From NCBI GenBank assembly GCA_965113315.1, contig OZ220369.1: a stretch of DNA of 64,000 nt; one strand, written 5' to 3'. This document shows positions 1 through 64,000 of the stretch, piece after piece. A program made the position numbers and the translations under genes. Every line of letters starts with the position of its first letter. Position 1 is the stretch's first letter. This DNA is from Podarcis vaucheri. Taxonomy: Eukaryota. The notes under the pieces were generated by a model that was not told the origin of the DNA, did no database searches, and worked only from the letters and a program-made list of their open reading frames with translations.

Positions 1-248
1 CCTTGTCAGTCTCAAATACTTTGGGGAGCATATTTTAACCTTGAGCTGGCTAAAAATTTAAATGATTAGTGAGGCAAATCTTCCATGTATCTCAAAGACT
101 TTTGGGGTCTTGTTTCTTTTGAGTGAATGTACATAATGGGGAGATCTGCTATTAAACAAATGAAGCTTAAGCTGCAATGCCCTTAATCCTGGAGGGGCCA
201 CAAAAGTGAATTCAGTCCACACTGCTTAAAATGTTTAGTTCTAGCAGT

Positions 249-592
249 AAGGTAAGGTAAAGGGCCACTGGACAGTTAAGTCCAGTCAAAGGCGACTATG
301 GGGTGCAGCACTCATCTCACTTTTCAGGCCAAGGGAGCCAGCATTTGTCCACAGACAGCTTACTGGGTCATGTGGCCAGCATGACTAAACCACTTCTGGC
401 ACAACAGAGAATACTGTGATGAAAGCCAGAGCTCATAGAAATGCCATTTACCTTCCCACCGCAGCGGTACCTATTTATCTACTTGCACTGATGTGCTTCA
501 AACTGCTAGGTTGGCAGAAGCTGGGACAAAGCAACAGGAGCTCACCCTGTTGCGCTGATTCAAACCACCAACCACAGCACCACCCGCATCCC
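249..592 (-). mobile_element. Sauria SINE, older copy with an internal deletion near the head
   Basis: aaggtaaggtaaagg tail; body gtcatgtggccagcatgact...tacctatttatctacttgcac shared with the 53726 copy; possible degenerate TSD tagttctagcag / tagctcctagtag. Confidence 0.85.
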
Positions 593-1079
593 TAGCTCCT
601 AGTAGACCCAATTTGAGTTGAGCTTTATTGTATATATTTCAACAATCCTGAGAGTCAGTAGCACAGATGTGAATGTGTGGGGATCTGTCATGGGAACAAC
701 CCCATTGAAGAAGATAACAGTGGCTACCTAGACCTTGTTTCTGGTTGCAAGGAGCTCCCATGACAGCTCAATCTTCAGGGCCCCCAAAATGTAGGTCCGC
801 CACTGGCACATAATCTAATTTTCCAGAACACCCCATCTCCTTTAGAAACTCACTTGCTAAAGGCCAGGCTGGGCTGGCTGAAGGCTGCCCCTGAAATGAT
901 GTTACCCCCACTCTCTGTCCCCTTCCTCCTCTCCCATTATGCAAGCTGCTCTAGGACCCAAAAAGCACCACTTGACATCTTGTGGCAAATCCGGTCTAGG
1001 TCTAAAGAGACACATGCTACTTCTTGCCACTGCGCTTCTGTATCACCTTCCTTTTGTTTGTCTTTTCCCCTTGAGTTAG

Positions 1080-1189
1080 ATCTTGGTTCTGGAGTCAGTT
1101 CCAGATATCAACCTTCTGGATTACCTGCCAGAGATTCTAGATGGCCTCTTCCAGATCCTGGGTGATAACAGCAAGGAGATACGTAAAAT
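1080..1189 (+). CDS. VAC14: VAC14 coding exon (human exon 6 equivalent), [37 protein letters not shown]
   Basis: Acceptor ttag|ATC, donor AT|gtgagt, 110 nt; peptide matches recalled vertebrate VAC14 HEAT region. Confidence 0.97.
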
Positions 1190-1684
1190 GTGAGTGCAGA
1201 GCTGGATCTGGGGATAACTGCTTGGCTGTTGATACGCAGGCTTTGCCCCCCTGTTTCCAGGGCAGTGCTCCATAAGTTGCATCACCACTTCCTTCAACTT
1301 CGACCCAGTTGACACTCTTAAACAGGAAGCAGCAGCTTTGGGTGTGAAGAGGGGGCTGTTGCCTTGTGTGTCCTGCTCAAGAGCTTCCCACAGGGACATC
1401 TTCTCGGCCACATGAAGAATAGGATGCTGGATGAGATGGGCCCATCTTGGTGTGATCCAGCTTCAGGGCTCTATGTTCAAGTGTCTTGGTAGAAACCAAA
1501 GTTTCTAGGCTGGAACCTGTGCTGGATGCCCAGCAAGCAGAGTCTGTCTGTGTGTCCTCTGTCTGGGTGAGGAGAATGAGTGAACAGAAAGGGGCCTCTG
1601 CTTCCCTTTCCACCCTTTCATGTTATTTCCCCTATAGCAGAAGACCTATCTCTGAAACCCCTGCTTTCCCCCCCTTGCACACAG

Positions 1685-1791
1685 GTGTGAAGTAGCCCTT
1701 GGTGAATTTCTGAAAGAGATCAAGAAGAACCCTTCCAGTGTCAAGTTTGCTGAGATGGCCAACATCTTGGTGATTCACTGCCAGGCTTCTG
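1685..1791 (+). CDS. VAC14: VAC14 exon 7 equivalent, [35 protein letters not shown]
   Basis: acag|G acceptor, G|gtaagt donor, 107 nt; phase continues from previous exon. Confidence 0.97.
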
Positions 1792-2046
1792 GTAAGTTAT
1801 TTGTATTTCCAGCCCACCCTTCACCGTATAATCCTCATGTGTGTTCCAGAACCATCACAACTGAAACAAGTATTATTAAAATGAAACCAAAAGACAAAGC
1901 ATAGGAGCAGAACAGAAGCAGCACTGTTCAGCAGTGATGGAGAGAAGAGGAGGGAAGGCTTCCTGGGGAAAGAGAGGCACCTCACCCACCCCTTTCCAGG
2001 CATCCTGCTAAACCACCTTTTTGTTTCCTGATCACTTTGACTGCAG

Positions 2047-2181
2047 ATGACCTAATCCAGTTGACTGCCATGTGCTGGATGCGCGAATTCATCCAGCTGG
2101 CTGGCCGGGTGATGCTGCCATATTCCTCAGGGATCCTGACAGCTGTCCTGCCGTGCCTGTCCTATGACGACCGGAAGAAGA
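2047..2181 (+). CDS. VAC14: VAC14 exon 8 equivalent, [45 protein letters not shown]
   Basis: gcag|AT acceptor, 135 nt; ends at U12 donor A|GTATCCTTG; visible in ORF 2037..2348. Confidence 0.97.
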
Positions 2182-3146
2182 GTATCCTTGCAGCAGAGGC
2201 TGTTGCCTCCCTCCTCCTCCTCCTCCTCCCACCCCTTCCTTCACAAATGTCCGTCAGCATCTGGCAGAAAGGAGGGAGGAGGGTCAGGCTAAGTCAACAG
2301 CCCTGGTTTATGCCATTGGAGGATTTTGCTGCTGCTGCTTCCTTGTGAGCCTGTGGATCATGAAAAGGACTGGGGGCAGCTCCATAAGCAGCTCTGCTTT
2401 CTGTGCTTTCCTTGACATCAGAGCAGGCCCACAATTGCTTTTCCTGGGATGCTTAAGCAAAGGACTGGCTTCAGTAGGAGAGCCATTTTCATGTGGACAC
2501 CTCCTTTGTGGGTATCTTTACTGAAAGATGTAGCATCGCTTGGGCTGGGCCATGAGAAGGAATCAAGCATACTTCAGTATTCCTTTTGGCCCATGTGCTG
2601 TATTGTTCTCTAAACATTTGCCAAATCTGATATCTGATGCAACCTTTGCCAGCCTAAAAATTAAAAGGTTTTGTCTTGAAAACCAATCAACCTGAAACCA
2701 GTTTTCTAGCACTTAAAGGCTATGGAACTCACTCCGACAAGAAATAGTGATAGCCACCAACTTGGATGGCTTTAAAAGAAGACCAGACAAATTCATGGAG
2801 TAGGCTCTCAGTGCCTACAAGCCACGATGGCAATGTTCTTCCTCCACTGTCAGGGCCAGTGTGCCTGTGAATACAAGCTGCTAGGAATCTCAAGTAGGGA
2901 AAGATGCTCTTGTGCTCAGGTTCTGCTTGTGGGGTTCCCAGTGAGGCATCTTATTGGCCCCTTTTGGCTTGGTCCAGCACCCCCTCCCCCTCCCTCTCCC
3001 CTGTCTGTGGTTCTAGTGCCTATGGGCCCCTGTGAAAGATCTTGAGGCTAGACTCTTGCCATAGGGCCTGTTCTGTATGAGCCTACTACAATGGTGATTG
3101 GGAGCATGACTTGGGAATGAATGTTCCTTACATCCCTGGGGTGCAG
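2182..3146 (+). other. VAC14: U12-type (minor spliceosome) GT-AG intron 8
   Basis: 5' site GTATCCTTG; branch-like TTCCTTAC at 3124-3131, 15 nt before the intron end; no polypyrimidine tract; splicing restores KKS-IKEV. Confidence 0.93.
2720..2960 (+). mobile_element. CR1 LINE 3' fragment (inside U12 intron 8)
   Basis: gccaccaacttggatggctttaaaagaag...gacaaattcatggag CR1 ORF2 end plus 3' UTR; similar to 32060-32485 and 53410-53625. Confidence 0.7.
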
Positions 3147-3305
3147 GCATCAAAGAGGTGGCCAATGTGTGCAACCAGAGCCTCATGAAGCTGGTTATTC
3201 CGGAAGATGATGAGGTTGATGAGACCAAGCAGCCCACAACAGCCCCCCAGATAATGGAGGGTGATCAGGATGAATCTCTGTCCAAGCAGGAGGTGACCTC
3301 CGGCG
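3147..3305 (+). CDS. VAC14: VAC14 exon 9 equivalent, [53 protein letters not shown]
   Basis: gcag|GC acceptor, G|gtaagt donor, 159 nt; in frame. Confidence 0.96.
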
Positions 3306-4017
3306 GTAAGTCCATTCCCCCCCAAAGCAAACTGTCTTTCTGTCTGGCTTTTTGTGCATATACGTATCCCTGCTCTCATGACCTGGACTTTGGTATATTG
3401 CAATATGTTTTCTGTTGGGCTGGAGAGAAGGGGTTACCTGAGAAAAGTACAAGGCTAGGGGAGCGGCGTGATAATGTGCTAAACAAGTGGAGATAGGACA
3501 GTACTAGTTTCTCACCATGGAAAGACTGGGAAAAGGTGAGCCAATCAAGACATTGTGTTCCAAGGCTACCCAATCACTCCATAGTGGGAAAATTGTATCT
3601 CCAGTCACTTAGCCTGTCTTATATTGGCTGGGTTTTAAAAGGTGGTGTTCTCAAGTAGTTCTGTGTGTAAGAAAAGGGTGGAGGATGGTGTCCTCGAGAG
3701 AGAAGCAAACAACAACTGTTGATCAGGTTCCCGGTGAGGGGAGGCTCAGTTGGAAATGAAGCCAGGTCTTCAACAGAGGCATTTTGGCAGTTGCTCAGCT
3801 GCACCATGGACCTCAGCAATGAGGCTGCTTGGTTTTCATCATCCCGAATGTTATCTACAGACCTGACTACCTCACCGTCTTGATGCTTTCAGAACATTCT
3901 TACCTGGGGCCACATCACTATTTTGTTTGGGGAGCAGTCCTTGCAAGTGCCAGCCCTTTGTGTTCCTCTGACAGTGTTGTGGCGTGTTCAAGCTAACTGA
4001 CACCTGTCTCCCTGCAG

Positions 4018-4078
4018 GCTGCCTGGATGCCTCCGGCGATTCCAATTTCAGCAACACCAGTGTCTTTATACCAGCCAG
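4018..4078 (+). CDS. VAC14: VAC14 exon 10 equivalent, GCLDASGDSNFSNTSVFIPAS (variable linker)
   Basis: cctgcag|GC acceptor, AG|gtaaaa donor, 61 nt; bridges the phases of exons 9 and 11; resembles human GPDGSCDSSFSSGISVFTAAS. Confidence 0.9.
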
Positions 4079-7000
4079 GTAAAAAACAACTGCCTCTTGT
4101 TAATGAAACTGGGGGATCCTCTGTAGCATTTTACAGATGGGGAGATTCTGCTGTGCATTCCTATGCTTGGATCTTGCGCTGGACTGGATAGTGCCATTGA
4201 GTTGCTGCAAACCATGGTTTACAGAGGGCTTTGGTGGCAGAGGATGCTGCTTAGAAGGAATTCAGAGCAGCTGGTGAACTATGAGGCACCTCTCAATGAT
4301 GTGAGGTTCTTTCCTGCTAGTAACTGGGGGGGGACATTCAGATGAAGCGAGCATATTTCTGCATGCATTCCCCCCACAATGAGGTGATGTGGGTCAAAGC
4401 ACACCTGTGCTTGGGATAGTAAACCTCTTTCTTCTAACCCACAAACTAGCTTACAAACCCAAACGCTGTTTAGACTTGAATTCTGTAAATAGCTATGAAA
4501 CTTGCTTTTGGCTGTCTCTAGGGGCAGCATTTGAGTTTGTGCAAAACATCTGATTTCAAATGGCAGCAGAAGCTGGTGAGTGGCAGGTGTTCTGCTTTTG
4601 GGCACTCAGCAGTTTTGCAGGATCCCTTCCGGGCATTTGGGACGGGCATTGTCCAGTGGGCAGAAAGAGCAAAGCAGCTGAATCCTGTGGGATAAAAACT
4701 TTGCTGAAGCAGAGGAGGTGATAATTGAGTGGCATTTGCCTAGACAGTTAGCTTGTCTTCACTCCATAAAATGAACAGGCCATGACAGTCTGTTTGTGTA
4801 TTTAAAGGACGCATGGAACCTGAGTGTGGCCCTCTCAGCAGCCTTGGGTTTCTTGTATACCTGGAAGCTTGCATATCTGCAAGGTTGCTGGGGCTGATGG
4901 GAGTTGTTGTCCAAAACACATGGAGGGCACCAGGTTGGCAAAGGCTGTGCTGCAGCATGCATAATTCTGCAGCTCCTCAAGTCTCCCTTCTCCTTCCCTA
5001 GTCATCTTAGTTTTGCAGTTTGCCTTGCAGGGAAAGTTCTCAACCCAACCTCCCCCCACCACATACTTTTAGTCACTCCTTTTCCAGCTCTCAGGTGCCC
5101 TTTTTTAGATGAGGCAACAACCAGAACTGTATGTATTCATTTTTAAAGAAATGTTATGTTGCAATAAAACAGTCTAGACCAGGAGATGGCAGAGCAGCAC
5201 AAAGGCCAAGCCTTGGGAATGGAACTCATGGTTGGAATGCCTGGGAGAGTAAAACTTTTCTTTCCTCGGTGCTGACAGGATATTGAGCGTAGGTGCCAGG
5301 GCAAGGCATTGGCACTGTGACGGACCTTTCTCCTGGTGATTACTTGCTGCTTTGGGGGAATGGGGGCACTCACAATTCCTCCCTGAGGGTGACCTTGGGG
5401 CACAAGTAGGCTTTTGTGGGGAAAGTGATCCATACACAACGTTCTGTTGGTGCATTGTATTCCACGTACAGGTTTATAGGAAGTAATTATAGATTTGACT
5501 TTTAACAATAACAGCACCCCAAAACTTTTAACTGCAATAGTAAGAAATGATAGTTGATCAATATGCTGAGAATGGCCAGGAGGAAGGAAAAATTCTTGGA
5601 GAAGGAGCAATGAAAATGAGGAGTCAAAAGTGGATGTGGTGATTTGGAGGCAAGCAGTCAACACAGTTAGCTGTGGCCTCACAGATAAGGGGCTGCATAA
5701 GAGGTGGAGAAAGAGAATTGCCTTAGAGCACTGGAGGCCTGATGCTGGATCTTACCACCCAGGCCACCTCTTTCCCACAGTGGCCCATCAGACACCTCAG
5801 TGAGGACCCCACAAGCAGCAGCAGCAGCTTCTTCTTCCTTGGCGATCACTCCTAGCCAAGTAAGATTGTCTTCCATAAACACGGTTTTAACAATGAGTCC
5901 ATAAGTGACTGTGGAGGTGAATTCTGCATCCATACATCCTTCCAAAGTGGGGACATAGGTTTCTGGGGAGGAGTTGATCATGGTGATGGTTTGCCAAGTG
6001 TGCCTTCCTCTTAGCATGTTTCTCCCTTTCATCCTGAGTTTGAGTGTTTTCAAAGCCCATGACACCTTTGGTAAAGGCTGTTCTTCAATTGGAGCACTCG
6101 CAGCCAAGTGTTTCCCACAAACAGGACATGGGAGGCCATGTCTCCCTCCTGTCCCTTTTGTTGCCCAGTGACTGGCACTTGGAAGCATCTTCCACCTCTC
6201 ATCCTGGAGGCTTTGTGACCAGGAAATGAGGCGAGCTCAAGAGCTGCTTTTCTGCAGCGCTGTTGCAGGGCACTGGGTCCCATGCAGCCCCCAGTAAAAT
6301 TAAGATGCAGAGTCAGCAGTACCTGGTGGGCTTGCTCCCTGTGTCTTCTGGAATATTGAAATGAGATTGCATAATACCCCCTGTGACTTTTTAAAAATAT
6401 TTTAAAAATTATTTTATAGATGTAATATAAACCTGCTTTTTTCCTCTGTTCCATGCATGCCTCCTAATACCTCCTAAAAGGGGCAGCATGCATTCCTTCC
6501 AGCCATTCTCTGTATGGAACTGAATTGGTTGCTAACTGTGAGGCTGCCAATTTTCTTCCCTTCCTTCCAAATCTGCTTGGAAGGGAGACGTGATCTGCCC
6601 TTGGGAGTAGCAGGAGCCTTTGTACTTCCTTGGAATTGGAGTAATATATTGACATCCCACTGTTCTTCCGTTGTGGAGCTCAAGACTATGCACATGGCGC
6701 TTCCAAGTGGTCTGCACATCCGTGCACTGACAAGACGCAAACCTGTGTGGCTACATCACGTGCCCCCGGGACCAAATCAATAAGCACAAGCTATTATTAG
6801 TAACAAAACAAATCACAGAAGGGGGTTTGCAGCATGCAGGGCAACACCAGGAGCAGGGAGGAAATAAGTTACATCCTCTTGGTTACGTGTGCATCTTTCA
6901 TAATGGGATGGAATGTCAATATGTTGCTTTCCTTCTTCCGAAAGCCAAAGAGAATAATTTTTTTCAGCAACATGCAGCCACACAGATCCATGAGATGGTA

Positions 7001-7539
7001 CTCAGTCAACAGCAGTTGCTTTAGTTGCCACAGATTTTTAAGGGTTTGTTCTTAAGCATACAAAATGGAATGGTGGAAGCAAAATGGAAAAAAAGTATTC
7101 AATCTACAGACAAAGGATGGGAGCAGTTGCTGGAAAATAGCTGCCAGCATTACTGGAATAGAGAATGACTTTGCTTTCATTCAGCTGGCAGCTTAGGAAA
7201 GCAAGCAAAGGAGCAATATTTTAGTGATTTATGGGAGATAAACTTTGTCTCTTTGCAAGATGAAAGCTGTATATATGGGAAGTGTTTGTTGAGGTGAAAT
7301 GATGAACCAAGGAGCCTGTTGCATTGTGATTTTCTGTGTGCTGTTTTTATATGGACTCAATATAGGCAGCTAAGTATTGAGAAGAAGTCATTCAGCAAAT
7401 GCCATTGACAATAGGGAAACCAAATGGTACAAGTTGCCCTGAGGTTATTTATGTTGAAGGGCAGTATAGGAATTCATTGAGTGAATGAATGAAACCATGT
7501 TCCTGCCTGATCTTAACTTCTGTCTCCTTTTACCTTTAG

Positions 7540-7684
7540 CACTGAGAGAATCCAGGTGACCCTGAACCTCGATGGAATTGTCCAAGTATTGGACTGTCAC
7601 CTTCACGATTCAACCATTGGGATGATGACACGGATAGCAGTCCTGAAGTGGCTGTATCACTTGTACATCAAGACGCCTCGCAAG
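7540..7684 (+). CDS. VAC14: VAC14 exon 11 equivalent, [48 protein letters not shown]
   Basis: tttag|C acceptor, 145 nt; ends at GC donor AAG|gcaagt. Confidence 0.96.
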
Positions 7685-7827
7685 GCAAGTCTGCTCATTG
7701 ATCAGATCAGGCCTGCAGCATGGCCATTGGCCCACATTAGAGTTTCTTTTCCTCCTGACTCTTCCTTGAAGAGCAGCTAAGATGCTATTCTTAAAGCTTT
7801 GGAAAGCAAGCTTGCCTCTTAAGAATA

Positions 7828-8483
7828 TAGTGGTACCTTGGTTCTCAAACTGAAGTCTGTTCCAAAACCAAAACGTTCCAAAACCGAGGCATGCTTTCCC
7901 ATAGAAAGTAATGCAAAATGGATTCATCTGTTCCAGACTTTTAAAAACAACCCCTAAAACAGTAATTTAACATGAATTTTTTTATCTAATGAGACCATTG
8001 ATCCTTAAGATGAAAGAAATAATCAATGTACTGTACAATAAAATAAAATAAATAAGACAGTATTGTAGATGATAAAAATTAAAATTAAATTTTTTTCGTA
8101 CCTGCACTGATGATAGTCATTCTTTGGATAGGGGCTTTTATCCATTTCTGCAGTCATACAATCAATCCATCTTAAAACGAAGAACAAGCCATAGTCACAA
8201 AAACGAAAAAGCCACACAAACAAAAACGCAAAAAATAGCAAAAACAAAAGCACCAAATATAAGCTCCAAATATCACCTCGGAACACTGCAATCGGAAATG
8301 GAAGGCTTTGATTACAATGGGGGGGGGGTGCAAATTAGCAGTGCAACAGTGAAAATGGAAGCTCAGGACCACATTCGGCTACTAAAGCAAAGTTCGCAAA
8401 CCGGAACACTGACTTCTGGGTTTGCAGCGTTCAAGTTCCAAGTTGTTTGGGGACTAAGCTGTTCGAAAACTGAGGTACCACTG
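7828..8483. mobile_element. Non-autonomous Tc1/mariner (pogo/Tigger-like) element
   Basis: TIRs TAGTGGTACCTTGGTTCTCAAAC / revcomp CAGTGGTACCTCAGTTTTCGAAC; flanked by TA at 7826-7827 and 8484-8485. Confidence 0.85.
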
Positions 8484-8758
8484 TACAGCATTGCACTCAG
8501 GATACATGTGCTTTTTCAGCCCAGAAGGAACTAATTTTTTTTATTAAGTGAGGCACAGTTGTTGAGTCAGAGAAATTTGGGAGCTTGAAACATTCAATTG
8601 CAGAAGTTTTCTTCCTTTTCTCCTCCAGCTTTTCTGCCCCCCCCTTTTTGGTGCTGATTGGCTTGGTAATAAAGCTGCTTGTAATGGATGGAAGCCTAAA
8701 TTGTTCTTGCTTTACATAGAGTCTGCTGAAAGTGCTACGGTTATGAGTGCTCTGGCTC

Positions 8759-9028
8759 AGTTTGCATGTAATGCTAAGCCAAGCCATGCTTCAGTGTGAA
8801 CACACAGGCTTCCCGAGAGGAGATCACAGCTGCTTTTCTCTCCCTCCGTGCTGCTGCGCTGCCCTGACCTAAGCTGTGGTTTGGCATGGAAAGTGCTCTG
8901 AACCTGGGACCTGTCCCACTGCAGACAAACCATGAGCTGTAAATCAAGAAAAACCTTGGCTGCATGGTTTGTCTCCTCTCTGCGTGTTCATGTTAAAACA
9001 CAGTTTGGCTGAGTGTTACGTGCAAACT
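8759..9028. mobile_element. MITE-like element with about 50-bp imperfect TIRs
   Basis: AGTTTGCATGTAATGCTAAGCCAAGCC...GAACACACAG matches the reverse complement of 8980-9028. Confidence 0.7.
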
Positions 9029-9273
9029 AGTTCAATATATCAAAAAGCAATCGAATACTTTTCAAAGGAAGAAGCCCTTCCTCTAGTTGGTGACTCTGGC
9101 CTCAGCTGCAGAGTTTGTTTGGTAAGCTTGCGGGAAAGGAGGGCATCTTTCCAGCACAAGGACTGGGATGCTCTTAAACCTGGAGGCAGCCTTTGCTGTT
9201 GTGGTGGCAGCCTCTGGCAGAGCACCAGACACAGTGACTTCTGTGACTGTTTTGGACTTCTTTTCCCTTTCAG

Positions 9274-9339
9274 ATGTTCCGGCATACAGACAGCCTGTTT
9301 CCCATCTTGTTAAAGACATTATCTGATGAGTCTGACGAG
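9274..9339 (+). CDS. VAC14: VAC14 exon 12 equivalent, [22 protein letters not shown]
   Basis: tttcag|ATG acceptor, GAG|gtgagc donor, 66 nt. Confidence 0.97.
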
Positions 9340-11302
9340 GTGAGCATAAATCCTGCACTGGAAACATTTACCTCCATTTATTTTATTTGTGTTTTTTAAA
9401 ACAACAACAACAACCTGTGTACTGAGAGAGTAAAAGTGGCTAGTAGGTTACTCAGACGACAGGTGAAAAGTTCATCAAATTCACTGTCTCCTGAGCACTG
9501 ATGCTCTTGGGCAGCCCTATTTAGCGGGTTAGGTTGTAAACAGAGTGAAGCACTGTCAAACCACCCACATGTTAAGAGGTGATTGAAAGAAGTGGCTTTC
9601 AGAGTTTCCCTTCCTCAGTCGCATATTCTCAGCGTGGAACTTCAGATGGTGCTGCCCTTGGAGGCCATGGCAGTTTGAGCTGTTGAATAATGGAAGCAAT
9701 TGTACTAGTCGCATTTGCCTGGAAGCTGAGAGGCTGCTGTCTCTGGTGAAGCTTCTAATTTGATTCTGCCTCATGACTCGGAGGGGATGGTTCTCAGGAA
9801 TGTCCTCCTGCGATCGCCTAGAATAAAAATCCATGGCAAGTTCAGCTTCACTTTCACAAGAAGGGAGCGGCCTGCTGAAGTATTCCCACTTGGTGGATCT
9901 TGCGCCAGGATGAGACCCTTTCTATCATCTGGCTTTGACTTCTCTGCTACTTTCTTTGTTGCAAAGAGGCTGGGATATTGTTGGCATACTGAAGATTATA
10001 TGAAGTTGGATACACTTCGCTGCTGAGGCCCTGCACGCAGGTCCTTAGTAAGCGATCATTGTGGTCCAGGGCATCCTTTGTTAGAAGTTAGTGCCATGTG
10101 TCCTTGTCCGCAAGTTGGGAAGTACATGCATCTTGGAGTCACATACCATGATCCAAATTACACTGAAAGGAATGAGCAACCAGATAGCAGATCAAAGTTT
10201 GGAAATACGCTGTTTATTACAAATAGAGGCCGTTATTATTTACATAGTATTTGGTTTGGACTGGCAACCTGGAAGTTAAATCTAGGACACAGTACAAATG
10301 TGAGGGATCTAATAGCAAATATGGACAGTAAAGATTTGCTGGAGCCAGGTAGACAGGTGTGGAGTTGAATTGCCTTAGAGGGGGAAGAAGGATGCAAACA
10401 CGCATCTCTGCAAAGCAGCATCAGTACCTGTGTGAGAGAAAAACTGAAGCTCAGATATAACCTATTCCCAGATGGGGAGCGATTCTTCTTTGGCTAGGTA
10501 GGTGGGTTGCAGTTAATCAGGAGATTGTCTTGGCACTTGGACCCCTGGAGTTACTTAAGCTGCCTGAACATCTGGCTCTTCATCGGTAATATGTATTGCT
10601 GCCAACAAACAACCAGAAAAAGGTAGTTTGGGAGACTGGTGGTAGGCTGAACCCCTGTAAGTTTTCTTGAGCTCTGTATCGCATCTGTATTGCTGTGAAA
10701 GGTGTCTGTGTTTTGTGCCTCTCCTGGAGCCCTCCCTAAGCAGATTTAAAAAGACAGGAGGGAGGAAAGGCAAGGAGAAAGGGGGGCAATGCTAACAAGG
10801 AGTGGAACAACTGAGGTTGCCCAAAAGCCAGCCTTGATCAGACAAAGATGGAATGGGCTTGAATTGAATTGAATGGGCTTGAATAGACCACTAACATTTA
10901 GAAGTAGAATTCTTTTTCTGGCTACTCCAGGAAGGGTTTCCCCCTGCAACAGAGGGGAACTGGAGTGCTAGTTGGATCTGAGCTTTCCCACTGGGCGTGT
11001 TGAGAGCCAAAATGCATGATGCTCAAGAAGGGGTTCCAGCTGCATACTGGAGGTATGGAGGTACATGTTTTGCATGGAGGAGCCAAACTTTGATGGATGC
11101 TAATGGGTTTTCGGGTACCTAGGATGTGTTTGTCAGGGAGTTGCAGTGCCTTGGGCATGAGGTGTTCTCCAATAGGGCTCTGAGTAAGCCAGATCAAGAT
11201 GTACCTTGGGTGGATTGATCAGATTAGAGGTTGGGAAGAAAAGAAGGCCTTTACCATTTCCCAGGATCAGCACTATGATCCTTGACTGGCAAGAGTCCCA
11301 CC

Positions 11303-11326
11303 GGTTGGTTGGTTGGTTGGTTGGTT
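11303..11326. repeat. (GGTT)6 microsatellite
   Basis: Direct reading. Confidence 0.95.
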
Positions 11327-11488
11327 GATGCAAGGGCACACTGTGTCTTACTTGCCCAGCAAGCCAGAGATTTCAGAGTCAAGATGTCTGGGAGCATCCT
11401 TGAGACCACTGTGAGGCTAAGCTCCTTGCCCACAATGTAGGATCCCATGGGAACAGCCAGCCCATGGCCCTGGTGCCACTGGGTGAGT

Positions 11489-11542
11489 GGAAGGAAGGAA
11501 GGAAGGAAGGAAGGAAGGAAGGAAGGAAGGAAGGAAGGAAGG
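11489..11542. repeat. (GGAA)13 microsatellite
   Basis: Direct reading. Confidence 0.95.
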
Positions 11543-14477
11543 AGAGTGCTTGTTTGGGGGGGGCGCTCACTGACACCTTTGGCAGGGAAGAGACTGGCAT
11601 TTGCTCAGGGTACGGAGACATCCATGTGGTTGTCCTGAAACCATTTAGGATGGTGGGGAGACAAATTGCAAATGCTTCTGAAGATCTTCATGCTCTCCCC
11701 CACATTCCTGTGCCCCCCTCTGCTGCAGGGCTTTCCTGAGGGAGGGGCTTTCCTGCACTCCCTTTCCTCGCTCCGTTATCGCCCAGAGCTGCAAGCCCTC
11801 TTGCCCCAGCCTTTCCTGCGGAATGGGCTTTTTCACACTGAGTCCCATGGGGCTTTTCTCCATGTGATGCAGATCCCAAGTACAATGAAGCTTAACAAAA
11901 GCTTGTGCCAAAGTGAATGGCTGCCTTTATCCGTTTATGCTTTTATTTGTGCTTGGTTGGATTTCGGCCCGCAGTTCCCCCGGTTTCCCAGCTCCCAGCT
12001 TGCCAAGGCTGAAATTTGGGACTTTGGTGTGTTACAAAGAACAAGGAGGGTGAGCTTGACGTGACCTCGGATGTGCTTCCTTCCCCTTGTTCTCGCTGTA
12101 GTCCTGGAGTCACTGTTTCATTTGCAGGCCAGCGGATTTGCAGGCGAATGTGGCAGCCTCCAGGGACAATGTGGGTGTGGGAGAGCACTTTTAGGGACTG
12201 GGCAGCCCTGGGGTGAGGCAGGCAACTTATTCAGATGTGCGAGCTGGTGCCATGGGAGAGGCAAGCTCCTCTGCTACCCCTCCTTTTAGTTTGTGTACAC
12301 TCTAGACTCAGGGAAAACATTCGGGTAGTCAGAGGTTATGAATTGGACTTTAGAAAATATCGAATGAATAAAAGGTGCACGTTGGGTCATCAAAATTCCT
12401 AACCTCTCCTATGTGGTCTGAACTGGAGGGGACTAATCGGGAAGATCTTGGGGTTGTGATGGATGGCTCATTGAGAATGGTGTTGGCGCATCTGGGCATA
12501 TCCCATTTTGTTTCAGTGGGGCTTGCATGGGATAAATTCCCCAGTGGATGGTGGCTTCTAATGATGGCTGCTGCTGCTGCTGCTTTGGGGCCTTGCCAGC
12601 ATTTGTGTTAAGCCACAATAGCTTAAATAAGTGTGGGGAGAAGGGAGGGACTTTCCTGCTTTCGGGCAATGTCAGTTCCAGATTGAACAGAAGCCGGATG
12701 GGGACTGTGAAATTTTCTGGTTCAGAGACCAAGGGGCAAAGTTCACCATCCCTTTCCCCCACTGAAAAGGGGGCTAGTTAAGTTGTCACTGGAAGATTGA
12801 TTGGTTTCTCTTGGAAATGGGGAAGAGGGCTCAAGCTTAGTCTTCACATTGCACTCTTTTTTTTTTTTGGTGAGGGTCTGCCAAATAGGGGAGATCTTGT
12901 TCTTGACCAGGTTTCTTCTTTCTCTGATGGTTGAACAAAAAGAAAATTAAGTAGAGGGGCCCTTTGAGGCGACAGAGAGAGAGAGAGCTTGCTGCCTGCC
13001 CTTGCAGAAGGGGAGTTGCGTTCAGGGCCCAGGCCGCCTTCCTATGAGTCCCAGTGGGGCTGAGCGGCTTGGGGTCTTAGATTTCCCTACAGTTGGGAGC
13101 ATCAAGTGTTCTGTTAGGCACTGGCCACTAGGGGGCCTCAGAGTCTGCAGCAGCCTCTTCATTTTCTCTTGCCTGGTCCCCTGCTATTCAGAAACCTGTG
13201 CGGAAGAGCTTCTGGTAGCACGGTACTATTTGCACTTGGCAGGTTGTGTTCCACTGGTTCATCCATCAGCTCAGGGGCAGTTGATCTGAACATTAAGCTG
13301 GAGGACATTCTTCGATCTGTGTTTGTCACCTAGATGCCCAGGTGACTTCTGTGGCCAGGATGGCCTTGCCACTATGGCCCATGCATTGCTAACCTCGGGA
13401 CTTGATCGCTGTAACACACATTGTGTGGGGCTGCCTTGTAGCTGCTCTGGAAGCTGCAACTAGTGCAGAATAATAATAATAATTTTATTATTTCTACTTG
13501 CCCATCCGGCTGGGTTGCCCAGAATGAGGCGGCAAAGCTGCTCACAGGAGCAGATTTACTGGCAGCATGTTACTCGGTCCTGAGAGAGCTGCGCTGGTTG
13601 CCAATTCAGGGTTCTTGTGTTAGCCGTAAACAACCTGGACCAAAAGTAACTCAAGGACTTGCCTGGTCTGTTGCTCTCCACTTCCATCACTGAGATCCTG
13701 TAATGGGGTGTTTCTGGTGGGCTTGGCTGGCTTGTGGAACTCACTGCCAATAGAGGGCTCGGCAAAAACAATCCCTGCCCTCTTGTAGTCATCTTCTGAA
13801 AACTGTGTTATTTAGACAGGCTTTTGAAACTTGAATTCTTTTTTTCTCTAGCCAGTATTTATTGATTCTGTTGATGTTTCTGTTGATTTTATTGCCATGT
13901 TTTTGTGTGTCTATAAATACTTAAACAAATCGACATGCTAGGAGTTGGGGAACTGAGCCACGTGGCATCGGATTGGGGCAGCAGCAGCACCACCTTTTCC
14001 TGTTCTTTCTGGAGGAGGATCTGGAGCTCCCCCCACTGGCTTTCCTGTGGTTGGGGCTAACTCACAAGTTGCATCATCACCCTGCCTATCCCAAGTATAA
14101 GGAGGCCTCTATCCTTTGAGATACTGCCCTCTGCGGATGGTAGGAAGTGAGGGGGAAGCAGCAGCAGCAGCTCCTTTTTCGTGAAGGGAAGATGCTTCTC
14201 AGTTGCTGTCGAATGTGTCACGTCTGCCTGAGCGCTGGAGGTCTGCCAGAGGCCAGCTTCATTTCCTTTAGCTCCAGTTATCTTTGCCAGCTCTGCTCCC
14301 TTGACCGTGCGCCTCTTCAGAAGGCAGCAGAGAGGCGAGGGAAGCAAGGCAGAGAGCTCAGGGTGACTCCTTTGGTAACCAGAAACCTGCCCACCAGTGG
14401 TGGCGGTGGGACGAGTGGATGGGATGTGACAGCAGTGTCAGGCAGATGTTTCTGCTCAGGATGCTGACTTTTGGACT

Positions 14478-14483
<6 letters not shown>

Positions 14484-14527
<44 letters not shown>
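14484..14527. repeat. Compound (TG)n(AG)n microsatellite
   Basis: Direct reading. Confidence 0.95.
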
Positions 14528-16968
14528 CGCGCGCCCTTTGTTGGTGAGCAGCAGAGGATAGCTTTGCACAAAAGTAGGTTCCAAGAGGAAGCAAGAGCAC
14601 CAATGAATAGTGCTAAATAATTGCTGTGTGTAGATTCTGTGTGAAATGGTGTTCCTGGGATCTCAGGAGGCTAATATCAAGCCGTGAGATTCTCTTTTCG
14701 ATGTTGTGGCAAAGTTATCTCCTCAATAAGGCATTCCCACTGCCCCCGCATAAGCTATGTGCACGTACTGCAAAGCTGCCTTCATTTTATGGAAAGAAGT
14801 GACCCATTTATGCAATGCTCGTAATGCACCTGTATCGTGTAGCTCTGATGCTAGGGGTGCGGAAGGACCAGGGCAGGCACAGGGTGCTGAAGCCCTGGAG
14901 GCTACAGGAATTCTGGCTCAAAGTCCAGACCCAACATTGCCCCCTTTTGCAGCAGTGGGTATGAGAGGTTTTCAGGGAGCCGATTCCAACACGCGGCACC
15001 AGTTCCTGCACTGGTGATCCTGGGACAGATATGCAATTCCCCACAGACCACTTTCCAGCCTTGGTGGCATTTTGTGTTACCATCCTTAAAGAGGCAGCAG
15101 GATGCACTCCCGAGGTGCTGAGGCCTGGCACTCTTGAGTATTCGAGTCTTGGGAGGAGGAGTGTGTGTTGTGTGCTTTCATGCACTGCCTCTTCAGCAAG
15201 ACTGGGGCAGCTTGCACATGAGCCAGTGGAGCGAACATCAGATTGGTTCAACTGGAACATGAGGCACATTAACTTGACCTAGATCTGGTTAGCAGAGGAA
15301 GTCTCATAGACATGCATTGGGGGAAGGCAGTAGCAGCAGCAGCAGCAACAGCAGCAGCAGGATTTTCATTACTAGAAAACGCCTCCTTGAAATGCTTTTG
15401 CTCTCCACTCAGCAAAGCTAGTGTCATGTGGAAGGCTGAGCTGTGTTTTTTCCACTTTCCGTCACTCTCAGCCATTCCGCAGTGGTAGTAAACATATTAG
15501 ATGCAAAATCCCAAAACCTCCTAGCAGTGCTGTTTCCTAATCGTTGTGGTTATGGACAAATACATGAAAACATGTCAAAAAAGCTCAGCTTTATACTGTG
15601 ATACACATGCATTCTTTGCCATTCCCAATAAGGCTGTTGCTCCTTCCACCCTCCCCCTTTGGTGTGTCTCTGCTCTCATCTTTTCCATAAGGCACATCTG
15701 ACCAGATCCAGTATCTGAGAAGAAATAAAAACAGATTTCCAGATTACGTAGAACTTGGGCAAAAGCTGCAGCGACCTGTGCAAACCAGATTAATATTTGA
15801 ACGGATGCATGCTATTATTTCCCCCCACCTTCGGAGAATAGGAGCATCTCTCGCTGCCGGTTTTATCTAGGGCTTTTCTTTCTTTGAGCCTAAATCCTAA
15901 AAAAGTAATCTCACCTTCCCATTTTTAAAAATAATCTCTGCCAGCTGATCTGGTGGCTCTTAATGCTGGGGGCGGGTGGCTGTGCTTCTGGGCTGCACCC
16001 CTTCCCCCACCAGGAAGCCCCCCTCCACGCTCTGCCTTGTCCATGGGGGAGGGGAAGGGCCTCTGTGGCCTCAGCCCTTTCATGTCCAATAATGGGAGCT
16101 TAAAGAGCTGCTGCCTCGGCTGCTTCTGCTTCTGCTGCTCTCAGATGATGGGACCCAGCTGATGCGCCTTTCTGGCACCTGGCCTGTTGCCGTGGCAACG
16201 TTAGGCATTTGTGTTCCTGCAGGATATTGCTTTTCTTACACCCTTCCAGTTTCATTCTTTCGCTCGCACAAAAGAGAGGGAGAGAGAGAGAGAGAGAAGC
16301 TGCCTGCTGGAGGCTTGCTTAGTGGAAAGATGCATCACGCATGCAAAACACTCTCCCTCCCCCTCCCCGCCATCCTGGTTGAGCTCCTCTTGGTAGGATG
16401 CACCATTTCAGTTCATTCAAAGGCAGCCTTGCATGTGGAAACCGCCAGGCTGAATAGGGTCCAGGGGGGTCCAGCTAACTTCACAAGGCAAGGCAGTGCA
16501 CATCAAAAATGGATATGCGCAAACTCGTTTGCTCGTTCCTCTTCCAGGGCAGCAGTGGCCAAGATGTGGTGCTTTCCCCTGACAGCCTCCTGGTGCTGCA
16601 GCTGCTTGCTGCTCAATGCCATTCCCAGGTGGTTCCACATTGTCTATATAGGTTCAGCAGTAGGGTGTGATGGGACACTGGCCATTGCTGAGGAGAGGTA
16701 GTAGGGGGAGGCCTCTTGCCTTCATGTAGGTGCTGGGCCTTGGCCAGAGCAGAAAACTTCACGCTGCTCCTGTGGAGCCTTCCTTCCTTCCTTGCTTGCA
16801 GAGAGTGCTCAAAGTTCATGATCAGGGGCTACCATATACCAAACGCTCTTCCTCTTCCAAGGCCAGGCTGTGTGGCGGAATAACTGAGCCTCACTTGTCC
16901 CAACCCAGGGGAAGGATCAGGTGAGGAGACCCTGGGCAAGAAGCAGAGCTCACCCACTGAGGTCACCT

Positions 16969-17266
16969 TCACACCATACATTTAAAGCACTGCAAATAGT
17001 CAGTGACTTCCCCCAAGTAATTCTGGGAACTGCCGTTGGCTATGGGTGCAGAGAGTTGCAGAGAGTTATTCCTCTCACAGAGCTACCATGTCCCAAGCTC
17101 CCTTTGAAGAGGCATTGACTGTTAAACCACTTGGAGGATTTTATAGCTCTAATGATGCTCCCCTAACAACTCTCAGCACCTTTAACAAACTGCAACTCCC
17201 AGAGTTCTTTGGGGGAAGTAATGACTGTTCAAAGTGGTATTAAAGTGCTTCAAATGTGTGGTGTGA
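16969..17266. mobile_element. Palindromic MITE (TCACACCATACATTTAAAGCAC-ended family); related copy at about 23062-23215
   Basis: Left end tcacaccatacatttaaagcac pairs with right end gtgcttcaaatgtgtggtgtga; inner arms also complementary. Confidence 0.7.
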
Positions 17267-17875
17267 TTAGGGAAGGTGGGTTAGAGTGGACACATTGCAA
17301 AAGTGAGAGGCCTATACTGAGTCACCAGAATAAAACCATGTGTGCTGCCTCTGTTTTGGCAGTGGAGCACAATGCCTTCCTGGGCTCCTGTGGGCAGATT
17401 GTGCTACCGGTGCAGTGGTGGTGATGCCACGGCCGCGAAGCAAGTTCATGATACTTGTGGCAGCTTGACAGGTGGTTGAGCGACATGCTAAAACATGCAA
17501 CATGGCACAATGCAGGACAGATGGCAAGCTTGGTGCTGTACACATGCCTGGTTTGGTGCTTTGTTTTTTTTTTTCCTTTAGTGGACCTTGGGCAGGGGCT
17601 GAAGCTGGTGAAAGGCCCCAGGCCCAGCCTCTGGCACTTGGGGGCATCTTTGCCCAAGACCGTGAAAATCCTGTTGCCAGTCAGAGCAGACAACACTGTG
17701 GGCCTAATGCTTCATGTATCAGGCAGCATCATAGTAGGGGCAAGGGCAGTCTTCCCAGCCAGGGGCCCTCCAGATTTTTTTTCTACAACTCCCATCCGCC
17801 CCAGACAGCACAGCCGTGGGGCTAATAGGAGTTGTGGTCCAAAACACCTGGAAGGCACCCAAGTTGGCAGAGGCT

Positions 17876-18070
17876 GGGTTAGAGTGTGGGATTAGGACTG
17901 AGAAGATCCAGATTCAAATTCTCAGTCAGCCATGAAACTGGCCTTGGGGTCAGTCACTATAGCTCTCGGGCCAGCCTACTGCTCAGGGTGGTTGTGAAGA
18001 TAAAATTAGTGGTGAGAACTATGGAGGCTACCCAGAGCTCCTTGGAGGAAAAATGGAGGGGTAATAAATA
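17876..18070 (+). mobile_element. MIR-like CORE SINE remnant
   Basis: ggttagagtg...ttcaaattc head, cagggtggttgtgaagataaaa core, AT-rich tail. Confidence 0.55.
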
Positions 18071-19021
18071 TATTTCCTTTTTCTTTCTTCATTTTTGCAT
18101 GCTCACCTTACCTGATCCCATTGACTGGGGGTGTTGGCTTGACAGGTAATCATCTCTTGGAAAAGCATTCCTGGTGAGGATAAGGGTGATGAAAACAGGT
18201 CCTTATCCTCCCGAAAGCCTCAATTCCTGCTGACAATGGCAACAGTAACTTGCCATGCCCACGACAACCTCTAAAATGCCTATGCAGAGGACCCTCTGCA
18301 CTGAGTCCTCATCATGGAGCCAGTGAAGAAATTTCCCTTTGGATGTTTGAATTTGCTCTTAGTTCAGAACTAGATTTGCTGGGATGTCCTGCTTATGCTC
18401 CGAGTGACATCCCTACACCACCTTCCCTTGCCCAAGGCACTTAAGAGGAAAGTGAGACCTTCCATCATTGCGTCGCAAGTTTCCCCACCATCATAAATGG
18501 TGGCCGGTAAGGGACATTTGTGTGTGTGTGTGTGGATAGACATGCAGCATGGAAGTATTATACTGCACAGTTTGGCTATCTAGAAATTATGGGATGCAGG
18601 GCAGGAGATGTGGGAGCTGCACCATCAAGCTTGTCCATATTCTTTCAAGTGCAGGGATGGAAGTGAGTTCATAAGTCTCATAGAAATCAGAAGATCAATC
18701 AGGGATTGAATGTCAGATCATAAGGGCAAGGCAGAACCTGTTCAAAAGACAACATGCCTGCCTGCTTGCCAGTTTGACCTTTGTGGTTGCCATGGGCTAG
18801 TTTTACTAGAAGCCGTCATTGTGTTTGGGGTGTACCTATTGCAGGTTAATAACAGCTGGGTATCGCTTGGCTTCCACACTCCTACCTCAAATCCTGTATT
18901 TGGCTTAAGCTCCATTCATTTGATTTAAACACTTTCCCATTATTTTAAATCCATGCATTTCAATAGCGCACACTATAGCTATGACTGATAAAACATTAGT
19001 TTGCAATGGAGTATTCCATAT

Positions 19022-19185
19022 TCAGGATCGTTAAGAAAGGAACTGAAAATAAAACTGCCAATATTAAAGTGGCCTTGTACAAACCTTTAGAGCCTCTGCA
19101 TTTGGAATACTGGTTTCAGTTCTGGTTACCATATCTCAAAAATGGATATTGTGGAGCTGGGGAAAGTGCACAGGAAAAGAGCACA
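19022..19185 (+). mobile_element. CR1 ORF2 fragment just upstream of exon 13
   Basis: Encodes KKGTENKTANIKVALYKPLEPLHLEYWFQFWLPYLK, a decayed CR1 LYKxLVRPHLEYCVQFWSP motif. Confidence 0.8.
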
Positions 19186-19253
19186 GGGAGTCCTTGTCTT
19201 CTCTGCCTGCCTTGTCAGCCACCCCTTGATCTCCTTTTATTCCTTGATTCCAG

Positions 19254-19410
19254 GTTATCCTCAAGGACCTTGAAGTCTTGGCCGAGATTGCATCCTCTCC
19301 AGCAGGTCAGACAGAAGGACAAGGGGCACCTGACGGCCCCAGTTTACGACCTGGGCAACTGGAACTGCACATTCCTGCTCCAACTAAACCTTCCCAAGTT
19401 GGCTCCTCTG
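19254..19410 (+). CDS. VAC14: VAC14 exon 13 equivalent, [52 protein letters not shown]
   Basis: ttccag|GTT acceptor, G|gtaagt donor, 157 nt. Confidence 0.96.
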
Positions 19411-21745
19411 GTAAGTGCTCCTGTCTCTGGCAAAGATCTCACACGCTCTGAGCAGCCTCTGGATATTTTTTTCTCCTGGTGCAAAGTGGCACGGGGCAGC
19501 TTTAGACAGGCGAAGGCAAGTGATTCCCTGGCAGAATTGGCACCAGTATTTGAGGGGAATGTGTTTGCCACAGAGGAGGGCCGCAGAGTGTGGTTCCAGC
19601 TACAGCTGGAGCCTGAAGACTTCTGTGCAGCTTCTGCTTGTAGTAACGGCTGGTGGGTGGGAAGAGCGAACGGAAGCATTTGTGTTGATAATTATACACC
19701 TCCAGACTGATGCAGAAGGAGGGTGGGAGGTGAGAAGAGAAGCAACAGTTATGACACCAACAAGGAGGCAGTTTGGGAATCAAAAATGTTTTGCTGTGTC
19801 CCTGCCTTGAGTCCTCATGCCTGCAGAGTAGAACTGAGCCAGGTAAGAGCTTAGAAGAAGTTTGAGGGTGAGACCTAGACTCCATTTCCTGCTCTTCCCT
19901 ATTGCTGGCCAGTCTCCTTCATCCCATCCCATTCCTCTGCTTTTGAAATGCTGTGCCTGTGCCCTTCTGTCGTAGGGACAGACTGCAGGGCAGCCCCTCT
20001 GGAGCAAGCCATAGCAATTCATCAGGCTGGTCTTCAATAGAGTTTGTGTCAATGGGAAAGGAAACAATGGCTAAAGTTTTAACAGGGAATCTATATTTCC
20101 ACGCAAATCAATCCCAAAGCTTTTAAGGGATGTACATTATAGTTGCGCAGTGTGCCTAATTTCTGCCATTTGTGAATAGTGGGAGTCCTTGCCTTTGCCG
20201 AGGACTGCTTCTGATTTTGTCTTAGGGCAAGTGAGGTTTTATGAATGGGGACATCTCAGAGCACAGGCACCCTTTTCAGCCCAGATGGGTGAAACTTGAT
20301 GAATGTTAGCATTAATCAACATACATAGCAACAAAGCCGCTATACAGAGGGGTGAAGGTAATAGAGGGGAAAGACAAATGAGGATAGAGAGAGAGCGCGC
20401 ACACACACAAGTGAACAGCCAACCACAGTGCTGGAGGACTGTGGCATTTGGAACACAGGTCAAAAGCACTGAAACAGCGCCACCTCCCCTGGGTTTCCAG
20501 GCCCAGCTCAAAGGGCTGGAAGGGCTTTTTCATTATCAGGGACTGGCTGCCAACTCTTCCAAGTCATCAGGGGAGGCCCTCCAGGTCCACCCCTCCCCCC
20601 ATGGAGCTTAAGGATCAATGCCTCCACTTTCCATGTGCCAGACTGCACTGTCTTCCTCTTCGCTGTCCACCTTGCAAGAATAGTTAACAATCTTTAAGTA
20701 GTTTTCTTCATCCAGGTCAATTAATTTGGGCTCTTATGTGTGTGAGAGTGCTGTATTAATCTGCTTATCCTTTGCACTGTTTCCCACGCCACCCCCCAAA
20801 AAACAAACACCTTTTTACTGTCGTGCTAAACTGCTGTTTCTTACTTTAGTTACTTTTGTCTTTTTTGGATTGTAATAATGTTGAATTTATTTGTGATGTT
20901 TCTTATGGTAATGTGAGACATAGCAAAGGCTTGGTGACTTGTTTGGTTGCCTTTGAACACAAGGAACTTGGACAGGGGATTGGGTACCTGTTGGTTCTGC
21001 TGATTTTACAGGGGCTTCCATTATCATTGGCCATGGGCTGTCATTCTGGAGAGCTTTGCACCCCTTTTCAATGGTTCTCCTTAGAGGAGCAGTTTCAATA
21101 CGCTCACATCTGATGCACATTTGGCAGAAACCCCAAGCAGGGGCTTCTTGGTGGCTGCTTCCAGTCTCTGGGACTCATTGCCAAGGGGGACGAGCTTGCC
21201 CAATTTTTGACCACACACTAGTTGGCAAAAACATTTTTATTTAGACAGATAAGCTGACTTTAGAATATGTTGAAATTGGTTTTTTTCTGTTGGTTTTGAT
21301 TTTATTGATTTATCTGCCTTATTTTTCTGTTCTTCCTCACTCTGTATTTTATTGCTGTTTCATTATATCTTGTTGTACTTGTGTTGTTGCATTTAGCAAC
21401 CTGGAGACCATTTGGTGGAAAGGTGGGAAATAAATTTAAAGATCAAAGACACAAGAACGTATCAAAATGTGTATTTGGGTAGGTAACATGGCACCGGTGG
21501 AGGCTGGTTTCTTCGAAGAAATGACAACTCACTTAGGATTTCCTTATTGGTAGAATACCTAGTTGACTCTTCTTATCTCTCTTCAATCTGTGGCCAATTC
21601 TGTAGCATCAAATGTGGCCCACAGAAAGAAGTGGTTGCCCAACTGGGAGTTCATTTTGGGTGGTTCCCGCTCCTGCCTTGCCAGTGTATCCTTCCAAGGT
21701 TCCAAGTTCTTCAAATACCATCTTGGTGGAGACTAAAGGCAGTGT

Positions 21746-22160
21746 GAGAACATCAGATGAAACCTGAAGTTGCAACTGGATCAGGCCAAAGGTCTTGCAT
21801 CTTGTTCTACACCGGCCAAACAGTTCTCATAATGGGAACCCTGTTGCTGTTGCCAAATCTGCCCAGTAACACAAATAAGAGAGTAACAAGATGCCTGCAG
21901 GTGCATCGTGGTGAATGAGTTGTCTCTGCTGACTCATGAAGAATTATTAACCCATTAACTGCATTCCTTAACAAACCCAGCATGCGGGACCAGAGTGCAG
22001 CAGCAACACTCTCCCCACCTGTGATTCCCAGCAACTGGCATTCCCAGACATACTGCCTCCAATAGTGGAGGGGCAACATAGCCATAATGGCTAGTAGCCC
22101 TCTCCTCCATGAATTTTTTCTAAAGCTGTCCAAGTCTGCTTTTGTGGGAGCAAATGCCAT
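21746..22160 (-). mobile_element. CR1 3' end, interrupted by about 150 nt of unrelated sequence (21826-21975)
   Basis: ctggatcaggccaaagg terminus and gattcccagcaactggcattc...ctccatgaatt body. Confidence 0.6.
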
Positions 22161-22287
22161 GCTAGTTCTGCTTCAGCAAGACTTGTTCTTCTCTATGCTT
22201 GGTAATTCTATCTTTAACTATGCTTCCCACCAGCTTTCCTGGAACAGATGTTAAGCTAATGAGCCTGTAATGTCTCAAATCCTTTCA

Positions 22288-22420
22288 AGATGCCCTTTTA
22301 AAAACTGGTATTATATTGGCCCCTTTCCAGTCCTCAAATATGGAGGCTGATCTTCAGGGTGAGTTACGTACTTTTGTTAGAAGATCAGCATTTTCACACT
22401 TGAGTTCTTTGCGAACTCTT
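22288..22420 (-). mobile_element. CR1 ORF2 fragment (pre-RT region)
   Basis: Minus strand reads RVRKELKCENADLLTK...EDWKGANIIPVFK, typical of CR1 EDWKxANVxPIFKKG. Confidence 0.75.
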
Positions 22421-25400
22421 AAGAACTTGTTGAGCCTTGTCCATTCAAAAGACAAAGAGTGGAAGTCCAAACAACCTCATTCTTTCGTGACTTCAAATCT
22501 TCCAGTCTGCCAAAGGATCCCAGGCAGCAGTCCAGTGCAGATCTCCAGGAGAGGCGCCCACAGGGTGCTTCCTTCAGGTTTAGAGCTGGAAAGAATCCAT
22601 AAAAGTTCATCACCCACCCAGATCGCACAGGTATGGCAGAGGCCTGGCTGCTAGGTTGCTGAAGGATGCTCAGAGTGCAACATCTTGGAGATGGCCAAGG
22701 TCCTCAGGACTGGGTTTATGACATCTATGGGAGAATTGCATGCCCTCCCAAGTCATCCCTAATCCTCTTAGCCTCTGTTGGGCAGAGGGGCCACTGAACC
22801 AGCCCTTGCCTGCTGTCGAAGAGACCCTCTCACCTACTAATCAAGGCCCCACTGAGAAGGGAAGATTAAAAAATCACAGGGAAGATTACAGATTTCATCA
22901 GCACCATGGAAATGTGAATTTTGCATGCAGGAAGCATCTATGCAGACAGCCCTTTACTTGCCTTGATTGACTCACGTTCCAGAATGCTTAAAATGTGCTT
23001 GGCAAGGTTAGGGCATGAGGGAAAGGAAGGTTTTGTTAGGCTTATCACGTTGTGCCTATGTACATGCCATATATTTAAAGCACATTGCTTCCCCCTAAGA
23101 GTGCCAGGGACAAGTTTGTTAAGGGTGCTGGGAACTCTAGCTTTGTGAGGGGTAAACTACAATTCCCAGGTTTCGGGGGGGGGGGATAGTGTACTTTAAA
23201 TGTATGGAGTGGATATAGCCTATGTATTTCCTCCCTCCCCCTGTCCCCCTGGGAGCTCACTCACATGTGCATTTCTCCCAAAGCAACTGTGTAAGAGAAG
23301 TGAGTCACACAGCAAGCTTCATCCCTGAGCAGGGGCTTATCCTGGTCTCTCTTCCCTGTCTAATGCTCAGCCCACCACCCTGCACTGATTTCCCATCTGG
23401 TGCATGGATGATGAGCAGGAAGGGCAAAGGGACAGATCATGACAGGCGGTGGAAAGGGATAATAGGGTAAACACCAACCATAGCCTTCCTGGTTGTTCGC
23501 TTATAGTTCACCATCTGGCTAGAGGCTCCCTACTTCTTCATGAGAGGGTTCCAGGTTACCTGAAGTTGTGGCTGGTTCTACCTTTGCACAGTGCCCTGGT
23601 GCTGCTATCTCGGAGGCCCGCTTCTTGGAAGCATTTGGTCCAGCCTGTAATGCCCTGGCTAGGAAGCACGATGAGCTCATGCTGCTTGTCCCACTGTTGG
23701 CTTGTGCTGAGCACAGCTGGGAGCAAATGCGCAGGGCCTCGAGTGTGCTATTGATCCTCTGTCTGTGCGGGAGACGGGTGGGGGGAGGAGCTGGCTAGGC
23801 GGCTGCAGAGCTGTGCTTTAGATCAAGTGGATGGCTTTCTCTTCCCTCCCCTGTAGATTATCTAAAAATAGCCTTGCAGTTGTGGCATCCATCCTAAAGG
23901 CTGCCGTGGCCCCTTTAACTCCATTCCAGTCGAAGCCTTTTATGTCACATAATAATTTGGAAAGAAGATGTCCAAGAAGCTGTTTCTCCCAGCTTTCTTA
24001 CTACTTAAAACATCCATATCTGTGCAGCCCTTTTAAGGACATGGCTCTGGTTTTTGTGCCCAGGACCATAATATCTGCAGCTGATTGTCAGTAGAAGTGT
24101 CTACTGGCTAGAGACTAGGAACACAAAGAGGTTTGCCGAATGTCATGAGATGCGAACCCCCCAGCATCTCATGGCCAGAAACAAGTAGGTGCGGCTCCAT
24201 CATAACCGTTAAGGCAGATGGACCGGTTTGCGGGAATGATCCTGCGTGGGACTTCTTAAGTTCTTTCTTCTGAGAGAAGAGAAGAATTTGGTGATGTGGG
24301 GGAAAGTCCAAACATGCTTGTGCCAGAGTTTTTTTTTCCTTTGGGGGGAGGGTTATTCCAGTCTGAGGCCGCCAGCAAATTCTGTACATTCAACAAGGCG
24401 TTTCTCCAGTTGCACAGTGGGCTTCAGGGCCAAGAAGATGATGTGGCAAGCTGCCCGGACTCTTTCTGGGCAAAGGCAGAGCTGGGGGAGGATGGCAAAG
24501 ATAGGAGGATCAGAAGCTGGACTGTTCTTCCAAGTAGACTCCTAGGCATGCTGTGCTAAATGGCACCTTTGCAAGCCCCCATCTCGCCCTCCCTGCTGGT
24601 TTCCATTATATGTTTGCCTGCTCAAATGGCGAACCACCAGATTGGCTCCCCAGGGTGGAAGAGAGGGCCAGTTCCATTTCATCCTCACACTTTCCTCAGA
24701 ATCTGTTTATGCAAATGCTGCTGTTTGCTTTTCCTGGCGGGGTGTACTTGCTCTGCTTGCTGAGCAGATCTGCTCCCTGCTTTGCTTCCCCCTTATTTCC
24801 CCTTTGAGAAAGCTGCAGCGAGGTGTGCTGAGTTGTCTTCATGCTTGAGGAAAGTCTTCGTACTTTTTTCAAGCTGCCCTTACTTTTATTTGGCAATATT
24901 TCTGTGACTGCATTGGTACATGCCCTCGCTTTCACAGGGCTTCGCAAAGATGATAATGCTTTCTTGGTCTGGAAGTATCCTGTTCTGTTCATATGAACAT
25001 GTGGATCCTCAAATATTTCCTTGTACCCCACCTTTCCACTACCCAGTGGGTTCTTCTGGGGGAGTGCAACCTTGTCAGAAACAGGCTGAACATCTAAACC
25101 TCAAATGAGGGGTAAATTTGTAAGAGTAAGTGGATTGTGCCCCACTGCCCCAGACAGAAACAACAATTTTAAAGGGGGCAGGGAGCCAGGATAATAACTA
25201 TTAGCTTCCCCGGACTCTTGACTTCTGTTTTAATGAGGAGAAGGCCTGGCTTGTGATCTTGAAATACTTGGGCAGGCTCTCAGAACCAGCAGATCAGCTG
25301 CCTTGTCATGTGAGGGCCCACCCAGAGGGGAAGCAGAAAGCTCTGCTGTGAGTAAATGACTTGCTCTGGTGTGCTAGCTAATCCCCTTGCCAAAATGCTG

Positions 25401-28400
25401 GCTCTGAATCTGTAGCTCTGTCAGACACAAAACCACCCACAGAGGTGGGTTGCCCCCTCTGTCTTCGAATTGCTTGGCTAGCACTTCATGGAACATGTTA
25501 AAGTGGGCTGGACCTCTGAGATCCTAGTAGTGGGCTGGAATCAACGCCCCCCCCCCCAGTGTTTCTTCACCTCAAACTGCTTGATCGAGAAGCAAGTTGC
25601 TTTCCCCTCCCCTTGCAATGGGCTGGGGGGGGGGCAGGTGAAGCAAAGGATTTTGATCTTTACAGTGTCAAATGCCTTGACTTATGCTCCTCCCAGTGTA
25701 TCCCAGCCCATGAAAGAAGTCAGGGAAGAGAGGTCAGGGAGGCAGCAGATGTCACAAAGCCAGCCACTTGTGCTAATCTGAGCTGGCTTGTGAAATAGGC
25801 TTTGGGGATTAGGCACTCAGAGCAGGGCCTGAGTCAGGGACCCACAGAGCAAGAGGACAGGAGGATGCCGGGCTTAGAGCCAGACATGGCCTTCCTGGAG
25901 TCTTGCTTGGGCATCACCCATTTCCAGCCTGGCATTCAGATTTCATTTCTGGAGGGAAGTTCCTAGCGTCCAGTTGTGGTGAAGTCTTGTGTACCACATG
26001 GGTTGACCTTCAAACCCTCTTAATCAGCAATTTTTCCCATGCGGAGAAATGTGTGCATTAACCCTTCCCTGGCCTGGGGCTGATGGGCGCTATAGTCCAA
26101 AAACATCTGGAGGGCAGCAGGCTGGGGAAAAGCTGGTTTGCCCCATCAGGTGTTGACATTTTGTAGGCGACTGTTTTGCCTTGTGTTCTGGCCTGGGAGA
26201 GCAGCTCTGTCAGTGGAGTCACCCAATAAACCTAAGATGTTTCTAAATGTGTGTACATTCCACCCACCCACTTTTTCACTGTGCACCTCTCTTGCTATAA
26301 AACCCTGCAGAGGTATGAAGCATCCCTGTGAAGATCCCAGGTATTGTGCCCAATATGCAGAACTGACTGCCTTAGGCAGGGCAGCCATCCCTTTGGGTCC
26401 AAATTGGCTTTCTGGATTGCAGGCATGCCTCCCCTTTGTGCTTCACCACCACGACCGCCCTCTCCGTGACCTCCACACTTTCCCCTTCTGCCTTGTTTCA
26501 GTCAAACAAGAGCTTACTCCGGAGAGGGGTCTTTCTCCTGCCATGTGCCTCTGGAAATGGGCAGGGCAGTCAAGGGTGTGTGGCGACAGGGAGGAGGGAC
26601 AGGCACACACCCAGGTGCCTTGTAGTTGGGGAGGGAAGGAATGAAGACTGGCTTGTGTCTCCATGAGACTTGGGAAGGGGGAGCCTACATCTTAACAACA
26701 TCTGTTTCAGTGATGAATTGAGAGGCAAATGTCTTGGGGCGGTTCTGTTTTTGTTCTTTGAGCTGCTCTATTTTTATCTTCCCATGTGATGTTCCTTTAC
26801 ATCATATTTACCAAGCTGAAATACAAAACATCCTGTAGTAGTATTAACCGGCTGGAAAGTCTCTCCTGCACATCAGGTTTCACTTAAGATAATCTGCCTG
26901 CCTTCCCTGGTGGCGGCGGCAGCAGCAGCAACAATCCTAGTGCATGTTTGGGGATGGAGAAGGGGGTGTGGGGATCTGCTCTTGCACCCTCTCATAGGAG
27001 CTTGATGGTCAAAAGGCAGCTTCTGCCTCCTGAGTGGTTCCTACTTTTAGAAGCATAGGATTGGTGGAGCTGCAGCTCTGTGAAGCCCTTTCACAGCCCC
27101 ATCTGCCTGGCGGACAGCTGGGGGAGGGGGATGAGGGCTGGAAGATCATTGGTCTCAAGGCACTCCAGGAACTTTCCAGTGGCCCCCCTCCAACCTCCCT
27201 CCGTTTCTGCAGAAGAGCCAAGAGACAGAAAAATAGTTGCTCTGTGAATGACACAGAATTTCTTCCATCTTGCTCTGCCCCAGAGTCACAAGCAAGAGAT
27301 ACTGAGCAAAATGCTTTAGACTAGAGGAAGGGGTTTGTAGAGGCTCTCAGAGCAGTTTTCTGTTGGGGGGTGGGGAATAGTCTGAAACGTTTCAGGGGGG
27401 AACTTGGAAAAGAGCTTGAATAGCAAAGGGCAAGCAAGCAAATTTGGGGCTGATGTACATCCAAAATGCTCTGTTGGCCTTTACAGACAGTTATGACACC
27501 TAGTTTGGGGACTGAAGCTGCCATGGTTGGGCTGGCAGACTCCTGTTGTGGTGACGGAAGAGGAAAAAAGGTAGTGGGAGGGAGTCTTGCTGAATCTCCT
27601 GGGCCCCTCATTAGCATTTAGAACTTTTGGCCTCCTCAGAACCTTTCTCTGTTGACAGCGGAGGGCACAGTGTTGAGCTAGGGCTGCTTCTGTTTTACAA
27701 AAAGCTACCATAATGCAGTGCTGAGAGACAATTGTCCTGCCACAAGAGGGATGACTCTGCAGGGCAGTGCCAAATTGCAGTCTTCTGTGGTGTTGACCAT
27801 CTGTATGGAACTGCGGGAGAGGAGAGCAAGTTAAGAGTGTCTAGTCCTCCTGTTGCCTTTCTGCAAGGAATAAAGCTGGGCTTGTGGGGAATTTTCCTGG
27901 GCAAAAGCATATCATGCAGTTACACGGTGTAGAGCTGGTCTAAAGAAAGAAGATTGCCTTTAGGAGACTTGCCCAACCAGCTTGTTTTGGAATACTGCTC
28001 CCACCAGCCCTAGTCTAAAACAACTAGTGTTTCTGACTGATGGTGAGCTACCTGAGTAGGCCCATGCGTATCACACAGTTTCCTTGAACTGCTTATCCTT
28101 TTAGGGAATCTTTCCAGAATCCTCCCATACACCCAGCGTTTGCAGATGCCAGAGAGGTAAAACTGCTTCCGGACAATTTCTGCAGAAGTAATGAACACAG
28201 GCTAAGCCTGCAGACTGCTGGGCTGCTGGGCAGAACTTGCCATTATCTTCATCTCTGAGGAAGTAGAGGGAGAGAAGAGAAACCTTAAGGGAAGGGGGAG
28301 CTCAGACACTTGTTTAATACCAGGTGATGATGTGTGTGATAGAGAAGTTGAATTTGGGCACATGTAGCATTTTCCCGCTTGATCAAGCTGTATGGCCGAC

Positions 28401-29792
28401 CAGGTGGTGGAGTTGAGAAATTCAAACTGTCTTCTTTCTGAGCTTCCCGCTAGAGTGCAGTCTGCTGTGGCAGGCCACGGAAACATGATGATGACTAGAG
28501 AAGGCATGTGCTGCTCACCTTGGCAGTGAGAGTTAACACCATCATAGTTGCTTTCCAGGAAACCTCTGCAGCTTCTCCCTGAGCAATTCCCCTGAGACAG
28601 CCCTACTCAGTTGCAACTCACCCTTGTGCTCACTGTGGGCAGCTGAGGTGTCTCAACACAACACTTGTGGGCTTAGGCTTCTCTGTATGTGTACTAACAG
28701 CCAGTCTGGTGTGTTGCGTATCTGTGAAGCCTCTGATTTGTGAGTATCAGCATGAATGAATCGGTTCAACTGTGTTTTCCTAACACCTCCTCCTGCCTTT
28801 CTAGTATTTCTGCTCCTATAAATAGTAAGGCGGGTTTAATTGTATCTTCTTGCTATGCCATTGTGGGCGAGCCACCCATTGGTGGCAGAAGCTGGAACAG
28901 AGGAAGTTAAAGGGATCTGGGAGGCGTGGGTGGGACTCTTGGAAGCCTCTCTGCTGCTTGACTGTTTCTATGTTGTAACCGTGCAGATTAATTGAAAACT
29001 GGCTGGGCAGAGATTAGGAGCTGTGAGATGGTGGGCACAGGAATACAAAGCTGAGGTCTTGCTATGGATGTACCTTCGTAGCAGGAAGTTGGTCTCCTCT
29101 CTGCATGCCTCACACTGACCGCCGCTTGTTCAGTGTATCCAAATTCAACAAATTTTGCTGCTGAACCAGCAGCAGATTGAAATAGTGAAGCTGCAGCCTG
29201 TTTCCTGCTTGTGTTGTGCATTGTGCAGCAATATTTGCCAACTCCTGACCCCAAATGAGACATCTGTGATTTTACAAGCTGCCTGGCGGGCAGGGAGAGA
29301 GGCTGCCAGAGTGGCTTTTCTGGTCCGTTCTGCAGTGGTGCACATCATCTTTACTTGTCATTCATGAGTGTGGAGCCCAGGAGTGCTGACTGAAGAGCCA
29401 AGCATTGACTTCCCCATCGACAGACGATTCGTGGAACTGTCTGACCTGCAACTTTTTTTCCTCTTGAAAAGGCATGATCAGCATCTGATTGTATAAGGGG
29501 AAAAAGAGACCTATGTTAGGGGGCAATCCTTGAAGCTTTTCCTGTGACCTGGACATTCTGCCCAATTACATCAGGTCTGACCCTTGCAGATAACTTCCTT
29601 TGAAGAAGGCCCTGTTCAGCCTTGAGTATCAGTTCCCACCCACCCCTTGTCTTTCTGTTGTTTTCCATATATTTGGACAGGATAGTAAGCCTTTGTAAGA
29701 GCCAGGAAACAAGTGGCTTGGGCACTTAAGTGCCTCCAGACTCTCCAAAACCTTACAAAAACAAAGGAACTGGGTGCTCGTGAAGAAGGGCT

Positions 29793-29794
<2 letters not shown>

Positions 29795-29826
<32 letters not shown>
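29795..29826. repeat. (GA)16 microsatellite
   Basis: Direct reading. Confidence 0.95.
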
Positions 29827-29829
<3 letters not shown>

Positions 29830-30232
29830 GCATATTTTGTTTCCTACATCCAAAGAGTTATACCCTAAGTTTGAGGAGAGGCTTTGAGAATGATATTTGC
29901 CTGCCCATTCTGCACCTTTTAAACATTATGCTGTTTGATTGAAGGTTTAAACAAGTATTAAGGTTGATCTTTATTGCCAGTGCCTACCATGACCACCACT
30001 CTTTCTAGCAAGAGGACACACTTTCCCCTTCAAAAGAAGTTTGGCTTTGGGGTTGTCTTTTGCCTCTGTTCTCCATGGCCTAGTGGCCGACTTGAATCAC
30101 AGTTTATCTATGCTGGCTGGGGCTGATGGAAGTTGTAGTCTGAAACATCTGGAGGGCATCAAGTTGGCAAAGGCTGTTTCTTGGACATATTGAGAGTCCT
30201 GTTGTGCAAGGTAGTCTTGTGGGTTCATAGAG

Positions 30233-30786
30233 CAGTGTTTCCCAACCGGTGTTCCGCGGCACACTACTGTGCCGTGAGACGTTGGCTGGTGTGCCGTGGG
30301 AGGGAGGCGGGCGAGTCGGGCGGTGAGAGGCGGCGGCGGCGAGGATCCGCGTCGAGCCGGGGGCGGCTCCGCGGTGGTGGTGCCGAGCGGCGGGGCAGCG
30401 CGTGCAAAAGGGAGGAGCGCGAGACAGCGGAGGAGGAGGAGGCCGGCATGTCCGGGCAGCAGCAGCAACAACAGCAGCAGCAACTCCCGGCGACGGCTCC
30501 TCAAGCCCCGCCGCCGCCCCCTCCTCCGCCCGCTATCGCCGCCACCACCACAATAGCCGCCGCCGCCTCAGTTGCCGCCGTCCCTCAGTCCCTCGCTCTG
30601 CTGCCTCCTCCCACCCCCAAAGCTTGGAGGTTCCCCGGCAAGGGGGAGGGAAAAAACTTTCACTTTCGTGCGTCCCTCCCGGCGTGACGCTGCGCGCTGA
30701 CGTCACGGGGCTGTAATGGTGGTGTGCCGCGAGATTTTTTTCAGTAAACAGGTGTGCCGTTGCCCAAAAAAGTTTGGGAAACACTG
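30233..30786. mobile_element. hAT-family non-autonomous element with GC/CpG-rich cargo
   Basis: 13-bp perfect TIR CAGTGTTTCCCAA; perfect 8-bp TSD TCATAGAG (30225-30232, 30787-30794); subterminal GTGTGCCG repeats at both ends. Confidence 0.93.
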
Positions 30787-31155
30787 TCATAGAGCATCTC
30801 TCCTGAGATGCTTCATCTCCATACGATGTTTTGATTTCCATTTTCCATATCCTAGCCTGCTCTATAGCCGTGCTTAGCTGGGTTACTTTAAATGCTTTTT
30901 GGAATGACTTCCTAATAATCAAGTTTTCACTTTTATCTGTCACCTTCCAGCTTTGGTTTTCTATTGCTGTGCCAGGTTTGTGCCAATGTCTGCATATAGG
31001 AAATGCATTTTTATGCCTTTTCAGTTCAGAGGCATCTCCACACCTTTCCTCTCCCTGTGACTCAGAGGAGCACCAGAGTTCCTGATCTCTTTTATGACTG
31101 TGTAAAACAAAGAAGAGGCTAAAACAAATGGTAGTGTGCCTTCACTATGTATGCA

Positions 31156-31318
31156 GGGGAAGGGCCACGGTAGCTCAGTGGCAGAGCATATACCTTGCAT
31201 TCAGGAGGTCCCCCATGGCATCTCCATGTAGGGTTGGGAGATCCATGCTTGAAAGTCTGGAGAACTGCTGCCAGTCATTGTGGACAACAGGAGCTGCTTG
31301 GTATAAGGCAACTTCATG
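31156..31318 (+). mobile_element. tRNA-derived squamate SINE (Squam3-like), partly deleted
   Basis: gtagctcagtggcagagc A-box head; ctggagaactgctgccagtc body shared with the 36350 copy. Confidence 0.65.
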
Positions 31319-31469
31319 TAGCTGGAGAGAGTAAAGCTGCCACTTCAAATCAGAGCTAGGATTGCCCGCTGTGATCACGGGTGACAAGCAGAGCTTAGAA
31401 ACCCACCTGTACTTCTACAGGCCCTTCTTCCTTAAACAGAGTTAACTTCCTCTCTCCTCCTTCTTCCAG

Positions 31470-31602
31470 GTACCAAAGGCATGGAGTGCTCTCCCTCGAC
31501 ACCCACCATGAACTCCTACTTCTATAAGTTCATGATCAACTTGCTCAAGAGATTCAGCAGTGAGCGGAAGCTCCTGGAGTTGCGGGGAGCTTTCATCATC
31601 AG
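31470..31602 (+). CDS. VAC14: VAC14 exon 14 equivalent, [45 protein letters not shown]
   Basis: Strong pyrimidine tract ccag|GT, AG|gtgagg donor, 133 nt. Confidence 0.97.
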
Positions 31603-31811
31603 GTGAGGCCACATCCCGCCTTGAATTGCCCCCTCTGTGCTTCCAAATGCCTTTCTGGTTTCTGTGTGTTCCTGTGTACAGGTTTGGAGCCTGCCTCAAG
31701 TGCTGGGTTGGGTGGGGCTTAGTTCTCTTCCTGCAACCAGTGGTACCTTCCTCTCAGCTCCCTCATGACCCTTCTATTGGTGTGAGGTCAGGAGACAGGC
31801 TGTCTATGGGC

Positions 31812-32036
31812 TGTCGGTAGTGGCACCTGCCCTGTGGAACACCCTCCCGTCAGATGTCAAGGAAATAAACAACTTTCTGACTTTTAGAAGACATCTGAAG
31901 GCAGCCCTGTATAGGGAAGCTTTTAATGTTTGCTGTTTTACTGTGTTGGATGTTTTAATTTGTTGGAAACTGCCCAGAGTGGCTGGGGCAACCCAGTCAG
32001 AGGGGCGGCATATAAATAATAAATCATTATATTATT
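31812..32036 (+). mobile_element. L2 LINE 3' end
   Basis: APALWNTLPSDVKEINNFLTFRRHLKAALY ORF2 C-terminus, 3' UTR, AT-rich (TAA/TAT)n tail. Confidence 0.8.
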
Positions 32037-32059
32037 CTTCCTTTGAACTTAACATGTGA

Positions 32060-32485
32060 ACATAAAAATAGGCCACTGGATCAAGCCAATGGCCCATCTA
32101 ATCCATCATCCTGATCTCACAGTGGTCATCCAGCTGCCTGTGGGAAACCTGCAAGAAGGATCCGAGCTCAAGATCAAGCTCCCCTTCTACAAAGTCCAGC
32201 AGCTTTGCTGCCTGGCAACTGCAGAGGCAGAGCCATCGTGGCTACTAGCCATTGATAGCCCTCTACTCCAAGAATTTGTCTAATTCTCTTTTAAAGCCCT
32301 TCAAGTTGGTGGCCACCACTTCCTCCTGTGGGAACGAGTTCCAGAGTTTAATTATGTGGTGCATGAAGGAGCACTTTCTTTTGTCTGTCCTGAATCCTTC
32401 AACGTTCAGCTAAATTGGACGTCCATGAGTTCTAGTGTCTAGAAGAGCAGGAGAGAGACTTTTCTCTCTCCACTTTCTCCATGTT
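32060..32485 (-). mobile_element. CR1 3' fragment
   Basis: ctggatcaagccaatggcccatcta terminus; aagttggtggccaccacttcctcctgtggg ORF2 end. Confidence 0.75.
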
Positions 32486-33085
32486 TGTTCAGCTTTTCCT
32501 CACCAAAGTCAGGGGAGGGGAGAGTAGAGCCTCTGGCTCTTTGATAAACGGAGATACAATGGAGGTGAAGCAGCTGTGAGCTGTACTTCTGTGGTGGGCT
32601 GCAGGCTTGCCTGGGACAATGCTCTGCTCAGCTGGGGCAAAACTAGGCTGGCCAGTCGCCCTCTTTCATCAGAGTGTCTCTCCCCCCCCCCCCCGCTGCC
32701 GCCAGCTCATTTGCTTTATGGAAAGGAGCAGCTCATGAGAGGCCAACTGTTGTTCATGAATGCCTTTTAGTCCAAGTGAACTGCATGCAGCAGCCCATGT
32801 GAGGGGAGGCAGCAGCCACAGGTTTCAAGCCTTGGGTTTCCTGTGTGTCACAGAGCCAGGCCTGCTTTTGGCTACCCTAGATTTTGAGGATGCATTCCTG
32901 AATGAGAAACGAAAGGATTCTGTTCAGACCGAGAGCCTACAGACTTTGGCACCATTAGGATGTGCCTCTGTGTGTGTCAGGCGGAGAGAAGACTTCTTAA
33001 ATCTCTCCAATTGTGGGTCAGAGGATGCAAGGGCAGCTGTGTCAGCAGGCCTCACTCTTGCCATGGGCTTGTCCACAAACCCACT

Positions 33086-33545
33086 CATAGAATCAGAATA
33101 GTAGAGTTGGAAGGGATCCCATCCAGTCCAATCCCCTGCAATGCAGGAATCAGAGCTAAAGAATCCCTGACAGATGGCCACCCAGCCACATGTTTAAAAA
33201 CCTTCAATGAAGGAGAGTCCGTTCTACTGTCTACCAGCTCTTTACTGTCAGAAAGTTCTTCCCAATATTTAGTTGGAATCTCCTTTCTTGTAATTTGAAT
33301 CCATCGGTTCACGTCCTCTCCCTCTGGAGCAGCAGAAAACAAGCTTGCTCCATCTTCCATGTGGCAGCCCTTCAGATATTAGAAGCTGGCTATCGTGTCA
33401 CCTCTCAGTATTCTCTTCTCCAGGCTAAATATACTCAGCTCCCTCAACTGTTCCTCATAAGACTTGGTTTTCCAGGCCCTTGATCATCTTGGTCGCCCTC
33501 CTCGGCGTGTGTTCAAGCTTGTCAATATAATTCCTAAACTGTGGC
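33086..33545 (-). mobile_element. CR1 3' fragment with ATTCT-type tail
   Basis: catagaatcagaatagtagagttggaaggg tail; minus ORF MEDGASLFSAAPEG is the CR1 ORF2 C-terminus. Confidence 0.85.
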
Positions 33546-34531
33546 ACTCTCATATTGCAAGAGTGGATCACCTTGAGAACAAATTATTTTTATTAGTTAT
33601 GTCTATTTTTATCCATGTCTGCAGCTCTTTTCCAAGTAATGCATCATGCCCAAAAGAGAAGGGATTGCTCCTGGGAGCTTATAAACCACATTTTGACTAT
33701 TGGGAGGGAGGGAGGGAGGGAGGGAAGGCAGATGGGTGAGGAGAAGGAGGGAGTGCTTCTATTTTCCTCTGTCTCTCAAATGGATTGGCAGATGCAGGGC
33801 TGATTGGAGAACATGGGTGAAAGGGCAACTTTTTCAAAATATTAAGAGCCACAGGATCTTCCTGACAGGCTTCTTTCCTAAAGGCCCTCAAGACAAATTC
33901 TGGGGTTTGGCCGCCAAATGCAGACCCCAAATGCATCGGTAGCCCATGAAGCATCTGATTAGCGAGTCCAGGTTCATTTCTAGGTCAGGCCAGCAAACCT
34001 TTCAAGCCGTCCTCCCCTCCCTCCTTCCTTCCACATTTTGGTTTTGAGTAGGACACAAACTCTTATAACTCCACTTACATAAGAGTCATTAGGATGCATG
34101 GCAGCCCACTCTGTGGCCGTTGACCATTTGGCTTGCAAGGTTGGTGGCAATCGGAGCGTTACTTTGCTGTAGCTAGAACTTCGATTCATTTTTAATTGCT
34201 CTGTGGCAAGAGGCACAAAGAACCCGCCCTTTTGTGAAGGTTGCCCTTGTTTTTTGGTTGGCATGTCCTGAACATGAATGGCTGTTCTTGTTTGCTGCTG
34301 TTGTTGTCTTCGACACGTCCAAATTGTTAAGATTGGGAGCCATTGGCCAATATTTTTGTTGGCTTCACAATGCCTCCCTCTCGCTATTCTGGCTGTGCCA
34401 CTGGGGCTTGCCTTGACATCCCTTCCCTTGAGTTTCCTCAGAGAGGAAGACTCGAGTGTGTCAAAGTGATGAAATCAATTGCCACAACTCACTCTACAGT
34501 GATACCCCGATGCAGGAATAATGCTCTACGT

Positions 34532-34963
34532 CAGTGGTTTCCAAAGTGGGCAGTACTGAGCTTACCAAAGGAGCCTTTAAGAGGCAAGAAGACGTGGTGA
34601 CGGGAGAGTGCTGGAGGTGCAAATTATTATCAGACTTTGAAAAGCTGGTATCACTGGATCAAGTTCACCAGCTTTGTTGAATTAATTAAATTGAAAAGTT
34701 TTAATTAGATTTTGAATAAACATGAAATTATTTGTTACCTGTTTGAATTTTATTATGTTATTATTCTCCTTAGTGGGTTATGTAACCCACTATTCTGAAT
34801 AGTGCTTTTCATAGCATAGGGTAGGGGGCATTGGGCATGAGTTTATGGAACCAAGGGGTCAGTGTTTTTTTATCCTGTGAAATGCCCTGAGATCTTTGGG
34901 TGAAGAGCAGTATATGAATATAATAAACAAAAATAAATGAAACAAGAAATTTGGGGACCACTG
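34532..34963. mobile_element. Old hAT element with a LINE-tail-like fragment nested at about 34862-34940
   Basis: TIRs CAGTGGTTTCCAAA / revcomp CAGTGGTCCCCAAA; degenerate TSD ctctacgt / ctctagaa. Confidence 0.65.
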
Positions 34964-36349
34964 CTCTAGAAAATAAGACACCAACCATCTAGTGGAAGTG
35001 GCAGCGATCTCTGCTTAGATCCTAAGGGTATTTAGTGGGCCTTCTTCATAACATGTTCTACCTAGCTGCCAGTGCGAAGCTTTGTAACAATCACTTGTGC
35101 TTCCTCTTGCTGTTTTGCTGGATAAGGAAAGAAGCACCTCTGGTTGCATCATTCTGTTTTGCTGTTCAGGAGACTTGAGTGCGCCTGGCATGAGGCTCTT
35201 GTGGGCATAGTCCTGGTGAGAATCTGAGGGCAGGAAGAAGCAGGTCGTTCTCCAGGCCTTCTGTCATTTGATTACTTTGCCATTCTAAGCTTGTCACTGA
35301 ATTCTGGGGTACAGCCTGCACTTTTTGGAAAAGACCAGCTGGTGCCACAGTGTTCATTCTGCACTTGAAGTAGTAGTTTACTGCAGTCCTCAGCTGAATG
35401 TGGAAGAGTTGGCTTCACTTGCCCAGTTGAAAATGGGCCTCTTGTGTTATCCATGGCTGTGCTCTGTGGGTATGTCAAGGTAGTTGGAAGTTTTGGAAAT
35501 CAGAGTTAAGATTCTCTCTGCAAACAAATGTTTTTCATTGGGTTGAACAGGTGCCACAAATGTGCCTGCTTCCACAAAGACTAAGAAAGAGGGAGGAGTT
35601 GAGAGCATGATAGACAGGTGGAGAGGAAGGCACCAGCTCAGCGTAGTCAGTGCAGAGGACCAGGGAACTGCAGGGGGGGCACATGTGTCCCCCCCCCAAA
35701 AAAATGTTTTCCCCTCTATTGGCTTCTGAGATATAACTGAATTTTGGCCCCTGCACAGCAGTTGGATACCTTTTATTTTACTTAAAAATAACAATAAAGC
35801 TGATAACTTGCACTGAATCCTATGCCAGGTGCTTTCAAGACAACCCACCTCTGCCTTTACAATTCACCCCAGTCAGGTTTTTTCAGATTTCTTGAGATTC
35901 CAATTTTTTTTGAAATACCACTGAGTCTTAGAAAGCTACTAACATTTTGCAAAGCAGTATGTGTCAGCCTCAAACAGCCACTATCCATGGCTTTCAGAAT
36001 CCCAGCAGCAGCAGCAGCAGCCTGTTGACATTCTCTTCCCCGTTCGCATGGCCAGGGAATGCTCATCCTGAGGATTGCAGGAGGTCACGCTGGGCTCCCC
36101 CTGTTCTTAGAAGCTGGAAGTCTTTGGGTCTTGCATTGTTTTTAGACATAGGAGGACTGGATTTTCCTGCTTTGCTCAATGCACTTTGGCAGTGGGTTTC
36201 TCGGAGGATGGGAGAGGAGAAGGTGGCTTGTTGGGTTATAAACCAGTGGAATGGAAGCCACAGTATTCAAGTCCCTCTTGCATGATCAGAGAAGGCCACA
36301 TGGCAAGGGGAGCCAGAGCACAACATGGGTGCCTCTCAGTGCTGCTAAT

Positions 36350-36546
36350 GGGGCAGGGTTGTAGCTCAGTGGGAGGGCATCTGCTTTGCCTACAGAAGGT
36401 CCCTGATTCAATCCCCAACGGCATCTCCAAATAGGGCTAGGAAAGGCTCCTTGCCTGAAACCCTGGAGAGGTTCTGCCAGTCAGAGCATACAGTACTGAG
36501 CTAGATGGACCGAGGGCCTGATTCAGTATCAGTCAGCTTCCTGTGT
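36350..36546 (+). mobile_element. tRNA-derived squamate SINE (Squam3-like), near full length
   Basis: A-box gtagctcagtgg, B-box-like gattcaatccc, 3' tactgagctagatggacc. Confidence 0.7.
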
Positions 36547-39500
36547 ACGATGCCACATTTATCTGTATGCCTGTGGTGCTCTAATCTTTCCCCTTCTCCT
36601 TTTGAAGGGTAGGTTTCTGTTGAACATGAAGCAAAATATTTGATGACGAGAGCAGTTTGACAGTGGAGCTGATTTAGCTGAAGGGGAGTGGTGGGTTCTC
36701 CTGTGCTGGATGCCTTCAAGCAAGCAGGGGATGGACAGCCATCTGTCTACCCGGGGTGCTCCAGATCTCTGGCTTTCCTGCATCAAGCTGTAGTGGGGAT
36801 TGGCGGTGTGTGTGTGTGTGTGTGTGTGGACTGGGCTTCTGGGAACTCCACAAGGCTCCCTCCAGCTCTCAGTGGATCTGAGCAAACTGCCTAAAACTGC
36901 AAGCCCAGGCTTTATTTACTATTATTTTTTAGTTAATAGATTGATTTGTTCAATAGATTCATTCAATACAGCAATAGGATTATTTACAAAATTAAGCTAA
37001 TGTATGATACCACACTCCATCAATATGTTGAGGCATCTTGCGTCTGTGTGGGAGACCCTTTGGTTGGGCAAATGTCCAATTTATTTTACTCATTGATGTA
37101 TTAATTCACGGATCTCCTTTTCCATTCATCGCAAGGCAATGTACTTTCCTCGTGGCTCCAAGAGCTTTGCAAAGTGGTGAAGGTGGCCCAGTGCCTCTCC
37201 CTCTTTCCTTCCCCCAAAGCATGCATGATGTTTGTAAGGTAGAAAGCATTCTTGGCGGTGTTGAGATTATCTCAAGGTAATAATTGACTAGTTAAGCAAT
37301 CTCTAAGTAGCCATTGCTGCAATTAAATCTTAATTGGTCTATCTGCGCTGGATAGGACCCCTCATTGCTGACATGTGGCTAAGCATAACTACTTGGGAAA
37401 CAGCTGGTCCATTCTGTGGGGAGAAGGCATATTGGCCAAAGACCATTCATTTCAGAGATGGTAATGGCTCCTTTGGCGCTATTAGCATCCCCGATAAATA
37501 AGAGGATGCTTTTGAAATACGCAGGGATCATCCGTGCTTGGTCTCAGTGCTCATTTTTAGTAATTGATTGACATTAAGCTTCACATCTGCAGCCTAATGG
37601 CTTCAGATTCTGAGAGTGGGAGGCAGGCTGCCTAGTTAGGTAGGTGGTCAAAGTGAGCATGCCAGTGCTTGTGATGTGGAAGCCCCACCCCCCTACATCT
37701 ATACTAGATGTAGATGCAGAAGTGGCATATATCTGCAGTATGGGGCAAGTGGCAACTCCTGCTTTCAGAAGCACCAGAATGACAGGGAGTGATTTTTGCT
37801 TTTTTAAAAACCTTTGCATTGGGGGGGGGGTGTGTGAATAGCTTTTCCGAGGGGTTTCTTGGGCGTTGGAGCAACTTGTAAAACTGAAGCCAGTCTGTTT
37901 CGATTTGGTAGCTTCCTGCTAGAGATAGGCAAGCTCTCTTTGGCCTGGATTGAAAATGTTCAGAATTTTTCCAGGGCAGAAAAATGGGGGAAAGGAGAAT
38001 AATTTCCCAACCTCCTTCATTTCCCCGCAGAGACACGGCCCCTTCCCTTTCCTCATAGCAGCAGCTGATTAGTTTAAACCAGACCCTGCTGAAGAACCCT
38101 AGGAAGAGGGACACGTCCTGCTTTCAGGGGGGCCCACGTGTCCCTGAGAAAGAAGACCCAATGCAAAGCAAAACGCTTCTCCTCTTTGTCCTTGCTGTTC
38201 CGGTGCCATCAGCAGCCTTAAATATGAAGACGGAGCTTCTGCGCCCAGTGGGCATTTGGCCAGTAGGGGAATGAATGCCCTTGGCATGGGAGGCTGCACA
38301 GTCAGTGGTGTGCAGAAGGGAGCCACTTCAGAGTGCAGGTGCCTCTCTGGGAAGAGGGTGGCATTTGGGAACCACTGTGTTTGCCTTCCCCTGGGCTTCT
38401 TGTGGGTTTGCCTTCTTCCTGCCAAGTGGAGTCTTGTGACTGGAGGATGCATTCAGTTCATTACAGCCGGCTGTGATCTTAGCACTCCTCGCTCTTTCCT
38501 CCGGTCTGTTAGTCCCACACCTGGGAAGAAGGGGTTGGACACTCTGTTTTTGAAAACCCTGCTTAGGTTATTCACTTGGGTAGCTTAGTTATCAGTTTGT
38601 TTTGCCCCCATGATGTCCAGGTCCAACTAGACAAGGGACACCCCCCATTTCAGCATGGGGATTAATAGAAGGGCCGTGACAGGAGCGAGTATTCTCAGTA
38701 ACTATACTTTTAAACAAACCACACTTCCTTGAGTTTCAATGTCCTCGAGAAGTGTAGCTGTTCTAAAATTGAAAGTAGAAGCTTCCGGCCTCCTTGCAGG
38801 CACAGTTGAGAAGTAGGAATACAGAAGCCTAAGACTTGCGATGTCTAGCTAATGTAGTATTAGGAAACCATGGTCTCCTGTTACATCTGAAGTGAGCCAT
38901 GGTTCTCTGTAGCAGAAGATGCTAATTGGCTGCCATTAAGTCAGTAATCATTTGTGTGTAAACTATTCACCCGATTCCCTATGCATTTCTGAATGCAGTG
39001 AAGGTATCTGAAGGTGCCATCTGCCTTCAACACTCCTCCTCCCTCTGTGGAAATCCTTAATAACATTTATTCACCTTTCTCATGCTGTGTAAAAGGAAGG
39101 TGCAGCCTTATCACTGCATATTCCTCAAAATTGGATAAGCCTGTGAGCATTTGCTCTTGTTAGCCCTCCTGAAGCGTCTTCATCTATTGCGTTTCTAATG
39201 AAGAAATTGAATGGTTAGAAATAAGGAGCTTGAGCTGCCTCGGAAATTAGGCCACAGCTGTCAGCCTGAAAGCAAAACATGCATCTCTGAGGAAGATGCT
39301 GGCAGAATCCGCTGCTGATTAACCCCCTTTTAAACCGAGATGAAAAAACAAAAACAAAACTCCTGGTGCCTTGAAGCAAGCTGGAGAAAGCAGCCAGAGA
39401 GAGGCAGGGAATGGAACATGATGCCTCCTCCATAGAGCGAGGGCAGAGATCTTCCTTTCGCTGTGGGTCTTCGGAGCTTTGGTCCAGCTCAGCTTTCCCT

Positions 39501-42500
39501 AACCTGGTGCCCTCCTCCAGAGGCTTCGGGCTACAACTCCCATCAGCCCCAGATAGCCCTGCTGTGTAGTCTTCCCTTAGCATGGCCTTGCTGGCTGGGG
39601 CTGATGGGAATTGCAGTCTAAAACGTCTGCAGTGTTTAATAAACACTTGGGGCAAACTGAGCTTATTACAAAGTGACTTAAGTGTCACTGTCTCTGTGTT
39701 GTTCCACTCAAAGGTCAGCGAATCTGACCCCCTTGTTGGTACAGAAAATCTGTTGCCACAGCTTCCCTAATAGGTGCCCGTCCAGCCTTTGTCAAGAGGC
39801 CTGTAGCGAAGGAGAGGCTGCAGCCGCCTTCCAAGGTAGGTCTGTTCCACTGCAGAAAAAGCTTGTGCCGTCGGCTTAAGTTTACTGGAGGTCCTTTTTC
39901 TTGTTCTTTGAACCCGTTGATTCCGAAGCTGCTCCCTGAAGCAACAGAAAACAAGTTCGAACTCGTTCTTCCATGTGAATTTAATTTTCAAATAGTCAAT
40001 GCCTCAAGCTCATGTTTATATTTGTTTGCACAGGGTCAGATGCCATCTACATGGTACATTAAAAGTGTTCCCTGTAGACCCCTTGGAAGCAGTTTAAATA
40101 GTGGCGTTCTTGCGATACAGTCCTTGCCTGCTGATTCTGTTCTGTATCTGTCAATCCTCAGCCTTTGGGGAATGGTGCGCAAGCCCATTTCACACCCACG
40201 CACACACCCCCAGTGCTCACCGTTGGGCTCTGTGGGAGTCCTTGGCCATAAGCGCTCAGTTATGCTCCATGGCGTCTCTTGATCTCTCTGAGAGCAGAGA
40301 TAAGCAGGAGTTTTGGGATGGCGTTTGCTGCAAGTGCCTCTTTGATGCTTGCTCTGTCATACTGGCAGAGGAAGGCTGCTGCAAAATATGGGTTGCGGAA
40401 TTTTCCACCTTTTATTTTTTGTCATTTTGCATGGTCTGTTGGGAGGTTGGCTGTCTTAGTTCTGGGCAGTCAGAAGAGTTGTGCCAGGGGGTGTCCTTTT
40501 TAGCCAGGAGAAGCTGGGGCTTCTTACCAGGCCCGGCAGAGCCTCGCATCACCAAACTCCGCCATGAGGGTGCTGCTTTGATCCTCTTGTGTTTGCACTT
40601 TCCAAAAGGGTTCCCTCGCCACTCAGCACCAGCTGCTGCTGCATTGCTGCGGCCTGGACACAGATCTTCATGTGTAGCGGATGGGGGCAGTGGAGCTGGA
40701 GCGGCCATGTGGCAGCTGCTCAGTTTTTCAGCGAGTCTCCTCTTGTTATAGGCTCGGCCAACATGCTTTTCGGTAGAGGCCTAGAGTCAGAGTAGCTCTT
40801 TGGGGTGTGATCCTGTAACTCTGCAGAGAGCCCAGCAGGGTGGGTGAAATCTGGGCAATTGCAGGACAGAGCCTCCTTCCAGAGTGTTTCCTTCCTGTTC
40901 ATATTTTCCTGTGTGGCTTATGGTAGCCTTGAACACAATGGCTTGGGAGATGCTTGCTCACTCACGCTCCCTTTCCCTCTGGCTCCACTATCTTTCCTCA
41001 TCCTCCATGATTCCTTTACTTAGTTCCCTGCTCTGGAGCTTTAATAAAGGCAGGGCTGGCAGGAGGGATAGTCCCATCCTGTGGTTTCAGCAGGGGGAAA
41101 GGCAGTGTTAGGTTCATCTTCTGCCATTGCTTTGGCCCCTCCAGAGTGAGAAGGTTTACTAGAGGAAGGCAAGAACTTGTGGTATCTCTCCTGCTTTGTT
41201 GGTATTAGGGCATTCTAAAAATGCAACAAGGTTGTCCATGTGGAATTGTTTCTGCTCCCATACACTCTGCTAGAGCAAGGGGCAGTACCACAGGCCATAT
41301 TTCAACAAGCCAAAAATAATGGCTGTGATCTACACAGGATCTTGGGAATTGCACAGCAACCAGATTTCAGGAAAAGTCTGTGTCCTGTCCATGATGGAGT
41401 CAGGACTGCAGTCCCCCCCCCCCATCTTTTCACATTTTGGCTCCTTATATGCCTGTTGCAGAAGCTCAGGCTTTATGTCCTGTGTCTGGTCATGCTAGGA
41501 GGCTTTCCTCTCTTTCAGCCACAACACACAGATGACCTGCATAGACACACACTCCCAGCTTGTATTTCCTTCTGTCCTCCAGTCACTCACAAACACCAGC
41601 TCCTCCAACCATCTCATTCCTGTAGCAGCCATCTTGGTTAAGGGAAGAATCTCTGCCCAGACAAGTCATTTGTGCTCTTCCATTAATGATAATCCATTGA
41701 TTTACAAAGAGACTTGAAAATGTATAACACAACAGGTTTTTTTTCAGGATAGGAAGGGCAGACCCTCTGCTGTTCCTTTGAACGTCTGGCTGCAATTAAA
41801 AGGGCATGAAAGCCTCCTGCTGTATGCTGTGCCTGTGCAAAAATGGCTACAAGCGACACAAAATTGATAAAAGAGAGGCGTTTTAAGTAAACTGCCATTT
41901 TTCAACAGGTCTGGCTGGATTTAATGGATCCTCCACGCTTGGTTAAATCTTCCGTATTTTATTAACACTTCGAACAGTGTGCCCTCTCTATGTTCTTCTC
42001 TGGCTTGTATAATTCCACAGCAGGCCAAACCTGCTCCTGCTCTTTCCTGCCTGTGGTCCTTGGAGTGTTATTGACTTTCAAGTGTGAATGGTTAATGGCC
42101 TTTGCCTTGCTCCTGCTCCTGCTCCTCATAGAGGGCTCTGTGTGCCTCGCTGCGCCTGAACGGCTGAGGGGTGCCTGGGGTGTGATTCTGCTTGGCCATC
42201 AAGCCCGTCTTTCAGCCGTGGCAGTCTCTTCCCTGGAGTCTCCAGATGCTTCACAGCAAGCTTTAGAGTTTAGTAACCTGGAAGCAGCAACTTCCCCTTG
42301 CACCTCCACATAGCAAGTTTTGTCCCGACCGCATGGACACAAGGAGAAATGTGCAAATGCCAAACTCAAAGGTAGAACAGCTACCCGCAGATGTGGAAAA
42401 CCAGATTCAGACCTTGAAACTACCCAATGAGGTCTGGGCAACCTTCCTCTTTCTGTTAGAGCATTTTCAGTCCTATCTAGCAAATGCTGCTTATGAAAGC

Positions 42501-43014
42501 CAAAGGTACCTCTGGGTGTGTCTGGACTCCGAGGGATCTTTGTCACCCTATTCCTGCTTCCTTGGAAATCACAGATGGTGCAAAAGGGGCTCCATCTAGA
42601 CCTGAGTGTGGGTTGCGGCCTTGCCAGTTACTAGGTCAGTGAGTAGAGCACACACTTTGCATGCAGAAGGTATCAGGCTCCTACAACTAGGGCTTGGAAA
42701 TGCTCCTGTATGAAGAGGTTACACAGTGTCTCCTCTAAATTGACCGTTCACTCTGATTTGTTTTGATGGAGATTATACGAGTATGGGCATCCCTCTTGAC
42801 CTGCTTGTGTGGAAGTTATACATCTTCCCATCGGAAAAAAAATGTCCCACAATTTTTTAGTTTAAAAAGTAATTTTTTTATTTTAAAAAATGAATTTGTT
42901 GCGTCAGATCACTTTAATCCACTTTAATTGCACAAACCCAAATTTCCAATGTGTTATTGAATCCCTCCTGCAAAAGACTGGGAGCCTGAAGAGTCGCTGT
43001 CAGCCAGTGTCAAC

Positions 43015-43145
43015 CAGGGGAAGGGAACTTGCGGCTCTTCAGTTGTTGTTGGACTCCATTTCCCATCAGCCTCAGCCAACTTGGCCAACAATGATGGTAG
43101 TAGTAGTCCAACAACATCTGGAGGGCCACAGGTCCTGATCCCCTG
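43015..43145. mobile_element. Palindromic hAT-like MITE inserted into a Squam3-like SINE remnant (about 42985-43210)
   Basis: CAGGGG...CCCCTG ends with ggact..tcccatcag core; SINE body resumes at gctgagctcaatggacc. Confidence 0.6.
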
Positions 43146-46100
43146 GGTATAGACCATGCTGAGCTCAATGGACCAGCGGCCTGACTTGGTGTTGGGCAGT
43201 TTCCTATGTGACCTGCAGGGGAAAGTCTTGTGTGCTCTCAGCCCCTTAGAACAAGCTGTTTGAGCTGGCAAAGCACTATTGCAGCCTGCAAAGGCACATT
43301 TCAGACTGTGGGCACAGAGACTGCAGAGGTGTGAGACAAATGCCTGCTCTCGTCATCGCAACACAGTTTCCCATTTCAAAGCAAGCAAATCCATGGCAGG
43401 CTGAATGAGGGGGCTGGCCTGTAGCCAGGGAATGCAAATAATAAATAGCTGAATGGAAATCTGTGCAAATGTCTGTGTTTTGCCAGCTCCTATTGATAGA
43501 GAGGTTGTGTAGTGTGAGAGGCAGCAGCAGAGAGGCTCTCTCTTTTAGATTACTGTACCCACCTGCCCCCCCCCCCCCCGTGGCCTCTCTTCAAGCAGGT
43601 TGGAGCCTGAACATGGAGCCAGAATCCCTGAGACAGTACCTTGGAAAATGATCTCCTCATCAGGGCCAGAACCTGCAAGGCCTTTTTGGCTTTTTTGACC
43701 CACTTAGGCAGAGAGGGGCACCCAGCTGACTTTTGCTATGCCTAGATCAGTTGTAGTATGTAATGTGTCCTCTGGGGTATTCCTGCCATTAGGCCTGAGT
43801 GATGTATTGGTACATCATCTCGGACCGGTTTGAGGTCCAGATTGTGATGGCGTTTTGACCCGGCCATATATTGTGGGGCTGGCACCTTAACTCCCTTCTC
43901 CAGCCAAATGGGCAGGCTGCCTCCTTCCTCCCTGTGCCGGGCAGGGGCAGCTTCACCCAAGTGCCTTGCAGGGCCGGTGCTCCTTCCTTTTCAACATCAT
44001 GATATATCACTAAATTGCAATGTACACCTGGTGATATGTCACAGTGTTGAAAGCCTGATATTGCCTAGCCCTGCCTGCTGTGAACCCTTGTTGGTATGCC
44101 CTGCATGATGGTGATGATGCCGCCGCCAACCTTGCACGCTTGGGGCTTGTGCAGCAGAGAGTGCCACCCGCTGCGGTTTGCTAGGGTGCCTCTCTGCAGC
44201 CTTCCCATTGCCCATGTGCCATAATCCCCCTCAAGCCGCTTGTCCCAAGGATGCCGGGAGGGAGGGAGGAGGGGATAGAGGCTGGCTTTTAATGAGATGG
44301 AATTCACCCGTCAGAAATGTATGTGCTCCACATTTCCCACGTTACTGAGATGACATAAGGGAGTTTCCATGTGGAATGCTTCAGCTGTCGGTTGGGATCA
44401 CAGAGGACGCCAGCTGCAGCATCGCCCCTGTTGGTTCTTGCTGCTCCTGTTCTCTCTCCCCACCCCTCTGCCCTCCACCTTCTGTGGAGAGCCTCTATAA
44501 ACTTCCCAGAGGTGAGGCAGGGCAGAAAAGAAGTTCTTGGTTTGAAAGAAGAACACATAATAAGTCTTCTTAGTTGCCTTCCCCCCTCTCACTGCCCCAA
44601 ACCCAGATGCAGCATGGATGTTGCTTCAAGGTAGTAACTAAAGAGCCTCAAAACGCTGAGTGCCATCACTGTGAAGCATATGTGACAGTTGTGGGTGTGT
44701 GGCATGGAAAGAATTGCCTGTTGTGTCTCAGTATGTAGAATCTTTGCATTCCATCTTGTATCGTTCGCTCGCCAGGGAGCGCAGTTTGCTGTCTCCATCA
44801 GGGCCTTTTCAGCCTCTTCTCCAGAACTGACATGTCAAAAAGCTACTTGGTGAGTGGGGGTGGGGGAGAGAGAGAGAGAATGGAAGAGGCCTTTCCCTCC
44901 TCCTCTTCCTCTCCCTTTTCCTCCTTTCTTTTCACCTGGATGAGGGGCCCTTGAGTTGTCGCCCTTCCTTAGTGTTGTGCTTTGAGCAGTGGCCTTGGCA
45001 AGAAGGGGCATCTGGGTGGGCCTGGCTTTGTTCTTGTTGTCTTCACCCACCTAATTGAGAACCAGAATCTGAAATGCAGCCCAGGAAGTACCCGAAAAGG
45101 GCAGCATCGATATGGCTGCAGCAGCCGCTGGTGTGGCTGGTGTGCCGTCTGTGTGACATTCCTTTCATGCAAGCTCTTTTTCAGATTTCCCCAGGCCACA
45201 AAGAAACAAAATGAAAAGAAAACCCAAGCTACCTTGCCAGGCTAATCGAAAGCAGGCCTGCTAGTAGCCAGCCGTTTCCTTTTGGGCTCAGGCATGAGCC
45301 AGTGAGATGTCAGGGCTTCTATTTCTGGAAAATGGCTCCTCCTTCCTCCTCTTTGGTCAAGGGAGCCAGACGTCCGTGTCTCTCTCTCTCTCCTCCCTGC
45401 TTGCTGCTGTAAAGTGTGGGGGGGGCAGGCAGTCACTGGTGGGCTCTTCCCTCACTCTCTTTCTTCCTGGCTGCTGCTCCTGCTTTTCCTAGAAAACTTC
45501 CCAGACTGTGTCTGCTTTTTATAGTATTGATCTTCACTCCTGATCTGCAAAACACAGAGCAGTTTTTTAAGGAACCCTGTTGATAAAAGTCACACAAGCC
45601 AGGTCAGAGTTTCCCTCCCTTTCATTCTGGGAGAGGAGGGAGCTCTCCTTCTCTTGGTCAGGTTGGAAGACCACACCCAACCAGAACGTGATGCTGTCTC
45701 AGATACAAAGACTGTCCTCCAGGCTCCTACCATAAAGTAAATATTACTCTGCATCAACAAGATTTTCTTGAATCCAAGTCCAGCAGCAGAATCCACATAC
45801 TGTTTATTTTGTTCAGAGACTCCAGTCACTGGCATGATGGTTTTAAGCCATGGATATATCTACCTCCAGACCCTTTAGCCTTCTTGCAGAGACTTGGAAT
45901 GTCTCCTCAGAAGTATGGGAAAGGTCTGTGATGATCTTCCTAATAAATTGCCTTGTGATAGAAAAAGTGTGTAGAATCCACTTAAAATTACTGGGCCTGG
46001 CTGTCATTTTCAAAGTGGGCGAGTCTGCACTTTGCAGATGGCAAGCTGGGGCTGCATTTTGGAGTGGCACATCTTGCTCACAGAATTTCTGGCTTTATTG

Positions 46101-49100
46101 CCACCCCTTGCCCAGTTTGGTCAATAGATGCAACGTGTTAGGATTGCCCAGGTGGAGACTGTGTGGATGACGTTTGTGCCCCTGTCCTCCGCTGGGCATC
46201 TTAAAAATTAATCAGGTGGCATCTCTTGCTGAGATCAAGAATCTTCAGCATAGGTTATTAACAATCAGCATGCCGACAAAGCAGACAGGGCCATCAGAAA
46301 GCTGCTACCCCCTTTCCTTCTGCTCTGTCGGAGATAGATCTGCTCCCTGATTTGATTGCCATTAAACATGTGCCTGGTCTCACCAGCAGGTTGACAGCGC
46401 TGCTATTTTGAGCCCCCTTCCTGTTAGCAGGGAAGATGGGGCGGCTGTGTTTTCCTTCAGGAGAGTGTCGGATGCCCTCAGGCAGTATTTACAGATGCCA
46501 CTTCTGATTATTTGATGGCAAAGTGTTTTGTCGGTGCAGGAGCGAAGGACAGCTTGTTATGGGCCTGCAGAGGCCCTTCAGCCCTCTCTGTAGAGGAAAG
46601 GGGAGATCCTCACATCTGGCTCTGGGTGCAGTAGGGAGCAAAGAAGTGTCAGGAATTTGCACTCCCGTTCTAAAGTGGTGTTCACAAGGAACACCTTTAT
46701 TGTTCATATTTATATGTTGGCAGTCTAATCCTAATGGGGCCTATCAGAAGCGCAGATCAAAATGGTAGCATATCAGAAGCACAGATCAAAAAAAGCAAAT
46801 CAGCTTGCCATACAAAAAGTACGTTCTAGGTAGTGAATTCCACAGAATAGGGAAGCATGCTGAGTGGGCACTTCTTGACCCAGAAGGCCTTGGTGGGCGC
46901 TCAGAGAGCAGGACTTTGGTCTGGTGAGCTGTTAACGTATGGGAGGATCTGATCCCTGAAGAAACCTGGAGTTGGAACCTTTAGGGCTTTAATAGTTAGA
47001 GCAAGTCCATCAGTGTCAGGGTGATGGGCTTCTTCCAATTGGCATCCGTTGAGAGCTGAAGTCTCCAAATATTCTACAAAGACAGCCCTGCACACAATGC
47101 ATTAGAGTCCAAAGAAGAAGTTGCCAGAGGATGTATAAAACTGAGAAAAATAGGAAAGAGCACATTTGCAAAGCCACGACCAGCCACCAAGGCTGCCTAG
47201 AGGCACAGCGAAATCAAAGAGCATTCATCCCAACTGTTCATCTGGACCCCAGGCAGCCCTCCTCCTTGCCCCTAACCCCCATGTTTAGTAGAGTGCCCCC
47301 CTTCCTACAGCTTCTCTTCTGGGTGGAGTTGGTTTGCCCTGTTTCGGCCCATTACAACTTCTCAGGAAGCCAGTGGAAAGGAGAAACAGAACGGTGTACC
47401 TTCTCAACACAACGCCAGCAAATTCTGGGCTGATTTGCAGCAATGCTGTTTTTGACCTCACAGTTGCTAATGGAATTGCCTAGTGAACATGAGAAGAAAG
47501 GAGGCTGGCTTCTGAACTGGCCAGAGGAATAGCAGCCATGAGCGGGTGGGCACAGGATGAGGAGGGCACCACCAGCAAGGAAGGTTAGCCTGGCCTGGCT
47601 TACAACTCACCACTTAGTTCTGGCCAGTGTCAGTCTGGTCTTTCTCATGCTTTCCCCCCCACCCACACTCAGGTGCCCTGTGTTTTTAGTTTGTAAGCCT
47701 GAGAGCAGGGTCTGTGTTTTCAGAGAACCATCTTTATCTGAAACATGAGCTGAGAAATATATAATAAAATGGAGTTCAGGTAAGAATTGCCTCTCCATTC
47801 CAGAACACATGGTCATCCCCGATAATGCTGGGTAAGGTTTTTGTGCTTCATGCTCAGTCCAGCTCTGACTGGGGCCAGCTTATGCATTCCATCCCTTTGA
47901 TGGGAGGTAGGAGGCACATACTTGAGCCATGTATCTTGTTTTGGATTGTTCCACTGAACTGTGGCCTGTGCACACTTGCCACTGCGGCACAAGCAGAATG
48001 CTGCAGCTTCAGGTGATTTAAACATCTGAGCATATACCATATCTTCGTTTTCTAGGGAATAGTTTCCCCGATCTCAAGAACATGCCCTAATCATGTTTGC
48101 TGGGTGTTGGTCTCGATAGGACTCAGAGCCCCATCAACACCTGCTCACATTTCTCTCCAAGTCTCTCTGAGAGAGATTAAAGGGAGCTGCATATGCAAAC
48201 CTTGGTGCTTGTGTTCCACAATCTCTTGCTGAATCACCCTCTTTCAGACTTGAAGCTGTTCCTGCAGTAAGAGCCCATTGGGTGCTGATTCTGAGAATCC
48301 CGCCCCTGCCTCCCAAGGAAGCAGCTGACAACAAGACTCTTGCAAGCTGCTGCTAGTGGAGTGGAACCCTCTGATGGCGATGGGGGCCTGGGAGGGGGCG
48401 AAGCCTTGCTTAGCGATGAGCTTGGAGAGGCAAAGCCCCCTTGAGTTGGCTCCCTTCCCAACTCTCTGGAGCTGTATCCCAAAGTTGGAGGCCTACTTTT
48501 TCAAAGCATGTCTCTGCAATTTAAATGGTCTTTGACAAGAAAATCTTAATGAGTGTCAATGCACCAGGGGAGCGGGGTGGGGGTGATTTCTCCAGAGTTT
48601 CTGTTTGGGACTGATTGAATGACTATTCTTGGACTTGAGCAGAGGCCTTGAAATGAATTATTATTCTGTGCTGGAAATAGATCAAAACCAGAGCTTAGAG
48701 CCTTTAGAAGGGCTGAAAGAGAAAATTGATCAAGTCTCCCTCGCCTGGGGTAACTCGGGTTGCCGTTTCCCATGTCCTTTGAATGCACAGAGCTGTGAAG
48801 CCAAGCTTGTTAAAGGAGGCAGCAGCGGTAGCGGCATTAGCACTGGGCTTTGTGTCAGGCGTCCTCAGGCAAACCCTACGGTGCCACCACCGCAGGCTTG
48901 GCAGGGAGAAAGAGGGAGCCCATAGAATCAAAACAAACACGGAGGGAAATCTGGCGCTCGGTTTCCAATGCAGAAGACCTTGGGGGTTCCTGGAGAGGTT
49001 AAGCAGAGCATTCCTGCTGCGACTCGCTGAGTCCCTGCGAAAAAGCTCCAGAAAAGGTCAGCAAGGCTGGGGCTGGGTGAGCTCTGGGCAGATATATTGG

Positions 49101-50191
49101 TAAATCAGAACCACCAGCACACCCTTGGGAATTGGAGACAGGGTGCAACACAGGTGAACCTCTGCTGGCTTTCTGCTGTGAAAGTGGGGGCATCTCCCTC
49201 CCTGCACAAATAACTTTGCAATCACCTAGCACACCTTCCAGATATATCATTACTGCCACCACAGGGAGCCTTTACTGGAATCGTGGGGAATAAATATTTA
49301 TTCAAATTTTTAATAAAACTGATAGAAGGGAAACAAAGGATGAAGATAATGCCACATGCAAGATTTGTTTGTTTGTTTGTTTGCATTTTCCTACCTTACA
49401 CTTGCTTTGAACTCAAGGTCATTTGTGAAAGAACAAGGGTTTGACCTCAGCCCTCCACTCTGTCTGGAAAGCTTGAAATTGCTTGTGTTAATCCAGAACA
49501 GATTGGTCTGGGGTGAGGGTGGGGGCGCTGCCTGATGTGTCCCAGAGAGCGAGTTGGAAGGAAGAGAAACTAGGTGAGGCAGCTGTTGCTGCTGCTGCTA
49601 TGTGTGTGTGTGTGAATGGGGCCTGTAATAAAAAAGCTGCAATATGGAGCACTGCTCTCCTAGGATACTCCTTTTCCCTCTCTTCCATTCTGGTTTCCCC
49701 TTTCCAACAGGCAACCTAGTATTCCATGGCCTCTGAGTGAGTTTACATCATTGGGCTGTTGGGGGTCATTCTTTCTCTTCTCCCCTAAGTGTTTTTTCCT
49801 TCATAATATGTGTTATACCTTTGCAAGACCTAGGGGTATTCCCCAGAGCATTTTAATTCCTCCTTTGTTCCTCAGTGACCCTGTTTGCTAAAACCCCATT
49901 GGCACTCACCAGCTGAGTTCGCTGTTAGAAGGAGTGATGGGGCTTCTTCCCTAAGGGGCAAGTTCGGTCTTGGCCTACTGGGGGAAATGGTGATAGGAAG
50001 GAGAACACTTTTGTAAAGGCTTGCTGCAGAGGACGGGACCAGGCACTTGTTGCATCCTAGATTCTCACCCAAGATTATTGTCTTTGATATTTGGGGATTG
50101 TGGTGGCGGTATCCCACCCACCCACCCTCCAAATTCACAGCAACCCCCTTTGTTGGTCAACTCCTAATCTCCATTTTTTGGTCCCATGCAG

Positions 50192-50366
50192 GCAACTCTG
50201 TCTTCTCCTGAATGCTGAGAACATCTTTCACTCGATGGCTGACATCCTGCTGCGGGAGGAAGACCTCAAGTTTGCCTCAACGATGGTCCACACCCTCAAC
50301 ACCATCCTTCTGACTTCTTCTGAGCTCTTCCAGCTGAGGAACCAACTCAAGGATCTGAAGACGGCG
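50192..50366 (+). CDS. VAC14: VAC14 exon 15 equivalent, [58 protein letters not shown]
   Basis: gcag|G acceptor, GCG|gtatgt donor, 175 nt; C-terminal Fig4-binding region. Confidence 0.97.
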
Positions 50367-50784
50367 GTATGTTGCACCTGAGAAGATGTGTCTGTGACTT
50401 TGCTGGGCTGTGCAGCCTCTTTCTCCACCCACCCTAGAAGTGACTTGGGCACTGCATGCTGGAGCTCAGGCGGCCATCAACACACACACCCCCCTGTTTT
50501 TTAAAGCTGTCTAGGTTGGTTGTCGCCACTGTCTTGTGTCTTGTGCTTGTGTCGCTATCTACCATAAGTGGCACACATGGCGGTCCTGCTGTGCTTGGTA
50601 GTGCTGAAGCCTTGCCACCAGGACATCTGGCTCTGCATTGTTGCAGGAGGTGACCCCTCGTCCCACCCTGCTACCTAGTTTTTGGGGCTCTGTTTTTCTG
50701 GAGTTGCCTTTGGTTCCCAAAAGCAGACTTGGGAGTGGTGTGTGGAGGTGCAAGTCAACTCTTCTTACTTTTTTGTCTCCCCAG

Positions 50785-50903
50785 GAGAGCCGCAACCTGT
50801 TCTGCTGCCTGTACCGTTCCTGGTGCCACAACCCAGTGACCACCGTCTCCCTCTGCTTCCTCACTCAGAACTACAAGCATGCCTATGACCTCATCCAGAA
50901 GTT
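50785..50903 (+). CDS. VAC14: VAC14 exon 16 equivalent, [40 protein letters not shown]
   Basis: ccag|GAG acceptor, 119 nt; ends at U12 donor TT|GTATCCTTC. Confidence 0.97.
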
Positions 50904-52696
50904 GTATCCTTCTAGCACGGGGAGGGAGGGAAGGCACATGAGATGGTGGCTGTCTGCACTGTGGAGTCTAAGCAGGCCTCGGAAGCTGCTGCCTCTTGGC
51001 CCATAAAATACGGCAGTGAACTCGGGCTGCCAATTAGAAGTGGTCAGCCCCAAGGTCCTTTACATTGCGGAAGGCATCTTCATTTTCTGACATTCACCAT
51101 TGCACATCATGATAGCAGCAGAGACCAGAACGGCTCCTATGGCTGGAAAAGTCTCTCAGATAAAAGAGCTCAAAAGTCGTAAGGATGTTGGGAGATGGTG
51201 GATGATGTACAGGACTGGATGTGCTCCCTGCCTCTCTCCCTCACCAGACGGATCTCACATAATTTAGTGCAATGTTTCTCAAACTGGGGTCCTCAGCTGT
51301 TGTTGGACTGCAACTCCCATCATCCCTGACCACTGGTCCTGCTAGCTGGGGGTGATGGGAGTTGTAGTCCAACAACAGCTGGGGACCCCAGTTTGACAAA
51401 CATTGCACTAAATTATGTGAGATCCACTTGGTCATCTTAAAATGGGCATAGTGCAGAAACAGAGGAAAGCAGAGGGCGAATGGGGGCAGAAGAGACAGCA
51501 GAGCATCGTTTCAATTACACATCCTTTGGCTTAGCTGCAGTAGGATATTATTTTGGAGATTTATATCCTGCCTTGGATTGATCCTCAAAGCAGCTTACAA
51601 TAGATTGCAGTAACACAGAGAGAAACCTGAAAGCTCCCAGCCATGCAAAGCATTGACCACTGAGCACATGGCACAACTTGCTGGTTAGGACTTCCAGGAA
51701 TAGGGGAGGTTTGAGAAGAGCCTATTTGTAGCATTCGCACAGTTCTCAGCTAAGGCCAGTTTCATGCCTAATGCTGCTGGGGGGTACTGGGGGTGCAAAC
51801 TGCCAGGCCCTGTTACATGGGGCTGGTTTTTGTCTGAAGTCTCTCCTATGTGCTTTGAACCATGTTTTAAAATTCATGGCGAACTCATCTTCAGACTTCT
51901 AAAAATTATATTATTGGGCATAAACAGAGTACTACAGGCTGTATGTGCATGACCAATCTCTTAGGTACACACAAGTTCAGATTCTCTTTTAAGAGCACTT
52001 GGCGTCTATTAAAATTACAATAATTTTAATCTTACTAAGTTTATCACCACCAGTAACTTTAAATCCACTAGAGCAGTCTTCGTCAACCTAGGACGCTCCA
52101 GACATTTTGGACTGCAACTCCCATCAGCTCCCCAGACAGCACCAGGTTGGCGAAGGCTACACTAGACTGTGTACATTTAGATTTTTGCTGTTACCACTGA
52201 CCTGCTTCTGCCACAAAAATTTTGAACATGGGCCTGCCTTAGCAGAAACTGTCCGTTCCCAGGACTTTTTTCCAACAATGAGGATTAAACAGCTTCTCTG
52301 TTTTTAGCTCATGTTTCCATGTTGAGAAGGCGGGAACAGTCAGATCTGGCAGAATAATCCACATTTTGTGCTTAGCATTGGAAAAGTGGCCTGCGGGTAG
52401 GCAAGGGTGGAGGGAGTTTCTTCCAGGAAGGCCTCTCTGTGTCTCTGTACGAGCCCCATCAAAAGGCAGTGGCGTTTTGCAAGCACCTTCATCATGCCAT
52501 CTTCAAAGCCAGGAGCTTAAGAGAAGAAGCTTGTTCATCCTCTCTCTGGTCTTTGGCTTTGTAGGGCAGCGTGGTGTTAGGCTGTGTGGCTTCTGCCCCC
52601 CCCCCAGTGCCTAGTGCCTTCCAGATGTTTTGGACTACAAATCCCATCAGCCCCTGCCAGCATGGGCAGATTAGGCTCCTTAACAGCCGTGCTCAG
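50904..52696 (+). other. VAC14: U12-type (minor spliceosome) GT-AG intron 16
   Basis: 5' GTATCCTTC; branch TCCTTAAC at 52677-52684, 12 nt before the intron end; no pyrimidine tract; splicing restores QKF-GDLEV. Confidence 0.95.
51250..51425. repeat. 176-nt inverted repeat built on a palindromic hAT-like MITE; family copies also near 4885, 17760, 26060, 30110, 39490, 52073, 52610 and 57080
   Basis: About 77-bp arms with 4 mismatches and an about 22-nt loop. Confidence 0.92.
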
Positions 52697-52776
52697 TGGT
52701 GACCTGGAGGTCACAGTGGATTTCCTGATTGAGGTTGACAAGCTGGTCCAGTTGATTGAGTGTCCGATTTTTACAT
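52697..52776 (+). CDS. VAC14: VAC14 exon 17 equivalent, [26 protein letters not shown]
   Basis: ctcag|T acceptor, T|gtaagc donor, 80 nt. Confidence 0.97.
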
Positions 52777-53212
52777 GTAAGCTCTCTTTCACTCTTGCAG
52801 AAGTGTGTATGTGTGTGCGCTCGCATTGGCAGGAGGGTTTGGGGGGCTTTGCACTTTGTGGTGCATTAGCATTGACACACGTACCCGAGGCCCCACTCCC
52901 TCATTGCAACTGGCAACGTGGCCCAAATAAATAGAGCAGAAGTTATGAGCCTCTTTGCTGTGAGACCTTCTGGCTCATGTGCCCATTAGGGCCATCCAAA
53001 AGCAGCAGCAGCATTGCAGTGGATAGGAAGCAGAATGTAGGTTAGGGACACAAACTGCATTTGCTCAGGGGAGACCAAGGGAAACAGGGGATGAAAAACC
53101 AGCCCCAGGGGGGAAGGTGGGGGGAACTGAGTGGGTCTGCTCTGGAGAAGAAAAGGATAACATACTTCAAGTCCCCAAGGGCCCCCTGCATAAGAGAAGT
53201 GGAGAGGCTTCT

Positions 53213-53214
<2 letters not shown>

Positions 53215-53250
<36 letters not shown>
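53215..53250. repeat. (GCT)12 trinucleotide repeat
   Basis: Direct reading. Confidence 0.95.
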
Positions 53251-53253
<3 letters not shown>

Positions 53254-53409
53254 GCTGCCCCAGAGAGGGCAGAGACTTGATCACATGGGCTTAAGTAATA
53301 GATGGGTAGCTGTTAGCTGAACATTAAGAAACTTGCTGGGAAGAGCTGTTGGACAAGGCGATTGCAGGGTGGGGTGGAGGCCCCCCTTAGCTATCTTCCT
53401 TCAAGCAAA

Positions 53410-53625
53410 GGCTACTAGCCACGATGGCCACGCTCTGCCTTCCACAGCTGGAGGCAGTGGTGCTACTGAATATTGGTTTGCTGGGAACCACAGGAGAAGA
53501 GAGTGTTTTTGTGCTCAGGTCCTGCTTGCAGTTTTCCTATAGGCATCTGGGTGGCCATGGTGAGAACAGGATGCTGAACTAGACAGGCCATTTCCCTGAT
53601 CCAACAGGCTGCTCTTATGTTCTCA
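53410..53625 (+). mobile_element. CR1 3' UTR fragment
   Basis: ggctactagccacgatggc...ctgatccaacaggctgctcttatgttct. Confidence 0.65.
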
Positions 53626-53725
53626 GAGGCTGGACAAATCCTTCTTTGATCTGCTGGGGATGGCGGCTCCAGCTCTCAATCTCCTGCATTGATCAGGCAA
53701 GGGGTTGGGCTACCAGGTGGCCTAT

Positions 53726-54089
53726 AAAGGTAAAGGTACCCCTGCCCGTACGGGCCAGTCGTGTCCGACTCTAGGGTTGTGCGCCCATCTCACTTAAGAG
53801 GCCGGGGGCCAGCGCTGTCCGGAGACACTTCCGGGTCACGTGGCCAGTGTGACGAAGCTGCTCTGGCGAGCCAGCACCAGCGCAGCACACGAAACGCCGT
53901 TTACCTTCCCGCTATAAAGCAGTACCTATTTATCTACTTGCACTTAGGGGTGCTTTCAAACTGCTAGGTGGGCAGGAGTTGGGACCGAAAGATGGGAGCT
54001 CACCCCGCCGCGGGGATTCAAACCGCCGACCATACAATCGGCAAGTCCTAGGCTCTGAGGTTTTACCCACAGCGCCACCCGCGTCCCCC
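53726..54089 (-). mobile_element. Sauria SINE, full-length young copy
   Basis: Minus-strand head GGGGACGCGGGTGGCGCTGTGG (A-box) and GGTTTGAATCC (B-box); (ACCTTT)n tail; many CpGs retained. Confidence 0.9.
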
Positions 54090-55130
54090 ACAAAAAAGAC
54101 CCTTTTTGATTCCAGGCTCTGACCTTTGCACTGGAGTTGATGTAGAAACTCAGGGGGCAAGTTCCACTTTGGAATGTGCTTCTGAGCTACCTGTTGCTAC
54201 AGAAGTGAGAGCCTCAGCAGCAGAAATGATTTCTCCCACTCCTGCTGAACCATGTGACCTTGTACCATGCCCTCCAGAGTCTTCCTTTCCATGCAGCTGC
54301 AGTAGCCACCAGTGTAGTGGATGTCAACATGGGAGCCACTTGCAGCAATGGTTGCAAGGAGCTTCTGTTCCATGCAGAAGCCCCCCCCCTTTGTTCTTTT
54401 TAATTGCTGGGATCTTCACTGGGGATGAGGCACTGCTGTCTCCCACCCATGCCTGCCCAACTGGGCTGTTGCAAGGCAACTATCTCACTCTGGAGGGGAC
54501 CTGCAAGGCAATCTGGAGCAGCACCCTGGCATACACCAAGGTCCCCTTGTCCAAATAAAGCCTCTCCTACTTTCTGCCCCTCATAAGAAGAGCTCTGCAG
54601 CTGGATCAGGCCAAAGGAGGCCCTTGGGCTCACATCCCTGCCCGGGCCTCACACTGTCTCCTGAACTTGCTGCTTCAATGACAAACCTTTCTCCATAAGC
54701 TGGCTTTCCTGTTTCTATGATACCCCATAGAGCAGGTGTTAAACTCCTCAGATCCCTTTGCCTATGCTACCAAAGAGGCATGCATGCACACAACACTCCT
54801 TCTTGCACAAAGGCAGTCCCACTGTGATTCCCCCCCCCCCAACCCTCCGAGATTCATTGCCATTTCAGTGTCTTTCTCCTATTTCTGGGTCTATTTGCTG
54901 AGTGGATGGCAGCATCTCTGTGCTTTCCATGGCAGAAAGATCCCCATTTTCCACCAGGGACACACAAATGGTGTGATGGCATGCGGCTGCATGCATGCAT
55001 GCAAAAAGCAAGAAGACGGATGGAAGAGAAGAACGCAGAGGATCTGTGCACCCTGCTTCTCCCTCCCCCTTTTTGGAGAAAGGTCAGCAGCTTTCACAGC
55101 CCTGCTTACCCTTCCCTTCTTTGCTTGCAG

Positions 55131-55281
55131 ATCTCCGCTTGCAGCTGCTGGATGTGAAGAACAACCCTTACCTCATCAAGGCTCTGTACGGGCTTCTGAT
55201 GCTCCTGCCCCAGAGCAATGCCTTCCAGCTCCTCTCCCACCGCCTACAGTGCGTGCCCAACCCAGAACTCCTGCAAACAGC
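55131..55281 (+). CDS. VAC14: VAC14 exon 18 equivalent, [51 protein letters not shown]
   Basis: ttgcag|AT acceptor, GC|gtaagt donor, 151 nt. Confidence 0.97.
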
Positions 55282-58200
55282 GTAAGTCGCCAACGCGCCT
55301 CTGGGGCATCCTTCAGAGCAGCTTGCCCCACTGCTTTGGCTGCCTGCCCTACAGAGAGGCAGAGCTTCTGCAGAGGCTGTCTTGCTGCAGGACCATCCAG
55401 CCACGAAGGAGTGGGGAGGACCCCTTGGGCACAGGAGGGCACGTATAAAATGCTATTTGTTGTTGGCACTAAGGACAGGGTGCACATTTTCAAGATAATA
55501 ACACTGTCCAGTACACGAGGCAGGAAGGTGTGGACTTATCCAGCACGCTGCCTTGTTGTGGTACCATGAGGAGAGAAGCCATGTCTGTCTACACCCCTCA
55601 CCCTCTCTCCTATGCAGCTACTGCATTAAGCCCAGAGCTTTATGTTGGGTCAGGAGCTGGCCCCACTTGCTAATTCTCCGCCATCACATTGGCCTGCCTT
55701 TCCTTCTAGCACACCTTATGGTGGCTTTGGCAGGACCTTCAGAGCTCTCTGCATCTGCCAAGTGCTGGTTGTGGAAGACTGGAGTTCTGCTTGGTTGATG
55801 GTGCTCGTTGATGGTGGGGTCAGCTGATCATTAGGTGCAGATCTGCTTGTGGACTTGGTTGTGTGGATGCACTTAGCCAGGGCCTGTGTTTTGAGTAGAC
55901 AGCACTTCCCATGACAGTTTCTGTTTGTTAGCAGAAGGAGTGTCTGTTGGCCCCATGACTCATGTAGGCTGGCTGGAGTAAGAGAAGGAACAGTAGTTCG
56001 TTTTCAACATCAATGATGGAGCGTCCGCCTGGCCTGGCACCACTACTGGGCATTCCTGTGTGTGCCGACAGTGCCCAGCTCTGACTTCAGCACAGCGGGA
56101 AGGGGAAGGATCCCTGTGCATGGCCCAGATCCTGCCAGCCAGTCATGCCTCACCCCATCCCCAGGCAAACATAATTTGCATGGGTTTTCTAGCCTGGGCT
56201 CTGCCTTAAGTTGAAGCTCCCCTACTGGCCTTTCCTGCCCCTTGAGCTTGTCACCTTCAGGCCCAGCTGAGGCCCACGTCTCTTCTTGCAGAGTCCCTCT
56301 GTGTGGTGGTGGTGACTGGCCGCTTGCCTCCCTTCCCCCCATGGCAGAGAGACTATAAGGGAGCAGCGATCTGAACCGTCCAGTTTTCTTCTGTGGCTCT
56401 TCTGCTCCAGGGGCTGTAGTCTTTGAGTTGGGGGGGGGCTGCAACTCTCAGCAGGCAAGGCCCCCAAGGGTGTGCCGAGAGCCATTCCTGGAGCTGTTTT
56501 GTGAGAGGGGGGAGGACTTCAGGTCCATCCTCCTTGCCCTGCACAGTGAAGCACTTTTTGAGTTTTGTCTATATTTGGTCAGCCTCGGAGGGCTGTGCCT
56601 CATCCACAGGCATTTGGCATCTGGGATGGAAACTTTCCCTTGTGGTATTGCCATGGAAACAAGCAGAGCCATGGAGGAGATGGGAAGGAGCCCGTTCCCA
56701 TCAGCGTGCCAGGGGAGCTTGTTTAGGTCTCCTTGGGGATCCTGCATGAACCGCAGGCAGCAAGAAGCCAGCTCTCTCCTCCTCCTCCTTCTCCAGGCGC
56801 AGAGTGCCTGCTGTTGAGGCTGTTGTCCGGCAGGGCAAAGCAGGGTGAGCCACCAGCTGTCCCCTCCCCTTTTCTCCTCTTCCCTTTGGGTACAGCAGCT
56901 GCATTTGGAAGGCTCTTTCCCTTTCAGGAGAGCTTTCTCTTTGCCCAGCTCTTAGGATTCTTGCATATAAGGGCAGCAGCTTTTTGTGCTGCTGTTTTTC
57001 AAAGAAGTCCAGTGCATGCACTGGGGAATGGAGTCCATGTCCAAAGATCCATTTTTTAAAAAATTGCCAGGGAGCCAGGTGTTGGTGTTGGGCTCCAAAT
57101 CCCATCAGCCCCAACAGCCAGCATGGCATCACATACCCAGGAATGATGGGAGTTGGGAGTCCAGCAATACCACCTGGAAATGATACGTTCTGGAAATGGC
57201 TCCAGGAGGGGCTGCACATCTACTCCCCTCTTCAGATCTTCAGAATCTGCTCTGTTTCATGGGCAAGTTGCTGCTTTGCGGCTGCTGTGAATGCAGGTCA
57301 CTGACCCTCTTTGTGTGGGCTTTGGGCCAAGAGTAGTGACAACTGCTGGGGCCCTTCCCCCCCCACCGCGGCTCTATGAAGGCTGCAGCAGGAAGGGCTC
57401 TTGCTTCCTGGAAGGCCCTTGTGTCAGAGTCTCCTGAGCTGGCCTAGAAAGGGTGGGGTGGGAGGAAGGAGCTCTGGCACTGGGGCAAAGATGAGAGTGA
57501 GGGGTGGTCAGTCTTCTTTAGCCTGTAAATGACCACGAGGGCCTTCCTTGTCAGTTGTGTGTAGGGGAGACCTGTAGGAAAATAGCAAGCCATTTAAGTA
57601 ACAGGAAAAGTGAGAGTTGCTGTGTGGATTTTACCGGGCTAGGGGGTGGGGGTGAGGAGATGTCTGCCCCTCCCCCATTTCTTTAATGTCAGATCCTGTC
57701 CCAGATTGGTGTCACTGTGACACAGCCCCATTCCGCCCCCAGGCTTGGGGGTCCTGGAGGGTCACTTTGTGTGTGAGCTGTTCTCTTCTGTGTATTTTCT
57801 ATGCCGTTTTTCTCCCATGACTGCTGAATATTTGGAGCTGTCAGACAGACTGAACATCTGATTAACTGTGACCTACATTCCATTAAACATTGGCAGTGAC
57901 TTTCATAACAAATGCAGCTGAAAAGCATCCCCTCCCCGAATTAGCTGGAGATGGGCAGCGTTAACTTGCCTTCCTACTGCCCCCAACCCTTCCCTGGTGT
58001 TTTTTCCATTTCATTGCAGGAATCAGGTAGCAGATCTCTTCCCAGTTCTGCATTGAGTGGGAGAGAGGAGGGAAGGGGGACCTTTTTGACCCAGAGGGCA
58101 AGTTCATTATCTCCCCACACCCCCAGGGCCCAACTTTGCCAGTTGGCAAAGGTGACCACCCACCAGTCAATCGCTTGATGTCATTAGAAGCCCTAATTGA

Positions 58201-58559
58201 ATCACCAAGACAGAGGCTGTTTGAGGAGATGGTGTTCCAGATCTTCTGGGTGGGTTCACACTCCTCTTGAGGAATCGTGTGTGCAGATTGTTGGAGCTTA
58301 TTGATCTAGCTGCTGCCACTATAGAAGCACAAGGGACCTCAGTGGCACACATTGTCTTTTGCCAGCTTTGTGTGCCAGCCTCTCCTGACAAAGAGTCTAG
58401 CCAGAGATATTTATGCTCCTGTAATCTTCTGTTTAGACTAGTGCTGTGCCCTACATGTGGGGCTGCCCTTGAAGATGGGTCAGCTGCTGTAGCTAGTACA
58501 GAATGCAGCTATTTTGTGGTTTCACCCCCCTCCCCCATCTAAAGCAGTATTTGAGTTAT

Positions 58560-58797
58560 TTTGTTTGGCCTGGAAAAGAGGAGATTGAGGGGAGATATGA
58601 TAGCCATAATCAAATATCTAAAGGGCCGTCACATGGAAGATGGAGCAAGCTTGTTTTCTCCTGCTTCGGAGGCTAGGACTCGAACCAATGGATTTGAGTT
58701 ACAAGAAAGGAGATTCCAACTAAACATATGGAAGAATTTTCTGACAGTAAGCACTGTTTGACGGTGGAACAGACTCCCTTGGAAGGTTGGGGACTCT
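58560..58797 (+). mobile_element. CR1 ORF2 C-terminal fragment
   Basis: FGLEKRRLRGDMIAIIKYLKG...RTRTNGFELQERRFQLNIWKNFLTV. Confidence 0.88.
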
Positions 58798-60190
58798 CTT
58801 TTTTATTAATATTTTTTATTAAATTTTCAAATTTTACATTTCAAATTAAACTTATTTTATTATACCGTACATTGATTTACTTCCCTCCCTCCCTTTCCAA
58901 GGTTCATTTAACTTATCCACCATTCCTGCATATTTTAATATATCCAACTAATTTAATTTCCCTATCTTACATCAGTTCAAAATATGTTATATTGTTGAAT
59001 TACTTTAATACTGCCAGCATTTTTAACTGTGCATGATTATTTTCAATATACTTGACAAAAAAATTCCACTCCTCTTTAAATACCTGTTTTTGTTCTCATA
59101 TTCTACTTGTTAGGCCTGCTAATTCTGCATATTCTATCGTCTTAAGTTGACAGTCTTCCTTACTAGGGACCTCTCTCACTTTCTGTTTTTGGGCTAGCAA
59201 GATCCAAGCCGCTGTTGTTGCGTACATGAATAAATTCTTCTGACTCCTGGGAACCTCTGTCTGAATAATTTCTAAGAGAAATGCTACTGGCTTTTTTTAA
59301 AAAAAGTTGTTTTAAACATCTTTTTCATCTCATTATATATCATTTCCCAATATACTTTAACTTTTTTGCATACCCACCACATATGGGAAAAAGTTCCTTC
59401 TACTTCTTTGCATTTCCAACATAAGTCCGATTCCACCTTATACAGTGGTACCTCAGGTTACATATGCTTCAGGTTACAGACTCTGCTAACCCAGAAATAG
59501 TGCTTCAGGTTAAGAACTTTGCTTCAGGATGAGAACAGAAATCGTGCTCCAGCGGCGCAGAGCAGCAGGAGGCCCCATTAGCTAAAGTGGTGCTTTAGGT
59601 TAAGAACAGTTTCAGGTTAAATAAGGACTTTCGGAACGAATTAAGTACTTAACCCAAGGTACTACTGTACATCTTAGCCAATCTACTCGGAGTTAAATAT
59701 CATCTATGGATCATTTTCATATAATTCTCTTTCAATGTGTAGCATGCAGTAAATTTCAGATGGTTTTCCCCAAAATTTCTCCCAGAGGTTTAAGTCTATA
59801 TTATATCCTATATCCATTGCCCAGTAGGTCACTGATTATTGAATCAGCTCATCTTTTGTTTCCCATTCCAATAACAGTGTATACATTTTGGACAATAATT
59901 TTTCCTTGTTCGTCAGTAACTCTTTTTTCAAACTGTGAGCTTTTTTTAAAAAAACACAATTTTTCTTATCTAATTTAAACATATCATGTAATTGGTGATA
60001 CTGAAGCCAATCAGTAACTTGGCTTCTTACTTCTTCCAGTGGTTTCAGTCTGGGTTTGTTCCTCGAAAAGTCCAACAAATCTCTATAGGTCACCCGCCAT
60101 CTATCCATGTTTATTCTTTTAATTGTAATTGTTTCATTTGGCGACAACCATAGGGGTTGCAATGCCTGGCATCCTCCAAGTCTTTCCATC
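58798..60190 (-). mobile_element. 5'-truncated L1/Tx1-clade LINE (ORF2 C-terminus, 3' UTR, A-rich tail)
   Basis: Minus strand [35 protein letters not shown] (CCHC knuckle) once the nested MITE is removed; T-rich tail at about 58800. Confidence 0.85.
59443..59667. mobile_element. Tc1/mariner (Tigger-like) MITE nested in the L1
   Basis: TIR CAGTGGTACCTCAGGTTA / revcomp CAGTAGTACCTTGGGTTA; TA duplication 59441-59442 and 59668-59669; internal ttcaggtta repeats. Confidence 0.9.
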
Positions 60191-60531
60191 CCTTTGGAAC
60201 CCCATCCTCTCCACCTCCCACTTCTTGCAACATCCTTCTGCTGGTTGCCAAGGACTAAACTCTTCCATCATGACATTTCACTTCTTTCCTTGTGGAAAAT
60301 GAATTTCCAAGGCATTTGCTGCTGCTGCTGCTGCATTGAATCCGGGGAAAGAGGTGGATAGAACTGGAGAAGTACTCTCTTTCTTGGACCAGCTTAGGTC
60401 AGCAGCAGTTTGGAGGTCTCTTTTGACTTGCTGAAAGAGAGTGTCTGGTGGGGATTTGCGAAGTTGATAACTGTTAACAGCAGGTTTTGTTTTGTTTTGA
60501 GCTGGCCCTGTATACACGATGGGTGTGCACA

Positions 60532-60565
<34 letters not shown>
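60532..60565. repeat. Compound (CA)n(GA)n microsatellite
   Basis: Direct reading. Confidence 0.9.
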
Positions 60566-60572
<7 letters not shown>

Positions 60573-63495
60573 GATCTGAATCAAAAGCATCCTCACCCTG
60601 CAATCATAGCAGGTTAGGCAAATCTGACCAGTTTGCTTGCTCTGCTTCCAGTGTTTCAAAGCATGTGCTTTCTTTGGGGGCGGTGGGCAAGGGCTCATGT
60701 AAAGGAGGGGTTGATCAGTGACAGATTAGCCGGGGAAGAGGGCAAAGTGCTTTGAACTGTTGTGCAGGAGGAGCAGGAAGGTGGCCACTGACCAACGACA
60801 CTTTTCTTAAACGCTCTTGCAACTTTTGAGATTACAGCAAAGTATCCCCAACAGGTTTTGGAGTGTTTTCCTCTGCAAGCTGTAGAGCAAGGACTGGAAA
60901 CAAGAGATGCCACATTTTTGCCAGGTTCTGCTCTTGCCCAGCAATTCTAGGGACAAGTTGGCCCCATCTGGAGCCCATTGTGGTCCTACTGACTAGAGTC
61001 AGCGCTCCAGAACAAGGAAGGTGCTGGCTGCCTCCCGCAGAGGGGGAGAGAGCTGATGAAAACCCCCAATTCATTTCCCAAATGCATTTTGCTATAGAAA
61101 TCTCTTTTTAACTCTCTCCGAAACTAAGGCTATGGTCCTGGGCACATCCAGGCCATAGAATTCAGCTGCACTTCCAAACATGGATAAAATTAGACTGCCC
61201 CTCTCCAGTTATATCATTTACCAAATATTAGATAGAAACACTAATATTTCCAATAATTTAGTTCGGTTGCCTAATCACAAATATTTATTTATTCCATGGA
61301 ATTTATGTGCTGCTTGATTGTAAAACACAAAACACCTCAGAGTGGTTTACAAAAAAGACAAACTTTTAAACTTGGGGCATATAAATGTAAGATTTTGTGA
61401 CAATATTATATGCAAGAAGTTGCTGAGTATTATAACATTGCAAGGACTTTTATTTAGTCCAGTGTCCTTTGCATAATTAAGTACATGAGCTATCATTGCG
61501 AGGTGTATCTGCCTATTTTAAGGTATGATGCAACCCCCTGCACAGATGGACCCCCTTCCTCCATCTCATCCCATTTGCCTTTAGGCCCTAAATGAGGTTT
61601 GCCTTTGTCAAACTGTCCTCCTACTTTCCTCTTAGCAACCGCAGTTCTCCAACATTCTGACACTTGGTAATGTTTATGAACATTCTGTGACATCACAGCT
61701 AATCAGCCAGTGATTGGAGACAAGAGTCTACTAACAGCTGGTTTTTAGCCTATAAACCTGTCTGCATCTACGCCAGTTTTGGTTTACATCACTCCTGTGT
61801 TTCACATTCCCCTGCAATTTTGGAGAAAGCAGGAGGGTGTGAGCTCAGAGTGGGCTCAATTCTGCGCTCAGTTGTGTTTGTCACCAAACACAGATTCAGC
61901 CATTTGCTTTACAGTGCAATCCTAAGCATGCTTACTTAGAACAATTCACCACTATTAAGCCAACCTACTATGGGAGCAGAGCTGTGGACATGAGTGTGCT
62001 AGCTTGTATCTCTGCTATGAGCCTTTCTCGAGACAGCTGCCTTTGAACTGGCAAATGGAGGGAGATCTTCTCGTGATATTGCTCCCTGATGAAGGCCTGC
62101 CATTCCTGGAATCTGGTTGGCAGCTCAAGCAGCCCTGTTGCTGCTGCTGCTGATTCCAGCTGCTGTTCCTGCATCTACCCCCCACCCACCCCCTGTCTTG
62201 CCTGCCTTCCCATCCCACTTGCAGTTCCAGGGTGCCGAGCCACAGAGCACCAACTGCTGGGCTGTCGGCTTACCAAAGGGAGAGGCGCGCAAACAGGAAA
62301 TTCTTTGCAGTTTGAGCAGAGCTCAGGCACTGGGCTTTGTCTCCAAATACACCCTGGATTAGTCACACCAAAAGGGCAGGCTAGGATAAAGAGCCCTTCT
62401 TGCCCCATTTTGAATGTTGGGAGCTTGTAGGAAGCAGAGAGGATGAGATTCAAACTGCCCAGGTCAGATACAGGGTTGGCATTTTGTCTTGGCTGTGAGA
62501 CCTACACAATTGTCCTATGAGGAAACACAGCATCCTTCCATGTACATGTCATTCCTGGCATTTGTGGGGAGCCATGGAGGGAAACCTCTTTGCTCCCCTC
62601 CCTCTTGATAGGGAGGGAGGGTTGGTTGACTGCAAATTTCTCTGCTTGAGGCTGTGATGGGTGATCCACCCAAGGTCCTTTTTTCAAACTATCTAGGTTG
62701 TAATGGTAACTTTCAAGGGCTTCCTCAGTGAGAAGATGAGTGAAGGCAGACAGGACACTGCTCACATGTCTGCTTCCATCTTCCCCTGCAATCTGCAACC
62801 ACAGGGGAGTTTTTGGGTGTATATGGTTTGCAATAAACTAGTTCATGCCACATGAACTGATTGTATGCCCCAGAACAATCTACAGAGCACAAGGAGAGGT
62901 TCCTCAGCATGCTGCCCTGGGATAAATATTATGAAGGGCAGTCCACAAATGTCGTGAACAAAAACAAGGCAAAATACAAGTCAGTTGGGAGGATCTTGGA
63001 GACCTCCATGTTGAAAACAGCCCTTGTACATTTCTGGTTCAGAAAACCAATCTTTTTCAAGAATGTGATTGGCTTTGAATGAAGGAGGTTACAGGCAGAC
63101 ACCACTTTGAGATAAATAGGGATGGCTCAAGAACACTGAAGAGCTTGGCAGGCATTATTCCTCATTGCCCTTGAGGTCTCTGCATGAGAATCAAGATCAG
63201 TCTCAAGCTGCATATTCAGGAAATGGGGGTCAGAGGTGGGGGGCATCGCCTTGGGCAGCCACTTGCCTGCCAATTCAGAAGGCCAACTGTGTTGAACTTC
63301 AGGTGGAGCAAAGCTCTTGTGGCTGATGCAGATTCGTTGCACCTGGGCTGGATTTCTGTGGTTTTAATATTTGTGTTTTAGCTTACCCTTCTATGAGATT
63401 GGGAAGAGAAATCCTGAATATGAAAACAGTATCAGATATATTTTCTCTGAAACAGCCATTCTGTTCTTTGTAAACTTACAGATTGCCATATCTTA

Positions 63496-63586
63496 TGGAT
63501 GCTTTAGCTGAGATCCCTGCATTGCAGAGGATTGGGCTAGATGATACTTGAGGTCCCTTCCAACTCTGTGATACTATGATTCTATT
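63496..63586 (+). mobile_element. CR1 3' terminus
   Basis: cctgcattgcagagg..gggctagatgat..ggtcccttccaactct..tatgattctat. Confidence 0.75.
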
Positions 63587-63891
63587 ATCAGAGATAGTCT
63601 GTAGTGAGCAAGAATACCAGGAGGTCTTGTGCAACTTCAAGAACATTTCCCCTTCCTCAAAGGGATTGGTTGAGCACAAAAGGGTCCTGCTGTACCTGCA
63701 TATGATTGCAGGGAGACGGAGTAGAGGTGGTCACAGCATTGCTCTTCTTTTTTACTGTTGCATCCATGGGCACCTGAGTGGTGACTATCTCAAGAGTGCA
63801 TGTGTCTTTCAGTCCCCAGCCCCCCCTTTCTGGCCACAAGGCTGTTGGCAACAGAGCCCAGCCCCTGATGCTCTCTCTTCCCTCTCCCCAG

Positions 63892-64000
63892 GGATGGCCC
63901 AAAGGCCAGCCTCACCTCCAAGAAGACCTCTGTCACCACCCCTGCCATAGACTACGCAGAGTTGCTGCAACACTTTGAGAAGGTCCAGAGCAAACACCTC
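63892..64000 (+). CDS. VAC14: VAC14 last coding exon (19 equivalent), partial: [36 protein letters not shown]
   Basis: Pyrimidine tract cccag|G; [14 protein letters not shown] motif; truncated by window end. Confidence 0.95.

Follow-up and report, generated by a model that had tools for sequence, protein, structure and literature searches.

Capture of gene fragments by cut-and-paste transposons has been held to be rare in animals and nearly always single-copy, and it may proceed by gap filling or by FoSTeST. In plants, Pack-MULEs join fragments of several loci. Helitrons have neither terminal inverted repeats (TIRs) nor target-site duplications (TSDs) and end with a hairpin and CTAG. The animal survey of Tan et al. 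(PMC8277862) counted 208 Pack-hATs among 370 Pack-TIRs, of which it describes only four as multicopy (3 to 5 copies in the frog examples given); the multicopy Pack-TIRs take GC-rich DNA, Pack-hAT-N8_XT of Xenopus tropicalis carries the CAPSL 5' UTR, and the one lizard included, Anolis, with only 77 annotated DNA elements, contributed none. In bats, the promoters of 15 captured genes are reported to have been spread by Helitrons to 4,690 copies (HelibatN3/NUBPL; PMC4778049). For the Buster group of hAT elements, the target consensus is given as nnnTAnnn (PMC3517528).

Here we describe a 554-bp non-autonomous element at positions 30233-30786 of a 64,000-nt stretch of Podarcis vaucheri DNA (OZ220369.1; hereafter the window). 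With a probability of roughly 0.9, it is a short Buster-type hAT that carries RANBP9 exon 1 and TCF20 promoter DNA, likely captured by template switching, that was shortened by deletion and is likely a functionless passenger mobilised in trans. As in the multicopy Pack-TIRs of animals, hAT ends flank non-transposon host DNA, parental copies without such ends exist, the copies have distinct TSDs, the cargo is GC-rich and 5', and a template-switch model applies; unlike the Pack-TIRs described in that survey, the lizard family has at least 707 short copies, joins two genes in one element, draws on several more donors and holds cargo inside autonomous copies (PMC8277862). With plant Pack-MULEs and Pack-TYPE elements, as these sources portray them (PMC8277862, PMC4778049), it has in common non-autonomous TIR elements, GC-rich gene fragments and, often, multiple copies, but it belongs to the Buster hAT superfamily and lives in a vertebrate. 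Like the bat Helitrons, these are vertebrate DNA elements spreading promoter and first-exon pieces widely; those Helitrons are described as rolling-circle elements without TIRs or 8-bp TSDs, both of which are present here, so that Helitron-type features are absent, and promoter and exon-trap activity has been demonstrated for them (PMC4778049), whereas in the lizard elements such activity is at most putative. The nnnTAnnn TSD, the short TIRs and a partner of 600-680 aa recall Buster MITEs, with Mar as the example given, and ZBED5/SCAND3-like transposases (PMC3517528). Unlike Buster MITEs such as Mar, the lizard interior is host-derived and not a deletion of a transposase gene; a sister family in the lizard (L048-L077) is of the ordinary deletion-MITE kind. 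Pack-hATs in vertebrates are already known, and the novelty lies in the scale, in the mosaic of several genes and in the cargo within autonomous copies of a vertebrate cut-and-paste element. The open literature yielded no report of the lizard family and nothing linking RANBP9, a transposon and a lizard; subscription journals, Repbase and Dfam lie outside that scope, and a consensus may be filed there.

Table 1. Parts of the element and its flanks in the 64,000-nt window
Feature	Position	Strand	Description
Left target-site duplication	30225-30232	+	8 bp, TCATAGAG; TA at positions 4-5, Buster type
Left TIR	30233-30245	+	13 bp; same TIR on autonomous copies
Left transposon arm with GTGTGCCG subterminal motifs	30233-30341	+	Bases 1-109, common to autonomous copies (92.7% to L110)
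TCF20 promoter/non-coding first exon piece	30343-30425	-	Antisense to ORF; matches TIR-less L170
GAC microhomology at TCF20/RANBP9 junction	30423-30425	+	7 of 8 bases alike counting the next five
RANBP9 exon 1 piece	30423-30574	+	25 nt of 5' UTR, ATG, ORF codons 1-42
Chimeric ORF	30448-30687	+	79 codons: RANBP9 N-terminal fragment, then read-through into the 30575-30713 module
GC-rich module	30575-30713	+	139 bp; common to other family members, including CDK5R2 carriers
Right transposon arm with subterminal motifs	30714-30786	+	90-93% identical to autonomous right end
Right TIR	30774-30786	-	13 bp
Right target-site duplication	30787-30794	+	8 bp, TCATAGAG

An earlier note, made from the letters of the window, had proposed a young hAT MITE with captured CpG-island cargo, and the architecture it gave was confirmed throughout (Table 1): the two TIRs are 100% complementary over their 13 nt and are the only exact matches to this TIR in the window, the 8-bp TSD is perfect, and the subterminal motifs lie close to both ends. 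The proposed cargo of about 410 nt is indeed CpG-rich, with an observed/expected ratio of 0.95 at 72% GC inside the element against 0.22 for the window, and the two 500-bp bins over the element have the highest CpG of the 128 bins in the window; its first ~40 bp (30302-30341), however, are native left arm and are also present in autonomous elements. Bases 1-69 of this arm recur in the sister deletion family. Within the 412-bp interior, 232 bp can be traced to two TIR-less host CpG islands, while the 139-bp module falls outside the host-traced portion, and a segment of it (30694-30716) is also found near the left end of two autonomous copies (L105 and L106). The ORF translates as previously written, and its interpretation as a captured N-terminus stands for the first 42 codons, the remainder being read-through that is not RANBP9. 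Taken alone, the 79-codon ORF matched no Pfam family and, among 882 candidates, no longer protein at E<=0.01; a name for its donor came solely from longer members of the family.

The element likely lies inside an intron of VAC14. Four of 143 frames in the window match PF11916 and mark C-terminal exons of VAC14 at 50088-55282 (+); an exon-like frame at 1938-2345 (+) is presumably also VAC14, and a PDB search returned no match for this frame near 2000. RNA reads leave most flanks of the insertion without depth. Further hAT-like TIR matches with one or two mismatches occur at 34532-34963 and 38365-38377, and one pair of such matches faces inward, about 430 bp apart.

The first donor is RANBP9. 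A 1.26-kb form of the element contains a whole coding exon ending at GT, and its ORF was identified as RANBP9 (544 protein hits, best E 2.7e-75). RANBP9 exons 2 onward lie at C27:33.79-33.81 Mb, and exon 1 (L176), 5.4 kb upstream of them and inside a CpG island, has no TIR and no subterminal motif; this is the TIR-less parental match at a gene first exon that the earlier note had named as support for capture. Over 631 matched bp, L176 and a long family member (L134) differ by 13 mismatches and 34 gap positions, and the match includes about 145 bp of RANBP9 intron 1. All 30 loci recovered when this donor was sought by DNA were transposon copies; the donor itself ranked 34th of 40 and was fetched separately. 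In the window copy, the RANBP9 piece carries an in-frame 87-bp deletion after 30504, with GCCCC on both sides. Other members (L135 type) have RANBP9 promoter sequence without the TCF20 piece.

The second donor emerged among longer members, which were found via motifs taken from the loose ends of RNA reads. Eleven of the 12 loci retrieved with these motifs start with the TIR; the twelfth (L170, also retrieved as L122; C29:42.80 Mb) does not. It has no transposon ends and no subterminal motifs, is a CpG island whose opposite strand bears a site like a splice donor, and matches 30335-30387 at 98% and 30387-30439 at 91% (53 bp each). A very long coding exon lies 7 kb downstream of it, and the relatives of this exon are named TCF20. 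In a control, the low-complexity interior of the element gave only a weak background match to an unrelated CpG island (80% over 49 bp, E 8e-7), and the case for the short matches between window and donors therefore rests mainly on the longer members, of which those of the L120 type contain about 1.3 kb of the TCF20 locus (98% over 1,032 bp and 94% over 297 bp). With RANBP9 exon 1 and the TCF20 promoter and first exon both located, the guess that the cargo came "perhaps from two loci" proved correct. In another member (L125:1709-1830), a first coding exon beginning MYRSLRSL and ending at GT adjoins the TCF20 piece.

Family members are graded from 1.9 kb down to 520 bp, and one chimeric junction is common to those of 1.26 kb, 736 bp, 554 bp and 520 bp. 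The 736-bp form is the 1.26-kb form without its middle, and loss of 85 bp of the TCF20 piece (after 30386) and of the 87 bp of RANBP9 turns the 736-bp form into the window element. Other genes have contributed as well: a CDK5-activator fragment in the 5' region of an autonomous copy (L103:5306-5518; Pfam E 1.8e-8, above the cut-off), which we take to be CDK5R2 rather than CDK5R1, is 99-100% identical among autonomous copies with intact transposase frames, and 29 of 30 loci with this fragment have transposon arms, the remaining one (L187, G000:C1:88.226 Mb) being a TIR-less gene with the whole frame. A transglutaminase-3-like exon with its splice donor is carried by L128 (663-824, minus; E 4e-8) and also by L129. 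As judged from these sequences, capture recurs within the family. At L128, L173 and L062, GC-rich non-autonomous elements whose ends differ from those of the family lie within or next to its members; capture of cargo may not be limited to the element's own family.

The short forms are abundant. In the animal's own genome (1.61 Gb), a 20-mer across the short-form deletion junction has exact matches indicating at least 707 short copies, against 50 for a long-form word, and a 24-mer at the ATG has 827; the reversed controls of the 20-mer and the 24-mer gave 0. All 40 scored matches, the best 40 of 2175 candidates, were full length at 98-100% identity. As the 30 top copies were chosen by likeness to the window copy, which biases their divergence low, a spaced sample was used instead, consisting of 40 copies taken at intervals from 100 listed places on two contigs only. 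All 40 match both donors, and 38 have both ends, of which 17 are near 554 bp and 21 near 520 bp. Among these 38, the TSD is perfect in 37 (28/30 in the top set) and TA occupies TSD positions 4-5 in 37 (30/30 in the top set). Short, free of transposase, uniform in length (554 or 520 bp) and high in copy number, these elements have the features of MITEs, and their distinct TSDs mark separate transpositions. Other copies with the same ends, which the earlier note had asked for, are thus found by the hundreds; what had been taken for capture in this insertion is capture of host DNA, but an old one within a large mosaic family and not specific to the insertion. The two sampled copies without a left arm (L209 and L210) have the cargo beside an inverted piece of itself, within another shared sequence, which looks like a second capture. 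Sixteen RNA reads join the right end of the element to its left end (30789 to 30228) with a spacer of TSD length, which means that the sequenced animal has either a circle or a head-to-tail dimer of the element.

Autonomous partners were located by searching the genome with a full-length transposase relative. They measure 3.9-4.3 kb, 11 of the 12 fetched have both ends with matching TSDs, most bear the exact TIR of the window element at both ends, and they share its bases 1-109 and 482-554. Eight of the 12 contain a 626-627-aa transposase frame with D, D, CxxH, RW and E, which we take as the motif list of hAT transposases for scoring, and the seven frames of equal length differ by 1.1% on average. 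Relatives of the transposase are named ZBED5-like or SCAND3-like, the L103 protein is 98% identical to a Podarcis muralis entry, and in a protein tree drawn without a TcBuster row the transposase groups with ZBED5/SCAND3-like proteins, apart from four long-branch hAT-like proteins. Its Pfam matches (zf-C2H2_12, E 1e-4; zf-BED, E 0.03) are both under the cut-off, and a PDB search gave no match for it. The hAT assignment made earlier is borne out by the 8-bp TSDs, the nnnTAnnn target and the TIRs and subterminal repeats on autonomous copies, and on these characters the element classifies as a non-autonomous hAT of Buster type. The window element keeps 73 bp of the right end; for a related Buster element, poor mobility is reported with ends of 41-64 bp (PMC12637253). 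A separate search with DUF4371 gave 17 hAT-like loci, none of which carries the element; L046 has other ends.

Bases 1-69 and 482-554 are all that the sister family has in common with the element, and the 1-kb members of that family retain the transposase C-terminus, a remnant that is 98% identical to an entry from salamander, 95% to Podarcis muralis, 92% to Thamnophis and 89% to spider; transposase entries are 91-98% identical among salamander, lizard, frog, snake and spider (L074:1656-2072 and relatives). Such identity across taxa suggests horizontal transfer, possibly repeated. The autonomous copies L103-L114 have an older internal left end and an added 5' arm of 1.4-1.8 kb that differs between subfamilies, from about 377 bp upstream of the transposase ATG outward; the arm contains GC- and CCAAT-like boxes together with sites resembling splice donors and, about 180 bp ahead of the ATG, one resembling an acceptor. 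A captured promoter with first exon, driving the transposase, is one possible reading of this arm. A wider reading, which we regard as conceivable though unlikely, is that a horizontally acquired Buster in wall-lizard-like lacertids would act as a harvester of CpG islands on the scale of Pack-MULEs, with the autonomous 5' ends rebuilt from captured promoters and first exons and the offspring scattering hundreds of cassettes, some of them driving or trapping host transcripts.

Whether the captured CpG islands are put to use, as mobile promoters or exon traps or by keeping the elements open and transposing, which would account for their amplification, appears doubtful, and we judge it quite improbable. 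The three donors located are all CpG islands, though GC-rich cargo had been the starting point of the search; the RANBP9 frame is intact to the exon end in 16 of 27 long copies; RNA reads from the same or a related species, which are unassignable to single copies, cover the interior; and bat Helitrons are described as making such use of captured promoters (PMC4778049). Against this, (i) the CpGs of the family are decaying, with CpG transitions per base of 2.8% in 554-bp and 1.3% in 520-bp copies and non-CpG changes of 0.7% and 0.23%, each measured against the majority of its own subfamily, so that CpG transitions run at 4-6 times the non-CpG changes; (ii) the short forms are without the CCAAT-bearing part of the TCF20 piece; (iii) the RANBP9 splice donor of the long copies is altered by a 1-bp deletion; and (iv) no cluster of RNA starts was listed, with 6-12% of the raw-read runs read. 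The ORF of 78-79 codons is kept in only 10 of the 17 sampled copies of the 554-bp type, and its changes across copies comprise 9 synonymous and 15 non-synonymous ones, against 21 synonymous and 23 non-synonymous ones possible at CpGs. Given the loss of the ORF, the mixture of synonymous and non-synonymous changes, the deleted CCAAT part and the altered splice donor, function is unsupported, and the copies are likely passengers. The pattern of CpG loss, like that of methylated DNA, points to germline methylation and neutral decay.

These figures also bear on age. The earlier note took undecayed CpGs as a sign of recent insertion; CpGs are decaying across the family. The family itself is young, as follows from the low divergence of the copies from their subfamily majorities. 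Since k-mers of the family are present in sequencing runs of eight organism labels, with no RNA run among those listed, the insertion need not be very recent.

It is very improbable that the element is an ordinary deletion MITE whose GC-rich interior is the native subterminal or promoter region of an autonomous hAT. In the autonomous copies the 5' regions are CpG-rich, and bases 1-109 and 462-484 of the element recur there, but 30343-30574 has no counterpart in the 12 autonomous copies except for one low-complexity match at 80%, the same segment matches the RANBP9 and TCF20 loci, which are TIR-less, and captured CDK5R2 sequence is present even in the autonomous 5' regions; origin by deletion is thereby refuted for 232 bp and may hold for the other 139 bp. 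Transfer in the reverse direction, from the transposon to the host loci, would suit the far greater number of copies than donors, but it has next to no probability given that homologues of the RANBP9 N-terminus occur in skink, bearded dragon and other lizards and that neither donor has ends or subterminal motifs. Insertion of reverse-transcribed mRNA into an element, to which the RANBP9 exon-1 sequence of the window copy would by itself conform, is refuted by the intron sequence, as longer members continue past the exon into the intron and include promoter DNA from upstream of both genes.

Under the preferred reading, a Buster-type hAT with captured and then shortened host DNA, the template of capture was genomic DNA, since the longer members contain intron 1 and promoter sequence. 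Repair of breaks at or in an element would have switched templates, at short homologies, to CpG-island DNA that was accessible, and more than one switch, during gap repair or FoSTeST, would have produced the chimeras; microhomologies of 3-7 bp are easily found in GC-rich DNA, so that the repair route is unproven. Deletions would then have shortened the elements, in an order that probably ran from long to short, and the shortest forms would have amplified most. As the ends are shared with autonomous copies, we infer that the 626-aa transposase of the family mobilises the short elements in trans through the common arms.

To conclude, a young family with named donors, graded intermediates, hundreds of insertions and intact transposase genes is present in one genome, and capture, shrinkage and amplification are therefore both traceable and testable in it. 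For work on these lizards, the hundreds of CpG-rich copies that resemble RANBP9 and TCF20 can be a source of error in gene annotation, in the calling of CpG islands and in read mapping.
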